Shown here: one piece after another, positions 1 through 64,000 of the stretch | How the letters are laid out: each line of letters opens with the position of its first letter | Position numbering within the stretch: position 1 is the stretch's first letter | DNA from: a virus | Taxonomy: Duplodnaviria; Heunggongvirae; Uroviricota; Caudoviricetes | Virus record (IMG/VR): IMGVR_UViG_2571042690_000019 | Reading direction: 5' to 3' (one strand) | Length of the DNA stretch: 64,000 bases | Made by a program: the position numbers and the translations under genes | The notes under the pieces: model-generated | Told to the model about the DNA's origin: nothing | Seen by the model: the letters and a program-made list of their open reading frames with translations, nothing else | The model's database searches: none

Positions 1-1914
1 ATGAGTGAGGCAGAAGCCCGCCCGACTAACTTTATCCGTCAGATCATCGATGAAGATCTGGCCAGTGGTAAGCACACCACAGTACACACCCGTTTCCCGC
101 CGGAGCCGAATGGCTATCTGCATATTGGCCATGCGAAATCTATCTGCCTGAACTTCGGGATCGCCCAGGACTATAAAGGCCAGTGCAACCTGCGTTTCGA
201 CGACACTAACCCGGTAAAAGAAGATATCGAGTATGTCGATTCGATCAAAAACGACGTAGAGTGGTTAGGTTTTCACTGGTCTGGTAACGTCCGTTACTCC
301 TCCGATTATTTTGATCAGCTCCACGCCTATGCGATCGAACTGATCAATAAAGGCCTGGCGTACGTTGATGAACTGACGCCGGAACAGATCCGCGAATACC
401 GCGGCACCTTGACGCAGCCGGGTAAAAACAGCCCGTACCGCGATCGCAGCGTTGAAGAGAACCTGGCGCTGTTCGAGAAAATGCGTACCGGCGGTTTTGA
501 AGAAGGTAAAGCCTGCCTGCGTGCGAAAATCGACATGGCTTCGCCGTTTATCGTGATGCGCGATCCGGTGCTGTACCGCATTAAGTTTGCTGAACACCAC
601 CAGACTGGCAACAAGTGGTGCATCTACCCGATGTACGACTTCACCCACTGCATCAGCGATGCGCTGGAAGGTATTACGCACTCTCTGTGTACGCTTGAGT
701 TCCAGGACAACCGTCGTCTGTACGACTGGGTACTGGACAACATCACCATTCCTGTTCACCCGCGCCAGTACGAATTCTCGCGCCTGAATCTGGAATACAC
801 TGTGATGTCCAAGCGTAAGCTGAACCTGCTAATTAAGTTTGCTGAACACCACCAGACTGGCAACAAGTGGTGCATCTACCCGATGTACGACTTCACCCAC
901 TGCATCAGCGATGCGCTGGAAGGTATTACGCACTCTCTGTGTACGCTTGAGTTCCAGGACAACCGTCGTCTGTACGACTGGGTACTGGACAACATCACCA
1001 TTCCTGTTCACCCGCGCCAGTACGAATTCTCGCGCCTGAATCTGGAATACACTGTGATGTCCAAGCGTAAGCTGAACCTGCTGGTGACCGACAAGCACGT
1101 TGAAGGCTGGGATGACCCGCGTATGCCGACCATTTCTGGTCTGCGTCGTCGTGGTTACACTGCGGCTTCTATTCGTGAGTTCTGCAAACGCATTGGTGTG
1201 ACCAAGCAGGACAACACCATTGAGATGGCGTCACTGGAATCCTGCATCCGTGAAGATCTCAACGAAAATGCGCCGCGCGCAATGGCGGTTATCGATCCGG
1301 TGAAACTGGTTATCGAAAACTACCAGGGCGAAGGCGAAATGGTTACCATGCCGAACCATCCGAATAAACCGGAAATGGGCAGCCGTCAGGTGCCATTTAG
1401 CGGTGAGATTTGGATCGATCGCGCCGATTTCCGCGAAGAAGCTAACAAGCAGTACAAACGTCTGGTGCTGGGTAAAGAAGTGCGTCTGCGTAATGCTTAC
1501 GTCATTAAGGCAGAACGCGTGGAGAAAGATGCCGAAGGCAATATCACCACCATCTTCTGTACTTATGACGCCGACACCTTAAGCAAAGATCCGGCAGATG
1601 GTCGTAAAGTGAAAGGCGTTATTCACTGGGTGAGCGCGGCACATGCGCTGCCGGTTGAAATCCGCCTGTACGATCGTCTGTTCAGCGTGCCGAACCCAGG
1701 TGCTGCGGATGATTTCCTGTCGGTGATTAACCCGGAATCGCTGGTGATCAAACAGGGTTTTGCTGAACCGTCGCTGAAAGAAGCGGTAGCGGGTAAAGCA
1801 TTCCAGTTTGAGCGTGAAGGTTATTTCTGCCTCGACAGCCGCCATTCTACGGCGGAAAAACCGGTATTTAACCGCACCGTTGGGCTGCGTGATACCTGGG
1901 CGAAGTTAGGTTAA
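1..1914 (+). CDS. glnS: glutamine--tRNA ligase (GlnRS) carrying an in-frame 84-codon internal tandem duplication
   Basis: 637-aa ORF; class I aaRS HIGH-type motif (PNGYLHIGH) and VMSKR motif; E. coli GlnRS-like throughout but about 83 aa longer than the canonical ~554 aa because the block IKFAEHH...KRKLNLL occurs twice. Confidence 0.92.
580..1083. repeat. exact tandem duplication, 2 x 252 bp, inside glnS coding sequence
   Basis: nt 580-831 and 832-1083 are identical apart from the junction base; ORF-track peptides 587..787 and 839..1039 are identical. Confidence 0.9.
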
Positions 1915-1937
1915 TAGGTATTTCGCCACATAAAAAA

Positions 1938-1966
1938 GTAAACGCCGCTACTGCGGCGTTTTTTAC
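1938..1966. terminator. bidirectional Rho-independent terminator between glnS and the phage methyltransferase gene
   Basis: CGCCGC-TACT-GCGGCG hairpin flanked by an A-run upstream and T-run downstream. Confidence 0.6.
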
Positions 1967-4257
1967 TTCATTATTGCAATTATATCGTTAGCAACTACAC
2001 GTTTTGACGCCTTGCAGGACACCGACCGTCTGGCTGCCATATGATGTACTTTAAACCCGTTTCCTTCATATAGTTCACGGATGTTTGGCGCACCACTATT
2101 TGTTATCACTACCTTAGCGCCGCGCTGGTGGGCTTCCACCAATAGAGATACCAGCCGTTTCTGTTCGTCGAAACGGAAGCTATTTCCTGAATAACTGGTA
2201 AACCCTTCTGTATCCGGCAGCGGTTCATACGGCGGATCGCAAAAAATCACATCGCCTTCACCAGCCGCCTCGATGACGCCAGCAAAGTCACCTGATACAA
2301 AGGACGTGTTTTTGAGTACGTCATCAGCCAAAAATGCCTCCATCTCTGCATGTGGGAAGTAGGGCGCTTTGTATTTGCCATACCCCACGTTGAACTCGCC
2401 ATTTTGGTTGTACCGCGTTACGCCATTAAAACAGTGCCGATTAAGGTACAAAAAGGCGGCAGCATGATGTAGCTGGTCATACTCTCCTCTGTTAAATGCC
2501 TCACGCACTTCGAGGTAAGCGTCAGCGTTGTTGTAATTTTGGAAAAAACTATATGACAGCGTGACGAGCGAATGTCCTTCTCGCTGCAATGTCTGATAGA
2601 AGTTAATCAGGTCACCGTTAATATCATTAAGCAGGTTGTGGCGAAATCCTGCATTCGTAAATACAGAACCGCCACCAACGAACGGTTCTATTAACCGCTT
2701 GCCGTGTGGTAGATGCTCAAGCACTGTAGGCAACTCTGAGAATTTACCGCCTACCCATTTGAAGATCGGACGCTCATATTCATCCGGAGTCCGGAGTTTT
2801 CTTGTGTAGGTAATGGTATTTATTTTTTTTGGCTGTTTAGCTTCCACAGTCGCAAGAATGCGACACCCAATCCATTGCATAACAGGAACTGCCATGCTGT
2901 TGCCAATCGCTTTGTAACGCGGCCCGTCAGCAGCGAGCATCGCGGCCTCTTCTTCGCTTAAATCTGGATAGTGATTGCGAAGGTATGCCAGTTCATCTGA
3001 GGAAATTGTTTTACGCTTTTCCGTAGGGATCAACGTATGCCCATCAGGAAAACCTTGCAGCCTTTCACATTCGACAGGGGTAAGACGGCGGACAGCTACT
3101 TCTGCGTTTCTTACTTCATAGCAAACGGCTGTTGGATTTTGAGCCATTAGAGATGGTGAAGTATTCTTAGTTGCAGCATGTTGTGTACCGCTCATACGCT
3201 CAGGAAAAGCTAATGTAACAAGATGCTCATGGCTTTCTTGCTCACGCGCCCGCAATGTACCATGCCCCTCTGACCAAAAACCTGCTCCTGTGCTGCTAAA
3301 AACGGCAAGGTCAGTGGCATCTTTAAAGTCTCTTGCCTTTACTGTCGATGCGGTTTCATCGTCAATATATTCCCCAAATGCCGCCATCCTGAAAGCGTTT
3401 ACGGCTTTCGTCGATTTCATACCGGGGGGCATGTCAGCGTGTAGGCATGGATTTAGGCTTTCGCCACTGATTGCAGCGCCATTTGCAATAATGGCGGAAG
3501 CGATTTCCTTCTTTTTTCGGCTCGGCGCAATATTCCGGCGCACGCCTTCGAACTCAAAAAGTATCGTTGCGGGATCGAGGTCTGTTCGAGCACTTGCGAC
3601 AACAAACACGCGTCGGCGTCGTTGCGCCACTCCGAAGTATTGGGCATCAAGGATTCTCCAGGCCACTTTTCGCTGCGGTCCATAAATACAACCACACTGC
3701 GGCCACTTTGGAGCATGGCAACTGGTTTTGACATCCCACCGCCAGAACGCGTTACTTTTTCGCGATTCAGGTCGAGCACCTGGTTCGAATGGCGCATCTT
3801 CTCCAGCCAATCCGGCAAGGAAACATCCGAAGGCGTTATCTGCCGATGACAAGACTCCTGGGACATTTTCCCAGACGATAACGGCTGGTTTGAGAAATGA
3901 CTCAGCCCGTTTGTCGTCAATTGCATTTGCAAGCTCCACATACTTTAAAGTTAGCGCGCCACGCTCATCATCAAGCCCACCACGTAATCCAGCGATACTG
4001 AATGCCTGACAAGGTGTTCCCCCGACGAGCACATCAGGGGATTCGATTTCCCCAGCCAGGACTTTTTTGGCAAGTTTTGTCATATCGCCAAGGTTGGCGA
4101 CATGGGGCCAGCGGTGCGCAAGAACGGCAGATGGAAAAGGCTCGATTTCAGCAAACCACGCCGGACGCATACCCAACGGTTCCCAGGCAATGCTCGCTGC
4201 TTCAATTCCACTGCAAACTGAACCATATCTAAGGTTAACGTTCTGCTTCACCACCAA
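1963..4257 (-). CDS. dmt: bifunctional DNA methyltransferase: N-terminal C5-cytosine MTase fused to C-terminal Dam-like N6-adenine MTase
   Basis: N-terminal part has [12 protein letters not shown] (PC motif), ENVPG and C-terminal RLQGFPD C5-MTase motifs; C-terminal ~280 aa align with E. coli Dam ([19 protein letters not shown]). Symbol by analogy to the P1 hrdC-dmt pair; domain order relative to P1 Dmt not verified. Confidence 0.8.
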
Positions 4258-5140
4258 CGGCCTCCACTAGCGAAGTGAACATCGCGGATAATTCAGCAGT
4301 AAACAGGATAAAGTCAGCGTCAAATCGTTGCGCAACATCCTCTCGATCAATATCGTCGTTCTGGTCGTACAATTCGTCGCTGAACGACAAAGCCTTGATA
4401 CTCATATCGTCATTCAGTCTGAAAAATGCACGGTCTTGCCAGTTAACCGCAACTGTGGTTGCAACCTTACCAGCTTCTATATGACTCATGATCTCGTCGG
4501 ATAGCAGGTCCACTTTTTTGCAGCGGACCGCGCCGCCATCATCAAGCAATGCTTTTAAGGTCGCTTCCTCACCGGCACGGAAACCGTTCGGGAAGCCATT
4601 TTTAATCCAGCCAGTGATGGTCAGTTCTAATGGGTCTTTCGGAGAGAAGGGGACAACGGGCAAGCTGCCAAGCGATTTCCGTAACAAAGCCAGCTGATCC
4701 TCTGCTTTTTTAGCACTGCTGGCCTCGACAAAAACCAGATGATTGCTTCGGTCTATCAGGATTTTAGCTACTGATTTTCTCGTGAAAGCGCGAGGAAGAA
4801 GAGAGTGAAGCACTTCATCCTTCAGCGAATCTTTTTCGGTCTTCTTCAGCTTTCTGTCTTGCTCTTCTTCAAGTTTCAGGATTTTTTTCTGTAACTCTTC
4901 TTTGAGTACTTGAGAAGGTAGGATTTTTTCCTCTCGTTTATGCTGCATCAGAAGAAAACCCTGGTATTCATGGGTGAGGTTGTCGCCAAGAACGGGGGTC
5001 CAACCAGCTTTAGCCATATCCTGAGAACCGCATGGGGTAAACACAAACTTGCTAAGGGCTGCATTTACTTCTGCAGTATCCCAGCTAACTTCGCGTGAAA
5101 GACGATAGATGAAGATATTTTTGAAAGCGACTGATCTCAT
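4235..5140 (-). CDS. rdgC: RdgC-like recombination-associated protein (phage homolog)
   Basis: 301 aa, colinear similarity to E. coli RdgC ([60 protein letters not shown]). Confidence 0.88.
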
Positions 5141-5147
5141 GTCTCAC

Positions 5148-5191
5148 CATTTGTGTTAGAAAATACATATTAATTATCTAACACAAATGGG
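5148..5191. promoter_or_regulatory. inverted pair of operator-like motifs (14-bp perfect inverted repeat CCATTTGTGTTAGA / TCTAACACAAATGG, 16-bp spacer) upstream of the rdgC-dmt operon
   Basis: perfect inverted repeat read directly; each arm carries the TCTAACA core of the dispersed motif. Confidence 0.5.
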
Positions 5192-5199
5192 TGCATTTT

Positions 5200-5853
5200 C
5201 TATCCTTTCTTGAAATCGAAGTTGCCAGCAGTGGCCTGAAAGGTTCCCCCAGCCTTGAAAGCTATGTCCCCGTTAGCGGTGACAGCTATATTTTCCCCAT
5301 TAACATTGATGTTGTTGGCTGATTTGACGTTAACACTCCCTCCTGCATTCACGATTACATCAGCCGGACCAATGATATATATCTGCCCGGACTCATTCAT
5401 GCCAATCCTTGAGCCTGCTGCCGTATTGGCAATTTCATAGCCGCCACCAGCAGTTCGTACTTCAAGAATATTGTTGCGGTGAATAACGAAGTCTTTCGTT
5501 GCTGAGATTTGGGGGCGGGGAGGTGCTCCATCTACTTCCGGCGGCGTCCAGCCGTTGCCTTTGCCAGATGCTTCTGGTGCAACGTTTGGAATTCCTCCCG
5601 GTGCATCCTGAGCGGCACCAACTATCATTGGGCGTCTGGTGTCTATTCGACCGTTAACATCTAAATAAGGAAACTCTACCCAGACCAGGTCACCTTTGAC
5701 TGTAGGTACAAAAGCGTTCCCGATGGGTAACTGGTATTCCGCCCAGGGTAGATCGTCATCAGGAACGCCATTCCAGTCAGGTAAAACACGGACTTGAGCA
5801 CGCATAAGCCCTGCCGGGTGCACAGTTCCAACAATTTGCGCTCTACGCTTCAT
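5200..5853 (-). CDS. hypothetical protein, glycine-rich C-terminal repeats
   Basis: 217-aa ORF in an operon of four stop/start-coupled genes; no family recognised. Confidence 0.55.
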   Translation of the reverse strand: MKRRAQIVGTVHPAGLMRAQVRVLPDWNGVPDDDLPWAEYQLPIGNAFVPTVKGDLVWVEFPYLDVNGRIDTRRPMIVGAAQDAPGGIPNVAPEASGKGNGWTPPEVDGAPPRPQISATKDFVIHRNNILEVRTAGGGYEIANTAAGSRIGMNESGQIYIIGPADVIVNAGGSVNVKSANNINVNGENIAVTANGDIAFKAGGTFQATAGNFDFKKG

Positions 5854-6830
5854 TTGTTAGGCACTCCCAATATCATTCGTGTTGTGTAGCCTACGCGGTC
5901 CTCAAAGTGCGCAACATTTTTTACTATCAGCTTACGGGGCATTGATTCATCAATGCGGTTTTCCTGGTCATAGCGGTATACGATAATCTCTATTACCATC
6001 CCCGGTTTTATATCAGGATTGCCTGCGACTTCTATATCCATTTTGGGGACGAGAGACAGCTGCATATTGCGAAGAGTTTCCATATCAGAGTCGGATATAT
6101 AACGTACTGGGAGTGAGCTATCGCCATATTCGACGTAGCCATCGGTCATGGAATACCCAACAAAACGATATTGATTCTTTGCTGTTGTCGCATGTTCCTG
6201 TTGGAGTAGGCGCATTTTGGACAAAGTGTATTCTGCTTTAGGGTTATTCCCCTCGTAGGTAAATGATGGCGTTTGCTTCATCAGATCAGCCAGGGTGTAA
6301 AAGTTAAATTCCCCCCGGCATACCCAACATAATGCACCTTTGTCTCGCGCTATCTCCGAAAGCATTTTTGACGGTTTGTCACCGGCATTCAGATGATATG
6401 TAACTGCGCGTTTTAGCACGCTGCTGGTAATTTTAAGCTTGCCGGAATATGCCTTGAATATAGCGTCTGGTGTTTTGTTGGTATGTAAATTTGTGCGCGG
6501 GGAGGGGATCTTAAACCTGCGCACGTCTTCACTGACAGCAATAACGGTAACAACATCACCAGCCAGCATTGCAGACGTAACAAAGAAATCTGTTTTAAAA
6601 GTGCCTGCATTACCGTTTGGATCGCCCATTTCAGCCACCAGCGATGCACCGTATTTGGCTTTCCAGTCATCAATTACGGTGCCGGTAGCGTCATGAATTT
6701 CCAGTTTTAGCAAAGGGGCTTTGAGGCTGGTTTTTTCTACATATACTGCGGTAAAAATCCAGTCTCGTGGCACTTTGTTATCGTTAATGAGCACTGACTG
6801 TAGAAAATATTGTTGTAACTCCTGGGCCAC
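5850..6830 (-). CDS. hypothetical phage protein
   Basis: 326-aa ORF, start overlaps upstream stop. Confidence 0.55.
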   Translation of the reverse strand: MAQELQQYFLQSVLINDNKVPRDWIFTAVYVEKTSLKAPLLKLEIHDATGTVIDDWKAKYGASLVAEMGDPNGNAGTFKTDFFVTSAMLAGDVVTVIAVSEDVRRFKIPSPRTNLHTNKTPDAIFKAYSGKLKITSSVLKRAVTYHLNAGDKPSKMLSEIARDKGALCWVCRGEFNFYTLADLMKQTPSFTYEGNNPKAEYTLSKMRLLQQEHATTAKNQYRFVGYSMTDGYVEYGDSSLPVRYISDSDMETLRNMQLSLVPKMDIEVAGNPDIKPGMVIEIIVYRYDQENRIDESMPRKLIVKNVAHFEDRVGYTTRMILGVPNK

Positions 6831-6833
6831 TTA

Positions 6834-7601
6834 TCACCCCATAGATATCGAGGTTTCGGTAATAATACGTTTTGCGTCCAACTCCCATGCTGTGATCACG
6901 TCTGCAATCACACTTATCGGCGCTTGTGTGGCATAAATACGCTCTTCTCCAATTGGTGCTGAAACATCCGTAAAGCCGACTTCTTTGGCATCCTGTATCG
7001 AGCAAATCAGCGGGACCGGAACACGAACAAGGTGAGTGGTTGCTTCAAATTGTGTACCTGTCATCAGGCGAAGCCGTGCGCCCAGCGAATTACACATCAG
7101 ACTCATGGTCGCTTTATCAGTTGCCATTAACGTAACGTCATACGTCAGAATGGCCTGGGTGTATTCCAGTTCTGCTAAAGGCATTCCGGTATCCGGTTCG
7201 CAAAAACTGGCTACTTTTTTGCGGTCAATCTGCTGATCATCGTTGATATAATTGATATCCATAGTGCGTGAGATATTGACCAGGGGGAGAGCATCCCGGT
7301 TAATGTTCTGGTTTTCAGGTTTTCTCCCTTGCCCGGCATTTGCGCGACGAACTGCTTTAAGAAACTCGATCGCATTGTCGAAACGGGCCACATAGACACG
7401 CTCTGCTGGTGGACGATTCAAGAATGACGCAAAGCGTTTTTCTTCCGGCGCGGGGGCCACCAGTAAGATATCAGAAAAAATGTTGCTGATTAGCGTCGCA
7501 AACGCGTTATCCACGTTTTCAAAGCCCGTGGTCTGGAATTTTCCTGTGCGTGAGGTTTGCCATTCACCTGTTCGCGCCAGGAGGGTTTTATTTGAAGTCA
7601 T
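6834..7601 (-). CDS. hypothetical phage protein
   Basis: 255-aa ORF in the same operon. Confidence 0.55.
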   Translation of the reverse strand: MTSNKTLLARTGEWQTSRTGKFQTTGFENVDNAFATLISNIFSDILLVAPAPEEKRFASFLNRPPAERVYVARFDNAIEFLKAVRRANAGQGRKPENQNINRDALPLVNISRTMDINYINDDQQIDRKKVASFCEPDTGMPLAELEYTQAILTYDVTLMATDKATMSLMCNSLGARLRLMTGTQFEATTHLVRVPVPLICSIQDAKEVGFTDVSAPIGEERIYATQAPISVIADVITAWELDAKRIITETSISMG

Positions 7602-8401
7602 TCGATCACTCCGTTTTGAGTCGTATCAAAATTCCTGGCTGGTATGCAGTAGTAAAGCGAACCAACATGCTGTGTGCCGTAGCTAAAAATACGGTGCACG
7701 TACCACCAGCGGCGGGCTACGCCGTTTACCATCTCTTCATTCCATTCAAGAATTGAGCCGACGGGGACGTTATTTGCTGCAATACGCAGAATCAGAACAT
7801 CATCGGTTAAGCCATCCTGCTCACCGTCTGCGTCAATCGCATGGAAAGAGTCACGCCCGTCCGGGTTATCCAGCACATAAACGATTTCAGGTTCCTGGTA
7901 AGTCAGTTCGCGTTGGTTGTTATCCAGTTCAGTGAATGACTCTTCTCCTGTTTCGTCGCTGACTACCCCATATGTGCCAACATCTGGTCGATATAAGAGA
8001 GCCTGAAACGCGTCTGGGCTGGATTCAATAATCAGCATCCAGTCTGCGCGGATTTGGTCGTTAAAGGCTTTATGCCCGTTATAGCGTGCTTTTAACTGTG
8101 GAGTCGGTTCTCTGCCAGCCAGGGAAGATGGAAGTATGGCTATATCTGATTCGCCAGCATCCGGAGTAAGGCCACCGTTGCTATCAGCAAAATTATCATG
8201 GCTATCAGCTTTGGCGGCGGGTTGCTCTTCCAGAATGCTGAATGAATCCGAACCGGTATTGCCATGTTCCGGCGCGCCTCCTGCATTCGCTTCAATCGGC
8301 GCTGGCGTTTCTCTCTGCGTGCTGTCATGTTCTGACTCCTTACTTGCCAGGTTTGCATCGTCAGCAAACCATTCGTCAAAACGGCCCATAAGCATCCTCA
8401 A
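7598..8401 (-). CDS. hypothetical acidic phage protein
   Basis: 267-aa ORF, Asp/Glu-rich N-terminal half. Confidence 0.55.
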   Translation of the reverse strand: MRMLMGRFDEWFADDANLASKESEHDSTQRETPAPIEANAGGAPEHGNTGSDSFSILEEQPAAKADSHDNFADSNGGLTPDAGESDIAILPSSLAGREPTPQLKARYNGHKAFNDQIRADWMLIIESSPDAFQALLYRPDVGTYGVVSDETGEESFTELDNNQRELTYQEPEIVYVLDNPDGRDSFHAIDADGEQDGLTDDVLILRIAANNVPVGSILEWNEEMVNGVARRWWYVHRIFSYGTQHVGSLYYCIPARNFDTTQNGVIE

Positions 8402-8485
8402 AGGTCGATCTGTCAGGTATCGAAAGGAAGATTTTCGGGAGATTGTGATTTTGGATGAAGGAGGGGGAATTCATAAAATGCACTT

Positions 8486-8506
8486 GCGCACAGTGCAACG
8501 GTGCGC
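8486..8506. promoter_or_regulatory. possible HigA operator palindrome (GCGCAC-N9-GTGCGC) upstream of higB
   Basis: inverted repeat about 45 bp upstream of the higB start codon. Confidence 0.25.
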
Positions 8507-8551
8507 TATAGTTATGGCATTCGGTAATCATCACGGAGGATCAAATGACTA

Positions 8552-8854
8552 ATGACCAAAAAAATTAACATAAAGGATTTCAGGGATGCGTGGCTTGATG
8601 ATTTTTTTGAATTTTCAACACCACATAGAAAGATACCTCCTGATATTCATATGACATTGTCACGGAAGTTGGACATTATCAATGCCGCAACTACCTGTAA
8701 GGATTTAAGATCACCACCAGGTAATCGGTATGAGGAACTGTCAGGGAAGCTAAATGGCTATTCATCAGTAAGGGTGAATAAGCAATATAGGTTAATTTTT
8801 AAGTGGGTTAACGGAAAGGCCGAGGACTTGTATCTCGACCCTCACAAATACTAA
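8552..8854 (+). CDS. higB: type II toxin HigB (RelE/ParE superfamily)
   Basis: 100 aa; PPGNRYEELSGKLNGYSSVRVNKQYRLIF matches the HigB killer family; toxin gene precedes antitoxin as in higBA. Confidence 0.82.
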   Translation: MTKKINIKDFRDAWLDDFFEFSTPHRKIPPDIHMTLSRKLDIINAATTCKDLRSPPGNRYEELSGKLNGYSSVRVNKQYRLIFKWVNGKAEDLYLDPHKY

Positions 8855-8924
8855 AACAGATACCCGGTTACGGACCGGGTTCTGACCAGAGTCCACTTAA
8901 TACGCACGCTAGTAAGGGCAAAAA

Positions 8925-9263
8925 ATGAAACAGGCAACCAGAAAACCGACGACCGTAGGTGATATCCTGCTGTACGAATACCTGGAGCCGTTAGAGCTGA
9001 AGATCAACGAGTTAGCAGAAATACTTCATGTTCATCGTAACACCGTAAGCGCTCTTGTTAATAACAATCGTAAGCTAACGATGGATATGGCATATCGCCT
9101 GGCAAAAGCATTCGATACTTCTGTAGATTTTTGGATTAATCTTCAGACCGCAGTAGATCTGTGGGAAGTCGAAAATGATATGCGCGTCCAGGAAGAGTTA
9201 AGTCGTATCAATACTGCTGAAAAATTTATTTCTCAGCGGAACCTGAATAAAAAAGCAGCCTGA
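8925..9263 (+). CDS. higA: type II antitoxin HigA (XRE-family HTH)
   Basis: 112 aa; HTH segment LKINELAEILHVHRNTVSALVNNNRKLTMDMAYRLAKAFDTSVDFWINLQ typical of HigA/VapI. Confidence 0.82.
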   Translation: MKQATRKPTTVGDILLYEYLEPLELKINELAEILHVHRNTVSALVNNNRKLTMDMAYRLAKAFDTSVDFWINLQTAVDLWEVENDMRVQEELSRINTAEKFISQRNLNKKAA

Positions 9264-9286
9264 TATAGTAAAACACATACAAAAAG

Positions 9287-9314
9287 CCCACTTAGCAAGT
9301 GGGCTTTCCTTTGT
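9287..9314 (+). terminator. Rho-independent terminator after higA
   Basis: GCCCACT-TAGCA-AGTGGGC hairpin followed by TTTCCTTTG. Confidence 0.6.
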
Positions 9315-9319
9315 AATTA

Positions 9320-9520
9320 ATGAACATTAAACCTATCCGTACAGAACAAGATTATGAGGCCGCACTGCGTGCGGTCGAACCGATGTTCGATAACGAACCG
9401 GAAATGAATACTCCGGAAGGTGATTTCTTTGAGGTTATGAGTCTTCTCATTGAGGAGTACGAGAAGAAACATTACCCAATTCAACCACCATCACCTGTTG
9501 AATCTTTTAACTATCCATAA
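9320..9520 (+). pseudogene. 3'-truncated XRE-family antitoxin-like gene (N-terminal domain only)
   Basis: 66 aa resembling the N-terminal part of HTH antitoxins (TEQDYEAAL..., NTPEGDFFEVMSLLIEEYEKKHYPI) but ending before any HTH domain, exactly where the low-GC gene begins. Confidence 0.4.
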
Positions 9521-9541
9521 TAAAAGTAATCAGGATAAGCT

Positions 9542-10270
9542 ATGATGTCAGAAAAAGTTAAAGATAATCCGTCTATAAATGAAACAGAACTAAAATCATT
9601 TTCTGAAATAATAAAAGATAAAATATTTAACAAGGTTTTTGCATATGTTGTCATTTCTTTTCTAATTTTTAACTGGAAGGATATTTTAATTATATTAAAG
9701 TCAAAGGACGACATCCTATATACATTATCTATTGTTTCTGTTGGTGGTAATGTCCCGTTCATTGATAATTGGATTGTATCCCCGTGGGTTTATCACGTTG
9801 TAATCCCATTTATTTATGGAGTATTTGCATCTGTGTTAGCTCCTGTTCTCACACTGAAGATATCTAAGCTAACAAGTAAATTATACACTGAAATAAGATA
9901 TTTAGATGAAGTTGCTGATTATGATAAAAGAATAGAATTGCAAAGAAAGAAAACAAAGTTAAATCAAGCAACCAATGACGCTAAATATTCAAAACAAATC
10001 TTAGATGAAAATGAAAATAAACTTAATGACTTGGTTACGAAACAGCGAGAAATTTGTGGCGCGATAAAACTATTGCATACTGATGTTGGCAGTATTATTG
10101 AACTATATAAAAATAAGGGGGTTAGCATTGAATCTCCGCAAGATTTATGTGATTTTATAGTCGCTATAAAAAGCACATCATTCTATAATGATGACAAGCA
10201 TTTTAATAAATTGGTGTCTGATATTTCCAGTTTGTTTGATAATACTGGAATTGATCTTTCAAAAAAATGA
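9542..10270 (+). CDS. low-GC hypothetical membrane protein (two predicted TM helices plus C-terminal coiled-coil region)
   Basis: 242-aa ORF with AGGA RBS, own terminator; visibly AT-rich versus flanks; hydrophobic segments VFAYVVISFLIFNW and VYHVVIPFIYGVFASVLAPVLTL. Confidence 0.65.
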   Translation: MMSEKVKDNPSINETELKSFSEIIKDKIFNKVFAYVVISFLIFNWKDILIILKSKDDILYTLSIVSVGGNVPFIDNWIVSPWVYHVVIPFIYGVFASVLAPVLTLKISKLTSKLYTEIRYLDEVADYDKRIELQRKKTKLNQATNDAKYSKQILDENENKLNDLVTKQREICGAIKLLHTDVGSIIELYKNKGVSIESPQDLCDFIVAIKSTSFYNDDKHFNKLVSDISSLFDNTGIDLSKK

Positions 10271-10276
10271 AAGCCC

Positions 10277-10316
10277 AGCATAAACTACTAGGCTATGTGT
10301 GGTTTATGCTTTTTTT
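10277..10316. terminator. bidirectional Rho-independent terminator
   Basis: AGCATAAAC...GTTTATGCT hairpin followed by TTTTTT; lies between convergent genes. Confidence 0.55.
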
Positions 10317-11497
10317 ACATACTCCATGAACATTTTTTCAGCTTGTGCTGGTGGTGTTCCAGCCATGACAAGCGCATCAATGAACGCCTGCTTCTTCAGT
10401 GCGAACTGATCGGCAAGGCGTTGCTGAAGCTCCTTGTTTTTCTGTTTCTCACGTTGCAAGGCCGCTTCTTTTGCTGCCGCCCGTTTTTTCTGTGCATCTG
10501 ACAACTTTCTGGCCTTGGTCAATTGGTCACGTAGTTTGTCGATCTTGCCGTTGTCCTTTGCCAGTTTTGTACTTAAAGCTGCCTGGCGCTTCTGATAGAG
10601 CCTCCATTCGCGTTTGGCGGCTTCAACGTTCGTTTTACTGCTACGATTGCGATTAAACTCCTTCTCGTCTTCTTTTGAGAAGTGTTTGGTTGTACGGCGG
10701 CGATCGTCACCAAATGCAATTTGCGTTGCAGCCTTTTGTAGCGCACGAGCAATACTCATTTGCCAACTGGCGGACTGTAACCGCGTCATTGAGTGGATCA
10801 CGTGTTTACAGGCGACGCCTTGCAGCTTCGGGTTGCGAACTTTTGGATAGGCGTATTCTTTTGGCGGTGCCAGGGCAAAGTTACCCGCAGTGGCGATGTA
10901 ACGATACCAGTATTGATGACGACCACAGTCACAATCGAAAGACACTCGCCCGGCGCACAGTGATTTAGTGATTTTGAGAGCTGATTTATCGTCTTCTGCG
11001 ATGTCATCAACCATCTGATCCCATTCTTCAAAGCGTATCCGGACGATATGGTGCTGGTGGACGGATATATCCGATGCTTCTACGCGGATATTAATCACAT
11101 TGTGGCGAAGAGATACGGGTGTAGCTCTTTTGATACCAGATCCGTCATCCACGGCGTTATTTGCACGCTTAATATCGATTGCCTGGCTGGATGCCACCAG
11201 CTGGGCGTATGTGATGCCAGCCGTCTTGCTGTCATATTTTTCGCGCGTTTTACTCCGTAGCTTTTCGAAACCTTTCAGGTCGTCTCGCGTGAAGAACGTG
11301 CCGCCTTTTTTCTTCCCTAACTTGAGAATATCTTCGGCGGATTTGTTCCTCAGTCTACCTGGCGTCAGCGTCCGGTGAGCTTGTCGGCGCTTACGGGTTT
11401 GTTCTTTCCTGATAAGGTCGAATAAACGCGTGAAGTCCTTAGAGGACAGGCCGTCAGTGATATAGCGCCCGTCCTGGTTTTTCAGGAAATCAGGCAT
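10304..11497 (-). CDS. hypothetical protein with SWIM-type zinc-finger-like motif and Lys/Arg-rich coiled-coil C-terminus
   Basis: 397 aa; CxC-x(n)-CxH pattern (FDCDCGRH ... VACKHVIH). Confidence 0.6.
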   Translation of the reverse strand: MPDFLKNQDGRYITDGLSSKDFTRLFDLIRKEQTRKRRQAHRTLTPGRLRNKSAEDILKLGKKKGGTFFTRDDLKGFEKLRSKTREKYDSKTAGITYAQLVASSQAIDIKRANNAVDDGSGIKRATPVSLRHNVINIRVEASDISVHQHHIVRIRFEEWDQMVDDIAEDDKSALKITKSLCAGRVSFDCDCGRHQYWYRYIATAGNFALAPPKEYAYPKVRNPKLQGVACKHVIHSMTRLQSASWQMSIARALQKAATQIAFGDDRRRTTKHFSKEDEKEFNRNRSSKTNVEAAKREWRLYQKRQAALSTKLAKDNGKIDKLRDQLTKARKLSDAQKKRAAAKEAALQREKQKNKELQQRLADQFALKKQAFIDALVMAGTPPAQAEKMFMEYVKKA

Positions 11498-11819
11498 TTT
11501 CTATCTCCGGTTCCGCGCTTGCGTAATCACGGATCTTGTTCCTCAGCCATGCCACATCAGGAAGAGTTAACGTGGTCCCTGCGGGCATTTCTTCAATTTC
11601 TGACTCATGGCCCACCAGCACCCGGAATACCCAGCGCAAATCTGCATTGCCATACGCCCTGTAGGCTGCAAGGTCTGAACGATATACTTCATCAATCTTT
11701 ATCGTGTACTGGAAATTATCAGAGTGATACTCCGATACCCGCTTAATCATTTCCTGGTGAAACAGCGCACGAAAAATATCGTCTTCAATGTACCTATCGT
11801 CGAGTCTGCTATAGCCCAT
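11490..11819 (-). CDS. hypothetical protein
   Basis: 109-aa ORF whose stop overlaps the start of the SWIM gene. Confidence 0.5.
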   Translation of the reverse strand: MGYSRLDDRYIEDDIFRALFHQEMIKRVSEYHSDNFQYTIKIDEVYRSDLAAYRAYGNADLRWVFRVLVGHESEIEEMPAGTTLTLPDVAWLRNKIRDYASAEPEIENA

Positions 11820-12011
11820 AACAAAGCCTCTCAGTCATAACCTGGGGGAAACTGTATGCAGGGTGTGAAATGCGAGAAACAGACAGGCCACCAGTTCAGG
11901 GGGATGTGGTTCATAAATCCCCTCACTGGTGACAAGTGACTTTCATTAATCTTTATGCGGGGGCCAGCTTCATTTGCTGGCATTAGATTAAAAATCAAAC
12001 GGAGTAAATGA

Positions 12012-12146
12012 CATGGATGTTATCTTCGAATTATTAATGCTAATTGATCTGTTTATGAACGCTTCATTGACCACTCAAATACTCGCGTCAATATTTTTGT
12101 TACTCTTCTACCTGGTATTGAGGGAGTTAACAAAGCTACTAATGTG
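12012..12146 (+). CDS. possible small hydrophobic peptide (44 aa)
   Basis: manually translated MDVIFELLMLIDLFMNASLTTQILASIFLLLFYLVLRELTKLLM; not in ORF track (below length cutoff). Confidence 0.2.
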
Positions 12147-12147
12147 A

Positions 12148-12801
12148 TCAAAGTATCACGGTATCTTCATCAACTTCTTTCCCAGTCAGCGACTTTGGCT
12201 GGGAGGTGCCTGCTTTAACTTTTTCATGCCCAATAATGGACAGGAACGAAGCGAGTATGCCTGTTTTTTGCTCTTTCTCGACTGTACCGGTCATCTGCTC
12301 TACGTAATCCGCACTGGCAACATTGTGGTATACGGTCGCGTAGCAACACAGGATCATCAAAATATGTTCCGGCCTGATATCCTGCCAGTTCACCCGGTAA
12401 ACTTCTTCTCCGTTACCGTTGTATTCGGTGTCAACGATGGAGTCGGGAATTTCGAAAGCACCTTTATTGTTTTGCGGCAGGGATAATAGCTTCTGGAGTT
12501 TTAGCTCTCTGTATCTTTCCATCCCTACGATGATCGCAGCTCTGCCGTCGGCATGACGTGTCTTGAGTGTTACCTGGCTTGCTCCGGTGCCAGCGGAGAT
12601 CGTTGGCGTAATTTCGTCTACCAGCACCTTAAATTTGCTTTTCCGCAGGGCTGCTATAGCTGGAGGAATCTTTTGCTTTTGTTCCAATGCTGACGCGGGA
12701 AGGGGTTTTACTTCGTTAATCACGAGAGCACCGTCTTTCAGTATTGCAGTGAGCATTTGCGGTTTGCTGGTGGTCAGGCTGAATATTGCTATCTTCTCCA
12801 T
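12148..12801 (-). CDS. hypothetical protein
   Basis: ORF 12148..12843; start placed at internal Met (MEKIAIF) downstream of a hairpin. Confidence 0.5.
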   Translation of the reverse strand: MEKIAIFSLTTSKPQMLTAILKDGALVINEVKPLPASALEQKQKIPPAIAALRKSKFKVLVDEITPTISAGTGASQVTLKTRHADGRAAIIVGMERYRELKLQKLLSLPQNNKGAFEIPDSIVDTEYNGNGEEVYRVNWQDIRPEHILMILCCYATVYHNVASADYVEQMTGTVEKEQKTGILASFLSIIGHEKVKAGTSQPKSLTGKEVDEDTVIL

Positions 12802-13069
12802 TGTCCTTCCTCCACGGATGACGGATACAAAAAAAGGCCGCACATGGCGGCCTGCTTTGGCGTTATGACTCCCTACCGCGCTTCGGCTGAAAGTTAATCG
12901 TCAAAAGAACCTTCAACGGGAGCCGTTAGCGCGATGGATTATGTGCAGTTTGTGATTTCCAGAATAGTGTCAACCACTTTTTGAGGATTTTATTATTTGA
13001 CCGAAACTTGGCCTAAATCATGTTGATGTAGTTGATTGTTTTTATAACATAAAACTTCATTTTGTTTAC

Positions 13070-13693
13070 ATGAAGGATGGTGTAGTGAAGTTAAGGGTTT
13101 TAGGGGCCGCGCTCGCGGCTATGTTGGGATGCGTATCTGCTAATACTGCCAATGCAACTGCGTTACCTGCACAATTCAGGGCAGGGCAGCAGGTTATGAA
13201 TAACGCTGTTGGGGATCATTCACAAGCGGCCATTATGGACTTTTGCAAGAGGGAGGGCATTCCATTACGGCCTGTTGGAACTCAGTTTATTGGTAAAACT
13301 GACTTTTGCGTTTTTGCATATACAGCATATCTGACGGACAAAGCTATAACAAAAACAGGTTATTCAACCAAAGATACTCTTTCCAGATTAAGTCAGGGAT
13401 GGCAGCAATTCGAAGTGTATCGCCAGCAAGGATTAGGTGAGTTATTGCAACCACTTTTTATGCTTGCGTTGGTGCCAGAGGGGCAGCAATTTTTGGTTAA
13501 AAAGGGAATGCTTCGCCAAAGTGATATTGCCGGGTTCGATAGCATGATGGCTTATGAGCGCAAACTAACCGAGCAGCGAAATAAAAAACCATCTGCTTCA
13601 TGTGTGCAAAGTAAAACAGCAGAATACAGTGCAGTAGCCGGGCCTTTAGCCAAACAAATGGCAGAGCAATGGTGTAAAAAATACGGGCAATAA
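13070..13693 (+). CDS. hypothetical secreted protein or lipoprotein
   Basis: 207 aa, N-terminal signal-like hydrophobic segment LGAALAAMLGCVSA. Confidence 0.55.
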   Translation: MKDGVVKLRVLGAALAAMLGCVSANTANATALPAQFRAGQQVMNNAVGDHSQAAIMDFCKREGIPLRPVGTQFIGKTDFCVFAYTAYLTDKAITKTGYSTKDTLSRLSQGWQQFEVYRQQGLGELLQPLFMLALVPEGQQFLVKKGMLRQSDIAGFDSMMAYERKLTEQRNKKPSASCVQSKTAEYSAVAGPLAKQMAEQWCKKYGQ

Positions 13694-13713
13694 GTTACGC
13701 AGCGGAGGCAGAA

Positions 13714-14106
13714 TTGAACAGATTGGCTATTGCTTTACTGGCGTCTTTCCCTTTGATCGCGAGCGCCGGAAATTTACAAGTTAAGTGCGGTCGGTTTGAT
13801 ATAAAAATCTATCCAGATGCCATATTTCTGAATGGGAATAAGGTTGATAACGCACACCGAAAAACTGAATCTGACGTAATGAGCTATGTGTTCCAGGAGT
13901 ATGCGGAGATGGGGGGAACTTACACGCTGTACTCGCTGGATGTTCCTTCTCGCGGTGATATGACATTATCCCATCAATGGCAGAACGCCGATGGCGAAGC
14001 TCTGCGCGAGGTTAAAACAGAAAAATGTGGCACTTTCCATTCTTTTAAAGGGAAAGCGCCAAATGTTAAATCTGTGCTTGAAAAACAGCGCGCAGGTGAG
14101 CTTTAA
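13714..14106 (+). CDS. hypothetical secreted protein
   Basis: 130 aa, signal peptide MNRLAIALLASFPLIASA. Confidence 0.55.
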   Translation: MNRLAIALLASFPLIASAGNLQVKCGRFDIKIYPDAIFLNGNKVDNAHRKTESDVMSYVFQEYAEMGGTYTLYSLDVPSRGDMTLSHQWQNADGEALREVKTEKCGTFHSFKGKAPNVKSVLEKQRAGEL

Positions 14107-14414
14107 ACACCTTTAACCACGGAGATGCCGTTCCCTGCACGATAGCTGCGGGGAACGGAATTCTCCATCAGGTCACGAATTACTCCCGCCTCATGTAGTT
14201 CCTCTGTTTCCCAGTATCTGTTTGTCACCAGATCCAGGCTGGCTATGACCTTGTGCCGGTCATTCGGCATAGCCAATTTTTCTGCTATAACCATCAGTGA
14301 AAACTCTTCATCCAGTAGGATTTGATACCAGACTTTTGCCAGTTCCAACTCTCTAATGAGGGTGAAGCGCCGCTCAAGTGTGGCGGCAGAATAAGTGAAA
14401 TCTATTTTTTTCAT
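14103..14414 (-). CDS. hypothetical protein
   Basis: 103-aa ORF. Confidence 0.4.
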   Translation of the reverse strand: MKKIDFTYSAATLERRFTLIRELELAKVWYQILLDEEFSLMVIAEKLAMPNDRHKVIASLDLVTNRYWETEELHEAGVIRDLMENSVPRSYRAGNGISVVKGV

Positions 14415-14473
14415 CGTGCGGATAATCCGATTATTTGGCAGTTAAATCCCCGGCGTCGCCGGGGATGCAGCAT

Positions 14474-15652
14474 TTAACTAACAATCCAGTCCATAGCAAT
14501 AACATCCTCTGGAGCTAAATCAATAGCATGGATTTTCCCGTCACGGATGGTGCGCCAGTGCTTTCGTGATCCACCTTCGGGCCACACCCATATACCTTCA
14601 GGCCAGGAAGAACGACGACACACTGTTGCGTATCCAGTCCTGATCTTCTCTCTGACGGTATGTAGTGACAGATTATCCTTTGGGCTTTCAGGCACAGGAT
14701 GGTGGATTGCCTGAAACATCCCCATCTTTGGATGATACCAGCGTTTATTGCGTGGTTCTGCCTCCGACATCACCTGCTTAAAGGCTTTCCGGAAGGGGGC
14801 ACGTGATCCACCTTCGGGCCACACCCATATACCTTCAGGCCAGGAAGAACGACGACACACTGTTGCGTATCCAGTCCTGATCTTCTCTCTGACGGTATGT
14901 AGTGACAGATTATCCTTTGGGCTTTCAGGCACAGGATGGTGGATTGCCTGAAACATCCCCATCTTTGGATGATACCAGCGTTTATTGCGTGGTTCTGCCT
15001 CCGACATCACCTGCTTAAAGGCTTTCCGGAAGGGGGCCAGGGCCACAATGGAACGTCGCGCAAGCAAACCGTCGGGAGTTAAAAACTCATGCGTATCTGT
15101 GGGGATCCGGTAAGCGTTGACCAGGTTGCGGCATTTGGCTTCAGTCAGGCCGCATTTCGCCGCTAACTGGCGATAGCCAATGTAGCCTTCCGGAATATTG
15201 CCTTTCTTTATTTGCTCGACGGTTTCAGCGACTTTGGTCACTTGTGCCGATACTTCGGCTACCTGGGCATTAACGGCGTTGATCCGGCGTTCATGCTCAA
15301 GATGCATTTGCGCCATTTCAGCCAGAATTTCGGCTTTTGATTTTAACTGTACCCGGGCATTCTCCAGTTCGCGCCAGCGGTCCACCAGCCGGGCGGTGAA
15401 TTCGGGAGAGAGCTGCGCGACGACGACAATACTATCGCGCTTGCCTTGCTCGCCTTCGAAGAAATAGGCTTTTGTGTATTTATTAGGGCTAAGTGATTGA
15501 TTATTCTCAACTGTAGCCAATGGCGTATGTTGGATAACTCCTTTAGCAACAAGTCTTTCGATGCTGCGTTTAACATCAGAGTGACGACTTCCCACCAGTT
15601 CCGCGATCTCAATGCTGGTCATTGTCGCTTTTTGAGAGATGGACAGATTCAT
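14474..15652 (-). CDS. phage antirepressor-like protein (Rha/Ant family) fused to a C-terminal domain; contains a 79-codon in-frame tandem duplication
   Basis: N-terminal SIEIAELVGSRHSDVKRSIERL and central region homologous to ORF 54851..55558; C-terminus homologous to separate ORF 54654..54854. Confidence 0.7.
   Translation of the reverse strand: MNLSISQKATMTSIEIAELVGSRHSDVKRSIERLVAKGVIQHTPLATVENNQSLSPNKYTKAYFFEGEQGKRDSIVVVAQLSPEFTARLVDRWRELENARVQLKSKAEILAEMAQMHLEHERRINAVNAQVAEVSAQVTKVAETVEQIKKGNIPEGYIGYRQLAAKCGLTEAKCRNLVNAYRIPTDTHEFLTPDGLLARRSIVALAPFRKAFKQVMSEAEPRNKRWYHPKMGMFQAIHHPVPESPKDNLSLHTVREKIRTGYATVCRRSSWPEGIWVWPEGGSRAPFRKAFKQVMSEAEPRNKRWYHPKMGMFQAIHHPVPESPKDNLSLHTVREKIRTGYATVCRRSSWPEGIWVWPEGGSRKHWRTIRDGKIHAIDLAPEDVIAMDWIVS
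14565..15038. repeat. exact tandem duplication, 2 x 237 bp, inside the antirepressor gene
   Basis: two consecutive identical 237-nt units; peptide APFRKAFKQV...WPEGGSR repeated twice in the ORF. Confidence 0.9.
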
Positions 15653-15867
15653 CAGTGCACCTCCACGCAGTTCATTGGCAGATTCCAGTAATTGAGGATC
15701 TCCATCGCATCAAGAGTGAAGCGAGCAGCAAAAATGCAGGGTTCTTCGGGAAGGTATGAGCGCGCCTCTGCTTCGGTAGCAGCCATTACGCAGATATAAA
15801 GGTGTTTTTGGCAGGAATAGAAACGCCAGATAAATTCAGAATGAGTTGGGGTAGGGATAGTAGCCAT
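15652..15867 (-). CDS. small protein upstream of antirepressor (position of P1 icd)
   Basis: 71 aa, strong AAGGAGG RBS, stop overlaps antirepressor start; paralog of ORF 55558..55782. Confidence 0.55.
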   Translation of the reverse strand: MATIPTPTHSEFIWRFYSCQKHLYICVMAATEAEARSYLPEEPCIFAARFTLDAMEILNYWNLPMNCVEVH

Positions 15868-16183
15868 ATTGGCAGCCTCCTTTGACTAAGTTAAGGAGCT
15901 ACCGCGTGAGGTTCCAATCTCAATGGCGGTAGCACTGACTGGGTTGGAACTACCGGCGTCAAAGGGAACCGGCCTGCCTTTCGGCAGCCCAGCCAGCACT
16001 ACCATTGATCTCTGAGCTAAACGCTAAGTATGGCTGTGCGATGGCATGACACAAAAAAAGACGCGTTCGGCGTCTGTGTCGCCTTTGACATTATCCGGGG
16101 TTCCAATCCCGGCACCCGTTTTTCTAAGGTGCCGTAGAAATATACCCCACGATAATGCCATGGCGCAACAGTCAGTATTTTAT

Positions 16184-16350
16184 GCTTTGGCGGATTTCTT
16201 CCGGGCTTGCTTGCAGGCGTAGGCCATTGCTTTAGCTTTCACTTCATCCAGCTTCCCGGTGATCACTTCTTTTCCGAGAGTGACAAACCAGTCATAGCAA
16301 CCGCCAGTAATGTTCTTGATTTGAAAGTTGAGGTAGCGAACAGTCATTTT
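16184..16350 (-). CDS. possible small protein (55 aa)
   Basis: manual translation MTVRYLNFQIKNITGGCYDWFVTLGKEVITGKLDEVKAKAMAYACKQARKKSAKA with upstream GGGGG RBS-like run. Confidence 0.25.
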
Positions 16351-16667
16351 GACACCCCCAGCGCGAGTAAAGAATGCAGATTATCGCGTGAGTGGTGGAC
16401 GACGAGTGATGGGAAAAGACTGTAGTTGTTCATAGTGTAGTGACTCCTTGCTTTCGGAGCCGCCATTGACTGTTCCACGGTCTGGTGGCGGCGCAATAAA
16501 GGCTGGAACACCGTGAGTCAACGGGGGCTTTTCAGCCACCTATATTGCACCGCCATAGGTATAGCGGCGGCAATAATACGAAAAACTAAACAGTTTGTCT
16601 CAAAAAGTTGACCGGTGTGCCAATCGGTAGTGAATGTACATCGGGGAAATTTACAATTCAACTTAAA

Positions 16668-16682
16668 ATGTTAGAAAACTAA
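16668..16682 (-). promoter_or_regulatory. operator-like motif TTAGTTTTCTAACAT
   Basis: member of dispersed conserved motif family. Confidence 0.4.
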
Positions 16683-17257
16683 TTTATCAATTCAATCGCC
16701 ATCTGATACAACGCCATTTCATCGGCATTGTGCCGTATGAAATCTGCTTTTCCGCCTATTTTTCCATCAGCATGAACAGGGACCAGCCAGGGATATTGTT
16801 CTCGGACCTCGGCTGGCGCTGCGTACTGGTGGTGCCATTTACACAAAGGGAGGACATATTTATGCGCGTTCTCTGCCGTTCTCCCGAAGATATGGTGCAG
16901 GGATACTACTGGGCTATGTTGCCCGTGAATATGGCAGGCAATGCAGGGGAGAGTACCGATAGCGGTCTGTATCCGGCGTTCATCGGCTGTGAGTGATCTG
17001 CCCTTCAGGCCGCGTGACGTGCGTGTTTTTTTGGGCGGAGCGGATACAGCTTTATCTTTTCTCCGCTGTTCATATTGCTTTGCTTTTTCAATTTTCTTTT
17101 GCCGATATTCAGGCGATGCGGCTTTTTCTCTCGCTCGCTGCTGCTGGCGTTGAGCTTGTTGAAGGCGCTTTGCCCTTTGTTCCTCTCGCCAGGCCGGGTC
17201 AGCCAATTTTTGCATGGCTTTTTGTCTCTGTTTCTCCCAATAACTCTGTTTCTGCAT
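16679..17257 (-). CDS. ref: Ref-like HNH-type protein (basic disordered N-terminus plus His/Cys-rich C-terminal domain)
   Basis: 192 aa; N-terminal 95 aa Lys/Arg/Gln-rich; C-terminal LPCIACHIHGQH...LHHIFGR...CKWHHQ; matches the described architecture of P1 Ref, no sequence alignment available. Confidence 0.5.
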   Translation of the reverse strand: MQKQSYWEKQRQKAMQKLADPAWREEQRAKRLQQAQRQQQRAREKAASPEYRQKKIEKAKQYEQRRKDKAVSAPPKKTRTSRGLKGRSLTADERRIQTAIGTLPCIACHIHGQHSPVVSLHHIFGRTAENAHKYVLPLCKWHHQYAAPAEVREQYPWLVPVHADGKIGGKADFIRHNADEMALYQMAIELIN

Positions 17258-17323
17258 GATGGCAGTCTCTTACTTTTCAACGATTTTTCTATGATTGATC
17301 AAAATGGTTAGATATTCAAAATT

Positions 17324-17337
17324 GATTTTCTAACATA
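17324..17337 (+). promoter_or_regulatory. operator-like motif GATTTTCTAACATA between divergent ref and plus-strand operon
   Basis: dispersed conserved motif followed by TAATAT. Confidence 0.45.
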
Positions 17338-17374
17338 AAACATTAATATCATTCCTGATAACTGTTTGGAGGAC

Positions 17375-17530
17375 ATGATGCTTATAGCTTTAAGTGCGAT
17401 CCACCAGCCATCTGTGAATGAGATTGGCCTGTTCTATGTGTTGGTTTTCGGGGCGTTGGCGCTACTTGAGCTTGGTATTGAGCTTTTCGCAGTGCTTATG
17501 TTTTGCGTCACGATTCTGGGGAAATTTTGA
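17375..17530 (+). CDS. small hydrophobic protein (51 aa)
   Basis: GGAGG RBS 4 nt upstream of ATG; MMLIALSAIHQPSVNEIGLFYVLVFGALALLELGIELFAVLMFCVTILGKF; stop overlaps next start (ATGA-type). Confidence 0.4.
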   Translation: MMLIALSAIHQPSVNEIGLFYVLVFGALALLELGIELFAVLMFCVTILGKF

Positions 17531-18153
17531 TGGTGAAACGTGTTTTGAAAATTTACATCGCGGGGCCGATGACTGGTTATCCAGATTACAACCGTGCGGC
17601 GTTTAATGCGAAAGCGAGCGAGCTGATGTCTGAAGGGCATATCGTTCTGAATCCAGCTGTGTTACCTGGTGGCCTTTGCCAGAGTGAATACATGGATATT
17701 TGCCTGGCAATGGTGCGTTCTGCTGATGCGATCTATCTGCTCAATCAATGGGAAGAATCGGTTGGTGCTCGCGCAGAGCACGCGCTGGCTGAAAAGCTGG
17801 GGCTGACTGTAATTTATGAGTCACAAACCAACATTGAATGCCAGGTTGCTCCGCATATTTACCGTGAACTGGTAAATGCGTTACGTGATGTTGCTATTGA
17901 ATGTCACGGCACGGATCAGCTTCGCGCCCGCTTAAGCAAAACCCTTTCCAGTTACCTGTCTTTGGCTGAAGGATACAACCTCCGGCAGCGGAGAATGGTC
18001 AAATTAATCACGCGTTTATCTCAATCCCTGGCAAATGCCGAACCAACTAATCCGCTACCTAATGACGCAATGAATTACCTGAAGTCATGCGGCGTTGTTT
18101 CTGAAGATGCAGTTCGTTTTGTGGAGTTTATGTCTCAGAGGATGTCAGCGTGA
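17530..18153 (+). CDS. nucleoside 2-deoxyribosyltransferase-like (DUF4406-type) protein
   Basis: KIYIAGPMTGYPDYNR motif; C-terminal module shared with ORF 26096..27712. Confidence 0.5.
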   Translation: MVKRVLKIYIAGPMTGYPDYNRAAFNAKASELMSEGHIVLNPAVLPGGLCQSEYMDICLAMVRSADAIYLLNQWEESVGARAEHALAEKLGLTVIYESQTNIECQVAPHIYRELVNALRDVAIECHGTDQLRARLSKTLSSYLSLAEGYNLRQRRMVKLITRLSQSLANAEPTNPLPNDAMNYLKSCGVVSEDAVRFVEFMSQRMSA

Positions 18154-18467
18154 GCTGGCGGGGATGGGGAAGGGCGGAAATCATGATACTCCGCCAGTGC
18201 GCCGGGACTATGACAGTCGTGAGTATTGGGAGGCTGATCGGGCGTACCGGTAGTGCTGTCAGAACCAAAGCGCGGCAACTGCGGATCTGCATGATTCTGA
18301 AAGGAGACTTTCACCCGTCAGCCAAATACCGGCAGGGCGATATAGAACTGGCACGGCAGCTTCATCGGTGTGGTGTTCCCCGCCGTGAGATCGCAGAAAA
18401 ACTCGAAATGCCCTTGAGCATGATTAATCAGTACGTTTATTTCGAAAGGAGAGTACATGAAGTCTGA
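18150..18467 (+). CDS. hypothetical HTH-like protein
   Basis: 105-aa ORF, start overlaps upstream stop. Confidence 0.45.
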   Translation: MSWRGWGRAEIMILRQCAGTMTVVSIGRLIGRTGSAVRTKARQLRICMILKGDFHPSAKYRQGDIELARQLHRCGVPRREIAEKLEMPLSMINQYVYFERRVHEV

Positions 18468-18960
18468 AGGTTTAACGCCAGCACAACTGGCAGAGCGTAA
18501 CGCTGAGTATGTAACGGAAATTTCCCGACTTGAGAAAGAACGCTCGGCGCTGGCGGCGGAGAATGAACTGGCTCGTAAGGCAGTTCAGGCATTCTGCGAT
18601 GTTGTTGGCGACAACACCGAGGTTATCGCTGAGGAGGTTGGGCGAGATGGCGTTCTGGTTATTTTGGAGGCCATGAAGGCAACAGGAAATATGCCAGCCA
18701 CCGATGCTTTCCTGGCTGAAATTCGTGCGGAGGCTCGCAACGAGGGGATTAACTATACCGCAAGCCGTCTTGCTGCTGCTTTCAACCACGGATTTATCAA
18801 TAAGTCTTTACGTGAAGTTTTCGACGTTACACGCATGATTCTGTCAGCGAAAGAAGAGTTGGCTAATGAACCGCACCCGATTGATGGCCTGTCCGGTGAA
18901 TATGCGGAGAAATCCCTTGAAGAATGGGCGGAACAGATTCGCAAAGGAGCTGACAAGTGA
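18457..18960 (+). CDS. Ea22-like (ead/Ea22 family) phage protein
   Basis: ALAAENELARK and ATDAFLAEIRAEARNEG signature segments shared with four paralogs. Confidence 0.65.
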   Translation: MKSEGLTPAQLAERNAEYVTEISRLEKERSALAAENELARKAVQAFCDVVGDNTEVIAEEVGRDGVLVILEAMKATGNMPATDAFLAEIRAEARNEGINYTASRLAAAFNHGFINKSLREVFDVTRMILSAKEELANEPHPIDGLSGEYAEKSLEEWAEQIRKGADK

Positions 18961-19367
18961 AGAAGATGATTTTTGTCGCGGCATTGTTGGTGAATATCCA
19001 ACAAGTGCATGCTTCAGCAGCTATTGTAGCCTCTACCGCCGCGACTACGGCTGCTGTAGCTGCTGCGAACTCTGCGAATATCGCAAACCAACAGGCACAG
19101 CGTGCTGCTAATGCATCAGCCAGCGTTCACTCAATCACCATTAAGAGCAGTAAGCAAAATCTGGGATTCATAACGTGCGGCACGCGTTCTAATGAAGCTG
19201 TAGGTTCACTTGGATGTACGGTATATGGGGGTAGTGAGAATAGAGAAATTCCATGGAAAACGTGGCCCGGATACGTTCTTGGCTCGAAGCTCCCGGCCAG
19301 TTATGAAGTAAACGCCGTATCGTTTGATCACTATAACGGCGTGGCAACGGTCTATTTTGCATATTGA
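18957..19367 (+). CDS. hypothetical secreted protein
   Basis: 136 aa, N-terminal signal-like MKKMIFVAALLVNIQQVHA. Confidence 0.5.
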   Translation: MKKMIFVAALLVNIQQVHASAAIVASTAATTAAVAAANSANIANQQAQRAANASASVHSITIKSSKQNLGFITCGTRSNEAVGSLGCTVYGGSENREIPWKTWPGYVLGSKLPASYEVNAVSFDHYNGVATVYFAY

Positions 19368-20161
19368 GGCTCCGCATGAAATTCTCCAAATTTTCTGAGT
19401 TGGTGAATCGTATTTTGTCCAACAACCACAGCCATCGTCGCGATATGGATGTAACGATCGTTGTTCATTCGCCTGGCAGCATTGGTTCAACACCCTCAGT
19501 TGAGGTTCAGTCAATTCACGCTGGTTTTGATTGGGATTCCGGGAAAGTGCTGATTTTCCCAGCACAGCCACTGACCACGCTAACACCAGAACAGATTACT
19601 GATATTACTGATAGTGTGCGCAAAGGTCAGTCCTGGCACGCATATCAGGAATACAAGAAGCATAAAGAGCAGTTGGAAAAATTATCGATTGAACTTGATA
19701 CCGCAAAACAGCGCATTGCAGAGCTGGAGGGTAATCGCGCGGCGCTGGCTGCGGAGAATGCGAGACTGAAGGCGATATGTGAGGATCGCCGCACGTTCAT
19801 TATGAATGGCGTGCAGCTTGGTTTTATCAAGGTGCCAACAGTGGAAATAGATCCAGCTCTTGAAACAATTCGTATCGCCCTATCACCACAAAAAACCACT
19901 CCTGCGACCGACACTTTCCTAGATGAAGTGAAGACTGAAGCACGCAAGGAGGGCGCTTACTTTGTGGCGAATAGAATGCTGGCTGCCTGGGAAGCTGGTT
20001 TTATTGATGATACTGCGAAGAACGCCGCGGATATTGCCCGGATGATTCTTACCTCTACTGAGTTTATGGCTAATGCGCGGGAAGGCGATTTTGACCGCTC
20101 ATTCTCTGATGGTGTTCTCGAAGATATCGCTGAACAGCTTCGCAAAGGAGGCAGCCAGTGA
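19364..20161 (+). CDS. Ea22-like phage protein
   Basis: 265 aa; ALAAENARLK, ATDTFLDEVKTEARKEG. Confidence 0.65.
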   Translation: MRLRMKFSKFSELVNRILSNNHSHRRDMDVTIVVHSPGSIGSTPSVEVQSIHAGFDWDSGKVLIFPAQPLTTLTPEQITDITDSVRKGQSWHAYQEYKKHKEQLEKLSIELDTAKQRIAELEGNRAALAAENARLKAICEDRRTFIMNGVQLGFIKVPTVEIDPALETIRIALSPQKTTPATDTFLDEVKTEARKEGAYFVANRMLAAWEAGFIDDTAKNAADIARMILTSTEFMANAREGDFDRSFSDGVLEDIAEQLRKGGSQ

Positions 20162-20799
20162 GCGAGCTTTACTATCAGACGTTACGTGAACGTTTTTCAC
20201 CGAAACCAGCGCCTAAATGCTCTGTTTGTGGCGAGGAAATGTCAATGCAGCGCATATCTGGATCACATGTTGTTTATGCCTGTTCCGGCATGGAGGACGA
20301 CGGATGCTTCAAAACTGGACGAACTTATGCTGACGAGCATTACAAAAAATCGCGCATAACAGTAGTTGATGATAGCGATCCTGATGTGATTGAACTGCTG
20401 GAAGAGAACATGGAGATGGCTCTAACGCTTGAGAAGCTGCGTGTTGAGCTGGAGGCTGCTAAACAGCGTATTGCCGAATATGAAAGCAATTGCGGGGCGA
20501 TGGTGGCGGAATGCCAAAGCAAAAAAGCAGCTCTTGAGGCAATTCTTAGCCATTGCCCAATTAATCATCCAGATATAGACATCGCATGTATAGCGAACAT
20601 CGCTCATAACGAATTAGGCGGGGCGAAAAGCACTACATCTAAGGCATACCTTGTAGAAATACAGGCACAAGGGGTGGAGGCATTCGCTTTGACGATGCGC
20701 GATACCGGAGATGATCCATTTTTTGATTCCGTTGCTTCTGCTTGCGCGGATGCAGCTGATAGGTTCGCTGCCCAGCTTCGAAAAGGAGGCAAACAGTGA
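20158..20799 (+). CDS. Ea22-like phage protein
   Basis: 213 aa; N-terminal MSELYYQTLRER and C-terminal AEQLRKGGKQ shared with paralogs. Confidence 0.6.
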   Translation: MSELYYQTLRERFSPKPAPKCSVCGEEMSMQRISGSHVVYACSGMEDDGCFKTGRTYADEHYKKSRITVVDDSDPDVIELLEENMEMALTLEKLRVELEAAKQRIAEYESNCGAMVAECQSKKAALEAILSHCPINHPDIDIACIANIAHNELGGAKSTTSKAYLVEIQAQGVEAFALTMRDTGDDPFFDSVASACADAADRFAAQLRKGGKQ

Positions 20800-21044
20800 G
20801 TAATACCGCACGACTACAGCTTGGTTTTTTACCGCTATCAAAAACCATCGTGTTGGCAAAAATGCGTGACTTAGGGGATGGAACAAAACGTCGTGTCGGC
20901 AATGATCGCGGTCGTGATGTAACCAACGAGGCCGCACAACTCGTTTGGCATCTAGTCATGGCTGAAGGCGGTGAAATTAATTGGGAGCTGGATGATGGTT
21001 CTCGCATGGTATTAAAGGCAGAAAAGCAGGAGCCACCACAGTGA
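20796..21044 (+). CDS. hypothetical protein
   Basis: 82-aa ORF, translationally coupled. Confidence 0.4.
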   Translation: MSNTARLQLGFLPLSKTIVLAKMRDLGDGTKRRVGNDRGRDVTNEAAQLVWHLVMAEGGEINWELDDGSRMVLKAEKQEPPQ

Positions 21045-21334
21045 ATATCGACACCACGATAACGATTGATACGGCCCTAAATACCGGTCTGGCACTTCTC
21101 GGTTGGCTTTACATCATGTCCAGTACATGGCGATGGCTGGGTTCCATTTTCCTGAAACAGTGGAAAAAACGGCGCAAACAGGAATTACGCCAGAAGGCAT
21201 TAGAAGCGTTCTATGACGCATTTGAACTTAGCCGCATTGAACCAGGCACAACAGCCAGGATAGCGACAAAAGGCGACCTGATGATAGTGATGTTCCGACA
21301 GGAGAAAGCAAATGGCAGCAAAGCGAATGACTAA
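21041..21334 (+). CDS. hypothetical small membrane protein
   Basis: 97 aa with one hydrophobic helix. Confidence 0.45.
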   Translation: MNIDTTITIDTALNTGLALLGWLYIMSSTWRWLGSIFLKQWKKRRKQELRQKALEAFYDAFELSRIEPGTTARIATKGDLMIVMFRQEKANGSKAND

Positions 21335-21536
21335 TCGCGAACTTGTTGATGCCGCGATTGAACTTGCTGGCGATTTTTATTCCATGATGGGGTACACGCA
21401 TCGCCCCGGCTTCAAATATTGGGAGTCTCCGCACCCGCAAGAGCAACGGGTATTTCAAATGGCCTGTCGCGCTTTTGAAGTTATTCGCGGTTCTGATGTG
21501 ATGGACGCGGTTGCTGATTTGGAGGATGAAGAGTGA
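21312..21536 (+). CDS. hypothetical protein
   Basis: 74-aa ORF. Confidence 0.4.
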   Translation: MAAKRMTNRELVDAAIELAGDFYSMMGYTHRPGFKYWESPHPQEQRVFQMACRAFEVIRGSDVMDAVADLEDEE

Positions 21537-21844
21537 ACACAATTAAAGAAATGCCGGTAGAACGTGATGAATATGGCTGCTGGACACATCCGGAGTATGA
21601 AAAGTTTTGCGCAGGTCGTGAATATATATCCACTGAGGAATTTGACGCCTGGATGAAGGAAAATAATCTTCAGTGGACTATTCGCAGTATGGATGAAGAT
21701 GATTTTGGTCTGGACGCAGCTGGTCCCGATATTGCCGCCTGGGAACCGGAGCGACCAGAGGGTGAAGGCTGGTTTGTTGGCTCTATTCATGACACTGAAG
21801 ATGGTCCGGTTTGTATCTGGCTGCGGGAGAAGGTTGCCGCATGA
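21533..21844 (+). CDS. hypothetical protein
   Basis: 103-aa ORF. Confidence 0.45.
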
Positions 21845-22533
21845 TCCAGGCTATGCATGAAATGAATTTATATAGCCGTATTGATGGTTCTGGCTACAGA
21901 AACATATGGGTTGTTGGTGATCTGCATGGTTGCTACACCAGACTGATGTCCGAACTCCATCGTGTGGATTTTGACCCGACGCAGGATTTACTGATATCGG
22001 TTGGCGACCTTATCGATCGCGGTACTGAAAATGTCGAATGTCTGGAACTATTGCAGATGCCCTGGTTCAGGGCAGTAATGGGGAACCATGAGCGGTTGAT
22101 GCTTGATGCGTTAAGTCCTGATGGCAACGTGAATAACTGGCTAATGAATGGCGGACAATGGTTCTTCATGCTGGACACTGATCAGGAAATATTAGCCAAG
22201 GCGCTGGTGGAGCTGGTAAAGCGTCTGCCATATATCATTGAGTTGAACACCGGGCATGAAACTATCGTTATAGCCCATGCCGACTATCCAGGTGGAGAGT
22301 ACCAGTTCGGTAAGGATGTGTCGTTTTTTGATGTTGTCTGGTCGCGCAGTCGCGTCGGTGATTCGATAGATGGCATTGGTGGAGAAATCACAGGCGCAGA
22401 TCGCTTTATCTTTGGGCACACACCGGTACGAAGACCAAAAGCATACTGGAATCAGCACTACATAGACACGGGCGCGGTTTTTTGCGGAAATCTGACGCTA
22501 ATGCAGGTGAAGGGAGGGCAGCTTAAAGTCTGA
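21841..22533 (+). CDS. Ser/Thr protein phosphatase (metallophosphatase, lambda PPase-like)
   Basis: GDLHGC, GDLIDRG, GNHE motifs; start placed at internal Met overlapping upstream stop. Confidence 0.85.
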
Positions 22534-22576
22534 TCAAATCATTTACGCACTCAAAATGCGTTAGAACATTGATTTT

Positions 22577-22590
22577 AGTTTTCTAACATA
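22577..22590 (+). promoter_or_regulatory. operator-like motif AGTTTTCTAACATA with partial inverted copy just upstream
   Basis: dispersed conserved motif about 40 bp upstream of gene 22631. Confidence 0.45.
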
Positions 22591-22630
22591 TTATTTTACC
22601 GCTCGGAACAAAACAGAGTCGGTATACATT

Positions 22631-23626
22631 ATGAGTGCAATAATCACACCTCATTTCGTGAACGGAGCTGGTGTGGCTGTCTTTCCGGTAGACAAGCCCA
22701 CCAGTAACTACATTGGCGCAGGCCGCCGTTTCATTATCTCCCCACTTCCGCGTGAACAGGCTGAAAACACGCCAGATGGCGTAGTGGATCTGAACTATTC
22801 GCTGGTTGCCAACCAGTCTCTGAAACCGTTTTTTCAAAGCGAGCGCGTATTTAACGCGTTGGGCGGTGAAGATTCGCTTGTTCATTGGGTAAGTTCCAAT
22901 ATCCACGATTGCCAGGCGCACGATAAGCGCGATTGCAGCCACCAGCTAACCACTCATTTCTATAACGGCTCTGCCGTTCGCCTGTGCTGGAAGCATGATG
23001 CGGAATACATGATGAAGGGGTACAGCAAGCTGGACGACCAGTTATCCCTGAATCGTGCCAACTGGGTTATGAACTGGGCTGCGAGCGAGTTAAAACTACC
23101 GCCAGAACGCGATCTGAGCATGGTTGAACTCACTTTTTGGGCCATTCGCCGGAATCTGAAAGATGAGCTGCCAGATGAAGCCGGTCGCATTGCATTTTGT
23201 CAGCCAAAAACTGAAATCCCTACCGGTACGCTGAAAGAATCAGATATCACCTGGGAGCACAGTACCCGCGAGCTGGTGGACATAACCGCAGAGCAGATCG
23301 TCAACCTGTCTGTAGATGAGGATTCCGGCCTGCTTTATATGCGCCGACCAAAAGCGGTCCTCGGTAAAAGCCCGGCTTATCTCCGGTTTGTGGTTTCTCG
23401 TCCGTGCATCGGATGCGGTGGCAAAGTTAACCACCCGTTCATGTACCGCGCCCGCTCGTTAAACGAACACGACCGCTGGGCTGTTCCTCTTTGCGATGAC
23501 TGCGCCAGAAGCGCAGAAAACGATGTCCGGGCATGGGAAAAAGCACATGGCATACGCCTTTACGTAGCCGCTAACCAGCTTTTTGACTTCGCCATCGAGC
23601 GCGGAGTGATCACTTTCAATAACTGA
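22631..23626 (+). CDS. DUF968-like phage protein with C-terminal Cys/His zinc-binding region
   Basis: 331 aa; RPCIGCGG...HDRWAVPLCDDCA. Confidence 0.5.
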   Translation: MSAIITPHFVNGAGVAVFPVDKPTSNYIGAGRRFIISPLPREQAENTPDGVVDLNYSLVANQSLKPFFQSERVFNALGGEDSLVHWVSSNIHDCQAHDKRDCSHQLTTHFYNGSAVRLCWKHDAEYMMKGYSKLDDQLSLNRANWVMNWAASELKLPPERDLSMVELTFWAIRRNLKDELPDEAGRIAFCQPKTEIPTGTLKESDITWEHSTRELVDITAEQIVNLSVDEDSGLLYMRRPKAVLGKSPAYLRFVVSRPCIGCGGKVNHPFMYRARSLNEHDRWAVPLCDDCARSAENDVRAWEKAHGIRLYVAANQLFDFAIERGVITFNN

Positions 23627-23630
23627 TGAG

Positions 23631-24332
23631 GTGGATCAAAAAATGAAAGAACGCGGGATGATTTTTAACGATGAGATGGTCAGGGCCATCCTCGAAGGAA
23701 GGAAGACGCAGACTCGCCGACCTGTAAAAAATGTCAGGGCCGATAACTGCCTGGTTATCCGTAAACCGACAAAGAAACGCAATGGTATCTATACCCACGT
23801 TATGGATGCACCTGAACATGGTTTATGCCCGTTCGGTAACGTTGGTGATCGCATATGGGTCCGTGAGGCGTGGGCGATATTAGGCAATGAGGATGGTTGC
23901 AGTGTGGACTGGAACGACAACCTTTGTCGTGGCGATGAGAAGAACGCAGCAAGGATTTATCGGGCCAGTTGTGAGCAAAAGCCGGGTGATTACGGCTTGT
24001 GGTCGATACCCGATGATGCCGACTGGAAACCTCACACTGTGAATGAAAAATTTGATGGCGGGTGGTGTCCATCAATTCACATGCCGCGCTGGGCATCGCG
24101 CATTCTTCTGGAAATTACCAACGTGCGCGTTGAGCGGTTGAACGATATCAGCGAATGCGATGCAAGGGCTGAGGGCGCACCAACAGAATCGACCCTCATT
24201 GGCGATAAGCATTACCCAAGTTTCCGTAGCCTATGGAAATCAATTTATGGCGAAGATAGTTGGAACGCTAATCCTTGGGTGTGGGTAATCGAGTTTAAGC
24301 GTATTCAGGGGGCAACCAGTGAGCAAAATTAA
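23631..24332 (+). CDS. hypothetical phage protein (ASCH-like N-terminus)
   Basis: MIFNDEMVRAILEGRKTQTRRP segment; no alignment available. Confidence 0.45.
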   Translation: MDQKMKERGMIFNDEMVRAILEGRKTQTRRPVKNVRADNCLVIRKPTKKRNGIYTHVMDAPEHGLCPFGNVGDRIWVREAWAILGNEDGCSVDWNDNLCRGDEKNAARIYRASCEQKPGDYGLWSIPDDADWKPHTVNEKFDGGWCPSIHMPRWASRILLEITNVRVERLNDISECDARAEGAPTESTLIGDKHYPSFRSLWKSIYGEDSWNANPWVWVIEFKRIQGATSEQN

Positions 24333-24377
24333 CTATCAAGAACTGCGCGAGGCGGCGGAACAGGCAACGCAAGATGA

Positions 24378-24911
24378 ATGGGTAGCATATATTTTGCCGG
24401 TCATAACGGCATTTATCCTGCGCGCACGTCTGAGGGTAGGCATTGCGGATACTTTATTGACTGGCCTGGCGTCTGTCAGGGGCGGGAGAGCATCAGCATG
24501 AGCATCAGAACCTACGCAGTGAATTGCAATGACGCATGGCTAAACACCGAAGGTGATGACATCTCCGGCTCATACGTTAAGTACAAAGACCATCAGGAAG
24601 TGGTTGCCGCTCTTGAGGCCAGGTGCGCGGCGCTGGCAGCGGAGAATGCGGCGCTTAAACAGTCGGAGAAGGAATTTAATAACTTCTGTCGTCAGGAGTA
24701 CTACGGTTGGGAGGACAACTTCACGGAAACCCCAGCTACCGACGCTCTCCTGGCTGAAGTACGTGCGCAGGGGGTGGATATGGCTCGTAACGCGATGATT
24801 GATTTTGTTGATGGTGAAGTTGGGCCAAACAAGAACGTTCCGGGGCTGATTAGAGGCGCAGAGATATGCGTAAGTATTGCTGAACAGCTTCGCGAAGGAG
24901 GCAACCAGTGA
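24378..24911 (+). CDS. Ea22-like phage protein (N-terminus possibly supplied by frame-shifted ORF 24319..24501)
   Basis: ALAAENAALKQ and ATDALLAEVRAQGV segments; ORF 24319 begins with canonical MSKINYQELRE but is in another frame. Confidence 0.5.
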   Translation: MGSIYFAGHNGIYPARTSEGRHCGYFIDWPGVCQGRESISMSIRTYAVNCNDAWLNTEGDDISGSYVKYKDHQEVVAALEARCAALAAENAALKQSEKEFNNFCRQEYYGWEDNFTETPATDALLAEVRAQGVDMARNAMIDFVDGEVGPNKNVPGLIRGAEICVSIAEQLREGGNQ

Positions 24912-25354
24912 GCAAGATTGATTATCAAAAGCTTCGTGAAATCGCTGAAAAAACAAAAATTGCTGGTGAAGCACCTGTAATGCCTTTCGATCAGCGAATT
25001 AATGCGCTTAACGATTTTATGAAGCACTTTTCGCCAGATATCGCGCTGGCATTGTTGGATGAACGGGAAAGAAACCAGCAATACATCAAACGCCGCGACC
25101 AGGAGAACGAGGATATTGCGCTAACGGTAGGGAAGTTGCGCGTTGAGCTTGAGGCAGAAAAACAGCGGGCAAAGGATCTGTTTATGGAAAATGCTCGGCT
25201 TAAGTCAGGTATAGCCGGTCTGATACACCTCGGTATTCGATATGCAGATGTTGATGTCATGAAAATTGCTGGAGATGCCCAGCTTTCTACCCCATGCACT
25301 GACAGCATCATAAACAGCATTGCAACAGGCATTCGCATCAACGGAGGTGAGTAG
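24908..25354 (+). CDS. Ea22-like phage protein
   Basis: 148 aa; MSKIDYQKLREIAEKTK N-terminus. Confidence 0.55.
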   Translation: MSKIDYQKLREIAEKTKIAGEAPVMPFDQRINALNDFMKHFSPDIALALLDERERNQQYIKRRDQENEDIALTVGKLRVELEAEKQRAKDLFMENARLKSGIAGLIHLGIRYADVDVMKIAGDAQLSTPCTDSIINSIATGIRINGGE

Positions 25355-25526
25355 TGCGTGTGGCATGTATTGGCTTGTTACCGTACCCGACTCGTTTTTG
25401 GGCTTCTGCGCTAATTGCAAAGCCGTATGTCCTGATGGCTGACAACATCATCCCGGCACCAAAGCGCCGCCATACCGGTATTGCAGCGGCACGACGAGCA
25501 GCAAAGAGACGCAGGAGAGCAAAGCG

Positions 25527-25703
25527 ATGAAAAACCGTAAGGCAAAACGACTTTTTTTACAGCGACCTGTGCGTGTGGTGGAGCTGGTTATTAGCAACCA
25601 TAAGATAGCGGTACTCCATCCATTTGGTCAGGTGGCTTTTGCCGCAAAGCGTAAGCCTACTGCGTCACAGAACAGGCGGAAGAAAGGGTACGCTGTAAGA
25701 TGA
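25527..25703 (+). CDS. small basic protein (58 aa), paralog of next gene
   Basis: manual translation MKNRKAKRLFLQRPVRV...; stop overlaps next ATG. Confidence 0.3.
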   Translation: MKNRKAKRLFLQRPVRVVELVISNHKIAVLHPFGQVAFAAKRKPTASQNRRKKGYAVR

Positions 25704-25888
25704 AAAACCGTAAAGCAAAGATTCTGTTAGTTCGTAGAAACGCTCCTGGCGTCTGGCAGTGGGTGAGACTCAGCAACCGACGGATGGGGTTGATGAAATA
25801 TTACGGGATGATGGATTGTGGTTTTTGCAAAAAGCCCAGCGCGGCGCAAAACCGCTGGAAAAACCACTTGCGCACTAAAGGAGAGTGA
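25700..25888 (+). CDS. small basic protein (62 aa)
   Basis: MKNRKAKILLVRRNAPG...; shares first 7 residues with preceding ORF. Confidence 0.4.
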   Translation: MKNRKAKILLVRRNAPGVWQWVRLSNRRMGLMKYYGMMDCGFCKKPSAAQNRWKNHLRTKGE

Positions 25889-25889
25889 T

Positions 25890-26099
25890 ATGGCTATTGC
25901 CGCAAGTTACACAATGCATCTCTATTGTGACTGCCGCCAGTGTACGGAAGGTGTATATCCAGTGCCAGACTTCGGTGAGTATATAGGTACGTCATGGGCT
26001 GGCTGTGCAAAAGAGGCGCGCAAGGATGGCTGGCGAATAAGCAAAGACAAAACGCGTGCTTTTGCGCCCGGGCATAAAGTTTTGAGGATTAACAAATGA
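25890..26099 (+). CDS. small Cys-rich hypothetical protein
   Basis: MAIAASYTMHLYCDCRQC...; start chosen to avoid overlap with upstream ORF. Confidence 0.45.
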   Translation: MAIAASYTMHLYCDCRQCTEGVYPVPDFGEYIGTSWAGCAKEARKDGWRISKDKTRAFAPGHKVLRINK

Positions 26100-27712
26100 C
26101 CACTATTACCAGAGAACAAGCTCTGAAAATTATTGAGGCAGCCGATGAGGTTATTAGTGCGCTTGCCGGAACTAACGAGGATGTTCACCCTGGTAGCGAT
26201 AACATGCTACGCCTGTGGGATGACCTGAATGACCGTTACGCGCCGCCGGAAGTTGTGCGTGAGCTGGCACGAATTGCACTGGCATCGCTGGAAGCAGAAC
26301 CAGTTAAACGAGTTAACTCAGATCAGATGCGCCGAGTCTGCTTAGAAGCTAATCGCCATTTAGATAAATATGACGCGATGGCGAAAGAGGTAAATAAGTT
26401 GCTTGGACGCATCGCCCCGCCAGCACCGGTAGTGCCTGAAGAAGCAACTCCGGAAAACGTAGAAATGCTCTCTGGCTATGTTTCAACGTACAAATTAACC
26501 GATAGCGAGCGCGATATTGCTGCCGAAATATGGAACGCCTGCCGCGCCGCCATGCTTCAGTCCGGAAACTTTCGGGAAAACAAGAATTCGTCAACCAATA
26601 ATTTTCGGGAAATCGCGGAAACGTCAACCAGCTATCCGGCAATTCCTAGTGAGGTGTTGTCCGCAATCCTGAAGGTTGCCAGGATTCGTGCCGATTTCGA
26701 TGATTTTGACGGTGACAGGCGAGGTATCGGTGATTGTCTGGATGAGGCCGAGCAAGAGCTTATCGTTACCATTAACAAATATGCCAGTCAGTTGGCAGCA
26801 GAACCGATAGCGGCTAATGACGTTCGAGAGCAGCAGACAGCCGTTCCGCCAGTTCCAGAAATACAGGCTGATGTCGCGCAAGCAATTGAAAATCTCAAGC
26901 AGAAGTTAGTGGAATGCAATCGCTATAACTACTGCGCAGATGCAGTTAAAGGCGTAGAGGATGCCAGCCGCGTCTTGGCACTCCAAAATCAAAATATGTC
27001 AGCACCGGTAACGCCGGAGGCCATTGAAAACGCAATTGAATATATCCGCAGTATCGCTTTTCACATCGATGAAGACGATTACCACGGCAAGCATATTGCG
27101 TATTTCATGCGACAAGCATTGGCCTGGCTGGAAGGGCATTCATGCAGCGACGACAGGCTGGGTAAGGCCGACAATCAACCCGCATCTGGTAACCAGGCTG
27201 CCGAATCCAATCGCGGTAATGAGTGGACCGGCAATCCTGATATTGATAACGCCATCATCATGCTCGACCGCATAGATACGGCGGAAAGTTGCGATGATGA
27301 CCGTATTGAGGCCGTTAAGGCTGTGTTGCGTAGACTGGCAGGCAACTATCCGGATATTCCGGATAGTTCGGTGCCAGCGCCAGGAAAGGGCGTCACCGGT
27401 GAACGTATCCGCATTAAGCCGCATGTTTATCGCGAACTGGTTAACCGTCTCCACGATACAGCGATCAAGTGTGCTGGCACCCAGCAATTACGAGAAAGAA
27501 TTAGCCGTGTTTTGGGCGACGTTATTACACCAGATCATCATAAACAAGCCGAGAAAAGTGGCCTGGAAAGGTGTCGCCTTGAGGCGGCATTAAACATTAA
27601 GCCGGGGCATACGCTTGGCATTATTGATGCACTATTGGTTCATAAGATGGCCAGGGCTTTATTGCCGCTGGTGGCTGAAAAGCATGAGGTGGACCATGCC
27701 AACGAAAGCTGA
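26096..27712 (+). CDS. hypothetical phage protein, 538 aa
   Basis: long ORF; C-terminal segment HVYRELVNRLHDTAIKCAGTQQLRERIS homologous to C-terminus of ORF 17530..18153. Confidence 0.6.
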   Translation: MTTITREQALKIIEAADEVISALAGTNEDVHPGSDNMLRLWDDLNDRYAPPEVVRELARIALASLEAEPVKRVNSDQMRRVCLEANRHLDKYDAMAKEVNKLLGRIAPPAPVVPEEATPENVEMLSGYVSTYKLTDSERDIAAEIWNACRAAMLQSGNFRENKNSSTNNFREIAETSTSYPAIPSEVLSAILKVARIRADFDDFDGDRRGIGDCLDEAEQELIVTINKYASQLAAEPIAANDVREQQTAVPPVPEIQADVAQAIENLKQKLVECNRYNYCADAVKGVEDASRVLALQNQNMSAPVTPEAIENAIEYIRSIAFHIDEDDYHGKHIAYFMRQALAWLEGHSCSDDRLGKADNQPASGNQAAESNRGNEWTGNPDIDNAIIMLDRIDTAESCDDDRIEAVKAVLRRLAGNYPDIPDSSVPAPGKGVTGERIRIKPHVYRELVNRLHDTAIKCAGTQQLRERISRVLGDVITPDHHKQAEKSGLERCRLEAALNIKPGHTLGIIDALLVHKMARALLPLVAEKHEVDHANES

Positions 27713-27980
27713 ATTACAGGTGCGCGTAGATGAGCTTGAAAAAGAGAACGCGAGCCTCAAAAAAATGCTGTCGCGGGCGGAAAGGGAATTATCAGGCAAA
27801 TTATTGCCAGAAGAACTGCCACCAGCAGATATACCTGATCGAGTGTCCTGGTGGATGAAGTATTTCCGTGCACCGTGGGAGGCGTTTTGGTGCTACGACC
27901 ATCGCAGATGGTGTGATGAACTTGATAGCAATTTTCCCTACTTTGCGGAAGGGAACACCTGCCCTCAATGCAGGGGATAG
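27696..27980 (+). CDS. hypothetical protein with coiled coil and C-terminal CxxC
   Basis: start at internal Met MPTKAELQVRVDELEKE. Confidence 0.4.
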   Translation: MPTKAELQVRVDELEKENASLKKMLSRAERELSGKLLPEELPPADIPDRVSWWMKYFRAPWEAFWCYDHRRWCDELDSNFPYFAEGNTCPQCRG

Positions 27981-28347
27981 CATTTGACGAAATCGATCAC
28001 CCTATCCTGAACTTCAGAAAGAAGGTCTTTTTCACGCGCCAGGACGTCAGGATATTGACGTTCTGGCCTTACCAGATGCCGGAGCTTCCCATTAAGCAGA
28101 ATGGCCTCAGAAAACACTTTTACGCTGTGCTTTATCCCCTCTGTTTCACTTTTCAGCGTCAAAATAAAGCGCAATTGCTTATTAGCCTGATTCGGATTCA
28201 ATACACGAATTTGCAGTTCGTCTATGCTGTTTCGCAATGGGATTGATGCCACCACACTGGTGCAGTCTCTGATTGTCTGAATTGAACGGCTAACATTGAG
28301 AACGTTATTGTGCATGTGCCTGATCCACTAACTCCTGGAGGTTTCTT

Positions 28348-28599
28348 GTGTCAGATCGAAATATAGCAGCTAAAAGCCAGGAAGAGCGAGACAAGGTGAA
28401 CGTAGACCTTGCCGCCAGCGGCGTTGCTTACAAAGAACGGCTGAATATACCTGTGATTGCAGAGCAGGTGGCCCGTGAGCAACCGGAAAACCTGCGCGCC
28501 TATTTCATGGAACGGCTACGGCACTACCGGCAGTTAAGCCTCCAGTTGCCAAAAGGGAGCGATCCGGTGTATCAGAACGAGGATGCACCAAAAAAATAA
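28348..28599 (+). CDS. hypothetical protein
   Basis: 83-aa ORF. Confidence 0.4.
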
Positions 28600-28684
28600 C
28601 GGCAAGATGGGGGAGAAATGTGATTAGCCCCCAGCGTGGCGCGCCTACAAACCCCGCTTTCACAAACTATGCCTTTTCAATGTA

Positions 28685-28704
28685 TACTGTATGAATAAAC
28701 AGTA
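28685..28704. promoter_or_regulatory. LexA (SOS) box upstream of humD
   Basis: TACTGTATGAATAAACAGTA fits CTGT-N8-ACAG consensus, ~20 bp before the humD start. Confidence 0.7.
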
Positions 28705-28722
28705 TCATTGAGGTAAAACGCT

Positions 28723-29112
28723 ATGGGCTTCCCTTCTCCTGCGGCGGATTATGTTGAAAGCCGAATTTCTCTTGATCAGCAGATAATTAGACATCCTTCA
28801 GCGACCTACTTCATGCGGGCAGCTGATAGCCATCACCGTGAGGGAATATTGCAGGGTGCTTTGCTGGTGGTTGATTCCTCGCTTACTCCGGTTGATGGTT
28901 CTCTGCTTGTGTGCGCTATGGAGGGTGAATATCGCATAAAGAGATACAGGAAGTATCCGCGCCAGCACCTGGAGGACTTAAGCACCGGGAAGAAAGAGGC
29001 GTTACCAGTAGATGACGATGGATACACGGGCAGTAATGCTGTTTTTGGTGTGATCACTCATGTCATCAATGATGCCCGAAGTGGGGAATTTGATGATTGT
29101 CCGGTTATTTAA
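28723..29112 (+). CDS. humD: UmuD'-like protein (S24 peptidase fold, N-terminal arm absent)
   Basis: 129 aa beginning GFPSPAADYVE, i.e. at the position following the UmuD Cys-Gly cleavage site; strong similarity to E. coli UmuD core. Confidence 0.8.
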   Translation: MGFPSPAADYVESRISLDQQIIRHPSATYFMRAADSHHREGILQGALLVVDSSLTPVDGSLLVCAMEGEYRIKRYRKYPRQHLEDLSTGKKEALPVDDDGYTGSNAVFGVITHVINDARSGEFDDCPVI

Positions 29113-29184
29113 GCTGCAAAGTGCTGGTGCTTTATGCCTGTGAAGTTTATAATTGTGTACACATAACGAGTACACGAGGTGTTT

Positions 29185-29406
29185 ATGCAATCCATTAACT
29201 TCCGTACCGCGCGTGGCAACCTTTCTGAAGTGCTCAACAATGTTGAAGCCGGGGAAGAGGTTGAAATCACCCGCAGAGGCCGTGAGCCAGCAGTAATTGT
29301 CAGCAAGGCTACTTTTGAAGCCTACAAAAAAGCGGCGCTGGATGCCGAATTTGCATCCCTGTTTGACACCCTGGACTCCACCAACAAGGAACTGGTTAAC
29401 CGATAA
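29185..29406 (+). CDS. phd: antitoxin Phd
   Basis: [49 protein letters not shown] matches P1 Phd as I recall it. Confidence 0.9.
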
Positions 29407-29786
29407 TGAGGCATATATCACCGGAAGAACTTATTGCGCTTCATGATGCGAATATAAGCCGCTACGGCGGCCTGCCGGGAATGTCAGATCCGGGTAGGGC
29501 AGAGGCCATTATCGGGAGAGTTCAGGCCAGAGTTGCCTACGAAGAGATCACCGACCTTTTCGAAGTCTCCGCCACCTACCTGGTGGCTACGGCGAGAGGG
29601 CATATATTCAATGATGCCAATAAGCGTACCGCGCTAAACAGTGCGCTGCTATTTCTACGCCGTAACGGTATACAGGTATATGATTCTCCCGTGCTGGTGG
29701 AACTTGCGGTGGGGGCCGCAACTGGTGAAATCCCCGTATCTTCAGTAGCGGAAAAACTACGTGAATTATTTGGTTCCAATATTTGA
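29406..29786 (+). CDS. doc: toxin Doc (Fic-fold)
   Basis: [39 protein letters not shown]... matches P1 Doc; ATGA overlap with phd. Confidence 0.9.
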
Positions 29787-29788
29787 AA

Positions 29789-29816
29789 AGAAGCCCGCTC
29801 AACCAGGCGGGCTTCC
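29789..29816. terminator. bidirectional terminator hairpin between convergent doc and minus-strand operon
   Basis: AAGCCCGC-N8-GCGGGCTT hairpin. Confidence 0.5.
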
Positions 29817-29821
29817 TACTA

Positions 29822-30916
29822 TCACTCAATGATTTTTTCTGCTGTCAGCCAGCTAATTTCTTGCCTGTCTTTCGGCGGTTTTAGCATGTGGGCGTATTCA
29901 GCGACATTCTCCCACGAAATTGTTTTTGCCCACTCAACGATAGCATTGTGATCTGCAGTGAAGAGTGGAATGGTGTGCGATTTCAACCATTCTAATGTCG
30001 TGACGCCATGTTTTTTGGCGTGGTGCTGCGCATGATGCCGGGCTATCACTCGTAATGGTATTGTCCATTCACTACCATCAGGCATCGAAAAGCGCATTGT
30101 CTTCGGCATATCTGATTCAAGAACAGCCTCCCTAATACCAGGGAACTCACCAAGAATCATACGACGATAGTCATCACTATTTCGCCCGCCATACCTTTCG
30201 GCAAAATGATCAAGATATTCTTGGGTAATAAATGGTGAATCCTCCGCACTCAGCTTAATGGCTTTATATACACCACTCGGATTATCTTCAGCTAAAGCAC
30301 GTCCATGATGTGAATCATAAAAAAAGCCTATTTCCTCTGGTGACGGAATTGAAGTGAGCAATATGCGTGAATCACCACTAGTCATGCTTGCCCACACAAT
30401 GCTGTATGCCTGATCGCTGATATGTGCGGAATCCACAATAATGAATAAAAGATGGTCGGCGTAGTGACCTGCAATGCTATCTTCATAGTTAAGGCGGAAG
30501 TTACAAAAGCACATTCCCCAAAATTCATTGAACATCAGACCGCTATCACCGACCTTAAAATACTCAATGATAAAAGGTTGTTTTTTCAGCAATGCCTCCC
30601 AACATTGCCACACATATGCAACAATTCCTCTTTTGCAAACATTTGATTTTGGATAAACAATTACTGTCCGGGAATCAGGATACATAATCGTATAAAGGGT
30701 ACTAATAACAGCAAGCACTTGCGGTCGTCCGATCCCATACGGAGTGGTGACAGTAGCTTTTGCATTATTGGGCTGTATAGCTTCAACAATTTGTTGTTGC
30801 TGGTGGCTTAAATCAATATCAAACAATTCTTTTGCTGCCAGTACCCAATTGTCTTTATATTTCTCCACCAGCGACAGCCAGCGCGGATCTTTATAAATAT
30901 TGCTCTTAGTCGCCAT
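29822..30916 (-). CDS. terminase large-subunit ATPase-domain paralog with substituted Walker A and Walker B motifs (predicted inactive)
   Basis: aligns with PacB-like ORF 36005..37513 over ~270 aa (DPRW, SHQQQQI, FYDSHH, EYGGR); Walker A GHGTGKS replaced by PYGIGRP, Walker B LDEAS replaced by VDSAH; nuclease domain absent. Confidence 0.7.
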   Translation of the reverse strand: MATKSNIYKDPRWLSLVEKYKDNWVLAAKELFDIDLSHQQQQIVEAIQPNNAKATVTTPYGIGRPQVLAVISTLYTIMYPDSRTVIVYPKSNVCKRGIVAYVWQCWEALLKKQPFIIEYFKVGDSGLMFNEFWGMCFCNFRLNYEDSIAGHYADHLLFIIVDSAHISDQAYSIVWASMTSGDSRILLTSIPSPEEIGFFYDSHHGRALAEDNPSGVYKAIKLSAEDSPFITQEYLDHFAERYGGRNSDDYRRMILGEFPGIREAVLESDMPKTMRFSMPDGSEWTIPLRVIARHHAQHHAKKHGVTTLEWLKSHTIPLFTADHNAIVEWAKTISWENVAEYAHMLKPPKDRQEISWLTAEKIIE

Positions 30917-31673
30917 CTGCCACTTCCTTAACTTCTTCTTTGGCCTGTTCTGCAATCGCCGCACGGCATTTCGCCCTGGCTGTAGCGATTGCTTCAGCTC
31001 GCACATCGTCTGGAATCGTTGACGTGATATACATATCCAGTTCTTCGGCACGGAATACTGTTTGGTCCAGATATTCGCGTAGCATCCAGGTAAATTCGAA
31101 ATCACACGCGATAATCTCTGCGCTACCTTCTGCACCATTTGGGAAATGAATAAATGCCTGTTTAGCCAAACCGATAACACGACATGCGGTTGCCAAAACA
31201 GCGACAACCAGGTTTACATTTTCACACGCTACGGGCTGGTTAACGCCGGAGATTACTCCATTTAACTGTCGGTTATATGGAAGGTAGTTTGAGATGCGTT
31301 CTACGCGCCATGTGCCAGTCAGGCTGCCATTTTTAAATATAATTGGTGTAACGGATAGCCCAAGCTCGCGTATAAGTCGTTGCGCTATAGCAGGATCATT
31401 AAACAGGTCTAATGCTACACATTCGAAAGACTGCGCAAGGGCAAACAGTTCTTCCAGAGAGTAGTCTTTGCCCCTGGCGGTGATGTAACGACGAACGCCG
31501 CTGTCTGCATCACTCCATATAGCTACGCCATGCTCTTCATTCAGCTCTTCATTAAAGCCGAGATACGTCATGATAGTGCGTTCAATCGTGTCAAACGGCA
31601 GTGACATGTCGGCGTTAACAGCCACCAGCAGGCCATTACGCAAGCGGTATTGAATTGTTTTAGTGCTTTCCAT
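30906..31673 (-). CDS. hypothetical protein
   Basis: 255-aa ORF immediately upstream of the terminase paralog. Confidence 0.55.
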   Translation of the reverse strand: MESTKTIQYRLRNGLLVAVNADMSLPFDTIERTIMTYLGFNEELNEEHGVAIWSDADSGVRRYITARGKDYSLEELFALAQSFECVALDLFNDPAIAQRLIRELGLSVTPIIFKNGSLTGTWRVERISNYLPYNRQLNGVISGVNQPVACENVNLVVAVLATACRVIGLAKQAFIHFPNGAEGSAEIIACDFEFTWMLREYLDQTVFRAEELDMYITSTIPDDVRAEAIATARAKCRAAIAEQAKEEVKEVADGD

Positions 31674-31679
31674 GTCAAA

Positions 31680-32120
31680 TCACTCCACAACAAACCAGTC
31701 ACAGGCCAGCAGGTCGCCAACTGAAGGCACCCACGGAACAACTACACCTTGTGCATTTTTTAAGGCGAAATAAGCACCATACGGAACGAGGTCGCCGGGG
31801 AAATATCCCTTAATGGCTTCCATTCGTGCCGGGTACTGTCCTTCAGGAACCAGCCAGCAGAATTGGTTTTCGCCGTTCCACCCGCGTCGAGCAACTTTCT
31901 TGCCTTCCTTCAGCCACATCAGCGCGTCTGAAAAGTCGGCTGCTTCAAGGTCGATTTCTTCTTGCTGGGTGGTGATGCCACCAGCAGAAATAGTTACGCT
32001 CCCGGTAAGATTAATCATCACGCCGTTGTCATCCGTAATGATGACCGTGGTTCCATTTTTTTTGTGAGCTTTGTATTTGGGACGGAACTTAAAAAGCTCT
32101 TTCGTTGCCATGTTATTCAT
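31680..32120 (-). CDS. DUF2829-like phage protein
   Basis: ALMWLKEGKKVARRGWNG segment; paralogous to C-terminal half of ORF 39767..40342. Confidence 0.5.
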   Translation of the reverse strand: MNNMATKELFKFRPKYKAHKKNGTTVIITDDNGVMINLTGSVTISAGGITTQQEEIDLEAADFSDALMWLKEGKKVARRGWNGENQFCWLVPEGQYPARMEAIKGYFPGDLVPYGAYFALKNAQGVVVPWVPSVGDLLACDWFVVE

Positions 32121-32134
32121 AGTCTTTTCTCTGC

Positions 32135-32629
32135 TTATAACTTTTCGTACTGAAGCGGTGAACGCTTAATTTCAAAGTGGCCTTCCGATGTGCTACCAAA
32201 GCCACCAGCACCACGCTCCGTTTCGTTGAGTTCCTCAACCTCGACTAGTGAGACTTGTTCAACACGCTCAAAAATTCCTTGCATGACAGCCATTCCAGGC
32301 TTGAGACAAACGCCTTCCCCGCCTGGATCAGTAATCAGTTTTGCCATGATTTCGCCGCGATAATCGGAGTCGATAATTCCTACGCAGTTAGCCAGGCGAG
32401 TATGTTTTTTGCAGCCCAATCCTGATCGCGGATAGAGTTTCAGACACCAGCCGGGCGGGATCTCCATAGCCAGTCCGGTATACACCCACCAGCTTGAGGA
32501 AATTGCACCATTGCTATCGACGCATGGTTTTATTTCAACAGCCTCAAAATCCATCGCCGCCGATCCGGAGGTGGCATAAGCTGGAAGTTTTGCTGCCGGA
32601 TGTAGGCGTTTCACTTTTACGTAAATCAT
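32135..32629 (-). CDS. dut: dUTP diphosphatase (trimeric dUTPase)
   Basis: GIIDSDYRGEI and RGAGGFGSTS motifs. Confidence 0.85.
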   Translation of the reverse strand: MIYVKVKRLHPAAKLPAYATSGSAAMDFEAVEIKPCVDSNGAISSSWWVYTGLAMEIPPGWCLKLYPRSGLGCKKHTRLANCVGIIDSDYRGEIMAKLITDPGGEGVCLKPGMAVMQGIFERVEQVSLVEVEELNETERGAGGFGSTSEGHFEIKRSPLQYEKL

Positions 32630-33102
32630 TGTTTTTTAGCTCTCTGCGTGAAGGTGTAAACCCGACGTTTGATATGTGGAACGGTAGGAACAGGAAGACA
32701 GGAACTTTCAATAACTCCTTGCTCCTCCAGCGATCGCACCGCCCGCAAGAACTGCGACGTGTCGCCGCCAAACTGGCGGGCATAGGTGCTGCCGTTATGA
32801 AGTATTTGAGCTATTACCCGAGCTTTTGTCTGGCTGTCACGATATGCGAATAGCCGCACGGCCTCTTCTGGCGCAATCGCTAACTGATAGCCTTTCCCGG
32901 CACGGTGTCGAATGAATCCATGCGCCAGTAGGTTTTTGAGTTCGTTACGAGTGCGAACAGATCCGTAACCCAGGAAGTGTGGATTGATAACGACTGGCTT
33001 AAACCATTCCGTAGGTGCTTTAGCTAATAGAGCTAACAGCTTCCCGGATAATTCTGGATAGGAAGACGGGTAACAATTCAGAGATGGGTAATAAGTTTTC
33101 AC
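32626..33102 (-). CDS. hypothetical protein, possible winged-helix regulator
   Basis: 158-aa ORF. Confidence 0.45.
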   Translation of the reverse strand: MKTYYPSLNCYPSSYPELSGKLLALLAKAPTEWFKPVVINPHFLGYGSVRTRNELKNLLAHGFIRHRAGKGYQLAIAPEEAVRLFAYRDSQTKARVIAQILHNGSTYARQFGGDTSQFLRAVRSLEEQGVIESSCLPVPTVPHIKRRVYTFTQRAKKQ

Positions 33103-33443
33103 CGACGCCCCCTTGCAGGATATCGACCGGCATTAGTATCCGGTGCAATAAAGCCGGTAGTGGGGCGAGTGAAAGCGAGATTAATCTTCTCGACCATAGT
33201 GCGATAATTTTCCTGATAGTGGGCCAGGAGTTTTTCGGCGGCAATGATGGTTACTTTCCGGACGTAGCTTTCTGCTTCCTCCAGATTTCGCCAGTTTTTT
33301 TCGAGGGTAAACACAGGGACGGCCTCAAGCCCGGTCATGATGCCGAACACAACGACAGCATGACTGTTCTTAACACCAGCGGCGAAGGTTACGGTGTAAC
33401 CATCCACCTTGAAGCGTCTTGATTCCGTGATTTGACTCTGCAA
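33099..33443 (-). CDS. hypothetical protein
   Basis: 114-aa ORF, first gene downstream of the recombinase. Confidence 0.45.
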   Translation of the reverse strand: MQSQITESRRFKVDGYTVTFAAGVKNSHAVVVFGIMTGLEAVPVFTLEKNWRNLEEAESYVRKVTIIAAEKLLAHYQENYRTMVEKINLAFTRPTTGFIAPDTNAGRYPARGRR

Positions 33444-33516
33444 AGCACCCTCCTAAATAGGCGAGGGTACTTTACAGCAAAGGCGTTAATCTAAAAAGAT
33501 GTGTTAGAATTTTAAT

Positions 33517-34545
33517 TTACGAATCCATCAGGCGGCTATTAGCCCCCACAGACACGCCGCCACGGCGAAGATACCGCATAAGTGTTTCCGGTTTCTTCCA
33601 GGTTCCTTCCTGCATGATCTCCACCATAGACACCTGCTTTTCAGCCATATCAATAGCGGCCCCGACGCGTGCACTATGCCCAGTCCACGTCCGGTATCTT
33701 CCTTTGTTTGGCGTAGCATCTCTTTTATTCAGCAACACCCAGGCGTCGCTGAATATTTTCTCCATTGCAGGTGCAGTAAGGGGCGTTGTCGTAATCCTGG
33801 CCTTATTGCTACGGTGTATCGGCGGGAACAGCACCGCGTCAGGATGTTCACGAAGCCCGGAAACATCCAGCCAGTCATTCAGCACAGCAGTAGTGCGACG
33901 GGAAAGCACCTTATCAAGCCCGGCGGCGGTCGTTATTGTCTTCGTGTGTGAAATATGTAGCGTGACAGTGTCACCTGTTTGGTCCAGATCTCCTACACGA
34001 ATACGCGAGATTTCCGACATACGCATCAGCGTATTGTATGCAACAAAGAGAAAAGCCCGGTTGCGCTGGTCCACCAGCCGTTCTGACCTGGACAGCAGGA
34101 CGTCGAGCAGTTTCAGGTCGTCCCACCGCAACGGTATAGCCTGGCCTGTTCGCTCGCCTTTTTCCGTTGCCGCTTCACGCCGGATGCGCCGCATGGCCAG
34201 AGACACACTTTTATCGTCCGACAGCGGCGGGAGGCCACATTGCGAAAGCAGCATGTTAAGCATGGCATAGTGCTTATCAATGGTGGTCGAAGCCAGATCA
34301 GCATCATGCAGCTGAAGAAAATACTCGCGGGCCATCTCTGGTGAGATCGGGAACCAGGCGAGCTGGCGAGCGTGACACCATCTCGCCCAGGAGTGAAACA
34401 CTAACCGGAGATCGCGCAAAGTATTCGGCGCGTAAGCCCCCTGGTCATTCATGAACCGCATAAAGTTTTCTGCGGCCTCCTGGTACTCTTTGCCAATGTT
34501 GCGCAGAAAACCACCGGAGCTGCCAGAGATAATTAATTTACTCAT
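33517..34545 (-). CDS. dre: Cre-family tyrosine site-specific recombinase (Dre-like)
   Basis: 342 aa colinear with Cre; catalytic-region match GHSARVGAA...GTW...RYLRR (His, Arg, Trp, Tyr positions conserved); adjacent site matches the D6 rox sequence as I recall it. Confidence 0.8.
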   Translation of the reverse strand: MSKLIISGSSGGFLRNIGKEYQEAAENFMRFMNDQGAYAPNTLRDLRLVFHSWARWCHARQLAWFPISPEMAREYFLQLHDADLASTTIDKHYAMLNMLLSQCGLPPLSDDKSVSLAMRRIRREAATEKGERTGQAIPLRWDDLKLLDVLLSRSERLVDQRNRAFLFVAYNTLMRMSEISRIRVGDLDQTGDTVTLHISHTKTITTAAGLDKVLSRRTTAVLNDWLDVSGLREHPDAVLFPPIHRSNKARITTTPLTAPAMEKIFSDAWVLLNKRDATPNKGRYRTWTGHSARVGAAIDMAEKQVSMVEIMQEGTWKKPETLMRYLRRGGVSVGANSRLMDS

Positions 34546-34697
34546 GAAACTATTTAACCTCTATATACAGATGACGCTACGCGAAAAATATAAAAATGAC
34601 AGGGTAGCTATAAGTTAATTTTCAAGATTCAAGCCTTTGATCCGAGGCACGTATTTTCAGTGATGTCAACACTGATCATCTACCCATGATTATAGCC

Positions 34698-34729
34698 TAA
34701 CTTTAAATAATGCCAATTATTTAAAGTTA
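34698..34729. promoter_or_regulatory. lox-like recombination site (rox-type): TAACTTTAAATAAT-GCCA-ATTATTTAAAGTTA
   Basis: perfect 14-bp inverted repeat with asymmetric 4-bp centre; outer TAACTT...AAGTTA shared with loxP; ~150 bp upstream of the recombinase start. Confidence 0.75.
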
Positions 34730-34910
34730 TAAAATGCCGATTTTTTTTAATCCATCATAGATTGATGATGACCAGTAACACGTTGCCTTCATGGTCTTTA
34801 ATTTGCGAAGTGTGGTTTCTACGGTTGGTTTTCTAAAATTGATGACAAAAAATCACAGTTCGATCCTTTACTCACTCTGTTATTCGACATAAATTTGTCA
34901 TAGTAATTTT

Positions 34911-34925
34911 ATGTTAGAAAACTAA
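34911..34925 (-). promoter_or_regulatory. operator-like motif TTAGTTTTCTAACAT immediately upstream of gene 34940
   Basis: dispersed conserved motif 15-29 bp before ATG. Confidence 0.45.
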
Positions 34926-34939
34926 ATCGAGTAGGAATA

Positions 34940-35977
34940 ATGAGTAAGAAGTCGATCGAGAAAGAGTACAAACGGTTCCTGCAAACCGCTGAACGGTGGA
35001 AAGAGCTGGTGGTCGCAAACTCTGTTTTCCATGATACCAGTTATGCTGGCGAGGAATTCCGCCATGTTGCATTAACGCATGACCAAAACATATTAGAAGA
35101 AGCTGAAAAATGTCTTGCTGAATGGAAAGCCTTCGTTGACATGTGCCGCGATGCCGACGGCAAAGCGTCGAACATTGTTGAGTCTGTATATTCTCCGATC
35201 CCATTCATCATTGAGGACACCAATCAAAGCACGCATGTCGTTGTGCAAAGCGCTACAACAACACGTACATTTACACGTGAACAATTGCTAAAAAAATACG
35301 ACAAAATCATAAAGAAAAGCCTTAAAAATAGGGTTTTTTCTCAAATCGTAGGTGATCTTGAAGAAGAACAGCGCTTCTTTGAAGCTGAGCCTGAAGGCGA
35401 GATCTACCGGGCGCGTAAAGAGGCATATACAGATGTTGTGCTGACAACAAACATCGAAGGCAGCAATGCCCTTTCTCGCTTTAGAGTTGGCGCACATGGT
35501 GCATTGGTTTTCGCAAGACTACCGAAGACAACGATCCCCGTTGTCAATAATGTTGGTGAACGCCGGAGCATTACAATTTATTCTGGCGTCGAATCGGTAC
35601 CTTGCAGCCTTCTCGGCGATTTTAACTTATATCGTGTTCGTGACCTGGAAAAACACCAGCCAAGCTATGTTGCGAAGTCGTACATCTTAAGGAACATCGA
35701 TATTCGCAATGAAAGCCTTAAGCAGAAATCCGCTAAGATGCTGGAGGATGCCGATCCGGCTATTCGCCATATCATTGAGCGTAAGATACGTACATCACGT
35801 GAAGCAATGGCAAGGCTGGATAAAATGGATCTGGAATTGTTAGACGTAATGATGGCCTCTGGAGACGACCTGACCGGCATTAAACTGAATGAAGCTCGTA
35901 AAAAATACGGCAAAGCAATCGAAGAACGTTACGGATACACATTCCCCCAAACGCAGTACGCCGCGAAGCTCTGGTAA
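34940..35977 (+). CDS. hypothetical protein at the position of the P1 immunity repressor c1 (between pacB and the lox site)
   Basis: 345-aa ORF with RBS; functional call is by synteny only, no sequence similarity to C1 could be confirmed. Confidence 0.55.
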   Translation: MSKKSIEKEYKRFLQTAERWKELVVANSVFHDTSYAGEEFRHVALTHDQNILEEAEKCLAEWKAFVDMCRDADGKASNIVESVYSPIPFIIEDTNQSTHVVVQSATTTRTFTREQLLKKYDKIIKKSLKNRVFSQIVGDLEEEQRFFEAEPEGEIYRARKEAYTDVVLTTNIEGSNALSRFRVGAHGALVFARLPKTTIPVVNNVGERRSITIYSGVESVPCSLLGDFNLYRVRDLEKHQPSYVAKSYILRNIDIRNESLKQKSAKMLEDADPAIRHIIERKIRTSREAMARLDKMDLELLDVMMASGDDLTGIKLNEARKKYGKAIEERYGYTFPQTQYAAKLW

Positions 35978-35986
35978 TCACAACCG

Positions 35987-36010
35987 GCCCCGCATCGCGG
36001 GGCTTTATAT
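35987..36010. terminator. bidirectional terminator between convergent genes
   Basis: GCCCCGC-ATC-GCGGGGC hairpin followed by TTTATAT. Confidence 0.6.
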
Positions 36011-37513
36011 ATCCAGATCCGGCATTTCGATATCCGCCAGAACCTGATCTCGGAAAGTTGCCATTTCGGCACCAATATCTTCATTAGCAGGCACATAGTC
36101 CACCAGCATAGTGAAGCAGTAGGTATCCCATCGGTCAGGCGATTTGATGTTTAGCTTTTGCCGCATGTGCTCTTTGCGCATCATCGCCATTTTCCCTTCT
36201 TCATTCAGTAAAAAGGGGATTTTTGACGCTTGCTCTGCCGTTTTAGGGTCACTGTCTATCCGCATACGCCCTGACTTTATGGCATCACGCGCCATAATGT
36301 TTGCGTAGGCACGCTGATTAACAAATCGCTCCCTGTCTTTGTTCGCAAACATGGGTTTTCCCCACCGAATACGTACCGGGTTCGCACCACGACGCACCAA
36401 CTGCGCACACGTATCAGAACCAAAACCATCAGCATCAACCGCGATTGTTATATTCGGGTATTTTTCCGGCGTACATTCGTTATATATGAAGTCAGCAAAG
36501 GCCAATGGGTCCATAGTGCCAGGCATCTCCATTACCTTAAAGTTAACAACGCGCCGCTTATCCCTGTGACCTGATACCTTGCAGATGTTGAGGACCGACT
36601 TATCTCGCCCATTACCAACGTCAGCCGTTGCCACCCATCCCCAGTTTTTCTCCAACAACACCTTGCGGCGAGCAGAGCGATCGCATTCATCACGACCAAG
36701 CAAATAGCCGTTAATTTCTCGTGGGAACTGACCAAGCACCTTGACCATGTACTCAATAGAATCGCGCCCACCATATTCCAGAAGCTTCTCCTTGATGAAT
36801 TGTGGTGTGACGAACGGTGATTCTTCCGAGTTAAGAACAATTGCTGTCCAGATCCCTTTCGGGTTGTCTGGGGTTTTTGCTCGAGAATGGTGCGAATCGT
36901 AGAAATAACCACTTGGCCTTGTTGGCTGGGATAGCATCAACATCCGGTTATCTTCTTCAGTAAGAGCACCGGTCATTACGCCGATCGCCTTATCAGATAT
37001 ACCAGATGCTTCATCCAGAATTAGAAGCAAATGTGCCGCGTGTTCCCCCGCCAGCGCTTCTTCGTTGCCGAGTCGATAACCTTTGCAGAGAACTTCCCAA
37101 ATCCCCTTACGGGAGCGCTCATAAAACATGGTGTCAGAGAGGACAAAATAGGTCTGCAACCACCCATGACGCTTAACTGCATTCGCCCAATACTGTTTAA
37201 CGTATTTGAATACGCCTGTTTTTACCTGGCCTATCTTGTTAGCAACAATGATGACACGGGCATCGGGGAACAGGATCATAAAAATCAACAGCAACATCGC
37301 GGTAAGGGACGACTTCCCCGTTCCGTGTCCGGACGTGACGGTCGTCCTACTCCCCGTTTCCTGCACTGACTGAATGATCTGCTGCTGCTGGTGGGAGGGG
37401 AACATCCCAAAAATATCGACTACAGCCTGGGTAAAGTTGTAGCGGTATTTGATTACCATATCGCGCCAGCGTGGATCGCTGGTGACGCATTTAATCTTGC
37501 GCCCGCCAGCCAT
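36005..37513 (-). CDS. pacB: terminase large subunit (PacB-like)
   Basis: Walker A SGHGTGKS, Walker B LLILDEAS, C-terminal nuclease-like DADGFGSD; start overlaps upstream stop. Confidence 0.75.
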   Translation of the reverse strand: MAGGRKIKCVTSDPRWRDMVIKYRYNFTQAVVDIFGMFPSHQQQQIIQSVQETGSRTTVTSGHGTGKSSLTAMLLLIFMILFPDARVIIVANKIGQVKTGVFKYVKQYWANAVKRHGWLQTYFVLSDTMFYERSRKGIWEVLCKGYRLGNEEALAGEHAAHLLLILDEASGISDKAIGVMTGALTEEDNRMLMLSQPTRPSGYFYDSHHSRAKTPDNPKGIWTAIVLNSEESPFVTPQFIKEKLLEYGGRDSIEYMVKVLGQFPREINGYLLGRDECDRSARRKVLLEKNWGWVATADVGNGRDKSVLNICKVSGHRDKRRVVNFKVMEMPGTMDPLAFADFIYNECTPEKYPNITIAVDADGFGSDTCAQLVRRGANPVRIRWGKPMFANKDRERFVNQRAYANIMARDAIKSGRMRIDSDPKTAEQASKIPFLLNEEGKMAMMRKEHMRQKLNIKSPDRWDTYCFTMLVDYVPANEDIGAEMATFRDQVLADIEMPDLDI

Positions 37514-38877
37514 TAATCATCCTCCGGCGGTTCTATCGCGATATCATCATCTCCGGCGTCATACCCTGCATCAGATGCATCATAATCACCGTAAATTTCA
37601 GCCGTTGCCGAAGGGTCAATATCCAGCTCTTCGTCGTTGGCCTCGAATTCTCCAGCTTTACGCTCGCCATTGCGGTCGTAATCTCCGCACCCCAATTCTT
37701 CAACAATGGTTGCCACATCCGCCCGGCGCTCTGCCAGCCATTGCGGATGGTTAGCCTGAAGCGTTGCAAACTCCCTTGCCTCTTTGTCCAGCTGTTCATC
37801 ATCAACATCATTGACGTCAGAAACAGGTGGTTCGAGAAGAGTGATAGCTTTCGCCGCGCGCGCCGCGAGGATAGCCGGGACGCTGACACCCTGGCGCTCG
37901 ATGTATTCAGCAACACCGATATCATCCAGTTCCTCGCGCTCACGCATACGTATAGCGGCGGCGATAACTCTGGCTGCGCGTGCGTCAGCGCCAATGCGAT
38001 ATTCAATCTCTTTGCCACGCTGTTCGGCCTGTAGGCGTGCTAATTCGAGTTTTTCTCTGGCCTCAGCCTCTTTGAATGCTTGCTGGCGAGCGCTCTGACG
38101 AAGCTTTTCATCCCCCTGTCGCAGCTTTTGTTCGGACTGATATATAGCTGCCAACCTACTGATAAAATCATTCATGTAGTAGGCCGCGTCACTGATTAGA
38201 CCGAGAAGGCGCTGCCCAGGGTGCATTCCTTCTGGCTCTTTATCGCCCAAGGCGTCTATTTCCGCCTGTAGACGTTCGGCCTCCTGATCAACAATGCTTT
38301 GATACTGAAGTGCGCGCTCTTGCGCCATTTGAATTGCTAACCGCAGGTGTTCTTCTGCGCCGTTCTTCATCATATCGCGAGCCACATTCGTAGTTGGCAA
38401 TGTGGCACGCTGCACAGCACCGTCAGGGATCATTGCAGAAGATCCCTCAATTTTTGGGGCGTTTTTATCTTCTTCGGGGATCATTTTCGCCATTTTTTCG
38501 CGCAATGATCTCCTGACAGATTCTTTTATCTCATTGTTATTATTTGAATTATTTTCATGATCCGAAGTTTTCTTTCTCGGCATACTTCGGAAAGAACCTG
38601 CGCCCTGCGAATTGTCAATTTCTGTAAATTTTGTTTTTTCTGCACCCTCTTCCAGCTTTTTTGTTGCTCTTCCCGCCCGTTTTTTTTCAGGTGATTTGGT
38701 GCTTTTTTTTGTTGTCTTTACCTGCGACCGCACCTCATTTTTTTTCATATTGAGATGCTTTCTGGCTGTATTGAAGCTAAGGCCATGCTCCTCACAGTAT
38801 TCCTTTACAGTGATCCCTTTTTCTTCACGCAACGCTATAAAGCGGGCGCGGTGCTCCTCCCAATTAACCAGACTCAT
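37513..38877 (-). CDS. pacA: terminase small subunit-like protein (PacA-like), acidic C-terminus
   Basis: 454 aa directly upstream of and coupled to large terminase; N-terminal HTH-like segment; synteny pacA-pacB-c1-lox-recombinase. Confidence 0.5.
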   Translation of the reverse strand: MSLVNWEEHRARFIALREEKGITVKEYCEEHGLSFNTARKHLNMKKNEVRSQVKTTKKSTKSPEKKRAGRATKKLEEGAEKTKFTEIDNSQGAGSFRSMPRKKTSDHENNSNNNNEIKESVRRSLREKMAKMIPEEDKNAPKIEGSSAMIPDGAVQRATLPTTNVARDMMKNGAEEHLRLAIQMAQERALQYQSIVDQEAERLQAEIDALGDKEPEGMHPGQRLLGLISDAAYYMNDFISRLAAIYQSEQKLRQGDEKLRQSARQQAFKEAEAREKLELARLQAEQRGKEIEYRIGADARAARVIAAAIRMREREELDDIGVAEYIERQGVSVPAILAARAAKAITLLEPPVSDVNDVDDEQLDKEAREFATLQANHPQWLAERRADVATIVEELGCGDYDRNGERKAGEFEANDEELDIDPSATAEIYGDYDASDAGYDAGDDDIAIEPPEDD

Positions 38878-39266
38878 AAAGCAACACCACGCTTTTTAAC
38901 GGCGGCATTCCACAGCTTATTCGCCATGTCCACCAGCTCTCGTTGCTCTTTTCGCGCCTGTTCGACTGATTTCCTGCTACAGTTTTTAACCAGTAAACTG
39001 CCATATTCAGGGGTTCGCCCACGCACCTTGAACTGATATCCGTTCAGGCCATGCAACCAGTATTTTCGTGGGTAAACACGATCATCAAGCTCACAGATTG
39101 CCCTGCTTGAACGAACAAAATGACGAATGATGTTAGTTACACTTACTCGTGAAACATGGAGATGAGGGTATTTTTCTTTGGCGAGAGTGGTAATTTCAGT
39201 GACTGTCAGATAGCAGTCAGCCCTGATCATGATATCCGCAATTTCTGCGCTGCTGATTTGTTCCAT
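38874..39266 (-). CDS. hypothetical protein, possible late-gene activator (Lpa-like) by position
   Basis: 130-aa ORF coupled to pacA start; function inferred from P1 gene order only. Confidence 0.35.
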   Translation of the reverse strand: MEQISSAEIADIMIRADCYLTVTEITTLAKEKYPHLHVSRVSVTNIIRHFVRSSRAICELDDRVYPRKYWLHGLNGYQFKVRGRTPEYGSLLVKNCSRKSVEQARKEQRELVDMANKLWNAAVKKRGVAL

Positions 39267-39374
39267 TAATCCCCCGGGCAGGAAATGACCGAGGGGATGA
39301 TAATGAGAATGTTAAAACTGTATAGACTGGTAAAAAGATGATTGTATTAGAAAATTAATACTAAATATCTAATG

Positions 39375-39767
39375 CTACCAGCGAGACAAACGAACAACAT
39401 GTTTCACTTTTGCGATCCACTGTCCGCGATAACTATTGATTACGGCCTGTGCCAGCTTCAAATTGGCTTCAAAATCAGCCTTACTACCATCAGACTCCAC
39501 CAGCATTCCTCCATCTATTTCTGGTAAACATAGATAATCCTGCTCAACCTGCAGCGGCATTGATGGCTCTCTGAATGGGGTTACTTGCTCTGCTTTCCAG
39601 CGAAATCTAACCCTTATCCCCCTGGTGGTCATTACTAGATAGCCTGTTATAGTGCTTTTATGGCCCACATCAGTACGCGTGGCATTGCATGACACGATCT
39701 TACAGTTAGCGATAGACCACTCCATATTGGTGGCCTGTTGAGTGCTTAATTTGGTAGTCCCGTACAT
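39375..39767 (-). CDS. hypothetical protein
   Basis: 130-aa ORF. Confidence 0.45.
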   Translation of the reverse strand: MYGTTKLSTQQATNMEWSIANCKIVSCNATRTDVGHKSTITGYLVMTTRGIRVRFRWKAEQVTPFREPSMPLQVEQDYLCLPEIDGGMLVESDGSKADFEANLKLAQAVINSYRGQWIAKVKHVVRLSRW

Positions 39768-40342
39768 CAGAAAGCCTCCCAGTCAGTCGCGATAATATCC
39801 ACACCAGTTGCAAACCAGTCTGTCTGCGCCTGTAAATCCCCATTCATCATTACCAGGCGAGGCATCACCATCACATCGCACCCTTCCACAATATCGAATG
39901 CCTCTTCCGGCAAGAATTCGAAGAGCTTTTCTTTGCTGCCAATACTGCCACGGAACATCGATATATAGCTCCCTTTGGGCCATGATGTCCGCCGGGCATC
40001 AAGCCCTTTCATCATCCAGTAAAAAGCCGAGGAAAAAGGGATATTCTTTTTGCCAATGATTACATTATTCGCTTCTGTGTACTTCAGGAACTTAACTAAC
40101 CTTACCATTGACTCGGATAACGCAACGTATGGCTCATGATTGATTGCTGACACGCTTACACCGTGCAATCCAACGCTTACCACTGTCATATCGCCGCTCT
40201 GTGCGGTTTCGATATTGACGCCTTTGCGAACTAATGAGGCGTAAAGTTCCTCTCGCTTTTGGGTCCAGCGTTCCCGCTTCCCTATGAAGTCACTCAAAAT
40301 GAGATCTTCTTCTGCATATGCGTTATCGTTCGCCATTAACAT
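39767..40342 (-). CDS. DUF2829-like phage protein
   Basis: AFYWMMKGLDARRTSWPKGSYI segment. Confidence 0.5.
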   Translation of the reverse strand: MLMANDNAYAEEDLILSDFIGKRERWTQKREELYASLVRKGVNIETAQSGDMTVVSVGLHGVSVSAINHEPYVALSESMVRLVKFLKYTEANNVIIGKKNIPFSSAFYWMMKGLDARRTSWPKGSYISMFRGSIGSKEKLFEFLPEEAFDIVEGCDVMVMPRLVMMNGDLQAQTDWFATGVDIIATDWEAF

Positions 40343-40796
40343 AACGTCTCCTTTTTACACGCGCGACCATCTCTCGGTTAAACCGATAGAGATGTCGAAA
40401 CTTCGTATTAATTAAGGGTTACAGCCTGAGCGGCTATATGATGAATTGAAAGGAGTTGTGGCGGTGGTGCCTCCACCTGCCAGGTCAGCCACGCCCGGCG
40501 ACGACACTTATCAGAACCTCAATGAATGAAAATGGCTTCGTCACGAGCGCATAGCCGCAATTACCACAACGGAAACGGCGCTCGCGTTAATTAAACGCCT
40601 TTTCCTGTTGTGCGCCGTACTCTTCCGGCTGTCACACCGAATCGCCAGGATGGTGAGTCCTCGGTCCGACGATATGAACGGGGCTTGCACATTCCGGCTA
40701 CCTGGTTTGTTGCCTGAGCTAGGGGAAAAGGTAACCCCTTTAACGTCACCAGACCGCTAACGACGCATGTGCCAGACGCCGTGTTACAACCAAATA

Positions 40797-40872
40797 TGGT
40801 GGCCCCTACCGGACTTGAACCGGTGACCGTGCGATTATGAGTCGCCAGCTCTAACCACTGAGCTAAGGGGCC
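40797..40872 (-). tRNA. tRNA-Ile (anticodon CAU, ileX-like) or tRNA-Met
   Basis: GGCCCCTTAGCTCAGTGGTTAGAGC...CTCATAA...GGTTCAAGTCC...GGGGCCACCA; cloverleaf folds; near-identical to E. coli ileX as recalled. Confidence 0.75.
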
Positions 40873-40881
40873 AATTAGTTT

Positions 40882-40995
40882 TTATTTTCGACGCCTGAGA
40901 TTCTTCGCTACTTGTTCTACTCCGTATACGATCACAAGCAGAAATAGCAAAGACCATCCAGGGTTCTTATCAATATACGTCCAAAAATCCATCAT
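40882..40995 (-). CDS. possible small membrane peptide (36 aa)
   Basis: manual translation MMDFWTYIDKNPGWSLLFLLVIVYGVEQVAKNLRRRK; ATGA overlap with upstream ORF. Confidence 0.25.
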   Translation of the reverse strand: MMDFWTYIDKNPGWSLLFLLVIVYGVEQVAKNLRRRK

Positions 40996-41156
40996 GAGTT
41001 CCTGAACGCAGCTTTAATAATCGGCAATAGCAATACCACAGCTACTGAAACCAGTGCCCCATCAGCCAACACCGACATCACTTTGCTGGTGAAATCCACC
41101 AGCACGGACAAAACGAGAAAACCAATGGCGCACGCAATACGCGCCTTGCCAATCAT
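40992..41156 (-). CDS. possible small membrane peptide (52 aa)
   Basis: manual translation MIGKARIACAIGFLVLSVLVDFTSKVMSVLADGALVSVAVVLLPIIKAAFRNS; TAATG overlap with TerB-like gene stop. Confidence 0.35.
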   Translation of the reverse strand: MIGKARIACAIGFLVLSVLVDFTSKVMSVLADGALVSVAVVLLLPIIKAAFRNS

Positions 41157-41590
41157 TACAGATAATCTTCCACACGAAGGCCCAAACGACGGCCTACTTC
41201 TTCCAGTACTTTGTGTTCTGCTGGCTCGATTTCACCGTCCGCTTCTGCAATCGTCAGCATGTTAACGAATACTTCTTCCGCTTCTTTTGGATCATTTTTG
41301 ATATCTTCAATTTCGCGAAGGATATTCATGCGACCAACACGGAAACCAGCTTCCAGTTGCTCAGTAAAACGGGTGATTGTTGCGGTAATTTCGTTGCCAA
41401 AATGACTTAAGCGAGGATTAGAGCGGACAAGCTGATCAAGTTTCGCTGTTTCTTCCTTTTCGATTTCACCATCTGCGGCAGACACCAACAAACAGCCACC
41501 GATAATGGCCTCCATCAGATCGCGATTCTCAACCCTTTTCAGCTCTACTTTTGCTGAAGCGACTTTCTTACCGAAAAATTTACCGAACAT
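41156..41590 (-). CDS. TerB-like protein (tellurite-resistance TerB fold; P1 tciA-like)
   Basis: 144 aa with repeated ADGEIE-type acidic motifs; located in the tRNA cluster as tciA is in P1. Confidence 0.5.
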   Translation of the reverse strand: MFGKFFGKKVASAKVELKRVENRDLMEAIIGGCLLVSAADGEIEKEETAKLDQLVRSNPRLSHFGNEITATITRFTEQLEAGFRVGRMNILREIEDIKNDPKEAEEVFVNMLTIAEADGEIEPAEHKVLEEVGRRLGLRVEDYL

Positions 41591-41857
41591 TGGTTATCCC
41601 TCAATAAACATGACGTATTTATTAGGTTGCGGTGCCTGGTGCCTCCAGGTGACGTTAACCAGTTAACAATTAACGCCGGGATGTTTGACTTAACCACTAA
41701 GGAGGATTGTTTTAACTGTTCCGCGTGCGCATAGCCGCATTCACCGCAATGGTAAGAGCACTTGGCTGGCTGGGCGGCGATGACGCCTGTACGCATTTGG
41801 TGATCCGGTTCTGCTTCCGGCATTCGCTTAATTAGCCAAATACTCTTAACGTTGCAC

Positions 41858-41944
41858 TGGCGGAGAGTAATGGAATCGAACCATCATCGCTTGCGCAATG
41901 GGACGGTTTTCAAGACCGTTTGAGCACCATGCTCCCTACTCTCC
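41858..41944 (-). tRNA. tRNA-like gene, possibly tRNA-Ser (anticodon UGA), non-canonical A8
   Basis: 7-bp acceptor stem, anticodon arm ACGGT-CTTGAAA-ACCGT similar to E. coli serT, long variable arm, TTCGATT T-loop, 3' CCA; D-arm atypical. Confidence 0.35.
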
Positions 41945-42277
41945 AGTGATTGTGATGGTCGGTGCTGAACTCCGACACAGGGTTGTAGCAAGCCCCGCAA
42001 AGCGCGCACTACTGTAGTTGCGGCACATCAGCCTGTGCATTCACCACAATGTTGAGAACACTGGTTGTCACGCTGCAACGCAACATTTATTCGTAGATTG
42101 GGATATGACCCCGTTACGCCAGTGTTCTCAACGTTATAGTGCCGGTTACGGTTCCGGCCAGGCCTCTTCCTCAACGGGGTGTTCTCCATACGGACTACCG
42201 TTTATTGGTCGTTCCTGCGGTTTATGTTGTGAAGCCAGATGCTTATCTTCTGGTTGCTTCAAAGAGCTGCACTTCAT

Positions 42278-42345
42278 CACAACGGTAAGAGCACTCGATG
42301 CATTTAAGCCAAGCCCCATAAGGGAGAATGCCCTTACCTGTTGTG
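42278..42345. repeat. conserved-stem hairpin element (CACAACGGTAAGAGCAC ... GCCCTTACCTGTTGTG)
   Basis: imperfect inverted repeat sharing stem consensus with elements at 42474..42560 and 42917..42991. Confidence 0.5.
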
Positions 42346-42473
42346 TTGTGATGACCGGTGCTGATCTCCGGCTTGCGGTTATTTCAGACTCTCACGGGCG
42401 TTTAATTGCCCCGCCGAACAGCTCTTTTCCGCAATAGCTGCAATGTCTTTCGCGCATCAGCCTGCGCATTCAT

Positions 42474-42560
42474 CACAACGGTAAGGGTACTTCGTAGGGA
42501 TTCGAACCCTCTGCCAAGCTCGGCGATCTCCGACGTCGCAAAATACCCTTACCTGTTGTG
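42474..42560. repeat. conserved-stem hairpin element enclosing a tRNA-like T-arm fragment (GGGATTCGAACCC)
   Basis: CACAACGGTAAGGGTAC ... TACCCTTACCTGTTGTG inverted repeat, immediately downstream of tRNA-Thr on the minus strand. Confidence 0.5.
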
Positions 42561-42561
42561 C

Positions 42562-42637
42562 TGGTGCCGATTAACGGACTCGAACCGCTGACATCCTGCT
42601 TACAAGGCAGGCGCTCTACCAACTGAGCTAAACCGGC
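42562..42637 (-). tRNA. tRNA-Thr (anticodon UGU)
   Basis: GCCGGTTTAGCTCAGTTGGTAGAGC...CTTGTAA...GGTTCGAGTCC...CGGCACCA cloverleaf. Confidence 0.8.
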
Positions 42638-42639
42638 AT

Positions 42640-42715
42640 TGGCGATGGTGGATGGATTTGAACCATCGACCCGTTGATTAACAGTCAACCGCTCTAACCG
42701 CTGAGCTACACCATC
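42640..42715 (-). tRNA. tRNA-Asn (anticodon GUU)
   Basis: GATGGTGTAGCTCAGCGGTTAGAGC...CTGTTAA...GGTTCAAATCC...CACCATCGCCA cloverleaf. Confidence 0.8.
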
Positions 42716-42916
42716 ACTTGCCGGGTACGTCTCCGGCGAGGGCTTCCACCTCCGTATGCTTTTCGGCGCACCGCGCCCTGGGTGCAATTCGGTAACAGGG
42801 GATGCACAACCCTGGCTTCCAGCGTGATTAGCGCCTTCAGCATGACGGGATATACCCGTAGTAGGATGTTATCCCAGAAAGCCATTAACCAATGGCTGTT
42901 ACGCGGGAGGGACGTA

Positions 42917-42991
42917 ACAGGTAAGGGCGCTGACCAGAAAGACCTGACCCTTCTCATTCATCTGGTTAATCACACCAGCGCCCTTGCCTGT
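42917..42991. repeat. conserved-stem hairpin element (ACAGGTAAGGGCGCTG ... CAGCGCCCTTGCCTGT)
   Basis: 16-bp near-perfect inverted repeat with GGTAAGGG core. Confidence 0.5.
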
Positions 42992-43210
42992 TATGCCTCC
43001 CCGTTCCCTAATACACAGACGGGGACACTCTGCGGTCGATTTTTTGACGGGGGACGACTCATACCCCGTGGCGTCAGGCTTCTTAGGCCGCTACCATCAT
43101 CAGATCATCGTTTGCATTTACTTTAATGGTCGGGTTCTAAACCGCCGCAAAGTCGCTAACCATGACGAAAACCCTAAAAAAGCCCACCCGAAGATGGGCA
43201 AATACGCTAC

Positions 43211-43287
43211 ATCTCACACAAGAAAGAAGCCGACTGCCTGAGCTGGATTCACTTTCAAATGCCCGCTGAAAGGGATCACAAGTCGGC
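43211..43287. repeat. long perfect hairpin (15-bp arms AGAAAGAAGCCGACT / AGTCGGCTTCTTTCT) in non-coding region
   Basis: inverted repeat read directly; no supporting ORF in the surrounding 1.2 kb. Confidence 0.5.
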
Positions 43288-43517
43288 TTCTTTCTTGATG
43301 CGGCACTCTCTCCGCCCGTCACCGCTCTGTCTCGGTTGTCGCGTTTGCCACGCCAGCCGTAACGAGGTTTAAAGTCTTTGCACGTTTCCATCACTCGACT
43401 GCCGTCTGTGGCTGTTCGTTGCAGCGGGGGTGCCTCCCCCTGGGGATATCCCCGGCCTTACCCCATTCTTTCAAGACACAATGCAAGGCCACATCCGCAT
43501 AGGTGCATTACCGCAAC

Positions 43518-43572
43518 ATTAAGGAGACTCAGGGCAAAAGGTAACCGCCACAAAAATCCCTATGCCTCCTTA
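43518..43572. repeat. long perfect hairpin (13-bp arms CAACATTAAGGAG / CTCCTTAATGTTG)
   Basis: inverted repeat read directly. Confidence 0.5.
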
Positions 43573-43934
43573 ATGTTGAAGATGTGCATTGATGATTAGA
43601 TGCAGCATGTACCGTTACTCTCTGCCGGACCATCATCAATGAACACCTTAAAAAGACCTTCCGTGGCTCAACATGTATTGTCGTTTACTCCGCAAAGTGC
43701 TCTCTCTGAAACCACTTTCCGCACTAAACCTGTTGAACTTTGGTCTGCTCGGTGCCAAAGCGTGCTCTTGGTTTACTATACTTTTCTAACACTTTAATTT
43801 GTTAATTGCTGGTGGGCATACAATAACCAATAAGTGACTATCAAGCCCAGCAAGCGAAACGTGGGTACCGCCCACCAGCAAGGAAAATTCTATGTTAAGT
43901 CATCTTCACAATCAATACATTCAAATTGTGATTT

Positions 43935-43948
43935 TAGATTTCTAACAC
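43935..43948 (+). promoter_or_regulatory. operator-like motif AGATTTCTAACACA
   Basis: dispersed conserved motif at 3' side of gene 43950..45158. Confidence 0.4.
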
Positions 43949-43949
43949 A

Positions 43950-45158
43950 TTATTTCCCGTAAAGATCTTCTACACCCCCATTCTTCTTATCCCATTCGTT
44001 CGCCCATACCCGGCAAGCGTCAATGATTTCCTGACGACGATCTCCTTGCATGAACGGAATGCTTTCATGGAAACAGCTTGGAATGCAGGCCACACTGAAT
44101 ACAGTATCAAACTCCGTCTGCTTGATTGCCTCCAGCGTCTCCGGACGCATTTTTAATTCATCGATTGGCGCATCCTTAGAGTCCATAATCCGGCGATATA
44201 AGCGCGGAAAATCCGTCTCCAGGTACGCCATAATTTTATCTGCGAGACATTCGTCTATGTCGGTATTCCAGTCCTTTTCGAAGCCCGGCAGGCGATAGTA
44301 AAGCGGCGTTCCCCATACCGATGGGATCACATCCATCGTTAACAGGCGATTAGTTCTGATTTGTTGATGGTAATTAGCCGTCAGCAGTGCTTCGCCACGC
44401 TGCCCAGTTTCCGCAACCAGGCTGTGCGGATACTCATGGATGTAGGCAATGGCATCCCTTCCATCATACATAAGTGGAAATGTCTCTGGTCTTTGTCCCA
44501 TGCCACAAGCACGGTTCAGATCGTGACCAAGCTGTGAACACTCTCGCTTTAATGTTTCGATAATGCTCTGCGCTGTAGCCAACTTTTTACGCAGTGTGAC
44601 GCCTTCGCCTTGATAATCAATGCATTGCTGATTGAGCTTGGTTAAACGCTCTTTTAGTTCCCGGCGCTCTCTTTTCAGCGTGCGGTTATCCTTCTCCGCA
44701 ACATCCAGCCGCTTTGTCAGGCTTGGCGGATAGTCTTTTTTGTAACGGTTCAAATCGGCTTCGGCAGATTTACGCAGTGTATTTGCCTGTTCAAGACGCG
44801 CTTCCAGATTGCCGATCTCATTACGCATATTCGCGGCAAATTGATTAACTGCATCGCCCAGGCTTTCAACTGTCGCTGATACGCCTGTGACTTGTGAAAA
44901 ACGGATCAAGCCATCATTAACGGCTTGTTGGTATTCCTCAAACTGATCCACCAGCTTATTGTAATCAACTGCCCCATCATCAAGCAGCTTGTTGATTTCC
45001 GCCACTAGGTTATCTGTAGTGGCAATGACACTCTCGTGCAGTCGCTTTGACAGGTCATCACCCGGATTCCGTTTCTGTATAAGAGCGATTTGTGTGCGCA
45101 GCGTTTCAATTGCTGTCGAGATAATTTCCAGATTAGAAGTATCAGTGTGTTGACTCAT
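43950..45158 (-). CDS. hypothetical protein, N-terminal coiled coil, C-terminal globular domain
   Basis: 402-aa ORF flanked on both sides by operator-like motifs. Confidence 0.6.
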   Translation of the reverse strand: MSQHTDTSNLEIISTAIETLRTQIALIQKRNPGDDLSKRLHESVIATTDNLVAEINKLLDDGAVDYNKLVDQFEEYQQAVNDGLIRFSQVTGVSATVESLGDAVNQFAANMRNEIGNLEARLEQANTLRKSAEADLNRYKKDYPPSLTKRLDVAEKDNRTLKRERRELKERLTKLNQQCIDYQGEGVTLRKKLATAQSIIETLKRECSQLGHDLNRACGMGQRPETFPLMYDGRDAIAYIHEYPHSLVAETGQRGEALLTANYHQQIRTNRLLTMDVIPSVWGTPLYYRLPGFEKDWNTDIDECLADKIMAYLETDFPRLYRRIMDSKDAPIDELKMRPETLEAIKQTEFDTVFSVACIPSCFHESIPFMQGDRRQEIIDACRVWANEWDKKNGGVEDLYGK

Positions 45159-45183
45159 TGCTATTCCCGTTACTTTGTTAAAT

Positions 45184-45198
45184 TATTTTTCTAACATA
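45184..45198 (+). promoter_or_regulatory. operator-like motif TATTTTTCTAACATA
   Basis: dispersed conserved motif ~30 bp upstream of gene start at 45158. Confidence 0.45.
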
Positions 45199-45240
45199 TA
45201 TTATTAGTTTGATGACAGTATCGAAAGATGCAATAAACAA

Positions 45241-45266
45241 AAAACCCGCTAATTGGCGGGTTTTTA
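45241..45266. terminator. bidirectional Rho-independent terminator
   Basis: AAAACCCGC-TAATTG-GCGGGTTTTT. Confidence 0.6.
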
Positions 45267-45271
45267 TGCAA

Positions 45272-45586
45272 TTACTGTGTTGCAGCCTGATAAATAAGAT
45301 ACGCGATAAATACAGGTACGATGGCCAATTGCAGCAATGAAAGTAGCCTCATTACTGTTATTGGGGTAACTCCATCCACGTATTGTTTCTCTGACATTTT
45401 CCCGAACCAACTAACCGACAACAGTGCCGAGTTTTCCCCCAATTCCAGCTCTCTGAGAGCTTCACGGATTAACGGCGCTGTCACAGCCTTAACCGGTGTG
45501 CTCAACGTGATACTCCGCGTCCTCCCCGCATCGTCAGCGAACGCCAGACTCACATAATATTTTTTGCTCAATGTACAAACTCCCAA
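45272..45586 (-). CDS. hypothetical protein with C-terminal transmembrane segment
   Basis: 104-aa ORF. Confidence 0.45.
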   Translation of the reverse strand: MGVCTLSKKYYVSLAFADDAGRTRSITLSTPVKAVTAPLIREALRELELGENSALLSVSWFGKMSEKQYVDGVTPITVMRLLSLLQLAIVPVFIAYLIYQAATQ

Positions 45587-45768
45587 TCATCAGCGCTTGC
45601 ACTTTCCGGGGTTATGTGAACCTTATCGCCAGTAACAATATTGCGAGCTTCAAAACTTCCATTGATACGTTTCGAGATCTCAATACATAGAGCCTGCTGC
45701 CATGAGCGACGACGAGCGATAGCATTAGTTCCTGCAGGGATAAGTTCTGCCACGTTAAGTAACCGCAA
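45568..45768 (-). CDS. hypothetical small protein
   Basis: 66-aa ORF, weak support. Confidence 0.3.
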   Translation of the reverse strand: MRLLNVAELIPAGTNAIARRRSWQQALCIEISKRINGSFEARNIVTGDKVHITPESASADDWEFVH

Positions 45769-45782
45769 AACGATTTCTCCGT

Positions 45783-46277
45783 TTAATCAAGACAAACATA
45801 CTCCGTGATAGCTTTTATGGCTTCAGCGGCACTGCGCGCCTCAAAGCAGTAGTAACCGGCTTCTGTGAGGCGAGTCATCCAGACGAGTTGTTCGGGAGTC
45901 AGGCGATTTCTCCCATGTTTCATCTCAATGCGCATTCCGTGGTATCCCCCACAAGCAAGGTCTATAGAAAGATCGGGATATCCCTTCTTTTGGCCCTCTG
46001 CCACCATTTTTATTGCCGTCCTTATGCCTCGCAGGCCACCGTTTGGAGTGGCGTGAGTATGCTCATACACATAACGCATATTGCGATACATCCAGTCCAG
46101 GACGCGAACCTGCTCGTAATGCTCATGGTTCCTTTTGATTAGATCTGGGTTTTTCTCCAGTTCTCTAAGAGCTGCGGCATGTGGGGATGTTTCAGAATAT
46201 TCACTGCGACGCCTTCTCTTTCGCGCTATTTTTCTAACACACCCATTGATAGTAAATATGCGAAATAATAACAACAA
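45783..46277 (-). CDS. VRR-NUC-like nuclease domain protein (true start probably downstream of 46277)
   Basis: GYPDLSIDLACGGYHGMRIEMKHG pattern; operator-like motif lies within the first codons of the longest ORF. Confidence 0.45.
   Translation of the reverse strand: MLLLFRIFTINGCVRKIARKRRRRSEYSETSPHAAALRELEKNPDLIKRNHEHYEQVRVLDWMYRNMRYVYEHTHATPNGGLRGIRTAIKMVAEGQKKGYPDLSIDLACGGYHGMRIEMKHGRNRLTPEQLVWMTRLTEAGYYCFEARSAAEAIKAITEYVCLD
46228..46242 (+). promoter_or_regulatory. operator-like motif TATTTTTCTAACACA
   Basis: dispersed conserved motif. Confidence 0.4.
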
Positions 46278-46413
46278 CGTTAGATTTGTAAAACAAGAGA
46301 GATACTACTCAAGGATGGTCTATATGCAACAGGTCGGATTTGCTTTTAGAGTAAAGAGTGACCTTAATCAACAAGGAGGGTAAATCGCATGGCATTTACC
46401 CAACCTGTTATTT

Positions 46414-46674
46414 TTAAAGGGTTATTTTATCCTGTTCGGATAATTCTTTGATTGTCTTGTCGATTGCGATCAACCAACCTTCATAGGTTAAATCATCAAC
46501 AAGTTCTACCAACTTATCATCGGTGTGAGGAAAGTATATCCAGCTCCAGTTCGCAGGGTTTTCTGCTTTTCGCAGCGTAAAAACCTTCTTGTATCGGTGG
46601 AACTCAAGGATATACCCCTTCGATATGGAATATTCCTTTAGGTCTTCGACCGTAAACCTACGATTCTTTCGCAT
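46414..46674 (-). CDS. hypothetical protein
   Basis: 86-aa ORF. Confidence 0.45.
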   Translation of the reverse strand: MRKNRRFTVEDLKEYSISKGYILEFHRYKKVFTLRKAENPANWSWIYFPHTDDKLVELVDDLTYEGWLIAIDKTIKELSEQDKITL

Positions 46675-46676
46675 GG

Positions 46677-47111
46677 CTACCCCATAATTCGATATTTCTC
46701 TATAGACTCGTCGTAACTTGTGTACACGTATGGCTCTGTATCATCGGCATAAGGTGCGACTTCCAGAGCATGAACAGGATTGTTTACCGCGTCATTTTCC
46801 AGGCGATCGCTCGAATACAGATGCCCAGCCAAAACCGTAAGCGCCGGGCGACTCATTTTGTAGATCTCTGCCACATCACTATCTACAACTTGTCCAAATG
46901 ATATGTCGCCGCGCTCCAGCAATAACGTTTTAAGCGCAGGCCACCACGGCCCATAAAGGTGATAAAGCTGTGGATCTCGTTTCAGCCTTTCCACCATGCC
47001 ATTCAGATATGCATCCAGAAACGCCTCTTCACTCCTGCCATTGAGCGCCTGCGGCAAAATGTCCTCAAGGTAGGATTCCGTCGGTTTTACAGTGTCAATT
47101 AATGTCGTCAT
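46677..47111 (-). CDS. hypothetical protein
   Basis: 144-aa ORF downstream of the giant gene. Confidence 0.5.
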   Translation of the reverse strand: MTTLIDTVKPTESYLEDILPQALNGRSEEAFLDAYLNGMVERLKRDPQLYHLYGPWWPALKTLLLERGDISFGQVVDSDVAEIYKMSRPALTVLAGHLYSSDRLENDAVNNPVHALEVAPYADDTEPYVYTSYDESIEKYRIMG

Positions 47112-47147
47112 TCAAATTCGGCCCCAGTTGGGGCCGCTCCTTATCTG

Positions 47148-50100
47148 TTAGGCCGCATCGGCGATTATTTTACGCAGTTCATCTACCGAGTAACGCGTAG
47201 ATACCATCCATGCAGGACGGTCAAAGTTCACATCAGCAACCGGGTTTGCTTCAAAATTCCAGAAACGTCCGCCAATCTTCTTAATCGCGTCTTTGGCGTT
47301 CCGTATTGTCGAGGAACCTGGTTGGTCGGCAATGAGATAAACCGCGCCAACGTCCTCGCTGACGCTCCACCAGCGCCCGCGAACACGCGCCTTAGCGCGA
47401 ATCGGCTTATCATTAACCACAATGATATAGTCATCATTCGCCGCTTCATCAGCTCTGGCTTCAGCCACTGCCGCCTGCTCTTCTCTTTTGCTTTCAGCCT
47501 GCTCAAGCCTTTCCGCGATCTCTGATTCAGTGGCCCCGCCGTTTTTCAGCGATACATAGTCCTGCCACGTTGCCGATTTGAGCGTATCCGGCAACTCATT
47601 CACATAGTCGCCGTCTTTCAACTCACGGGCGCGGCGGGTAGCCATTTCTACCAGGCGATTAACAGAAACAGCATCAGCAAAATCGTCCTTACTAATGTGT
47701 TTTTCATCAAATGCATTGATGACAGCCCCCACCTTAATCCACTGTGCTGCCGGTGATTCCAGGGGGTTATCAGCCTGAACAATGGCGAGTTTCGCTCCAT
47801 CTACCCCATTATTCGCCAGCTGTTCCAATGCCGCCCATCCATCTGCATCACTGAGTGATTTATATTGCTCAAACAATGCATCGCGCCAGGCCACCAGCGC
47901 AGAACGTGTTTTTTCGATCTTCGCCTTAATTTTCGCGATCTTGACCTGATTAAACATCCGTTCAATATCATCGATATTGCTAAAGGCTTTCATCCTGCCC
48001 TGGAATAAACGGTATGCCAGCACGGTCCTCCAGAATGATTCCAGACCTTCTCCGGACGGTTTGCGGAACAAGCTAAGAATATCTTCAGAAGTGACTTTAT
48101 TAAGCGAACGACCTGACAGACCACGCCCAGCCATCCAGTTTTCGAACTCATGGGCAACATCATCCATCGTTGCCTGTGCGCCCCATGCCTGCATTCCCTG
48201 GGTGTAATCATACCCATACAATGCCTGGAGGAATCCCTCGCCGTCCACGATATTCAGCGGGTTATCACTGGCTTGTATTTTTGCCACTTCACGCTTCAGC
48301 GCCTCGTCGTTGCCATCAGGATATATCCATCGCTCAGGTGCTATATCCGATGCTCGCCCGATTTTTTGGCCTATCACGCCATCATAGGCCGATGACAGCG
48401 CGATCTGACCATCATCTGTGCGATATGCCCAGTATTTAATAGCTGACCCACCGCCCCATGCATTACCAGGTTTACCAGCAATAACATTCATTACCCCATT
48501 GCGAATAGCATCATAGAACTGATCGCGAGTAAGTATTGTTGATAGCTGGTGGCACTGAACACCACGCGCAGCCGTTGCGCGCGATTCAGCTACCCCCTCT
48601 TCAAAAGTTACCGCTTCAATCACAGAGTCAAACGGCAATGTAACGATTGACCCCGGTGCTCGAGCGTAACGACTTGCTCTATCCAGCCAGGCGATACGGC
48701 AGAGGTATTGTGCTTTTTCACCGTCAATTTTTTCCACCCGGACAATCGCTGTTGTTTCGCGATCATCAATGACTGCACGGTAATAACTACCTTTATGCAA
48801 CAGGATATTCTTGTCAGTGCGCATATATTCCTGTGGGTTCTGAATAACATCGATACTGATATCCAGCACACCAGACTTAATAGCGCGCTCCACATCACCA
48901 CGAGAGCGTTTCATTATGGTATCCGCGTCTTTTGCCCTGGTGATCGCAAACCGCAGCACCCGCGCACGTTTTCTGTAGCTACTCAACTGCTCAAGCGCGT
49001 ATTTTTGCCCATTCCTGTTCGTACCCGCTTTTATCAGGTCGTCAAGATTGCGCTGGTAATACTCTATCTGTTCCATCGCGCTTTTCAGTTCTGTCTCCAT
49101 CATGCCGATATCTTTTCCGGCGGCGTTTGCCGCTTTCAGGTAGATATCGAGAGCATTGTTGGCCTCGCGCTGTGCTTTCAGTTTCAGACGTTCTTCACGC
49201 TCTTGCGCCTGGCGAGCCATGATTGCGCGGCGTTCTTCCGGGTTTGCCGCCAGCATAATGGCGCGTTCATCAGCATCATCCGCATCACCATTGGCGATCT
49301 CTGACATGTCGGATGTCATCACCATCTTGATCCAGTCTTTCTTACGTTTCAGCGTATCCAGACGGAAGTCGTCGAATGTGCCTTTGCCACAATAGTAGTG
49401 AACATTGACCTTTTCTTGCGGTGAACCTACGCGCGCACCGCGCCCATTTCGTTGGTCGATACTGGCTGGTGTCCAGGGTAGTGTCAGGTGGTGGATATCG
49501 GTTGTCCCGATGTGCAGGTTAATACCTACTTCAGCCTTCTTGTTACAGATTATGATGCGCGTGCGACCTTCGTTATAGTCGGCGGCAATACCTTCCATGC
49601 CCTCAAGGCCAGCATCATTTTTAGCGGAGAGATAATCCTCATATTGGGCAAGTTTGCTGTAGTAGGTTTCCCATGTCCCTTCTTTGTATTCACCGTTTTT
49701 GTTTGGAGTAGGTTCGGTCGGCTTATTCACCTTCTTCAGCTTGATGCCACCAGCCTGGCTAACTGTCGTCGCATTGATAATGCCAATCTCCTGCTCCGGC
49801 ATTTGCAGTGCACTGGCGATAATACGGCGCAGCTTCTGGTGCTGGGCTTTTTCATCAATAAAGACGATCTGCTTACCGTTCTTCAGACCTTCACGAAGAT
49901 TTTCGATCAGCGCGGCATACTTCGGCGGGATGGGGTGCGACACCTGCTGCATATCAATGCCGGCAGCCGCAATGGCCTTCAGTATTTCAGCTTCCAGTTC
50001 AATGCTGGCACGTATTTCAACATGCGTCGGATGTTCACTAAAAGCGGTCTTCACTACCTTGCTGGTACGCGTACTGACCAGCCCGCCAGCGCCGTCTTCC

Positions 50101-53100
50101 TCGGCCTCATCAACATCATCTGCCACTTTACCGCCAGCTACTTTTGGCAAGGCATCAGCAATAGCTTTTACCTGGTCTGCAAGCTCAACGGGGAACTGGA
50201 ATGTAATCGCACTGGCATACAGATCCGGGTCTATAGCAACCTTATCCATGTCACGGATGATGGAGAAGATGAAATCATCCGGTTTGTCGTTAGTGATATG
50301 CCCGTTTTCATCGACTGTCAGCTCATCATTGCGACTTAACTCCTGAGCACGCTTACGAAGCTCTTCATAAGCAGTCTCCTGCTCCCCTGTCATCGGGATC
50401 TGCAAGGTGTTCTCGATGATGTCGGGAATTTTAACCGTCGCTCCGACATCTGCAGCAGTCTTCAGAGTGGTCCAACGATGGAAAATACCACGCAGGCCGT
50501 CAAGGTTCTGGAAGCCCACCAGCCCCTGCTTCTCTTCCACTTCCCCGGAAATTTTCTGGACCTGAACTGTGGCTGTTTTGCCAAACACACGAACGAAATC
50601 ATCAGGCGTAATGATGCCCATACGCATCCACTCTTCCTGCGGAATGACAGTAGACAGCATGTTGAAGGCATCAATCGGACTGTTCACCAGCGGTGTTGCC
50701 GTCAGCATGACTACACCACGCCCGTTGTTGCGTTTCATCATGTACGCAGCTTTTACAGCCATGTCGCGGGCCATCTTGGATACTGCCGGGTTAGGCAAAT
50801 ATGCCAGTTGTCCCGCTTCACGCCCGGCATTAAAGGAGTTGCGGTAATTATGCCCCTCGTCGGCAATCACGCTATCGAAGTTCATATCCTCAAAGTACGG
50901 GATATTCTGCTTCTTCGTTGTACCGGTATTCGCGGCCTGATCCTTAATCTTGTTCTTCTTCTGCGCATCACGGTGTTTACCGGACGCCAGGTCAAGACGC
51001 CCCATTTCCACAGCATTAAAGACAGCTTGCTGTGAGTTCTCCTCGATGGTTTTTTCTCGTAGCGGGATAGACGCGAATTGTTCTTTTGTCATGATGACCG
51101 TTCGCCAATTTGACGACGGGATCATGTTCATACGCTGAACGATAACGGCGCTGGCGGACTCTTTCACAACATTTCTGGTAAGAGGCTGCCCGTTACTGTC
51201 GAGGCGTGGTTCGCCATTTTCATCAAGCACCGGCGCGGTCAGAATATTTCCGCTGTCATCACGAACTTCATCCAAACCGATAAACATCATATTGGCGAAG
51301 GCATCAGCACTGTAGAAACTCTGTGCCTCGTGATACCAGTTCTGATAAACCGCCTTCGGAACAACAATACACGTGCGTTTAGTGCGACCTGTTTCGAAGT
51401 TATACGCCTCAAGCGCAAGCGCGGTCGTGGTTTTACCCAGCCCGGTACCAAATCCCATGATGCCGCGCCCATCTTCTGACAAGCGCCGAACTTCTTCATT
51501 CTGATAAGTAAGAGGAATGCGCTTTCCACTAAGCCCTTCCAGGCCAAGCGGTGCGTCAGAATGCGTGAACGGAATGAAACCATTGAATGCGTCGTTATAC
51601 TCGCGGGCTATCTGATCAGCCTGCGGGTGAGTGCGTAACCAGTCGTTAAAACTAACTTCCAGTTGAGCAATTTTATCCAGGTACTCGTTAGCGTTCTGCC
51701 CACGCGGTTTAACACCGTTCAGGTAGTTTTCTAACTGGTTCAGGAAGCCGTCTTTATTGTTGGCCTTCTTGAACTCATTCCCGTTTTTGCCGTTTACGGT
51801 TCGTAGCTGATAGCCGGTAAATACACCGTCCTTACCTTCGTAATCGTCCGGAGATACCAGAATGCCATCGACGACCTTCAGATCAGGTTCAGTGTACTTA
51901 AACTCGTCATAGCCCTGCTCTGCCAGGAACTCTTTTATCAAGCGGCGATCCAGCCAGCGGGCATTCAGATTAACGGTGACTTTATTTAGTGGCGTGAAAA
52001 TACGTTTCTCTTCGATTTTCGCCAACTGACGCTCAAAGTTCGCTTTCTGCTCACCTGTTGACGCATCACGCCAGCCCATCAGCAATGCTGTTTTGGTTGC
52101 AATATCGCCGCTGGTGGCGCGGTCCATCGGCAGCAGGCAGCCATACCCATCAATAGCGATATCATCAAATTTCGCCAGGTATTCAAGGGCCGCGTCGTCG
52201 TCCTCTGGCAGTTCACCAGCAAACGCCTCACGAAAGTCTCCCAGCGTTATAGGATTAAGGGCTACATCACTGAAAAGATGTGCTATCACTTGTTCAGGAC
52301 GTGTAAAGTCAATACCGGCAGCACCATCCGTTACATCAAGTCGCCCTGCCAGAAGGTCAGAAGTGGAACCATCCTGTTTCACATTGCCAGTGAACGTCAT
52401 CCAGTTTTTAGCGCCAGCTTCAGCAAGCCCATTCAGCTTAATGGCGTGCGGTGGTCCATACTTCGCAACTTCTGCTGCCGCCAGGCGGGATGCATCTGCC
52501 AGTTTGTCATCAACGTTCACACCCAGGTTACGCAAATCAAGTGCCTTGTTGATCAACTGACCTATCAGCGCACCGCGCATAACGCGCTCCCTGTCTTTTT
52601 CTCGCTGCTTGCCAGCAAAGCGAATCATTGCTGCCACTTCATCACTGACAACCGATGGATAGTCGGACGCGATCGCCGATATCTGGTCCCATGACAAAGC
52701 CAGAATCCCGTTTGTTGACTGGAACGCGATCTGCAGATCGCCAAACGTCGAAACACCATATCGACTTACATCAAGCGCGGAGGATTTGGTTGTCGTGTCC
52801 TTAACCCATTTCAGACCATCAAACTCATGCCAGATACCGCCTACAAGGCGTTTATCGCCCACTTTCGCGCCCTGCCATGCCTGAGTAGTTACGCCGAGCA
52901 AATCCCAATTGATGCGACTATCAAAGCGACGAGATAGCGCGGTTTTCATCGACTCATTGGATACACGACCGTCTTTTTTCACCACCAAGGTATTGCGGAA
53001 GCTGGTACGTTCCATGTCGCCGTAAACAAATCGCTTCCCTTCGGTTGTAAACCATTTTCCTTTGAGGAAGGTATCCCAAAGGACGTTTGCCGATTTGAGT

Positions 53101-53984
53101 GTTGAATCATCCGTGTCGGGGATCATCTCCAGGAAGGTTTCCGGGTGTTTACGCAATACCCATACGTCCACCACGGTATCTGTACCGGATTCGCTGAACG
53201 TACCAGAAGGCATACGATGTGCGCCCAAAAATTCCGCTTTACGGCTGACTTTATCGCGCAATTTTTTATATTTCGCACCATCGGTCATGCCATTCGGCAC
53301 CACCAATACGATAAGCCCACCAGGTTTAACCTTGTCGATCGTGCGCAGCACAAAGTAATTGCCAACGTTCTTCTCGTTTGCATATGCCGGATCAAGCCCG
53401 GCGACACCGGAACGCCCTTCACCAAACGGTACGTTACCAACAGCGTGATCATACATTGCGTCTTTCGCCGCCAGCGCCTCAAACGCCCCGATATTCACAT
53501 CGTCTTCCGGGTGCAAAAGCTGGTTTATTCGACCGGAAATCTGAGACAGTTCGGCGCTGGTCATTATCATGCCCTGCCGTTTTGTCTCCTGGAAAATACC
53601 TGTGCCCGCTGATGGTTCCAGTACGTGCCCGCCATCAATACCGTAGTCAGCAAACAGATCCCATATACCTTCAGCCATAAACTGTGGCGTGTAGTATTCG
53701 TATTGGCTGCCCTCACCATCTGTCAGGCCGCCTTCACCGGTATACCCGGCAAGAATCTGACGTTGTTCGTCAGTTAATTTCGCCCCATCGAAGCCGGGCG
53801 GAAGGGAATTAAGAAGATTTACTGCGGCATTATTTGCTGCCCGGCGTGTTTTCTGAATACTGACGCCATCGGCTTTCCTGACGCCAAAGGTCGCAACAGC
53901 ACGTAATTTATGCAACCGACTAACAATTTCAATCAGTTCGCCTAAGCTGGAGGCTTCACTGATTGAATGAAGTAGTTTGTCCAA
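47148..53984 (-). CDS. darB: giant multidomain protein: N-terminal N6-adenine methyltransferase-like region plus SF2 DExH helicase (DarB-like antirestriction protein)
   Basis: 2278 aa; helicase motif I GFGTGLGKT and motif II ADEGHNYRN; N-terminal MTase-like NVPFGEG; size matches P1 DarB (~2255 aa). Confidence 0.7.
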   Translation of the reverse strand: MDKLLHSISEASSLGELIEIVSRLHKLRAVATFGVRKADGVSIQKTRRAANNAAVNLLNSLPPGFDGAKLTDEQRQILAGYTGEGGLTDGEGSQYEYYTPQFMAEGIWDLFADYGIDGGHVLEPSAGTGIFQETKRQGMIMTSAELSQISGRINQLLHPEDDVNIGAFEALAAKDAMYDHAVGNVPFGEGRSGVAGLDPAYANEKNVGNYFVLRTIDKVKPGGLIVLVVPNGMTDGAKYKKLRDKVSRKAEFLGAHRMPSGTFSESGTDTVVDVWVLRKHPETFLEMIPDTDDSTLKSANVLWDTFLKGKWFTTEGKRFVYGDMERTSFRNTLVVKKDGRVSNESMKTALSRRFDSRINWDLLGVTTQAWQGAKVGDKRLVGGIWHEFDGLKWVKDTTTKSSALDVSRYGVSTFGDLQIAFQSTNGILALSWDQISAIASDYPSVVSDEVAAMIRFAGKQREKDRERVMRGALIGQLINKALDLRNLGVNVDDKLADASRLAAAEVAKYGPPHAIKLNGLAEAGAKNWMTFTGNVKQDGSTSDLLAGRLDVTDGAAGIDFTRPEQVIAHLFSDVALNPITLGDFREAFAGELPEDDDAALEYLAKFDDIAIDGYGCLLPMDRATSGDIATKTALLMGWRDASTGEQKANFERQLAKIEEKRIFTPLNKVTVNLNARWLDRRLIKEFLAEQGYDEFKYTEPDLKVVDGILVSPDDYEGKDGVFTGYQLRTVNGKNGNEFKKANNKDGFLNQLENYLNGVKPRGQNANEYLDKIAQLEVSFNDWLRTHPQADQIAREYNDAFNGFIPFTHSDAPLGLEGLSGKRIPLTYQNEEVRRLSEDGRGIMGFGTGLGKTTTALALEAYNFETGRTKRTCIVVPKAVYQNWYHEAQSFYSADAFANMMFIGLDEVRDDSGNILTAPVLDENGEPRLDSNGQPLTRNVVKESASAVIVQRMNMIPSSNWRTVIMTKEQFASIPLREKTIEENSQQAVFNAVEMGRLDLASGKHRDAQKKNKIKDQAANTGTTKKQNIPYFEDMNFDSVIADEGHNYRNSFNAGREAGQLAYLPNPAVSKMARDMAVKAAYMMKRNNGRGVVMLTATPLVNSPIDAFNMLSTVIPQEEWMRMGIITPDDFVRVFGKTATVQVQKISGEVEEKQGLVGFQNLDGLRGIFHRWTTLKTAADVGATVKIPDIIENTLQIPMTGEQETAYEELRKRAQELSRNDELTVDENGHITNDKPDDFIFSIIRDMDKVAIDPDLYASAITFQFPVELADQVKAIADALPKVAGGKVADDVDEAEEDGAGGLVSTRTSKVVKTAFSEHPTHVEIRASIELEAEILKAIAAAGIDMQQVSHPIPPKYAALIENLREGLKNGKQIVFIDEKAQHQKLRRIIASALQMPEQEIGIINATTVSQAGGIKLKKVNKPTEPTPNKNGEYKEGTWETYYSKLAQYEDYLSAKNDAGLEGMEGIAADYNEGRTRIIICNKKAEVGINLHIGTTDIHHLTLPWTPASIDQRNGRGARVGSPQEKVNVHYYCGKGTFDDFRLDTLKRKKDWIKMVMTSDMSEIANGDADDADERAIMLAANPEERRAIMARQAQEREERLKLKAQREANNALDIYLKAANAAGKDIGMMETELKSAMEQIEYYQRNLDDLIKAGTNRNGQKYALEQLSSYRKRARVLRFAITRAKDADTIMKRSRGDVERAIKSGVLDISIDVIQNPQEYMRTDKNILLHKGSYYRAVIDDRETTAIVRVEKIDGEKAQYLCRIAWLDRASRYARAPGSIVTLPFDSVIEAVTFEEGVAESRATAARGVQCHQLSTILTRDQFYDAIRNGVMNVIAGKPGNAWGGGSAIKYWAYRTDDGQIALSSAYDGVIGQKIGRASDIAPERWIYPDGNDEALKREVAKIQASDNPLNIVDGEGFLQALYGYDYTQGMQAWGAQATMDDVAHEFENWMAGRGLSGRSLNKVTSEDILSLFRKPSGEGLESFWRTVLAYRLFQGRMKAFSNIDDIERMFNQVKIAKIKAKIEKTRSALVAWRDALFEQYKSLSDADGWAALEQLANNGVDGAKLAIVQADNPLESPAAQWIKVGAVINAFDEKHISKDDFADAVSVNRLVEMATRRARELKDGDYVNELPDTLKSATWQDYVSLKNGGATESEIAERLEQAESKREEQAAVAEARADEAANDDYIIVVNDKPIRAKARVRGRWWSVSEDVGAVYLIADQPGSSTIRNAKDAIKKIGGRFWNFEANPVADVNFDRPAWMVSTRYSVDELRKIIADAA

Positions 53985-54135
53985 AGGATTTCCCCCTCTA
54001 AACCGTAAAAAATTCCGCTATGCGGTACGGTTGAGAGGGTATGGAGAATGTTATTTTCAGGGGGACGATACTACCGTCAAAATCACATACTCCCCATAGT
54101 TTGCCTACTTATTAACCCATGACCGGGGGAAAAAT

Positions 54136-54621
54136 ATGGCAAACATTGAACCTCGCTGGCTAATTGAAGCCCGTAAGCACATTGGCCTGACTGAAATAAA
54201 AGGCGCTAAACACAACCCTGAAATCGTTCAGTTCTGGCGCGACATCAAGCGCGGCGGAATTAAAGACGATGAAACGCCGTGGTGCGCAGCATTTGTCGGT
54301 GCAATGCTGGAACGTGTAGGCATCCGCTCAACAAGATTTGAGTCGGCAAAATCCTATCTGGATTGGGGCGAGAAATTAGATACACCGGCATACGGATGTA
54401 TCGTTGTATTTACCCGCGTAGGCGGTGGGCACGTAGGCTTCGTTGTCGGACGCCGCGCCAATGGCGATCTGCTTGTCTTGGGTGGGAACCAGGGGGATGC
54501 GGTAAATATTCGCGCATTCCCAACATCAAGAGTGTCTGGCTATCGCTGGCCTGCTGGCGAACCACGCAATACCGCTCTGTTACCAGTCGGAGACGCAGCA
54601 ACCTCAACTAATGAGGCATGA
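54136..54621 (+). CDS. hypothetical protein, possible CHAP/NlpC-P60-like hydrolase (TIGR02594-type)
   Basis: 161 aa with conserved Cys (ETPWCAAFVG) and His (GGGHVGFVVG) spaced as in CHAP-like domains. Confidence 0.45.
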   Translation: MANIEPRWLIEARKHIGLTEIKGAKHNPEIVQFWRDIKRGGIKDDETPWCAAFVGAMLERVGIRSTRFESAKSYLDWGEKLDTPAYGCIVVFTRVGGGHVGFVVGRRANGDLLVLGGNQGDAVNIRAFPTSRVSGYRWPAGEPRNTALLPVGDAATSTNEA

Positions 54622-54650
54622 AAAAAGCCCCGGCCTGGCCGGGGCATCAC
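54621..54650. terminator. terminator hairpin (GCCCCGG-CCTGG-CCGGGGC) with A-run upstream, T-run on minus strand
   Basis: ends the minus-strand antirepressor operon. Confidence 0.55.
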
Positions 54651-54653
54651 GCT

Positions 54654-54854
54654 TCAAGTCACGATCCAATCATTACCGACTATATCAGCCGTCGATAAAT
54701 CAACTTCCCGGATCTGGAGTCCATTAATACAAAACCATCCGGTAGTAGAGTAATTATCAGGCCAGGCCCATACACCAACACTCCATGCTTTACGGCGGCA
54801 CACTTCAGCCTGTCCTTCCCTGATTTTTTTTACCGCCTGCATGATGTCCATCAC
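54654..54854 (-). CDS. small protein homologous to the C-terminal domain of antirepressor 14474..15652
   Basis: CRRKAWSVGVWAWPDN...DWIVT aligns with CRRSSWPEGIWVWPEG...DWIVS. Confidence 0.5.
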   Translation of the reverse strand: MMDIMQAVKKIREGQAEVCRRKAWSVGVWAWPDNYSTTGWFCINGLQIREVDLSTADIVGNDWIVT

Positions 54855-55558
54855 TCACCTCCCCAACCGATCACCTGGAATTGCCCCATTTTGGGGTGAT
54901 ACCAGCGTTTTCCTCGGTGTTCAGCCTCCGACATCATCCGGTTAAAAGAATTCATGAAGGGAGATAAGGCCACGATGGAACGACGCGACAATACCCCCTC
55001 TGGAGTTAAAAACTCATGTGTATCGGTGGGAATCCGGAAAGCGTTAACCAGGTTGCGGCATTTGGCTTCGGTCAGGCCACATTTCGCCGCCAGCTGGCGG
55101 TAGCCAATGTAACCTTCCGGCATATTGCCCTTCTTGATTTGCTCGACGGTTTCAGCGACCTGGCTAACCTTTGACTCAACAGCATGAAGCCGCTTTTGCT
55201 GCTGAACTGCATTTGCAGCCATTGCGGCGATCATCTCTATTTCGGTCAACGGCTGGCGTACTTGTTCTTCCAGTTCGCGCCAGCGGTCCACCAGCCGGGC
55301 AGTAAACTCAGGACAAAGCTGTGCGACTACAATGATACTGTCTCGTTTGCCTTGCTCGTCGCTAAATCGGAACACCTGAATTAATCGAGAACGCCCCATT
55401 ACATCTATTTTTGGTTCATCCTCAATTTGAGGACGAACAATAACGCCGGATTCGGCTAATGTTTCAATGGTACGCTTCACATTGTCATGACGTTTTCCCA
55501 CCAGCTCCGCGATCTCAATGCTGGTCATTGATGGCTTTTCAAGAATGCAGATATCCAT
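54851..55558 (-). CDS. phage antirepressor-like protein (Rha/Ant family)
   Basis: MTSIEIAELVGKRHDNVKRTIETL and central region homologous to 14474..15652; start set at internal Met overlapping upstream stop. Confidence 0.65.
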   Translation of the reverse strand: MDICILEKPSMTSIEIAELVGKRHDNVKRTIETLAESGVIVRPQIEDEPKIDVMGRSRLIQVFRFSDEQGKRDSIIVVAQLCPEFTARLVDRWRELEEQVRQPLTEIEMIAAMAANAVQQQKRLHAVESKVSQVAETVEQIKKGNMPEGYIGYRQLAAKCGLTEAKCRNLVNAFRIPTDTHEFLTPEGVLSRRSIVALSPFMNSFNRMMSEAEHRGKRWYHPKMGQFQVIGWGGE

Positions 55559-55782
55559 CAGTGTGCCTCCGCAATGCCGGGATTGGTAATATTGCGATAC
55601 CAAGGATTAGTGTTTGGTTGTGGGGAAGTAGAGAAACGACCAGTAAGAACACCATGCTGATCAGGGATCAGAGAACGGGCTTCTTTTTCGGTTGCGGCAA
55701 TTGCGAAGTGATCGCAGTGTTTTTGCAGGGAGTGGAAACGCCAGATGAATTCTGGACGTGAGCAAGGATTGGCATTAACCAT
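55558..55782 (-). CDS. small protein upstream of antirepressor (paralog of 15652..15867)
   Basis: shared EFIWRF..S.QKH...AATE.EARS segments. Confidence 0.5.
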   Translation of the reverse strand: MVNANPCSRPEFIWRFHSLQKHCDHFAIAATEKEARSLIPDQHGVLTGRFSTSPQPNTNPWYRNITNPGIAEAH

Positions 55783-56128
55783 AGTTACGGCCTCACTAAC
55801 AGGTTTAACAACCTGCTACCCGCTGTCAAACAGGTGGCAGGACGTGACAGGGTTGACAGACTGGCGTTAGTGAAACCAGCAGGCCGAAGCCTCCCCATCA
55901 CGCCCCACCATAATTCGGGCGTAACGTGGTTTACGGACACAAAAATACCGCAATATCGGAAATCTGCGGTTGTCCGCACTAACATTCAGGCTGTCAAACC
56001 TGGTCGCAGAATTTGCTACGACGGCATGAATATAAGCCTGAAAACATGGAAGATCAACTAAAAATTTCAGCAATGGATGACTTCAGTCGATGATGCAGAT
56101 CATACATTCCGATTTAGAAACAGCAAAT

Positions 56129-56143
56129 TAATTTTCTAACATA
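56129..56143 (+). promoter_or_regulatory. operator-like motif TAATTTTCTAACATA
   Basis: dispersed conserved motif. Confidence 0.4.
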
Positions 56144-56195
56144 AATCATCGAGCGGGCATTTTCCGATCATTGGGATGCTTTGTAGACACACAGG

Positions 56196-57158
56196 TCATC
56201 CCCTAAAGCCCGCCGGGATTGACCAATCCTCACGGTCAAATTCAGACCGATAGCCACGCTGTTTCATCAGGTCAAAGGCTTCACCAATGGTTGCACACCC
56301 CTGGGAGCCAGAATAATCCATTGAGAAATCCAGGGCACTGGATTGTTTAGGCTTATTCACTGCGGTAGCGGCACTACGTATCCATGCAAATTTTTTTGCC
56401 AGCTTTTCAGCGGTACGATACAGAGCCTGCCGTTTTGCGTGCCCCTCGTCTGAACGACGCTTTGCAGCTCTCGCTTTTGCCGCCGCCAGGCAGTGGTTGG
56501 TATGTTCTTCCCTGATTACTGGTTTTTTATCCAGCACCCCATTATCCGCTTGAGAACTATCTGCTGGTGAAGCCTTTGGCTGAACCGCGCATGATCTTTC
56601 TCTTCTTTTTGCTATAGAGTGACTCTTATTTTCTATTGGCTGTTCATTTTGAACATGGGGGGGCTTGTTCAATTTGAACAGGGGGTTCCCAGTTTCAAAA
56701 AAATAACGAACCTTTGAAATCAACTGCTTAACCAGTTTTGTGGCGTTGGCAAATTTGATGCCCTGCTTACCCCCTATCTCCATTGCTACATGAATGAAGT
56801 GGAGAAATTGTGTCGTAAACCGATATACGTTACACACCTGGGCATTGTTATTCGCTACCTGATGTTGCTTAACAAGCATTCCGCACTTCGTCGCTTCAGC
56901 AAATGCCCTGCGCACAGTAGAAATACTGCGTCCTGTAATCTCGGACATATCAGCATATGAGCGACGGATCATGTATTCATCGGTAGCCCCTGCCAGGTTG
57001 GCGAACTCGGCAATAATGGCGCTATGTGAAGGGGAAAGAAGACCGCTATGACGGGCAAAAAAACTCAACTGATGACCTTTGATTTTTTTGTGGTATTCAG
57101 TGTTGTTTTTATACTCAGAAGTGTTGAAAGTTACTGAAACTGAATTTAAAATACTCAC
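56196..57158 (-). CDS. putative replication-initiation-type protein with HTH (RepL-like)
   Basis: 320 aa; HTH-like MSEITGRSISTVRRAFAEATKCGML; operator-like motif ~170 bp upstream. Confidence 0.4.
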   Translation of the reverse strand: MSILNSVSVTFNTSEYKNNTEYHKKIKGHQLSFFARHSGLLSPSHSAIIAEFANLAGATDEYMIRRSYADMSEITGRSISTVRRAFAEATKCGMLVKQHQVANNNAQVCNVYRFTTQFLHFIHVAMEIGGKQGIKFANATKLVKQLISKVRYFFETGNPLFKLNKPPHVQNEQPIENKSHSIAKRRERSCAVQPKASPADSSQADNGVLDKKPVIREEHTNHCLAAAKARAAKRRSDEGHAKRQALYRTAEKLAKKFAWIRSAATAVNKPKQSSALDFSMDYSGSQGCATIGEAFDLMKQRGYRSEFDREDWSIPAGFRG

Positions 57159-57330
57159 CAGATAGTTCCGTGAAAAAATCTATCTACCGTATAAATCTAT
57201 GCCAGTGGATTTATACACCAAAAAGCCGCTTCTCAGCGGCTTTTGCTTTTTTTGGCAGTCGCTACCGGAGCAGTGACCGCGATCCTACTCGATCCCATCC
57301 ACCAGGATCAACAGTGTATATAAATACACT

Positions 57331-57343
57331 ATGTTAGAAATTT
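57331..57343 (-). promoter_or_regulatory. operator-like motif AAATTTCTAACAT upstream of RepL-like gene
   Basis: dispersed conserved motif. Confidence 0.45.
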
Positions 57344-57358
57344 AACTTAACAAGGCGA

Positions 57359-58357
57359 TCACCCCCTTCTGGAAACGAAGAGTAACGGGGTGGTGTTTTT
57401 GTTCTCCTTCGGTGATAACTCTGGTTCTTTCTTGCCTGATACCGGTAAGCCATAAGTAGCATTTGCCCCAAGAGATTCAAGCATCGCAGCCACTATGCGG
57501 GCATCATCTTCAGACTGCATACGGCAGAGCGCCCGGCGCTGTTCTGCGCTGATAAAAACAGGCATTTCCTGGATAGCGTCACGCAAAATCCGGCGGCATT
57601 GCTTTGCATTTTCCCCCTGGCTTTCCATCATCGCTGTTTGAGCGCGCAGCTTATCTCGAAGCTGTATGTTTTCCACTTCAAGGAGCATCAATTCTGATTC
57701 CAGGGCTTCACGATGTGCAGATTCGAGCATGGCTTGCTGATTTTTCATTGCCGAAAAGTGGTGAACCAGATCCGTAGCAGCGTTATCGGTAAAACCTTGT
57801 TCGATAAGTGCTGCATGAATAGCCGCATCGCGCTCTTCTGCTGATTCAAGCATCAGGCTTTTCTTGTCGAGGCTGATATAGTTAGGCACAGTTACGTAAT
57901 CAAAGCCGTGGAAAGACTTTACCAGGGATACCGATGAATCTGGACCAGATGTAGCCCACGACCAACCACCAGCACCAGAATTAATCATGCCCTGAACAAT
58001 ACGCCCGGTGTCTGTATCCAGTATTTCCTGCGTATGAGTAACAATGCCGTTGTCGTCAATCGAAATGTCGATAGTCCTGTTTGACGGCACGTTCTCCAAT
58101 ACAACAGGCTTCCCATCTACCATCACAACAGAGACTTCCGGCAAGTTCAGGCTTTTCGTTTTGTTATAGTGCATCGCCCGGCGACCATGACCGTAATAAC
58201 CATACATCTCACCCAGCGCGATACGCTCTTTTGTTTCTGGCGAGTTGAATGTGTCTCGTACCGACTGAATGACGTAATTTCGGTTGTTCTGCGGTGTGTG
58301 TTTGCGGATTTTCTCTACCAGGGAGAAGCGATCCGTAACAGTATTCAGTGATTGCAT
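57359..58357 (-). CDS. hypothetical phage protein
   Basis: 332-aa ORF, C-terminal coiled coil. Confidence 0.55.
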   Translation of the reverse strand: MQSLNTVTDRFSLVEKIRKHTPQNNRNYVIQSVRDTFNSPETKERIALGEMYGYYGHGRRAMHYNKTKSLNLPEVSVVMVDGKPVVLENVPSNRTIDISIDDNGIVTHTQEILDTDTGRIVQGMINSGAGGWSWATSGPDSSVSLVKSFHGFDYVTVPNYISLDKKSLMLESAEERDAAIHAALIEQGFTDNAATDLVHHFSAMKNQQAMLESAHREALESELMLLEVENIQLRDKLRAQTAMMESQGENAKQCRRILRDAIQEMPVFISAEQRRALCRMQSEDDARIVAAMLESLGANATYGLPVSGKKEPELSPKENKNTTPLLFVSRRG

Positions 58358-58370
58358 TATTTCCCTCCGG

Positions 58371-60053
58371 TTAATTGCTCATCACAAATTTTGCAAAGTT
58401 TATTAACTGTTCTGGCGTCCAGTTTTCCGGATCGTCACCGGACGACAACGGCGCGGATTCGTACATACCATGCTCGTTGTTTTGCTCTGATTCATTCGCC
58501 TTAAACTCTTTGATCATGGTGTTGAGAGTGTCATCGTCGATGTGCAACTGCTCAGTGAACAGATAACGCATAAACGCGTCGCTACCAGCCAGTTTCGGGT
58601 TGTTCTGGATCTGGTCCATAATTTGGGAGATGACAGCAACAAAGTTGGCGCGTGCATCCAGTTCTCGGTTTTCCTCTTCCTGGATAGCAGTGTTCATTGA
58701 GTTGAATTGCACGTCATAAGGGCGGTTTGTTTCGGTGTAAACCTTGCCGTATTTATAAGCGAGGTGAATGTCCAGAAGCCGATAAATAGTTCGCTGGGCG
58801 GCCTGTCTGATCCAGTTCGCACGCAATGCAGCCTGGATAGCAGTTTGCTGCCAGCCGCCTTCTCCAAGCCCTCCGCTCATCTGATCAGCCCAGCCAAGCA
58901 TTGTTGCGTCAATGCCGAGGCTTGCAGCAAGCTGCCGGAGGTGAAACATAACGTCTTCGATACCACTGATATCTGCGGGTATGGATTGCGTATCAATGGT
59001 GATGCCGTTCTTCCCGTCTCCCATAACAGGTATCAGATGGTTAAGCACAGTCGGAATAGCGTTGGCATTAATCGACCTTTGCGCCACCAGGTCACTATGA
59101 CGCTTCAATGCCTGGCTGACGCCACGCGTATAGTTCGCCGCATTAACCGGGTCCAGTGTGTTCGTCGTAAGAGCAATCAGGCGGTCAATTTTGGCTGCAT
59201 TATTTCGCGTTGATTTCAGCGCGGCGAGCGAAGCACATAAATTAAGGTAAGGTTCATAGCTGTATTCCAGGAATGAAGTTCCGTAATTCTGCGTCTCCAT
59301 TAACGGCTTATCAGCCTGATCACTTAACAGTGAGTACCCTTTTGTGCCGTAGCTAACCGGAATAACTTTATGCTGTGGCGTCCAATAGGGATTTTTCATG
59401 GAAACCAGATTCCACGGTTCGGTTATTACTCTGCGCAAACTATGCGTATCCAGAATGTAATCACCACTGAAACCTACCAGCTGGCTACCACGATAAAACT
59501 CCTGGACGAAGTGTGGCAGAGTGTAATAACTGGACTCAATGCCTGTTATCCCCCTGCCCTGTTCAGCATAAGGTCGGACATAAGACACCCCAAAGATAGC
59601 CATAATCATGGCCCATGAAGGAAGTCCGTCATTAATCATCGCCCCCAAATCAGCGGTTAACTCTTCACATCTACTTACTGCCTCGGCATCGGAACCATCC
59701 TTTGGCGAAAGGATGAATGCTTGTCCGGTTTTTTTTGAAGGCGCAAGCGCATGTGCAATGTGAATGTTTAAAGCCGTCGAGATAGTCGGGCTTTTAGCCA
59801 TCGTTTCCAGGATGTTGTACTTTTGCAGGCGCTCGCCGGGCAGTTCAGCGGATAAAGAAATTGAATCTGCTGCACTCGTCATGCCATCGCTGTTGCTCCC
59901 CAGTATACCTGGACGTAAAGCAGACAGGCCGGAACGAGCAACGACACTATGCCCGCTCGTAAAAACGACCGGATCGGCGGGCGTAACATCACCACCGTTG
60001 AAGGCTTTCTTCAATGCTGACAGAAAGCCTTTGTTTTTGTCTTTCGTTGCCAT
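58371..60053 (-). CDS. hypothetical phage protein
   Basis: 560-aa ORF with acidic C-terminus; size and composition compatible with a portal protein but no motif confirmed. Confidence 0.55.
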   Translation of the reverse strand: MATKDKNKGFLSALKKAFNGGDVTPADPVVFTSGHSVVARSGLSALRPGILGSNSDGMTSAADSISLSAELPGERLQKYNILETMAKSPTISTALNIHIAHALAPSKKTGQAFILSPKDGSDAEAVSRCEELTADLGAMINDGLPSWAMIMAIFGVSYVRPYAEQGRGITGIESSYYTLPHFVQEFYRGSQLVGFSGDYILDTHSLRRVITEPWNLVSMKNPYWTPQHKVIPVSYGTKGYSLLSDQADKPLMETQNYGTSFLEYSYEPYLNLCASLAALKSTRNNAAKIDRLIALTTNTLDPVNAANYTRGVSQALKRHSDLVAQRSINANAIPTVLNHLIPVMGDGKNGITIDTQSIPADISGIEDVMFHLRQLAASLGIDATMLGWADQMSGGLGEGGWQQTAIQAALRANWIRQAAQRTIYRLLDIHLAYKYGKVYTETNRPYDVQFNSMNTAIQEEENRELDARANFVAVISQIMDQIQNNPKLAGSDAFMRYLFTEQLHIDDDTLNTMIKEFKANESEQNNEHGMYESAPLSSGDDPENWTPEQLINFAKFVMSN

Positions 60054-60117
60054 GAATCACCGCAAATTGTTTCCAGTTTTGCGGCAGCATAATCAGTATG
60101 TGATTTCAGCGGTTGGT

Positions 60118-61515
60118 TTAGTTTTCCATACTGCAATTATTTAGAACTGTAGAATTTTCAAACATAGCAAAGTTCAGACCTTTCCCTTCGCCAAATTCAC
60201 CCTCAATTTCATCAGATACAGCAGACAAAATACGACGCAGATCAACATCGCCACCGCCGAACATATCGCCCAATGCCTGTTGTTTATGAGTCAGCTCGTC
60301 GTTGATTTTTTGCGCCATTTTTTTGAATGCGGCCCCCATACGCTTCGCACTGCGATTATTTGCTACGATGAATAGCGCCAATGCCTCAGCTTCCGGTGTA
60401 CTGTCGCCGAATAACCCCCTTTGGGCGATCACTTCTTCAACGGCCTGACCGTTGTCTTTGGCTTCACGTACAAGATTAATTGCTTCCTGGAGTGCTGCTA
60501 TCGCCTGTGTATCCAGGCCATTAACCTGCTCTATACCGTCCACTAAGCCTGTTACTGCGTCATGGTGAGCGTCGCCAGACAGCGACTGCATTTGCGCAAA
60601 ATCGCTGGCTGCCGTATTTAATGCGGTCAGGATATTACGCATTTCCGGATCTGGCTCTTCCGACACCAGCCGAACAAGCCTTTCATCCTTGTACGCTTTG
60701 GCAAAAATTGCATTCTGGATGCGATCGATAAGCTGTTTCGTGGGACGCCCATCGGCAGTAAGCAAGCCTGCCGTCGCTGTATCGCCAATTTCGCGCAAAA
60801 AAGCACGAATAAACGCATCATTGGACCGCGCCAGCAGATTTCCATCATCTGAAGGATTAAATAGCGCCATGACGCTCTCAGTGAGAAATTGCGCATCCGC
60901 ATACGCTTTTTCACTTGCTGCCATCTCTTGCAGATCGCTAATGTTTGAATCGCGGGCAAATTGAGCGCGGTCTACATCTGTGAGTCTTTCTCGCACCAGT
61001 ACGGGCATAGACATTTGCGAAATTTCGTCAGGATTCAGACCAAACTCTTTCGCATGGTCGATCAGGTACTGACGATACTCATCCGCCTGTCCTTGCTCAT
61101 AGGCACGCCAGATACCCATACTCCTTCCGTTGCCGGATTCAACAACGTTGTCCGGACCAACTATCGGCGCTCCGTGGCTGCTCATACCGGAATCCGTTAA
61201 TTGTGCCGGGCGTAAATTAGAGGCAATACGGTTAACCTGGAGTTTGCTGGATAACCGGGTACGATCTCGTGGTTGGAGTTCTTCCGGGAAGGCCGGGTTA
61301 ATCGTACCGTCAAGGTTGTTCGAAATGATCAGACTGCTGGCATCAACGACCTTAAAAGCCGTCTTTACCTCTGCACCTTTGCTGGTGACTACGTAGCTAC
61401 TTCGCCCCAGGCGTGTTTCTTTCCTCTCTAATGAAGAAACCAGAGCAATGACGCTGTTAATATCTGTGGCCCCGGAAAGCGCAGAAGTAACTGATTTGTT
61501 CAAAATACACTCCAA
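60118..61515 (-). CDS. hypothetical phage protein
   Basis: 465-aa ORF. Confidence 0.55.
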   Translation of the reverse strand: MECILNKSVTSALSGATDINSVIALVSSLERKETRLGRSSYVVTSKGAEVKTAFKVVDASSLIISNNLDGTINPAFPEELQPRDRTRLSSKLQVNRIASNLRPAQLTDSGMSSHGAPIVGPDNVVESGNGRSMGIWRAYEQGQADEYRQYLIDHAKEFGLNPDEISQMSMPVLVRERLTDVDRAQFARDSNISDLQEMAASEKAYADAQFLTESVMALFNPSDDGNLLARSNDAFIRAFLREIGDTATAGLLTADGRPTKQLIDRIQNAIFAKAYKDERLVRLVSEEPDPEMRNILTALNTAASDFAQMQSLSGDAHHDAVTGLVDGIEQVNGLDTQAIAALQEAINLVREAKDNGQAVEEVIAQRGLFGDSTPEAEALALFIVANNRSAKRMGAAFKKMAQKINDELTHKQQALGDMFGGGDVDLRRILSAVSDEIEGEFGEGKGLNFAMFENSTVLNNCSMEN

Positions 61516-61597
61516 CTATAGAGAAAGCTGTGAGTGTAAAAAGTGTGTGATTTATGTGAGAACAGATAAGTGAAAGGGGCATTTCAGCCCCTTTTGA

Positions 61598-61966
61598 TTA
61601 CCCGGCATAACCGTTAGCTTTCACCCAGCTTATGGTCTGCTCTTTAGCCTGCTCCAACGTAAGGAACTCGCCAACATAGTTTGAGATCCCACGCAGCGCA
61701 TCAATAAATTCCATTTGTGTGGACTTTGTGAAGACACCGCCCAGGAAGTCAGTCACTATCTTAGGGGCTTCATCTACAACAGGATCAGTCTGTTGTTGCG
61801 GTTCCGCTGCCGGTTGCGCGGCAGTCCCCAGGCCCAATTTCAGCATCACATCAACAATCTGCTTACCAATGGTGACGCGTTGCAATACTGGCGCAGTTTT
61901 CTGCGCCTGCATTAGATCTGATAGCTCTTTACCTAATTTCAGGCGGTCTAAAACAGAGATGGTCAT
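61598..61966 (-). CDS. hypothetical protein
   Basis: 122-aa ORF coupled to upstream gene. Confidence 0.5.
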   Translation of the reverse strand: MTISVLDRLKLGKELSDLMQAQKTAPVLQRVTIGKQIVDVMLKLGLGTAAQPAAEPQQQTDPVVDEAPKIVTDFLGGVFTKSTQMEFIDALRGISNYVGEFLTLEQAKEQTISWVKANGYAG

Positions 61967-63891
61967 TAAGCACCTCCCTGCTGAATTTCAGCCAGAATGT
62001 TGATCAGGTAGTCAACTGCTGCACCAACAGTGGCTTCGTTCTCGTCGTATCGACCTGCACTGATTAGAGCGTTTGCTGCTTCCTGCACATGATCAAGTTC
62101 AGCACTGATGACCGTCAGATCGCGGGATGTAAACTGCTCCGGCACGGATTTCAGGTACTCCAGTGCTTTATCTGCCTCCTGATCAGCTTCACTTGCTGAT
62201 TCACCCGTTTCTTCTGGCTCCTGTTCTGGTGCTGGTTGTGGTTGTGATTCTGGCTCAACCATATGCTCTGTTTTTACTTCGCTTGAATGATTTTGAAGGG
62301 CGTTATACACGTCCATAATGAAAAGGTTCTCCCCATCACTAAGTGGATACGCCACGTTTGGAAACGCTTTGCGGAAAAGAATTTTCACTTGCGCCTTGAA
62401 TGTTTTCAGGTCACTGCCAAACAGGTCCACATAGCCATCAATATGTTTCGACATGCTGGACGCAACCAATTGGTCTGCAAAATCTTTCAGCTCATCTTCA
62501 TCAGGAAGATAGAGCAACTCGTACTGGCTGACTTCTTCATCTGTCAGTTTACGGTCATACGTAATGATACCGTGACGAGCATATTCGTAATACTGATCAG
62601 CCTGGTCAGGACGATCAAGCACGGCTTTATTTCCATCCGGAACAGCACCAACACCAGCCGGGCGAGATTGAAGTGCATAGTGGTATTTACCTACATCTTG
62701 GCTCTCTGGTTGTAATACTGGGTTCGTTTCGGGGTCTGTCTGTGGTAGTTCGGAGTCTTCCAGCTGGCCTGGTAACACATCAACTTTATATTTATCTGCG
62801 TTATGCTCTCGGTAGGCTTTAAGTAATTTGGTTGCAGCATCTGCCAAACTGCCTCCTTTGACAGCACTGGCATCAATACTGAATTTACCTTCAGGTGCTA
62901 CTATCGTAACGAAATTATCACTGCCGGACGTGACATAATTAACTTCAGCGCCATTATCCAGCACTGTTTTTCCGTCAATGGCAAGATTATGTTTTACATG
63001 TCGCAGCTGGTCACTAAACGCTCGTTCTTTCGTTTTTTCACCTTTAGCAGACAACAATTTATCGCGTTTTGCTTGTAATTCCTCGTTGATGGCTTTCTGG
63101 GAATCAAGTTTTTTTTGCATCTCCGTAAGAGCAGCACGCTTTTCAGTCAGCCCACGTTGCGCAACTTCCACCTGATCAATCATTATTGACCGTTCTTCTG
63201 CCAGTTTATCTGCTTCATTGAGATAACTCTCAATATCTGCCTTCATTTTGTCCTGGCGCTCTTTTGCTTTCTTAAATTTTTCGCTGTTACGCTCAATCAA
63301 ATTAGATAGCGCCTGGCATACCTGGCTTAAAGAAACATCTCTCCCACCAATCGGGGCGACAACGTGAGTTACGTTACGCTTATTAAGTAAAAACTGAAAT
63401 GCAACAAGCTCGTCGTTACTCTTTATTTTTGCCCCGTCAGCTGTTGGAGAGTGGAAAATTATGCTTGTAGTCTGCCCGTCAGTAAGCGGTATCTGCGCGG
63501 TCAAAACAGGGATATTAGCTACCCGACGTACACGACCGATAATCGCACCACCAATACAATTACGTCCATTTTCATCGGTCCCAGCTTCATCAGTCCCTGC
63601 CATAATATTCGTACCATTCAGGCCACGATTCAGCGCACGGACGAAAGCTCGCATTGTTTGAGCTAACCGAATTCTGGTTGTAGTTATGGACTCAAACATA
63701 GCTTCGTCAGACACAACCAGAATTTCATTGCCCATATAGGCAAGCTCAATATCTTCTAAGGTCGCCGCCTCAAAAATCAGGTCATCTTCGCTTAATTCTT
63801 CTGAAGACCAGCGACTTGGCATATAGCCGGGGATCGTATCAGCAAAAGTAGACTGAATATTAATTCGTAAAGGATTGTTAATCATGCTCAT
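61966..63891 (-). CDS. hypothetical phage protein (size compatible with DarA-like internal head protein)
   Basis: start moved to ATG with GGAGG RBS (MSMINNPLR); long coiled-coil centre, acidic C-terminus. Confidence 0.55.
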   Translation of the reverse strand: MSMINNPLRINIQSTFADTIPGYMPSRWSSEELSEDDLIFEAATLEDIELAYMGNEILVVSDEAMFESITTTRIRLAQTMRAFVRALNRGLNGTNIMAGTDEAGTDENGRNCIGGAIIGRVRRVANIPVLTAQIPLTDGQTTSIIFHSPTADGAKIKSNDELVAFQFLLNKRNVTHVVAPIGGRDVSLSQVCQALSNLIERNSEKFKKAKERQDKMKADIESYLNEADKLAEERSIMIDQVEVAQRGLTEKRAALTEMQKKLDSQKAINEELQAKRDKLLSAKGEKTKERAFSDQLRHVKHNLAIDGKTVLDNGAEVNYVTSGSDNFVTIVAPEGKFSIDASAVKGGSLADAATKLLKAYREHNADKYKVDVLPGQLEDSELPQTDPETNPVLQPESQDVGKYHYALQSRPAGVGAVPDGNKAVLDRPDQADQYYEYARHGIITYDRKLTDEEVSQYELLYLPDEDELKDFADQLVASSMSKHIDGYVDLFGSDLKTFKAQVKILFRKAFPNVAYPLSDGENLFIMDVYNALQNHSSEVKTEHMVEPESQPQPAPEQEPEETGESASEADQEADKALEYLKSVPEQFTSRDLTVISAELDHVQEAANALISAGRYDENEATVGAAVDYLINILAEIQQGGA

Positions 63892-64000
63892 CCTCCAGGC
63901 GCGCGATTTCTTCTTTAAGAGCACGTGTCTTAGCTACTTCCTGAGACAAGGCAGCTTTAACATTACCCGTATCTTGCATTACTTTGTCTGACTTGCTCTG
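63881..64000 (-). CDS. 3' end of an upstream gene (partial, continues beyond window)
   Basis: open frame from window edge ending ...KEEIARLEDEHD; stop overlaps next start. Confidence 0.35.

What the first reader, a model, noticed from the sequence alone, without database searches (positions are those of the whole stretch)
10304..11819. Two-gene operon encoding a SWIM-zinc-finger-like protein of unknown function
A 109-aa protein is coupled to a 397-aa protein carrying a CxC-x(n)-CxH pattern (FDCDCGRH...CKHVIH) and a long Lys/Arg-rich coiled-coil tail. It lies in the accessory stretch between the TA islet and the secreted-protein genes and has no obvious phage-core role.
Basis: seen in the sequence. 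Interest (0 to 1): 0.45.

Follow-up and report, generated by a model that had tools for sequence, protein, structure and literature searches.

The report
Phage P1 tail genes 26 and 25
These two genes are not an accessory operon: they are the D6/P1 late morphogenesis genes 26 (a solved baseplate "plug") and 25 ("tail stability"), and gene 25 really does carry an invariant SWIM-like zinc-finger signature, although what it does is still unknown.

Summary
On the minus strand, a 109-aa ORF (11490..11819) overlaps a 397-aa ORF (10304..11497) by 8 nt. The larger protein has C189-x-C191-x38-C230-x-H232 and a basic helical tail.

The window is phage D6-like (98.7% nt). The ORFs are D6 orf75/orf74, which are P1 genes 26 and 25. 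Gp26 is the T4 gp53-like baseplate plug solved in P1 cryo-EM (PDB 9ay5/9vzk). Gene 25 is the amber-defined "tail stability" gene.

The 26-25 pair occurs in 190 of 192 related loci. The ancestral order is pacB-mat-26-25-7-24-6-5. In D6 and this window a toxin-antitoxin cassette was inserted between genes 25 and 7, which makes the pair look isolated.

Gp25 is absent from both P1 atomic models and gives only a weak signal in virion proteomics. I infer a basic, zinc-stabilised, low-copy or transient assembly factor for tail completion or head-tail joining. The identification is already known; the residual interest is modest.

The parts
11490..11819 (-). Gene 26 homologue (109 aa, pI 4.8): T4 gp53-like / LysM-like baseplate 'plug'.
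   Evidence: 99.1% identical to D6 orf75. Matches PDB 9ay5_S/9vzk Gp26 at E = 1.4e-16 and phrog_1269 'baseplate wedge subunit' at 1.4e-35. The Pfam hits Phage_gp53 (0.054) and Phage_tail_X (0.095) are below cut-off.
10304..11497 (-). Gene 25 homologue (397 aa, 45.5 kDa, pI 10.1): 'tail stability' protein.
   Evidence: 99.5% identical to D6 orf74 and 57% to P1 gp25 over aa 1-334. Matches phrog_1722 at 4e-197. No Pfam, NCBIfam or PDB sequence match.
11490..11497 (-). 8-nt overlap of the gene 26 stop with the gene 25 start (translational coupling).
   Evidence: In related loci the 26-25 spacing is -8..+17 nt in 174 of 188.
10712..11215 (-). Alpha/beta core of gp25 (aa 95-262) with the SWIM-like module.
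10802..10933 (-). Putative zinc site C189-x-C191 ... C230-x-H232, with a conserved 38-aa insert (R199, E214, P218, N222, P223, G227).
   Evidence: Invariant columns. Motif present in 364 of 364 family members. In the full-length AF2 model CxC lies at the end of strand 185-189 and CKH at the start of helix 231-239; the core model agrees.
10364..10627 (-). Basic helical / coiled-coil segment of gp25 (aa 291-378; 24 K+R, net +13).
   Evidence: Length and sequence vary across the family.
10307..10363 (-). C-terminal helical hairpin of gp25 (aa 379-397), helix-turn-helix-like in distant members.
   Evidence: Alignment. Pfam HTH-type hits are all below threshold (HTH_10 at 0.0017, IF2_N at 0.03).
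10272..10294 (-). Terminator-like hairpin just downstream of gene 25, between it and the convergent orf73.
   Evidence: and the sequence. Consensus match only.
12148..12843 (-). mat homologue directly upstream of gene 26 (context: ancestral pacB-mat-26-25 order).
   Evidence: 98.6% identical to D6 Mat. mat precedes g26 in most related loci.
8552..10270 (+). Opposite-strand insertion (TA toxin, HTH antitoxin, truncated orf72, orf73) that splits genes 26-25 from 7-24-6-5.
   Evidence: In P1 and 63 of 97 loci gene 7 starts within 20 nt of the gene 25 stop; D6-type loci carry a 0.3-2.2 kb insert.
5200..8389 (-). Rest of the ancestral operon: gene 7 (stopper, 7598..8389), gene 24 (terminator, 6834..7601), gene 6 (hub, 5850..6830), gene 5 (spike, 5200..5853).
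   Evidence: 98.9-100% identical to the D6 proteins. Roles are taken from P1 cryo-EM (PMC12810830).

Best explanation
WHAT IT IS (shown). These are the first two genes of the ancestral P1-type late morphogenesis operon (mat-)26-25-7-24-6-5, in a phage D6-like phage-plasmid. Gene 26 encodes the small acidic T4 gp53-like 'plug'; in P1, six copies glue the baseplate wedges to the hub. Gene 25 encodes the 'tail stability' protein. It has four parts: an N-terminal helical region, an alpha/beta core with an invariant C-x-C-x38-C-x-H signature laid out like a SWIM zinc finger, a variable Lys/Arg-rich long helix, and a small C-terminal helical hairpin. The pair looks like an isolated two-gene operon only because a TA/orf72/orf73 cassette was inserted on the other strand between genes 25 and 7 in the D6 lineage.

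HOW IT MOST LIKELY WORKS (inferred). Gp25 is not a stoichiometric building block. It is a zinc-stabilised, strongly basic, low-copy or transient assembly factor that acts late in tail completion or head-tail joining. My preferred version (about 0.35) is that it escorts or positions the very acidic ring-forming partners encoded on either side of it, chiefly the gp7 stopper and possibly the gp26 plug. The conserved 38-aa insert in the zinc module would be the binding surface, and the basic helix would hold acidic protein or DNA. Without gp25, tails are not properly capped or joined and appear unstable.

Identity is about 0.97 certain. 'Real zinc-binding SWIM-like module' is about 0.8. The specific partner and step are about 0.35.
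For: Identity:
- 98.7% nt identity to D6 and the D6 annotation.
- Protein identities to D6 and tblastn to P1 gene 25.
- PDB Gp26 match, PHROG matches, P1 operon annotation.

Core status:
- g26 and g25 are both present, in that order, in 190 of 192 loci; 174 of 188 pairs are spaced -8..+17 nt.
- The family has 655 50%-identity representatives, nearly all of the 150 listed 330-450 aa long.
- Gp25 is the most conserved of the six operon proteins (median distance 0.83).
- Amber mutants define genes 25 and 26 as essential (PMC10695390).

Zinc module:
- Invariant C, C, C, H, present in 364 of 364 members.
- The ligands sit at a strand end and a helix start.
- A BFVD hit is named 'SWIM-type domain-containing protein', and UniRef gives the same name to three distant members.

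Not a stoichiometric part:
- Gp25 is absent from two P1 atomic models that place almost all other virion proteins (PMC12810830; bioRxiv 10.1101/2025.07.21.665459).
- It gave only 2 peptides and 8.4% coverage in virion LC-MS/MS, and HHpred found no role (PMC9024508).

Partner hints:
- The GenBank phenotype label 'tail stability' is shared with genes 7 and 24.
- Gene 7 is immediately downstream in 63 of 97 loci.
- pI is 9.4-10.8 for gp25 against 4.05-4.73 for gp7 and a median of 5.5 for gp26.
- The distance matrix of gp25 correlates best with gp7 (r = 0.966, partial r = 0.66).
Against: - No experiment or complex prediction links gp25 to any partner; structure jobs were exhausted before a complex could be tried.
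- The mirror-tree signal is confounded by gene adjacency and by saturation in gp24 and gp26.
- In the large Acinetobacter-type clade no gp7 homologue follows gene 25. The 182-aa ORF found there is not detectably related to gp7 (hhalign probability 0.13). Gene 26 adjacency, by contrast, is universal, which favours a gp26 partnership.
- The phenotype label 'tail stability' comes from record annotation; the primary paper (Walker & Walker 1983) was not readable here.
- P1 CRISPRi knock-down of gene 25 lowered plating only about 10-fold (PMC10695390).
- Pfam SWIM does not match even at E <= 10. Zinc binding is untested.
- Two peptides in CsCl-purified virions could equally mean a genuine minor virion protein.
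Confidence: 0.55

Rival explanations
1. Gp25 is a dedicated chaperone or assembly catalyst for the gp26 plug, acting in the baseplate. The basic protein binds the acidic plug, delivers it between hub and wedges, and then leaves. A badly plugged baseplate fires prematurely, which would read as 'unstable tails'.
For: - g26 is upstream of g25 in 190 of 192 loci, and 174 of 188 pairs are spaced -8..+17 nt.
- The two genes overlap by 8 nt in this window.
- The charges are opposite: pI 10.1 against 4.8.
- The plug holds the wedge to the hub, and contraction separates the two (PMC12810830).
Against: - The annotated phenotypes differ: gene 26 is 'baseplate', gene 25 is 'tail stability'.
- The partial distance correlation between g25 and g26 is negative (-0.28), although g26 is short and noisy.
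- Some gp26 family members are basic (pI up to 9.7).
Confidence: 0.25
2. Gp25 is a genuine minor virion protein that binds DNA, either at the neck or in the tail lumen, or as an ejected pilot or DNA-end protein. It would be invisible to symmetrised cryo-EM.
For: - It was detected in CsCl-purified virions, with a peptide count like that of 3-6-copy proteins (PMC9024508).
- It has pI 10, a zinc finger, a basic helix and an HTH-like C-terminal hairpin.
- The gene sits among completion and joining genes: pacB-mat-26-25-7-24.
Against: - The mutant class is a visible tail defect, not normal-looking but dead particles (annotation).
- The HTH-like hits are all below threshold.
- There is no nucleic-acid-binding evidence.
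Confidence: 0.12
3. One reading: an accessory (moron-like) two-gene operon of unknown function with no phage-core role.
For: It lies next to a TA islet and other variable genes. There is no Pfam domain.
Against: - The pair is conserved in 190 of 192 related loci and belongs to the late structural operon.
- Gp26 is a solved baseplate protein.
- Genes 25 and 26 are defined by amber mutants (PMC10695390).
Confidence: 0.02
4. The CxC...CxH pattern is not a metal site. It could be a structural coincidence or a disulfide, or the fold may only resemble SWIM superficially.
For: - Pfam SWIM gives no hit at E <= 10.
- The spacer of 36-44 residues lies outside the canonical range.
Against: - All four residues are invariant in 364 of 364 members at down to 21% identity.
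- Three of the four Cys in the protein are in the motif.
- The top PDB hit is a SWIM protein with both models.
- UniRef gives SWIM-type names to relatives.
Confidence: 0.15

Closest known systems
Phage D6 orf74 / orf75 (YP_009914751.1, YP_009914752.1)
   Same: 99.5% and 99.1% protein identity, with the same neighbours (mat upstream, TA/orf73 insert downstream).
   Different: Essentially none in these genes. The neighbouring orf72 is truncated in the window.
Phage P1 gp25 (gene 25, 'tail stability', YP_006549.1)
   Same: 57% identity over aa 1-334, the same CxC...CKH block, about the same length (405 aa), the same position after gene 26.
   Different: The last ~60 residues have diverged. In P1 gene 7 follows gene 25 after 3 nt; here 1.9 kb of opposite-strand genes intervene. 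In P1 mat lies elsewhere.
P1 Gp26 baseplate plug (PDB 9ay5, 9vzk) / T4 gp53 / P2 gpX-type LysM-like proteins
   Same: Sequence match to P1 Gp26 at E = 1.4e-16. Weak Pfam similarity to Phage_gp53 and Phage_tail_X. A small acidic protein encoded next to completion genes.
   Different: 109 aa against 125 aa in P1. The Pfam gp53 and tail_X scores are below the curated cut-offs.
SWIM zinc fingers (Pfam PF04434; ZSWIM8, PDB 9rwz)
   Different: No Pfam HMM match. The spacer is 36-44 residues, against about 6-25 in canonical SWIM (from memory of Makarova et al. 2002), and the insert is itself highly conserved. The context is a phage tail operon rather than a SWI2/SNF2 ATPase, transposase or ubiquitin ligase.
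Non-structural tail/hub assembly factors such as T4 gp51 and gp26 (the analogy proposed for P1 in PMC9024508)
   Same: Works-like only: essential for morphogenesis but not seen as an ordered virion component.
   Different: No sequence or fold relationship was tested or claimed.

Membership tests
P1 gp25 'tail stability' family (PHROG 1722) | Significant full-length sequence similarity to P1 gp25. | tested here: met
   tblastn 57.3% identity over aa 1-334, E = 3e-113. phrog_1722 E = 4e-197, residues 2-396.
P1 gp25 'tail stability' family (PHROG 1722) | Encoded immediately downstream of the gene 26 homologue in the late morphogenesis operon. | tested here: met
   8-nt overlap here. g26 precedes g25 in 190 of 192 loci.
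P1 gp25 'tail stability' family (PHROG 1722) | Loss gives a tail-defective (unstable tail) phenotype. | not testable with these tools
   Known only for P1, from record annotation and from PMC10695390 (amber mutants).
P1 Gp26 / T4 gp53-like baseplate plug | Sequence similarity to the solved P1 Gp26 chain. | tested here: met
   9ay5_S, E = 1.4e-16, residues 4-99. phrog_1269 at 1.4e-35.
P1 Gp26 / T4 gp53-like baseplate plug | Match to Pfam Phage_gp53 (PF11246) above the gathering score. | tested here: not met
   13.6 bits against a cut-off of 21, E = 0.054. The link to T4 gp53 rests on published HHpred and cryo-EM work on P1 (PMC9024508, PMC12810830).
SWIM zinc finger (PF04434) | C-x-C-x(n)-C-x-H ligand signature, conserved across homologues. 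| tested here: met
   Present in 364 of 364 members and invariant in A1, A2 and A7.
SWIM zinc finger (PF04434) | Canonical short spacer (about 6-25 residues; from memory of Makarova et al. 2002). | tested here: not met
   The spacer is 36-44 residues, and 37-38 in 355 of 364.
SWIM zinc finger (PF04434) | Match to the Pfam profile. | tested here: not met
   No hit at E <= 1 for the whole protein, and none at E <= 10 for the isolated module, an insert-deleted construct or distant homologues.
SWIM zinc finger (PF04434) | SWIM-like fold (beta strands followed by a helix that carries CxH). | tested here: inconclusive
SWIM zinc finger (PF04434) | Binds one zinc ion. | not testable with these tools
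   Needs ICP-MS or a structure.
   Present in 190 of 192 loci in a fixed operon position. It is the most conserved of the six operon proteins.
Lambda gpG/GT-type tail assembly chaperone | Encoded directly upstream of the tape-measure gene. | tested here: not met
   The D6 tape-measure gene sit is at 40834-44616, about 25 kb from gene 25 at 69466-70659. sit was not among the families scanned in the synteny screen. A frameshift was not examined.

The most novel reading that the evidence does not exclude
Gp25 is a zinc-finger DNA-binding minor virion protein at the DNA-filled neck or in the tail lumen. It would tether or pilot the genome end through the gp7 stopper, and could be the never-identified protein reported to accompany P1 and transducing DNA ends (from memory of the classical P1 literature). 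That would account for its essentiality, its weak MS signal in virions and its invisibility in symmetrised cryo-EM.
Probability: 0.1. Interest if true: 0.7.

Novelty: already known. Interest (0 to 1): 0.3.

Why it matters
The identification corrects an 'accessory operon' call. These are core tail and baseplate genes of a P1/D6-type phage-plasmid, split from their operon by a TA-cassette insertion.

One point goes a little beyond the record. P1 gene 25 is essential, and it is the most conserved protein of its operon. Yet it is missing from both near-complete P1 atomic models, and published HHpred analysis gave it no role. Showing that its most conserved block is an invariant SWIM-like Cys3His site with a conserved 38-residue insert gives four residues to mutate. 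It also gives concrete partner hypotheses (gp7, gp26, DNA) for one of the last unplaced morphogenesis proteins of a classic model phage.

Tried and rejected
- Pfam and NCBIfam scans of gp25, of the isolated zinc module, of an insert-deleted construct and of distant homologues found no SWIM or any other family.
- PDB sequence searches with the single protein and with a 42-sequence profile gave only noise: pectin lyase at E = 0.04, ClpC at 0.6.
- PADLOC gave one weak hit, PDC-S66 at E = 0.007 with no stretch passing on its own, inside the low-complexity basic helix. I rejected it as compositional.
- The C-terminal hairpins of distant members gave only sub-threshold HTH-type Pfam hits, so this is a resemblance and not membership.
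- I tested whether the 182-aa ORF after gene 25 in Acinetobacter-type phages is a diverged gp7. hhalign gave probability 0.13, so this is not supported.
- A P1-type late-promoter motif (AATGACTA-N4-TANNNT) was not enriched: 19 matches against 15.5 expected. No convincing site was found upstream of gene 26 or gene 7. The sigma-70 scan was also at background.
- The afdb50 fold library was unavailable.
- Lobocka 2004 and Walker & Walker 1983 are not held, so the phenotype wording comes from GenBank notes.
- The 'MvaT transcriptional regulator' label on the Xanthomonas phage Rb1 homologue looks like a compositional misannotation.
- A scaffolding-protein reading (basic helix plus terminal hairpin, gene near the capsid gene in some phages) was considered and dropped. 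P1 gene 25 mutants are filed as tail mutants, not head mutants, and the canonical neighbours are genes 26 and 7.

Full report
**1. The observation**

Both ORFs are on the minus strand. The 109-aa ORF runs 11490..11819 and the 397-aa ORF runs 10304..11497. They overlap by 8 nt, and a GGAG lies upstream of the second start.

The larger protein reads ...RVSFDCDCGRHQYWYRY...GVACKHVIH..., so the motif is C189-x-C191-x38-C230-x-H232. It has only four cysteines, three of them in this motif. Residues 291-378 carry 24 Lys/Arg in 88 residues (net +13) and are predicted as long helices. The whole protein has pI 10.1; the small protein has pI 4.8.

**2. Identity**

The 1.8-kb stretch is 98.7% identical to phage D6. 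D6 annotates the two genes as orf75 'similar to P1 gene 26' and orf74 'similar to P1 gene 25'. The window proteins are 99.1% and 99.5% identical to them.

- The 397-aa protein aligns to P1 gene 25 at 57% identity over residues 1-334 (E = 3e-113). It matches PHROG 1722 end to end (4e-197).
- The 109-aa protein matches the solved P1 baseplate chain Gp26 (PDB 9ay5_S/9vzk, E = 1.4e-16) and PHROG 1269. Its Pfam similarity to T4 gp53 and P2 tail protein X is below cut-off.

In P1 the late promoter LP26 drives 26-25-7-24-6-5. P1 cryo-EM assigns gp26 as the six-fold 'plug' between wedge and hub, gp7 as the stopper, gp24 as the tail terminator, gp6 as the hub and gp5 as the spike (PMC12810830; bioRxiv 10.1101/2025.07.21.665459).

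**3. Why it looked like an isolated accessory operon**

In the window, genes 7, 24, 6 and 5 lie at 7598..8389, 6834..7601, 5850..6830 and 5200..5853 on the same strand. They are separated from gene 25 by plus-strand genes at 8552..10270: a RelE/HigB-like toxin, an HTH antitoxin, a truncated orf72 and orf73.

I fetched 192 related loci from IMG/VR and phage records and labelled their ORFs with iterated profiles built from D6 proteins.

- g25 and g26 were each found in 190 loci, in the order g26 then g25 on one strand wherever both were found.
- The dominant ancestral order is pacB-mat-26-25-7-24-6-5-23-22-21.
- The 26-25 spacing is -8..+17 nt in 174 of 188 loci.
- Gene 7 starts within 20 nt of the gene 25 stop in 63 of 97 loci. 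D6-type loci carry inserts of 0.3-2.2 kb.

The window keeps the ancestral mat-26-25 order (mat at 12148..12843). The TA cassette is a lineage-specific insertion into a core operon.

**4. The zinc-finger claim**

The family is large: 301 close clusters, and 655 representatives at 50% identity with E <= 1e-3. No Pfam or NCBIfam model covers it.

- In a 24-sequence alignment the block S186...H232 is the most conserved part of the protein.
- In a 17-sequence alignment that reaches 21% identity only 13 columns are invariant. They include C189, C191, C230 and H232, plus R199, E214, P218, N222, P223 and G227 inside the spacer.
- All 364 full-length members held, and all 113 unique locus copies, have C-x-C-x(36-44)-C-x-H. 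The spacer is 37-38 residues in 355 of them.
- AlphaFold2 gave pLDDT 76 for the full length and pLDDT 84, pTM 0.83 for residues 60-290. It places CxC at the end of a beta strand and CKH at the start of a helix.
- Foldseek against viral models gave weak hits to small phage proteins. One of them is named 'SWIM-type domain-containing protein'.
- UniRef uses that same name for three distant family members.

Against membership, Pfam SWIM does not match at E <= 10 even on the isolated or insert-deleted module. The spacer is also longer than the canonical range (from memory). I therefore call it a SWIM-like Cys3His module with a conserved insert. A zinc site is very likely, but it is unproven and this is not a curated-family member.

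**5. What is known about gp25**

- GenBank labels gene 25 'tail stability', like gene 7, while gene 24 is 'baseplate or tail stability'.
- Genes 25 and 26 were found as amber mutants and are treated as essential, although CRISPRi knock-down lowered plating only about 10-fold (PMC10695390).
- Gp25 gave two peptides (8.4% coverage) in purified virions, and HHpred gave no role. The authors suggested either a diverged structural part or a chaperone/cofactor (PMC9024508).
- Neither P1 cryo-EM study models it, although together they place nearly every other head, neck, tail and baseplate protein.

**6. Mechanism (inference)**

Gp25 is always basic (pI 9.4-10.8). Gp7 is always very acidic (pI 4.05-4.73) and gp26 is mostly acidic (median 5.5). 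Gp25 is the most conserved of the six operon proteins. Its pairwise-distance matrix correlates best with gp7 (r = 0.966, partial r = 0.66) and worst with gp26 and gp24. That test is weak: the genes are adjacent, and gp24 and gp26 distances are saturated or noisy.

On the other side, gene 26 adjacency is universal. A gp7 homologue is not detectable after gene 25 in the Acinetobacter-type clade.

I commit to a zinc-stabilised, basic, low-copy or transient assembly factor that acts in tail completion or head-tail joining, most likely with gp7 (about 0.35). The rivals are a gp26/baseplate chaperone (about 0.25) and a DNA-binding minor virion protein (about 0.12).

**7. Verdict**

The SWIM-like reading is largely supported. 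'Accessory, no core role' is refuted. The genes are already known and annotated. The residual interest is the unresolved role of a highly conserved zinc-finger morphogenesis protein of phage P1.

Noticed in passing
window 8552..10270 (+): A RelE/HigB-like toxin (8552..8854), an HTH antitoxin (8925..9263), a short orf72 remnant and the 242-aa orf73 (phrog_8191, function unknown, no PADLOC hit) lie on the opposite strand, inside what is a contiguous 25-7 junction in P1 and most relatives. A mobile cassette has split a core late operon.
   Followed up: partly
window 9320..9520 (+): The orf72 homologue is 66 aa here and 119 aa in D6. After about codon 62 the window diverges from D6 and lacks roughly 200 nt, so the C-terminal part is lost. 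The remaining N-terminus matches positions 1-65 of the PADLOC defence protein PD-Lambda-2_B (E = 2.5e-16).
   Followed up: partly
window 12148..12843 (-): The mat ('maturation control') homologue sits directly upstream of gene 26, as in most distant relatives (pacB-mat-26-25...). In P1, by contrast, the region upstream of gene 26 holds pmgL and other pmg genes, not mat. The mechanical ORF (GTG start, 231 aa) is 14 codons longer than the D6 annotation (217 aa).
   Followed up: partly
window 11923..11939: A near-perfect 17-bp palindrome (TCACTTGTCACCAGTGA) lies about 100 nt upstream of the gene 26 start. It is unique in the window (0.11 expected by chance). P1 has a C1 operator and a late promoter at the equivalent place. 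Its function was not established.
   Followed up: partly
window 10272..10294 and 9281..9309: GC-rich hairpins with T-runs lie between convergent genes (orf73 and gene 25) and after the antitoxin. They look like bidirectional terminators. If they work, the 26-25 transcript would end before gene 7, which would then need its own promoter. None was identified.
   Followed up: no
L004 5699..6247; L003 8884..9387; about 80 Acinetobacter-type IMG/VR loci (e.g. L178 11121..11669): In the Acinetobacter/Xanthomonas-type relatives, gene 25 is followed by a conserved 167-182-aa ORF ending ...NRRDDLxxSP, and then by the major capsid gene. This ORF is not detectably related to gp7 (hhalign probability 0.13).
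   Followed up: partly
L003 7800..8879 (Xanthomonas phage Rb1, PQ569993): The gp25-family member of phage Rb1 is deposited as 'transcriptional regulator MvaT'. This is probably a compositional misannotation caused by the basic tail.
   Followed up: no
distant family members P0190, P0152: Some distant gp25 homologues carry two copies of the C-terminal helix-turn-helix-like hairpin, separated by charged linkers. The hairpin is therefore a modular, repeatable unit.
   Followed up: no

What the first reader, a model, noticed from the sequence alone, without database searches (positions are those of the whole stretch)
13070..14106. Pair of signal-peptide proteins as candidate superinfection-exclusion factors
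Two adjacent genes encode proteins with N-terminal export signals (one with an LGC lipobox-like end). P1-type phages use periplasmic Sim proteins to block DNA entry; these exported proteins in an accessory stretch are candidates for a similar role.
Basis: inference. Interest (0 to 1): 0.4.

Follow-up and report, generated by a model that had tools for sequence, protein, structure and literature searches.

The report
Exported protein pair in sim-like locus
Two adjacent genes of a D6-like (P1-related) E. coli phage-plasmid encode a pair of secreted periplasmic proteins that work together and sit in a swap-prone locus that in sister elements holds relatives of the phage P1 superimmunity protein SimB, so a role in blocking superinfecting phages is plausible but untested.

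Summary
13085-13693 (ORF1, "A", 202 aa from the GTG start) and 13714-14106 (ORF2, "B", 130 aa) form a two-gene operon. Both proteins have Sec-type signal peptides and conserved cysteine pairs. The LGC "lipobox" is present but not conserved: it is Gly in close homologs and absent in distant ones. A conserved AxA site before an ALP motif argues for signal peptidase I cleavage.

The window is a D6-like phage-plasmid. Neither protein resembles SimA, SimB or SimC, any Pfam, NCBIfam or PADLOC family, or a virion protein. A is a confident all-helical model with no PDB or viral fold match.

Three findings link the pair to the sim system:
- A and B occur fused into one polypeptide in other elements.
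- In 32 of 32 D6-like loci the same slot next to mat holds shuffled exported modules: A+B, A-B fusion, SimB-like fusion, or A plus SimB-like.
- A lies next to a SimB homolog in three independent contexts, one directly upstream of the C4/icd immunity operon.

A 20-bp motif found at the positions of P1's C1 operators overlaps the operon's likely promoter.

Function stays inferred: a periplasmic sim-like exclusion cassette (about 0.4). Interest is moderate.

The parts
13023..13050 (+). Candidate sigma-70 promoter TTGATG-16 nt-TAACAT (inferred by eye). An alternative from the scan tool is GTGTCA-18-TATTAT at 12967-12996.
   Evidence: Sequence read; the tool's candidate is. The upstream region 12850-13121 is about 92% identical to phage D6 although the downstream cassette differs.
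13035..13054 (+). 20-bp operator-like motif ATTGTTTTTATAACATAAAA overlapping the candidate -10. It is probably a binding site for the element's C1-type repressor (inferred).
   Evidence: The motif ATTGATTTTCTAACATAAAA with up to 3 mismatches gives 4 hits in the window against 0.02 expected. The other sites lie upstream of ref (17321), upstream of the second c4 operon (56127) and upstream of the putative c1 gene beside pacB (34907). A weaker copy lies upstream of pmgS (45182). These are the positions of C1 operators in P1. The site is conserved upstream of both A+B and SimB-like cassettes in 27 of 32 loci.
13085..13693 (+). ORF1 = module A: a 202-aa precursor (207 aa if ATG 13070 is used). It is an exported all-alpha protein with invariant C54, C75, G92-Y93-S94, T98, P123, G133 and D147.
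13085..13156 (+). Predicted Sec signal peptide of ORF1 (24 aa, cleavage ANA|TALP). It contains the non-conserved 'MLGC' lipobox-like string.
13714..14106 (+). ORF2 = module B: a 130-aa precursor. It is an exported small beta protein with motif YAEMGG(T/S)YT and two conserved Cys. Its stop overlaps the stop of the convergent pmgF-like gene.
13714..13767 (+). Predicted Sec signal peptide of ORF2 (18 aa, cleavage ASA|GNLQ).
   Evidence: It is missing from the B part of the fusions P0024 and P0027.
13122..14106 (.). Exchangeable cassette body. Homology with phage D6 stops at about 13122, inside the ORF1 signal-peptide codons, and D6 carries a SimB-like gene from there on.
12148..12843 (-). Left flank: mat (maturation control) homolog, divergent from the cassette. 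It served as the anchor for the locus survey.
14103..16132 (-). Right flank: pmgF-like gene (14103-14414), ant (14474-15652), icd (15652-15867), C4 antisense RNA (15922-16009) and an isrK-like RNA (16054-16132). Together they form an immI-type unit that converges on the cassette.

Best explanation
ORF1 (A, helical) and ORF2 (B, small beta domain) form a two-gene operon. Both products are exported to the periplasm through Sec, most likely as soluble, disulfide-bonded proteins after signal peptidase I cleavage. They act together, probably as a complex.

The operon is one allele of a modular, frequently exchanged 'sim-like' accessory cassette of D6-like and P1-like phage-plasmids and some plasmids. 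The cassette's building blocks are A, B, a SimB-like domain, a C domain and an E domain.

The most likely job is the one known for the P1 sim operon. The proteins would sit in the periplasm of a cell that carries or is being taken over by the element, and would stop incoming phage DNA after adsorption. They could do this by binding an ejected phage protein or an envelope component needed for DNA passage. A C1-type operator over the promoter suggests that expression is tied to the element's immunity circuit: low in the lysogen and high early after infection or induction.

Shown here: the genes, the export signals, the A-B fusion link, the allelic exchange with SimB-like genes, the A/SimB adjacency, and the repeated operator-like motif. 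Inferred: periplasmic complex formation, C1 control, and the exclusion function with its mechanism. The confidence of 0.4 refers to the exclusion function; the exported, coupled-pair part is far more secure.
For: - Export: signal peptides and conserved Cys pairs.
- Working together: the two genes are 20 nt apart in one operon. Fusions P0024/P0039 (277 aa; P0039 stands for 22 sequences on 29 contigs) and P0027 (281 aa) each match both PHROG 12786 and PHROG 13864. The A+B pair is also present, with a frameshifted B, on a Vibrio parahaemolyticus plasmid at about 30% identity.
- Same slot as a sim-related gene: D6 orf79 is SimB-like and uses the same upstream region, with the breakpoint inside the ORF1 leader.
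- Locus survey of 32 IMG/VR D6-like loci: 14 A+B, 11 SimB-like-C fusion, 3 A followed by SimB-like-C, 3 E-C, and 1 A-B fusion. No locus lacked an exported module.
- A next to SimB homologs in three independent contexts:
  - L015, a D6-like contig.
  - L012, a small replicon with SimB-like followed by an A-B fusion.
  - L053, a Citrobacter P1-like phage-plasmid with Cf_123, A and SimB directly upstream of isrK, C4 and icd.
- Fast divergence relative to the neighbouring gene: A is 39-66% identical where Mat is 77-88% identical.
- Published context: the sim region of P1-like elements and the simB region of D6-like elements are reported as variable regions (PMC9603915; PMC6799933). The P1 sim genes are non-essential for plaque formation (PMC10695390).
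- No SimA, SimB or SimC homolog exists elsewhere in the window, so this cassette is the only candidate occupant of that role in the 64 kb seen.
- Operator-like motif at P1-equivalent C1 operator positions.
Against: - There is no homology of A or B to SimC, SimA or SimB, or to any known exclusion or defence protein.
- SimB's own contribution to exclusion has never been shown. P1 annotates it only as a 'putative accessory function'.
- The association is guilt by neighbourhood.
- If the operator-like motif does bind C1, the operon could be shut off in lysogens, which would be awkward for a classic lysogen-protecting exclusion function.
- A also occurs alone on non-phage plasmids beside rep genes and beside virulence-type genes, so its function need not be phage-specific.
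- Cassette type does not cleanly co-vary with the allele of the injection transglycosylase/tape-measure gene sit, one obvious candidate target.
- The ORF2 model is of low confidence.
Confidence: 0.4

Rival explanations
1. The pair is a periplasmic accessory (conversion) module unrelated to phage exclusion. For example, it could give protection or immunity against periplasm-acting toxins such as colicins, T6SS or CDI effectors and lysozymes, or it could be an envelope fitness or virulence factor carried as cargo by plasmids and phage-plasmids.
For: - A-type genes occur on non-phage plasmids: beside rep genes (L016, L017, L050, L012), beside an autotransporter (L017), and in an IS-rich stretch near Ail/Lom and an M60-like peptidase gene (L008, L009).
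- Modular shuffling and fast divergence are also typical of immunity-protein repertoires.
Against: - No toxin or effector gene lies next to any copy examined.
- There is no match to known immunity, inhibitor or defence families.
- The recurrent partner is SimB, and the recurrent neighbourhood is the phage immunity region.
Confidence: 0.22
2. The pair serves the element's own lytic programme. In this view it is an early, C1-repressed periplasmic function such as lysis timing, sensing for lysis inhibition, envelope remodelling or help in virion maturation, rather than host protection.
For: - An operator-like motif overlaps the likely promoter, as at ref, c4, c1 and pmgS.
- The neighbours are mat and pmgF, which are annotated as maturation or morphogenetic genes.
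Against: - The locus is replaced wholesale by non-homologous cassettes in otherwise near-identical elements. Mat is 98-100% identical across cassette types, which is not expected for a core lytic function.
- The P1 sim genes are dispensable for plaque formation.
- A and B occur on a conjugative Vibrio plasmid and on small replicons with no phage genes in the sequenced flanks.
- There is no similarity to holins, antiholins, spanins or endolysins.
Confidence: 0.13
3. ORF1 is an outer-membrane lipoprotein that masks or inactivates a phage receptor, in the manner of Cor or Llp, and ORF2 is a helper.
For: The window allele has A-M-L-G-C, which fits the permissive lipobox pattern. The residue after Cys is Val, not Asp, which would allow outer-membrane sorting.
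Against: - The Cys is replaced by Gly in P0002, P0003 and P0008 and is absent in P0007 and all distant homologs, while the downstream AxA|xLP site is conserved.
- Positions -3 and -2 (M, L) are atypical for a lipobox.
- There is no similarity to Cor or Llp families in PHROGs or Pfam.
Confidence: 0.05
4. The module serves plasmid biology, for example entry or surface exclusion against related plasmids, or establishment or maintenance. This would explain its position beside replication genes.
For: A-type genes lie directly next to Rep3/RepB initiator genes on L012, L016, L017 and the conjugative Vibrio plasmid L050.
Against: - Most carriers are non-conjugative phage-plasmids: 65 of 67 PLSDB records are typed non-mobilizable.
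- In D6-like elements the cassette is far from the plasmid replicon.
- There is no similarity to TraS/TraT-type exclusion proteins in Pfam.
Confidence: 0.07

Closest known systems
Phage P1 sim operon (simA-simB-simC; SimC is annotated 'superimmunity')
   Same: - It is a small operon of proteins that all carry N-terminal signal peptides (sequences), carried by a P1-type phage-plasmid.
- It is non-essential.
- It lies in a reported hypervariable region.
- It is physically tied to the immI (c4-icd-ant) region.
- A-type genes are operon partners of SimB homologs.
   Different: - A and B have no detectable sequence, profile or fold similarity to SimA, SimB or SimC.
- SimC shows a weak OB-like (tRNA_anti-like) signal, whereas A is all-helical and B is a small beta domain.
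- The window's cassette converges on the 3' end of the immI unit, rather than diverging from c4.
- No phenotype is known for A or B.
Phage D6 orf79 ('putative superimmunity accessory function protein', SimB-like; PHROG 13054)
   Same: - It occupies the identical slot between mat and pmgF.
- It has the same upstream regulatory region, including the operator-like motif, and even shares the first 12 or so codons of the ORF1 leader.
- It is exported.
- In L015, L031, L040 and L041 it follows an A gene directly.
   Different: - It is a different protein, made of a SimB-like domain plus a 160-aa C domain.
- It has no similarity to A or B beyond the leader remnant.
- It is accompanied by a small membrane protein gene (orf80) that the window lacks.
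T4 Imm/Sp and other envelope-located superinfection-exclusion proteins (P22 SieA, Cor, Llp, Ltp); compared from general knowledge, not tested here
   Same: These are small phage-encoded envelope proteins that block DNA entry. Imm and Sp are expressed early in infection, which would match an immunity-repressor-controlled promoter.
   Different: - There is no homology in PHROGs, Pfam or PADLOC.
- Those proteins are membrane proteins or lipoproteins, whereas A and B look like soluble periplasmic proteins.

Membership tests
P1 Sim (SimC) superinfection-exclusion protein, PHROG 14355 | Sequence or profile homology to SimC | tested here: not met
   BLASTP gives E above 3. hhalign probability is 0.4% for both the A and the B profile. 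A and B fall in PHROG 12786 and 13864, while SimC falls in 14355.
P1 Sim (SimC) superinfection-exclusion protein, PHROG 14355 | Cleavable N-terminal signal peptide, giving a periplasmic processed protein | tested here: met
   In-silico evidence only: n/h/c regions, AxA sites, conservation across divergent homologs, conserved Cys pairs, and loss of the second signal peptide in fusions. Processing itself is not testable here.
P1 Sim (SimC) superinfection-exclusion protein, PHROG 14355 | Position next to the c4 promoter region of immI | tested here: inconclusive
   The window cassette lies 1.8 kb from C4 RNA, beyond ant and pmgF, and is convergent. The Citrobacter homolog operon (A + SimB) lies directly upstream of isrK, C4 and icd.
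P1 Sim (SimC) superinfection-exclusion protein, PHROG 14355 | Blocks infection after adsorption and before DNA reaches the cytoplasm | not testable with these tools
   This needs expression in a naive host with adsorption and DNA-entry assays.
SimB-like proteins (PHROG 14329; N-domain of PHROG 13054) | Homology to P1 SimB | tested here: not met
   Neither ORF1 nor ORF2 hits SimB or the D6 orf79 SimB-like domain. Only operon partnership and allelic position link them.
Bacterial lipoproteins (Lgt/LspA substrates) | Conserved lipobox [LVI][ASTVI][GAS]C at the end of the signal peptide | tested here: inconclusive
   The window allele has M-L-G-C, which fits only the permissive pattern. The Cys is Gly in three close homologs and absent in distant ones. 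LipoP was not available. Lipidation of this particular allele cannot be excluded.
Spanins (Rz/Rz1-type lysis proteins) | A type II membrane i-spanin plus a small outer-membrane lipoprotein o-spanin, in a lysis cassette | tested here: not met
   Neither protein has an N-terminal transmembrane anchor without cleavage. There is no embedded or overlapping gene, no PHROG lysis category, and the holin genes lie elsewhere in D6-like genomes.
Periplasmic lysozyme/transglycosylase inhibitors (Ivy, MliC/PliC, PliG, LprI) | Family HMM match or a matching fold | tested here: not met
Virion structural proteins | Homology to head, tail or baseplate proteins | tested here: not met
   PHROG hits are 'unknown function' only. 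There is no structural family in Pfam or PHROGs and no BFVD fold match.
Known anti-phage defence systems (PADLOC-DB 2.0) | Match to any defence-system protein model | tested here: not met
   There are no hits at E up to 0.1.

The most novel reading that the evidence does not exclude
A, B, the SimB-like domain, the C domain and the E domain would together form a previously unrecognised, combinatorially shuffled toolkit of periplasmic 'gatekeeper' proteins, carried by phage-plasmids and plasmids of Enterobacteriaceae and Vibrio. Each combination would block DNA entry of a different set of phages. A would have a new fold, and expression would be wired to the C1/C4 immunity circuit. This would also place P1 Sim, whose mechanism has been unknown since the 1980s, inside a larger family that can be dissected comparatively.
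Probability: 0.25. Interest if true: 0.65.

Novelty: new variant of a known kind. Interest (0 to 1): 0.42.

Why it matters
- To my knowledge (no mechanistic paper found), how P1-type phages stop superinfecting DNA in the periplasm is still unexplained.
- If this cassette is an exclusion module, the natural series of alleles in otherwise near-identical phage-plasmids offers a ready-made swap experiment. The alleles are A+B, the A-B fusion, A plus SimB-like, SimB-like alone and E-C.
- Such an experiment could map which periplasmic module blocks which phage, and through what target.
- D6-like phage-plasmids are common carriers in E. coli, Salmonella and Shigella. This cassette is in 38 of 5,426 complete E. 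coli genomes. Its effect on phage susceptibility therefore also matters for phage therapy and for the spread of these elements.
- If the function turns out not to be exclusion, the result is still a small, conserved two-protein periplasmic system with a new helical fold.

Tried and rejected
1. Direct homology to SimA, SimB or SimC by BLASTP and hhalign: negative.
2. Family libraries. Pfam, NCBIfam and PADLOC gave nothing, and PHROGs gave only unknown-function families.
3. tblastn against 50,697 phage records found no hit for either protein. The family is seen only in plasmid, phage-plasmid and metagenome data.
4. A profile search over 1.84 billion representative proteins found only 22 hits and none with annotation.
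5. Fold searches:
   - ORF1 against BFVD viral structures: E above 1.
   - ORF2 against PDB: only generic eight-stranded barrels.
   - The idea that ORF2 is a MliC/PliC-type lysozyme inhibitor, acting on the Sit transglycosylase, found no support.
6. Co-variation of cassette type with the sit allele in PLSDB plasmids. With D6-type sit there were about 14 SimB-like against 4 A+B. With the roughly 88%-identity sit allele there were about 12 SimB-like against 14 A+B. This is a weak trend with clear exceptions, is confounded by shared ancestry, and was not used as evidence.
7. The P1 C1 operator consensus has no match in the window. P1 late-promoter-like sites are not near the cassette.
The taxonomic range therefore rests on PLSDB and metagenome hits.
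9. The Lobocka et al. P1 genome paper could not be read. Statements about the 1980s-90s Sim experiments rest on memory and on the P1 record's annotation.
10. GC content of the cassette is 42-46% against 47-51% in the flanks, too small a difference to argue for anything.

Full report
**What the window is**

The region matches about 90-kb non-mobilizable plasmids of E. coli, Shigella and Salmonella at 98-99% identity. It matches phage D6 only in its first 222 bases.

Gene order around the finding follows D6: tail genes 25 and 26, mat, [cassette], pmgF-like, ant, icd, C4 RNA, ref. The window is therefore a D6-like, P1-related phage-plasmid.

**The observation**

ORF1 (13070 or 13085 to 13693) and ORF2 (13714 to 14106) are co-oriented and 20 nt apart.
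- ORF1 most likely starts at GTG 13085. AAGGA lies 7 nt upstream, and the 202-aa database cluster representative P0001 matches this start.
- ORF2 starts at TTG 13714, behind GGAGG.

Both N-termini are classic Sec signals:
- ORF1: MKLRVLGAALAAMLGCVSANTANA|TALP
- ORF2: MNRLAIALLASFPLIASA|GNLQ

A crude scan of all six-frame ORFs of at least 70 aa in the 64 kb flags only seven, and these two neighbours are among them.

The stronger evidence is comparative.
- Homologs down to 23-30% identity keep a signal peptide of unrelated sequence followed by a conserved (A)LP motif.
- C54 and C75 are invariant across the whole A family. C173 and C197 are conserved in the close set.
- B keeps two Cys.
- In natural fusions the B part has no signal peptide of its own.

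The 'LGC' string is real, but the Cys is Gly in three close homologs and missing from the others. The family is therefore best read as soluble periplasmic proteins cut by signal peptidase I. Lipidation of this one allele cannot be excluded without LipoP or experiment.

**What the proteins are**

Pfam, NCBIfam and PADLOC give nothing. PHROGs places the proteins in two unknown-function families, 12786 and 13864. tblastn against 50,697 phage records finds nothing.

A profile search of 1.84 billion representative proteins returns only 22 relatives of ORF1.

| Protein | AlphaFold2 model | Fold search result |
|---|---|---|

There is no similarity to P1 SimA, SimB or SimC by BLASTP or hhalign. No Sim homolog lies elsewhere in the window.

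**Evidence that the two proteins work together**

P0024/P0039 (277 aa) and P0027 (281 aa) are single polypeptides. Each has an ORF1-like N-terminal part and an ORF2-like C-terminal part, and each matches both PHROGs.
- P0039 stands for 22 sequences on 29 contigs and sits in the same mat-adjacent slot of D6-like elements.
- A Vibrio parahaemolyticus conjugative plasmid carries an A gene followed by a frameshifted B gene at about 30% identity.

The pairing is therefore old and not confined to E. coli.

**Evidence that the locus is a sim-related, exchangeable cassette**

In D6 the same slot holds orf79. Its residues 52-137 are 52% identical to P1 SimB (E 2e-25).

Window/D6 homology (92%) runs through the upstream region and the first dozen ORF1 codons and breaks at about 13122. 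D6 orf79, as annotated, begins with a remnant of the ORF1 leader.

I anchored on Mat and fetched 32 D6-like loci from IMG/VR. Every one has exported modules in this slot:

| Cassette type | Loci |
|---|---|
| A+B | 14 |
| SimB-like-C fusion, always with the orf80 membrane-protein gene | 11 |
| A followed by SimB-like-C | 3 |
| New helical E domain fused to C | 3 |
| A-B fusion | 1 |

Mat is 98-100% identical across cassette types. In contrast, A drops to 39-66% identity where Mat is 77-88%.

Beyond D6-like elements, A lies next to SimB homologs in further contexts.
- A small replicon has SimB-like followed by an A-B fusion (L012).
- A metagenomic D6-like contig has A followed by SimB-like-C (L015).
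- A Citrobacter freundii P1-like phage-plasmid has an operon of an exported 123-aa protein, A, and a full-length SimB homolog (42% identical to P1 SimB, E 2e-29). This operon sits directly upstream of isrK, C4 RNA and icd.

Published work already noted two related points.
- The simB neighbourhood differs between Salmonella D6-like plasmids. pSL26_91, which carries the window's cassette at 98-99%, has simB 'substituted by uncharacterized hypothetical proteins' (PMC6799933).
- simABC is one of eight hypervariable regions of P1-like elements (PMC9603915).

**Regulation**

A 20-bp motif (ATTGATTTTCTAACATAAAA, up to 3 mismatches) occurs four times in the window against 0.02 expected. The sites are:
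- at 13035-13054, overlapping a plausible promoter (TTGATG-16-TAACAT) 31 nt before the GTG start
- upstream of ref (17321)
- upstream of the second c4 operon (56127)
- upstream of the gene beside pacB that occupies the c1 position (34907)
- a weaker copy upstream of pmgS (45182)

These are the places where P1 has C1 operators, although the P1 operator sequence itself is absent. I infer that the cassette is under the element's C1-type repressor.

The site is kept upstream of both A+B and SimB-like cassettes. It deviates from the other copies at one core position, which might mean leaky repression. This is inference only.

**Interpretation**

Shown:
- an exported, functionally coupled protein pair
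- one allele of a modular cassette whose other alleles and operon partners are SimB relatives
- a position close to, and probably regulated with, the immunity circuitry

Inferred: a Sim-like periplasmic block of incoming phage DNA.

The weak points are several.
- SimB's role is itself unproven.
- There is no homology to SimC.
- A occurs on non-phage plasmids.
- Repression in lysogens is possible.
- Cassette type does not cleanly co-vary with the sit allele.

Rivals are a non-phage periplasmic protective or immunity function, a role in the element's own early or lytic programme, receptor masking by a lipoprotein, and a plasmid-exclusion role.

**Prevalence**

The cassette is present at 80% coverage or more in 38 of 5,426 complete E. 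coli genomes. Of all 83 matching places, 76 are on plasmids. It is also in 49 PLSDB plasmids at 80% coverage or more.

**Verdict**

It is best filed as a new variant of sim-type exported accessory cassettes, with function unproven. Interest is moderate.

Noticed in passing
window 14565-15037: There is a perfect 237-bp tandem duplication (2.0 copies, 100% identity) inside the ant gene (14474-15652). It repeats a 79-aa segment of the antirepressor. It is either a recent duplication or an assembly artefact, and most related loci match only ant residues 1-288 plus the C-terminus.
   Followed up: partly
window 13035-13054, 17321-17340, 34907-34926 (-), 56127-56146, weaker at 45182: A 20-bp motif ATTrnTTTTCTAACATAAAA is repeated at positions that correspond to P1 C1 operators (upstream of ref, c4, c1 and pmgS). 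It is probably the operator of the D6-type C1 repressor, and one copy sits on the cassette promoter.
   Followed up: partly
window 15922-16132 and 55830-56035: There are two immI-type modules. The first has C4 RNA plus an isrK-like RNA upstream of icd and ant. The second has C4 RNA plus c4-a1b1 targets upstream of a second icd/ant pair (54579-55761), as in D6 orf18 and orf19.
   Followed up: no
L001 (phage D6) 6185-6250: The annotated start of D6 orf79 (VKLMVLGTALAAK...) is a remnant of the ORF1-type leader. The real start is probably the internal Met (MFFIKNGKRF...) that begins its own signal peptide. This looks like a recombination scar at the cassette boundary.
   Followed up: partly
L030, L032, L035 (IMG/VR D6-like loci), cassette slot: A fifth cassette type encodes a 291-aa exported protein. 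It has a new helical N-domain ('E') fused to the same C domain that follows the SimB-like domain in D6 orf79. These loci lack the operator-like motif at this position.
   Followed up: partly
L053 (Citrobacter freundii pRHBSTW-00697_3) 5552-5923: Cf_123 is a further exported 123-aa protein that heads the A-SimB operon. It has no significant similarity to B (E 0.14) and may be yet another module of the set.
   Followed up: no
L050 (Vibrio parahaemolyticus pLH214-1) 5508-5926: The B-like gene downstream of the A-like gene is split by a frameshift, so it is either a pseudogene or a sequencing error. The same plasmid carries repL, icd and a C4 RNA although it is typed as conjugative.
   Followed up: no
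PLSDB D6-like plasmids, sit gene (query L052 20835-24617): The injection transglycosylase/tape-measure gene sit occurs in at least two allele groups: 97-99% identity to D6, and about 88% identity with an indel. They assort largely independently of cassette type.
   Followed up: partly
window 18957-19367 (+): Another small ORF (136 aa, PHROG 8805, unknown function) has a strong signal peptide (MKKMIFVAALLVNIQQVHA|SA).
   Followed up: no
window 40800-40872, 42565-42715 (-): Rfam called three tRNA genes, as is typical for P1- and D6-type phage-plasmids.
   Followed up: no

What the first reader, a model, noticed from the sequence alone, without database searches (positions are those of the whole stretch)
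14474..15652. Second exact in-frame tandem duplication (237 bp) in an antirepressor gene, spanning a domain junction
Units 14565..14801 and 14802..15038 are identical, duplicating 79 residues. In the paralogous module at 54654..55558 the equivalent region is the boundary between the antirepressor and a separate small ORF; here the two are fused in one frame and the duplicated block covers that fusion point. Two exact in-frame duplications of similar size in one window is unusual.
Basis: seen in the sequence. Interest (0 to 1): 0.5.

Follow-up and report, generated by a model that had tools for sequence, protein, structure and literature searches.

The report
Scaffold-join artefact, not a gene duplication
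The "in-frame 237-bp duplication" in this phage-plasmid antirepressor gene is almost certainly an assembly artefact, made when two overlapping contig ends were glued together around a single unknown base (N), so it is not a biological feature.

Summary
The repeat is in the window: 14565..14800 equals 14802..15037 exactly (236 nt). Base 14801 between the copies matches neither flank. The window is E. coli LAU-EC7 draft contig AYNG01000012.1, and in that public record base 14801 is an 'N'. The window shows it as 'a'. The glnS "duplication" has the same form: 251 nt, N at 831, 251 nt.

LAU-EC7 was sequenced with MiSeq 2x250 reads and assembled and scaffolded with the A5 pipeline (IDBA plus SSPACE). 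Both repeated blocks are about one read long or shorter. This is the known false duplication at a contig boundary.

Deleting the N plus one copy gives a 6,942-nt locus with no mismatch to two independent E. coli assemblies. It also gives a 313-aa protein recorded on 86 contigs. The 392-aa form occurs only in LAU-EC7. None of 87 matching complete E. coli genomes showed a match running across the junction.

The glnS join also fuses chromosomal glnS to the plasmid's glnS, so it is a misjoin.

The real gene is an ordinary 313-aa Rha-family antirepressor in a P1-type immI operon (C4 RNA, icd, ant) of a D6-like phage-plasmid.

The parts
14565..14800 (.). Copy 1 of block S (236 nt). It is the end of one assembly contig, or equivalently the only real copy.
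   Evidence: Exact self-match at offset 237. It maps once to relatives, at L001 4266-4501.
14801..14801 (.). Scaffold-join placeholder. It is 'N' in the public record AYNG01000012.1 and shown as 'a' in the window. It corresponds to no real base.
   Evidence: This is the only difference between the window and the record over 7,179 nt. Relatives run pre-S-post with no extra base.
14802..15037 (.). Copy 2 of block S (236 nt). It is the start of the adjoining contig and is redundant with copy 1.
   Evidence: Deleting N plus one S gives no mismatch with L006 or L007.
14474..15652 (-). Antirepressor gene (Rha family) as annotated in the draft: 392 aa, ETE32239.1. The real gene is 313 aa. Codons 206-284 are repeated artefactually as 285-363.
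   Evidence: ORF. Pfam PF09669 Phage_pRha scores 32.1 bits against a cut-off of 29.9. D6 Ant is 313 aa. The exact 313-aa de-duplicated protein is on 86 contigs and the 392-aa form on 1.
15652..15867 (-). icd-like gene (71 aa) immediately upstream of ant. Its stop overlaps the ant start.
   Evidence: ORF. Relatives annotate the collinear gene as 'host cell division inhibitor Icd-like protein'.
15922..16009 (-). C4 antisense RNA gene of the immI operon.
   Evidence: Rfam RF01695, 77.1 bits against a gathering score of 45.
580..1082 (.). A second join of the same kind, in glnS: S' 580-830, N at 831, S' 832-1082. This join is also chimeric, with chromosome on the left and phage-plasmid on the right.
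   Evidence: N at 831. Bases 1-579 are 100% identical to chromosomal glnS. Bases 1083-1962 best match plasmid glnS at 98.9%. The genes upstream in the record are chromosomal.
54654..56035 (-). It holds a 66-aa ORF at 54654-54854, a Rha protein at 54851-55603, an icd-like ORF at 55558-55782, C4 RNA at 55830-55915 and c4-a1b1 targets at 55983-56035.
   Evidence: ORFs, Rfam, protein alignments.

Best explanation
The 237-bp 'tandem duplication' is a false duplication made at a scaffold join. Two assembly contigs of the LAU-EC7 D6-like phage-plasmid ended and began with the same 236 nt, which is a little less than one 250-nt MiSeq read. The scaffolder placed the contigs next to each other without merging the overlap and put a single 'N' between them. 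The window shows that N as 'a'. The N happens to fall on the third base of a four-fold degenerate Arg codon (CGN), and 236+1 is divisible by 3. The ORF therefore reads through and was annotated as a 392-aa protein. The real gene is the ordinary 313-aa Rha-family antirepressor.

Shown here: the S-N-S anatomy, the N in the record, the sequencing and assembly method, the single copy in all relatives, and exact restoration of a known locus on deletion.

Inferred: which software step failed to merge the overlap. SSPACE, as I recall its manual, writes a single 'n' between contigs that are expected to overlap but were not merged. I could not confirm this in the paper library.
For: 1. The junction base 14801 is 'N' in AYNG01000012.1 and is the only difference from the window over 7,179 nt. 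The same holds at 831 in glnS.
2. The self-match at offset 237 is 236 nt, and the junction base equals neither flanking base, so this is not U-U.
3. LAU-EC7 was sequenced with MiSeq paired-end 250-bp reads and assembled with the A5 pipeline into 101 contigs in 77 scaffolds (PMC3931373). A5 stage 3 scaffolds and extends contigs with SSPACE, and stage 5 rescaffolds (PMC3441570).
4. The blocks are 236 and 251 nt, about one read long or shorter. [quoted passage not shown]
5. Deleting N plus one S gives a 6,942-nt locus with 0 mismatches to two independent assemblies, GCA_021915945.1 and GCA_006241035.1.
6. The de-duplicated 313-aa protein is on record on 86 contigs. The 392-aa form is on 1 contig, LAU-EC7. 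Every other listed full-length member of the 153-member cluster is 313 aa, and one member is a 246-aa partial.
7. In every listed plasmid and phage D6 match the record spans 1262-1266 nt against 1499-1501 nt of query (81 E. coli and 88 PLSDB records cover at least 80% of the query), which means a single copy. A junction-spanning query matched 87 complete E. coli genomes. All 12 listed hits are two pieces mapping to the two ends of one S, and their best E-value (2e-27) fits a piece of about 70 nt rather than one spanning 140 nt.
8. The sister join in glnS fuses chromosomal to plasmid sequence. This shows that these S-N-S sites are contig joins and not biology.
9. The window contains no other S-x-S or S-S repeat of meaningful length.
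Against: The raw reads were not available, so single-copy coverage of S and the absence of reads spanning the S-end to S-start junction were not shown directly. I found no reason why a contig should have ended at this spot: there is no exact repeat of 25 nt or more elsewhere in the window. The SSPACE single-'n' behaviour rests on my memory; three literature searches did not yield a citable statement. Both joins being in frame is a mild coincidence, about 1 in 9.
Confidence: 0.95

Rival explanations
1. There is a genuine 237-bp in-frame tandem duplication in the ant gene of the LAU-EC7 phage-plasmid. It would give an antirepressor with a repeated 79-residue linker/C-terminal segment. The N would be just one uncalled base at the novel junction.
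For: The ORF stays open and the period is a multiple of 3. The block spans the joint between two separable modules, a place where a duplication might be tolerated.
Against: The junction, which is the only sequence unique to a duplication, is exactly the base that is not called. The same S-N-S anatomy occurs in glnS, where the join is demonstrably chimeric between chromosome and plasmid. The block lengths track the read length. The 392-aa form was found in no other genome, while the exact single-copy allele is on 86 contigs. 250-nt reads would cover a real junction and it would have been called.
Confidence: 0.03
2. The join is an artefact but chimeric. As in glnS, it would connect two different antirepressor loci, or two co-resident P1/D6-like elements, that share block S. 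The flanks of 14801 would then not be truly adjacent.
For: The glnS join is of this kind. In other plasmids (AR_0118, AR_0128) a 100%-identical S lies in a second, ORF6N-type antirepressor gene about 20 kb away. S-containing repeats within one plasmid therefore exist.
Against: After deleting N plus one S, both flanks together are identical with 0 mismatches over 6,942 nt to two other assemblies and collinear with JS316 and D6. The flanks are therefore true neighbours. Within the window the second module is only about 81% identical and shares no exact match of 25 nt or more.
Confidence: 0.02

Closest known systems
False 'homotype' duplication at a contig boundary: overlapping contig ends scaffolded with a gap between them (described for vertebrate assemblies in PMC8081667 and PMC9516828)
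   Same: There are two exactly identical tandem copies with a gap character between them. The copy length is about one read or less. It arose in a scaffolded short-read draft, and it is absent from independent assemblies of the same sequence.
   Different: This is a bacterial MiSeq/A5 draft rather than a long-read vertebrate assembly. The gap is a single N, which lies inside a codon whose translation is unambiguous, so the artefact passed into a deposited protein record (ETE32239.1) without an X.
P1-type immI immunity operon (c4 antisense RNA, icd, ant) of P1/D6-like phage-plasmids
   Same: The order is C4 RNA (Rfam RF01695), an icd-like ORF and an antirepressor on one strand with overlapping stop and start. 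It is collinear with phage D6 orf82-83. D6-like plasmids are reported to carry ImmI plus a second c4/icd region (PMC6799933).
   Different: The antirepressor here is Rha-family, not the P1 Ant1/Ant2 type. Nothing about this operon is unusual once the artefact is removed.
Genuine in-frame tandem duplications in phage regulatory genes
   Same: The appearance in the sequence is the same: an open frame and an exact repeat.
   Different: A genuine duplication has a sequenced junction and a period equal to the unit length. Here the junction is an N and the period is the unit length plus 1.

Membership tests
Scaffold-join false duplication (overlapping contig ends) | A gap or unknown character sits exactly between the two copies | tested here: met
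   There is an N at window 14801 (and at 831 for glnS) in AYNG01000012.1.
Scaffold-join false duplication (overlapping contig ends) | The copies are identical and no longer than about one read | tested here: met
   The blocks are 236 and 251 nt at 100% identity. The reads were 250-bp MiSeq.
Scaffold-join false duplication (overlapping contig ends) | The assembly was produced with a scaffolding step | tested here: met
   A5 pipeline, with 101 contigs in 77 scaffolds for LAU-EC7. A5 uses SSPACE for extension and scaffolding.
Scaffold-join false duplication (overlapping contig ends) | Removing the gap and one copy restores the sequence seen in independent assemblies | tested here: met
   0 mismatches over 6,942 nt against L006 and L007. 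The exact 313-aa protein is on 86 contigs.
Scaffold-join false duplication (overlapping contig ends) | Read depth over the block is single-copy and no reads span copy end to copy start | not testable with these tools
Genuine tandem duplication | The novel junction is sequenced, and the repeat period equals the unit length (self-match at least one full unit) | tested here: not met
   The self-match is 236 nt at offset 237. The junction base is N and equals neither flank.
Rha-family phage regulator / antirepressor (Pfam PF09669 Phage_pRha) | An N-terminal Phage_pRha domain scoring above the Pfam gathering score | tested here: met
   32.1 bits against a cut-off of 29.9, residues 11-98.
P1-type immI operon | A C4 antisense RNA gene upstream of icd and ant on the same strand | tested here: met
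   RF01695 at 15922-16009 (-), 77.1 bits. The icd-like ORF is at 15652-15867 (-) and ant at 14474-15652 (-).
Tad2-like / DUF2829 (PF11195), considered for the C-terminal ~65 aa of Ant and for the 66-aa ORF | A match to PF11195 above the gathering score (25 bits), or a significant fold match to Tad2 | tested here: inconclusive
   All matches are below threshold: 15.1 bits for the 66-aa ORF, 23.9 bits for relative P0026, and no hit for the Ant C-terminus itself. The AF2 model has pLDDT 66.8, and Foldseek places SPO1 Tad2 (8smg_A) second with E 0.6 and TM 0.44.

The most novel reading that the evidence does not exclude
The LAU-EC7 phage-plasmid really carries a very recent 79-codon in-frame duplication across the joint between the Rha/antirepressor body and its small C-terminal (possibly Tad2-like) module, and the assembler simply failed to call one base at the junction. 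A recent duplication in an immunity-control gene would then be caught before any divergence.
Probability: 0.03. Interest if true: 0.3.

Novelty: not a real feature. Interest (0 to 1): 0.03.

Why it matters
It has no biological significance; its value is as quality control.

1. Single-N scaffold joins in older A5/SSPACE drafts can create exact, in-frame "duplications". These pass into deposited protein records (ETE32239.1 at 392 aa, ETE32223.1 at 637 aa).
2. The window shows N as 'a', so such joins look like clean sequence. Any S-a-S repeat whose period is the unit length plus 1 should be checked against the source record before it is interpreted.
3. The same contig is chimeric at glnS, with chromosome joined to a D6-like phage-plasmid. 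Synteny across window position 831 is therefore not real.

Tried and rejected
1. Codon-level or engineered duplication. Both junction bases are wobble positions of four-fold degenerate codons, which looked designed. I dropped this once the record showed N at both sites.
2. A repeat elsewhere in the window that would explain the contig break. There is no exact match of 25 nt or more between 14400-15200 and the rest of the window.
3. The ORF6N-type paralogue in AR_0118 as the source of the S boundaries. Its homology runs over 14444-15345, not just S, so it does not explain the boundaries.
4. A citable statement of SSPACE's single-'n' rule. Three literature searches found none (with reading). That step rests on my recollection.
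5. The nature of the C-terminal domain. PDB sequence searches found nothing. The word-indexed homologue search found only close relatives. The exhaustive profile search found only 7 representatives. The Pfam Tad2-like hits are all below threshold. The structure model has low confidence and the fold match is not significant.
6. A scan for long A-runs that might be former N-runs found none of 8 or more.

Full report
**Observation**

The window does contain the repeat. Tandem Repeats Finder reports 14565..15037 with period 237, 2.0 copies and 100% matches. It reports a second array at 580..1082 with period 252. The repeat finder gives 14565-14800 equal to 14802-15037. The minus-strand ORF 14474..15652 reads through as 392 aa with a repeated 79-residue block.

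A base-by-base check shows the units are not complete. The self-match at offset 237 is only 236 nt long. Base 14801 ('a') between the copies equals neither the base before copy 1 (14564, 't') nor the base after copy 2 (15038, 'c'). The glnS repeat is built the same way: 251 nt, 'a' at 831, then 251 nt. A true tandem duplication of a 237-nt unit must self-match over at least 237 nt. This anatomy is S-x-S.

**Source of the window**

An exact-sequence look-up finds the 392-aa protein once, as ETE32239.1 of Escherichia coli LAU-EC7, on a 542,286-bp contig. The 637-aa GlnS is ETE32223.1 on the same contig. I fetched that contig, AYNG01000012.1 (assembly GCA_000506465.2), around both genes.

- Over 7,179 nt around ant, the only difference from the window is that 14801 is 'N' in the record.
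- Over the overlap around glnS, the only difference is 'N' at window 831.
- The window therefore shows N as 'a', and both "duplications" are S-N-S.

**How the assembly was made**

The genome announcement states that LAU-EC7 was sequenced with MiSeq paired-end 250-bp reads. All assembly used the A5 pipeline, and LAU-EC7 gave 101 contigs contained in 77 scaffolds (PMC3931373). [quoted passage not shown]

The repeated blocks are 236 and 251 nt, about one read long or shorter. The Vertebrate Genomes Project paper describes this error class. [quoted passage not shown]

From memory of the SSPACE manual, it writes a single 'n' between contigs whose estimated gap is negative and whose overlap it did not merge. 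I could not find a citable statement of this.

**Comparison with relatives**

The locus belongs to a D6-like, P1-related phage-plasmid.

- In every listed match the record span is 1262-1266 nt against 1499-1501 nt of query. That is true of the listed E. coli plasmid records (81 cover at least 80% of the query), the listed PLSDB plasmids (88 cover at least 80%) and phage D6. This means one copy.
- D6 Ant is 313 aa.
- A 140-nt query spanning the junction matched 87 complete E. coli genomes. All 12 listed hits are two pieces mapping to the two ends of one S. The best E-value is 2e-27, which fits a piece of about 70 nt rather than one spanning 140 nt.
- In plasmid JS316 the order is pre (to 4265), S (4266-4501), post (from 4502), with no base corresponding to the N.
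- The protein obtained by deleting one block is on record, residue for residue, on 86 contigs. The 392-aa form is on 1 contig. Every other listed full-length member of the 153-member cluster is 313 aa, and one member is a 246-aa partial.
- Deleting the N and one S from the LAU-EC7 locus gives 6,942 nt with zero mismatches to contigs of two independent assemblies, GCA_021915945.1 and GCA_006241035.1.

The S+N insert is thus the only difference from otherwise identical plasmids.

**The sister join in glnS is a misjoin**

- In the record, the genes upstream of glnS are chromosomal, including a nagE-type PTS gene and others.
- Window 1-579 is 100% identical to chromosomal glnS of many strains.
- Window 1083-1962 best matches the glnS carried by plasmids of about 90-97 kb, at 98.9%.
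- D6-like plasmids are known to carry glnS (PMC6799933).

The contig therefore switches from chromosome to phage-plasmid inside the 251-nt block. This shows that these S-N-S sites are contig joins. By contrast, the ant join connects true neighbours, since both flanks match the identical relatives.

**Why it looked in frame**

236+1 and 251+1 are both divisible by 3, which has a chance of about 1 in 9. Both Ns fall on the third base of four-fold degenerate codons: CGN (Arg) on the minus strand and CTN (Leu) on the plus strand. GenBank could therefore translate through them without an X.

**What is really there**

- A P1-type immI operon on the minus strand, made of three genes. C4 antisense RNA lies at 15922-16009 (RF01695, 77.1 bits). 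An icd-like ORF lies at 15652-15867. A Rha-family antirepressor follows, with PF09669 above its cut-off. Its true length is 313 aa.
- A second immI-type module at 54654-56035, with C4 RNA, c4-a1b1 targets, an icd-like ORF, a 250-aa Rha protein and a 66-aa ORF.
Ant residues 1-237 align to the 250-aa protein at 61% identity. Residues 249-313 align to the separate 66-aa ORF at 40% identity, E 3e-18. The repeated block covers codons 206-284 and spans that joint.
- The fused or split state of this small C-terminal module varies among relatives. Stand-alone 81-83-aa forms exist, and JS316 annotates the Rha part as truncated.

**Side question: what is the small C-terminal module?**

The family is narrow. 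An exhaustive profile search found 7 representatives. Several members give full-length but sub-threshold matches to Pfam Tad2-like (PF11195). The best is 23.9 bits against a cut-off of 25, and the Ant C-terminus itself gives none. An AlphaFold model has mean pLDDT 66.8. Foldseek ranks SPO1 Tad2 second, but not significantly: E 0.6, TM 0.44. This is inconclusive, and I record it only as a lead.

**Verdict**

This is an assembly artefact, a scaffold join of overlapping contig ends around a single N. My confidence is about 0.95. The remaining doubt exists only because the raw reads could not be mapped. It is not a real feature, and the gene beneath it is an ordinary, already-known antirepressor of D6-like phage-plasmids.

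Noticed in passing
window 1..1914 (join at 831): The contig is chimeric inside glnS. Bases 1-830 are chromosomal glnS (100% identical to many chromosomes), and the record upstream holds chromosomal genes. From 832 onward the sequence is the D6-like phage-plasmid's own glnS and plasmid genes. The 637-aa GlnS (ETE32223.1) is an artefact of an S(251)-N-S(251) join.
   Followed up: yes
window 831 and 14801: The window shows the record's 'N' as 'a'. Both positions are the only differences from AYNG01000012.1 over about 19 kb compared. Clean-looking sequence in such windows can hide scaffold gaps.
   Followed up: yes
window 14474..14670 (-) and 54654..54854 (-): The C-terminal ~65 aa of the antirepressor and the separate 66-aa ORF of the second module are homologous. 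They give consistent but sub-threshold matches to Pfam Tad2-like/DUF2829 (Thoeris anti-defence 2). The fold match to SPO1 Tad2 is weak (TM 0.44, E 0.6). A possible anti-defence-like module attached to antirepressors, unproven.
   Followed up: partly
window 14444..15345; L005 (NZ_CP020051.1 33343-34341): In plasmids AR_0118 and AR_0128 the C-terminal two thirds of this ant gene (94% identity over 665 nt; block S 100%) is attached to a different N-terminus. That gene is annotated 'ORF6N domain-containing protein' and sits in the second icd module next to the capsid gene. Antirepressor N- and C-terminal parts are shuffled between the two immI-type modules of D6-like plasmids.
   Followed up: partly
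L001 4406-5116 (NZ_CP058619.1); proteins P0021, P0022: The fused or split state of the antirepressor varies among relatives. JS316 annotates the Rha gene as a pseudogene missing its C-terminus. Stand-alone 81-83-aa proteins equal to the C-terminal module are annotated as 'transcriptional regulator' in other plasmids.
   Followed up: no
window 16054..16132 (-): There is an Rfam isrK (Hfq-binding sRNA) match of 61.3 bits just upstream of the C4 RNA in the first immI module. The second module instead gives a c4-a1b1 target match at 55983-56035. The first module gave no c4-a1b1 hit at the gathering threshold.
   Followed up: no
window 40800..40872, 42565..42637, 42643..42715 (-): There are three tRNA genes on the phage-plasmid, in line with the tRNA cluster reported for D6-like plasmids.
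   Followed up: no
window 8552..9263 (+): A HigB-like toxin / HTH antitoxin pair lies next to the tail/baseplate genes. Pfam hits were seen on the called genes of L004, and JS316 annotates RelE/ParE and HigA in a different place. This suggests the addiction modules sit at variable positions in this plasmid family.
   Followed up: no
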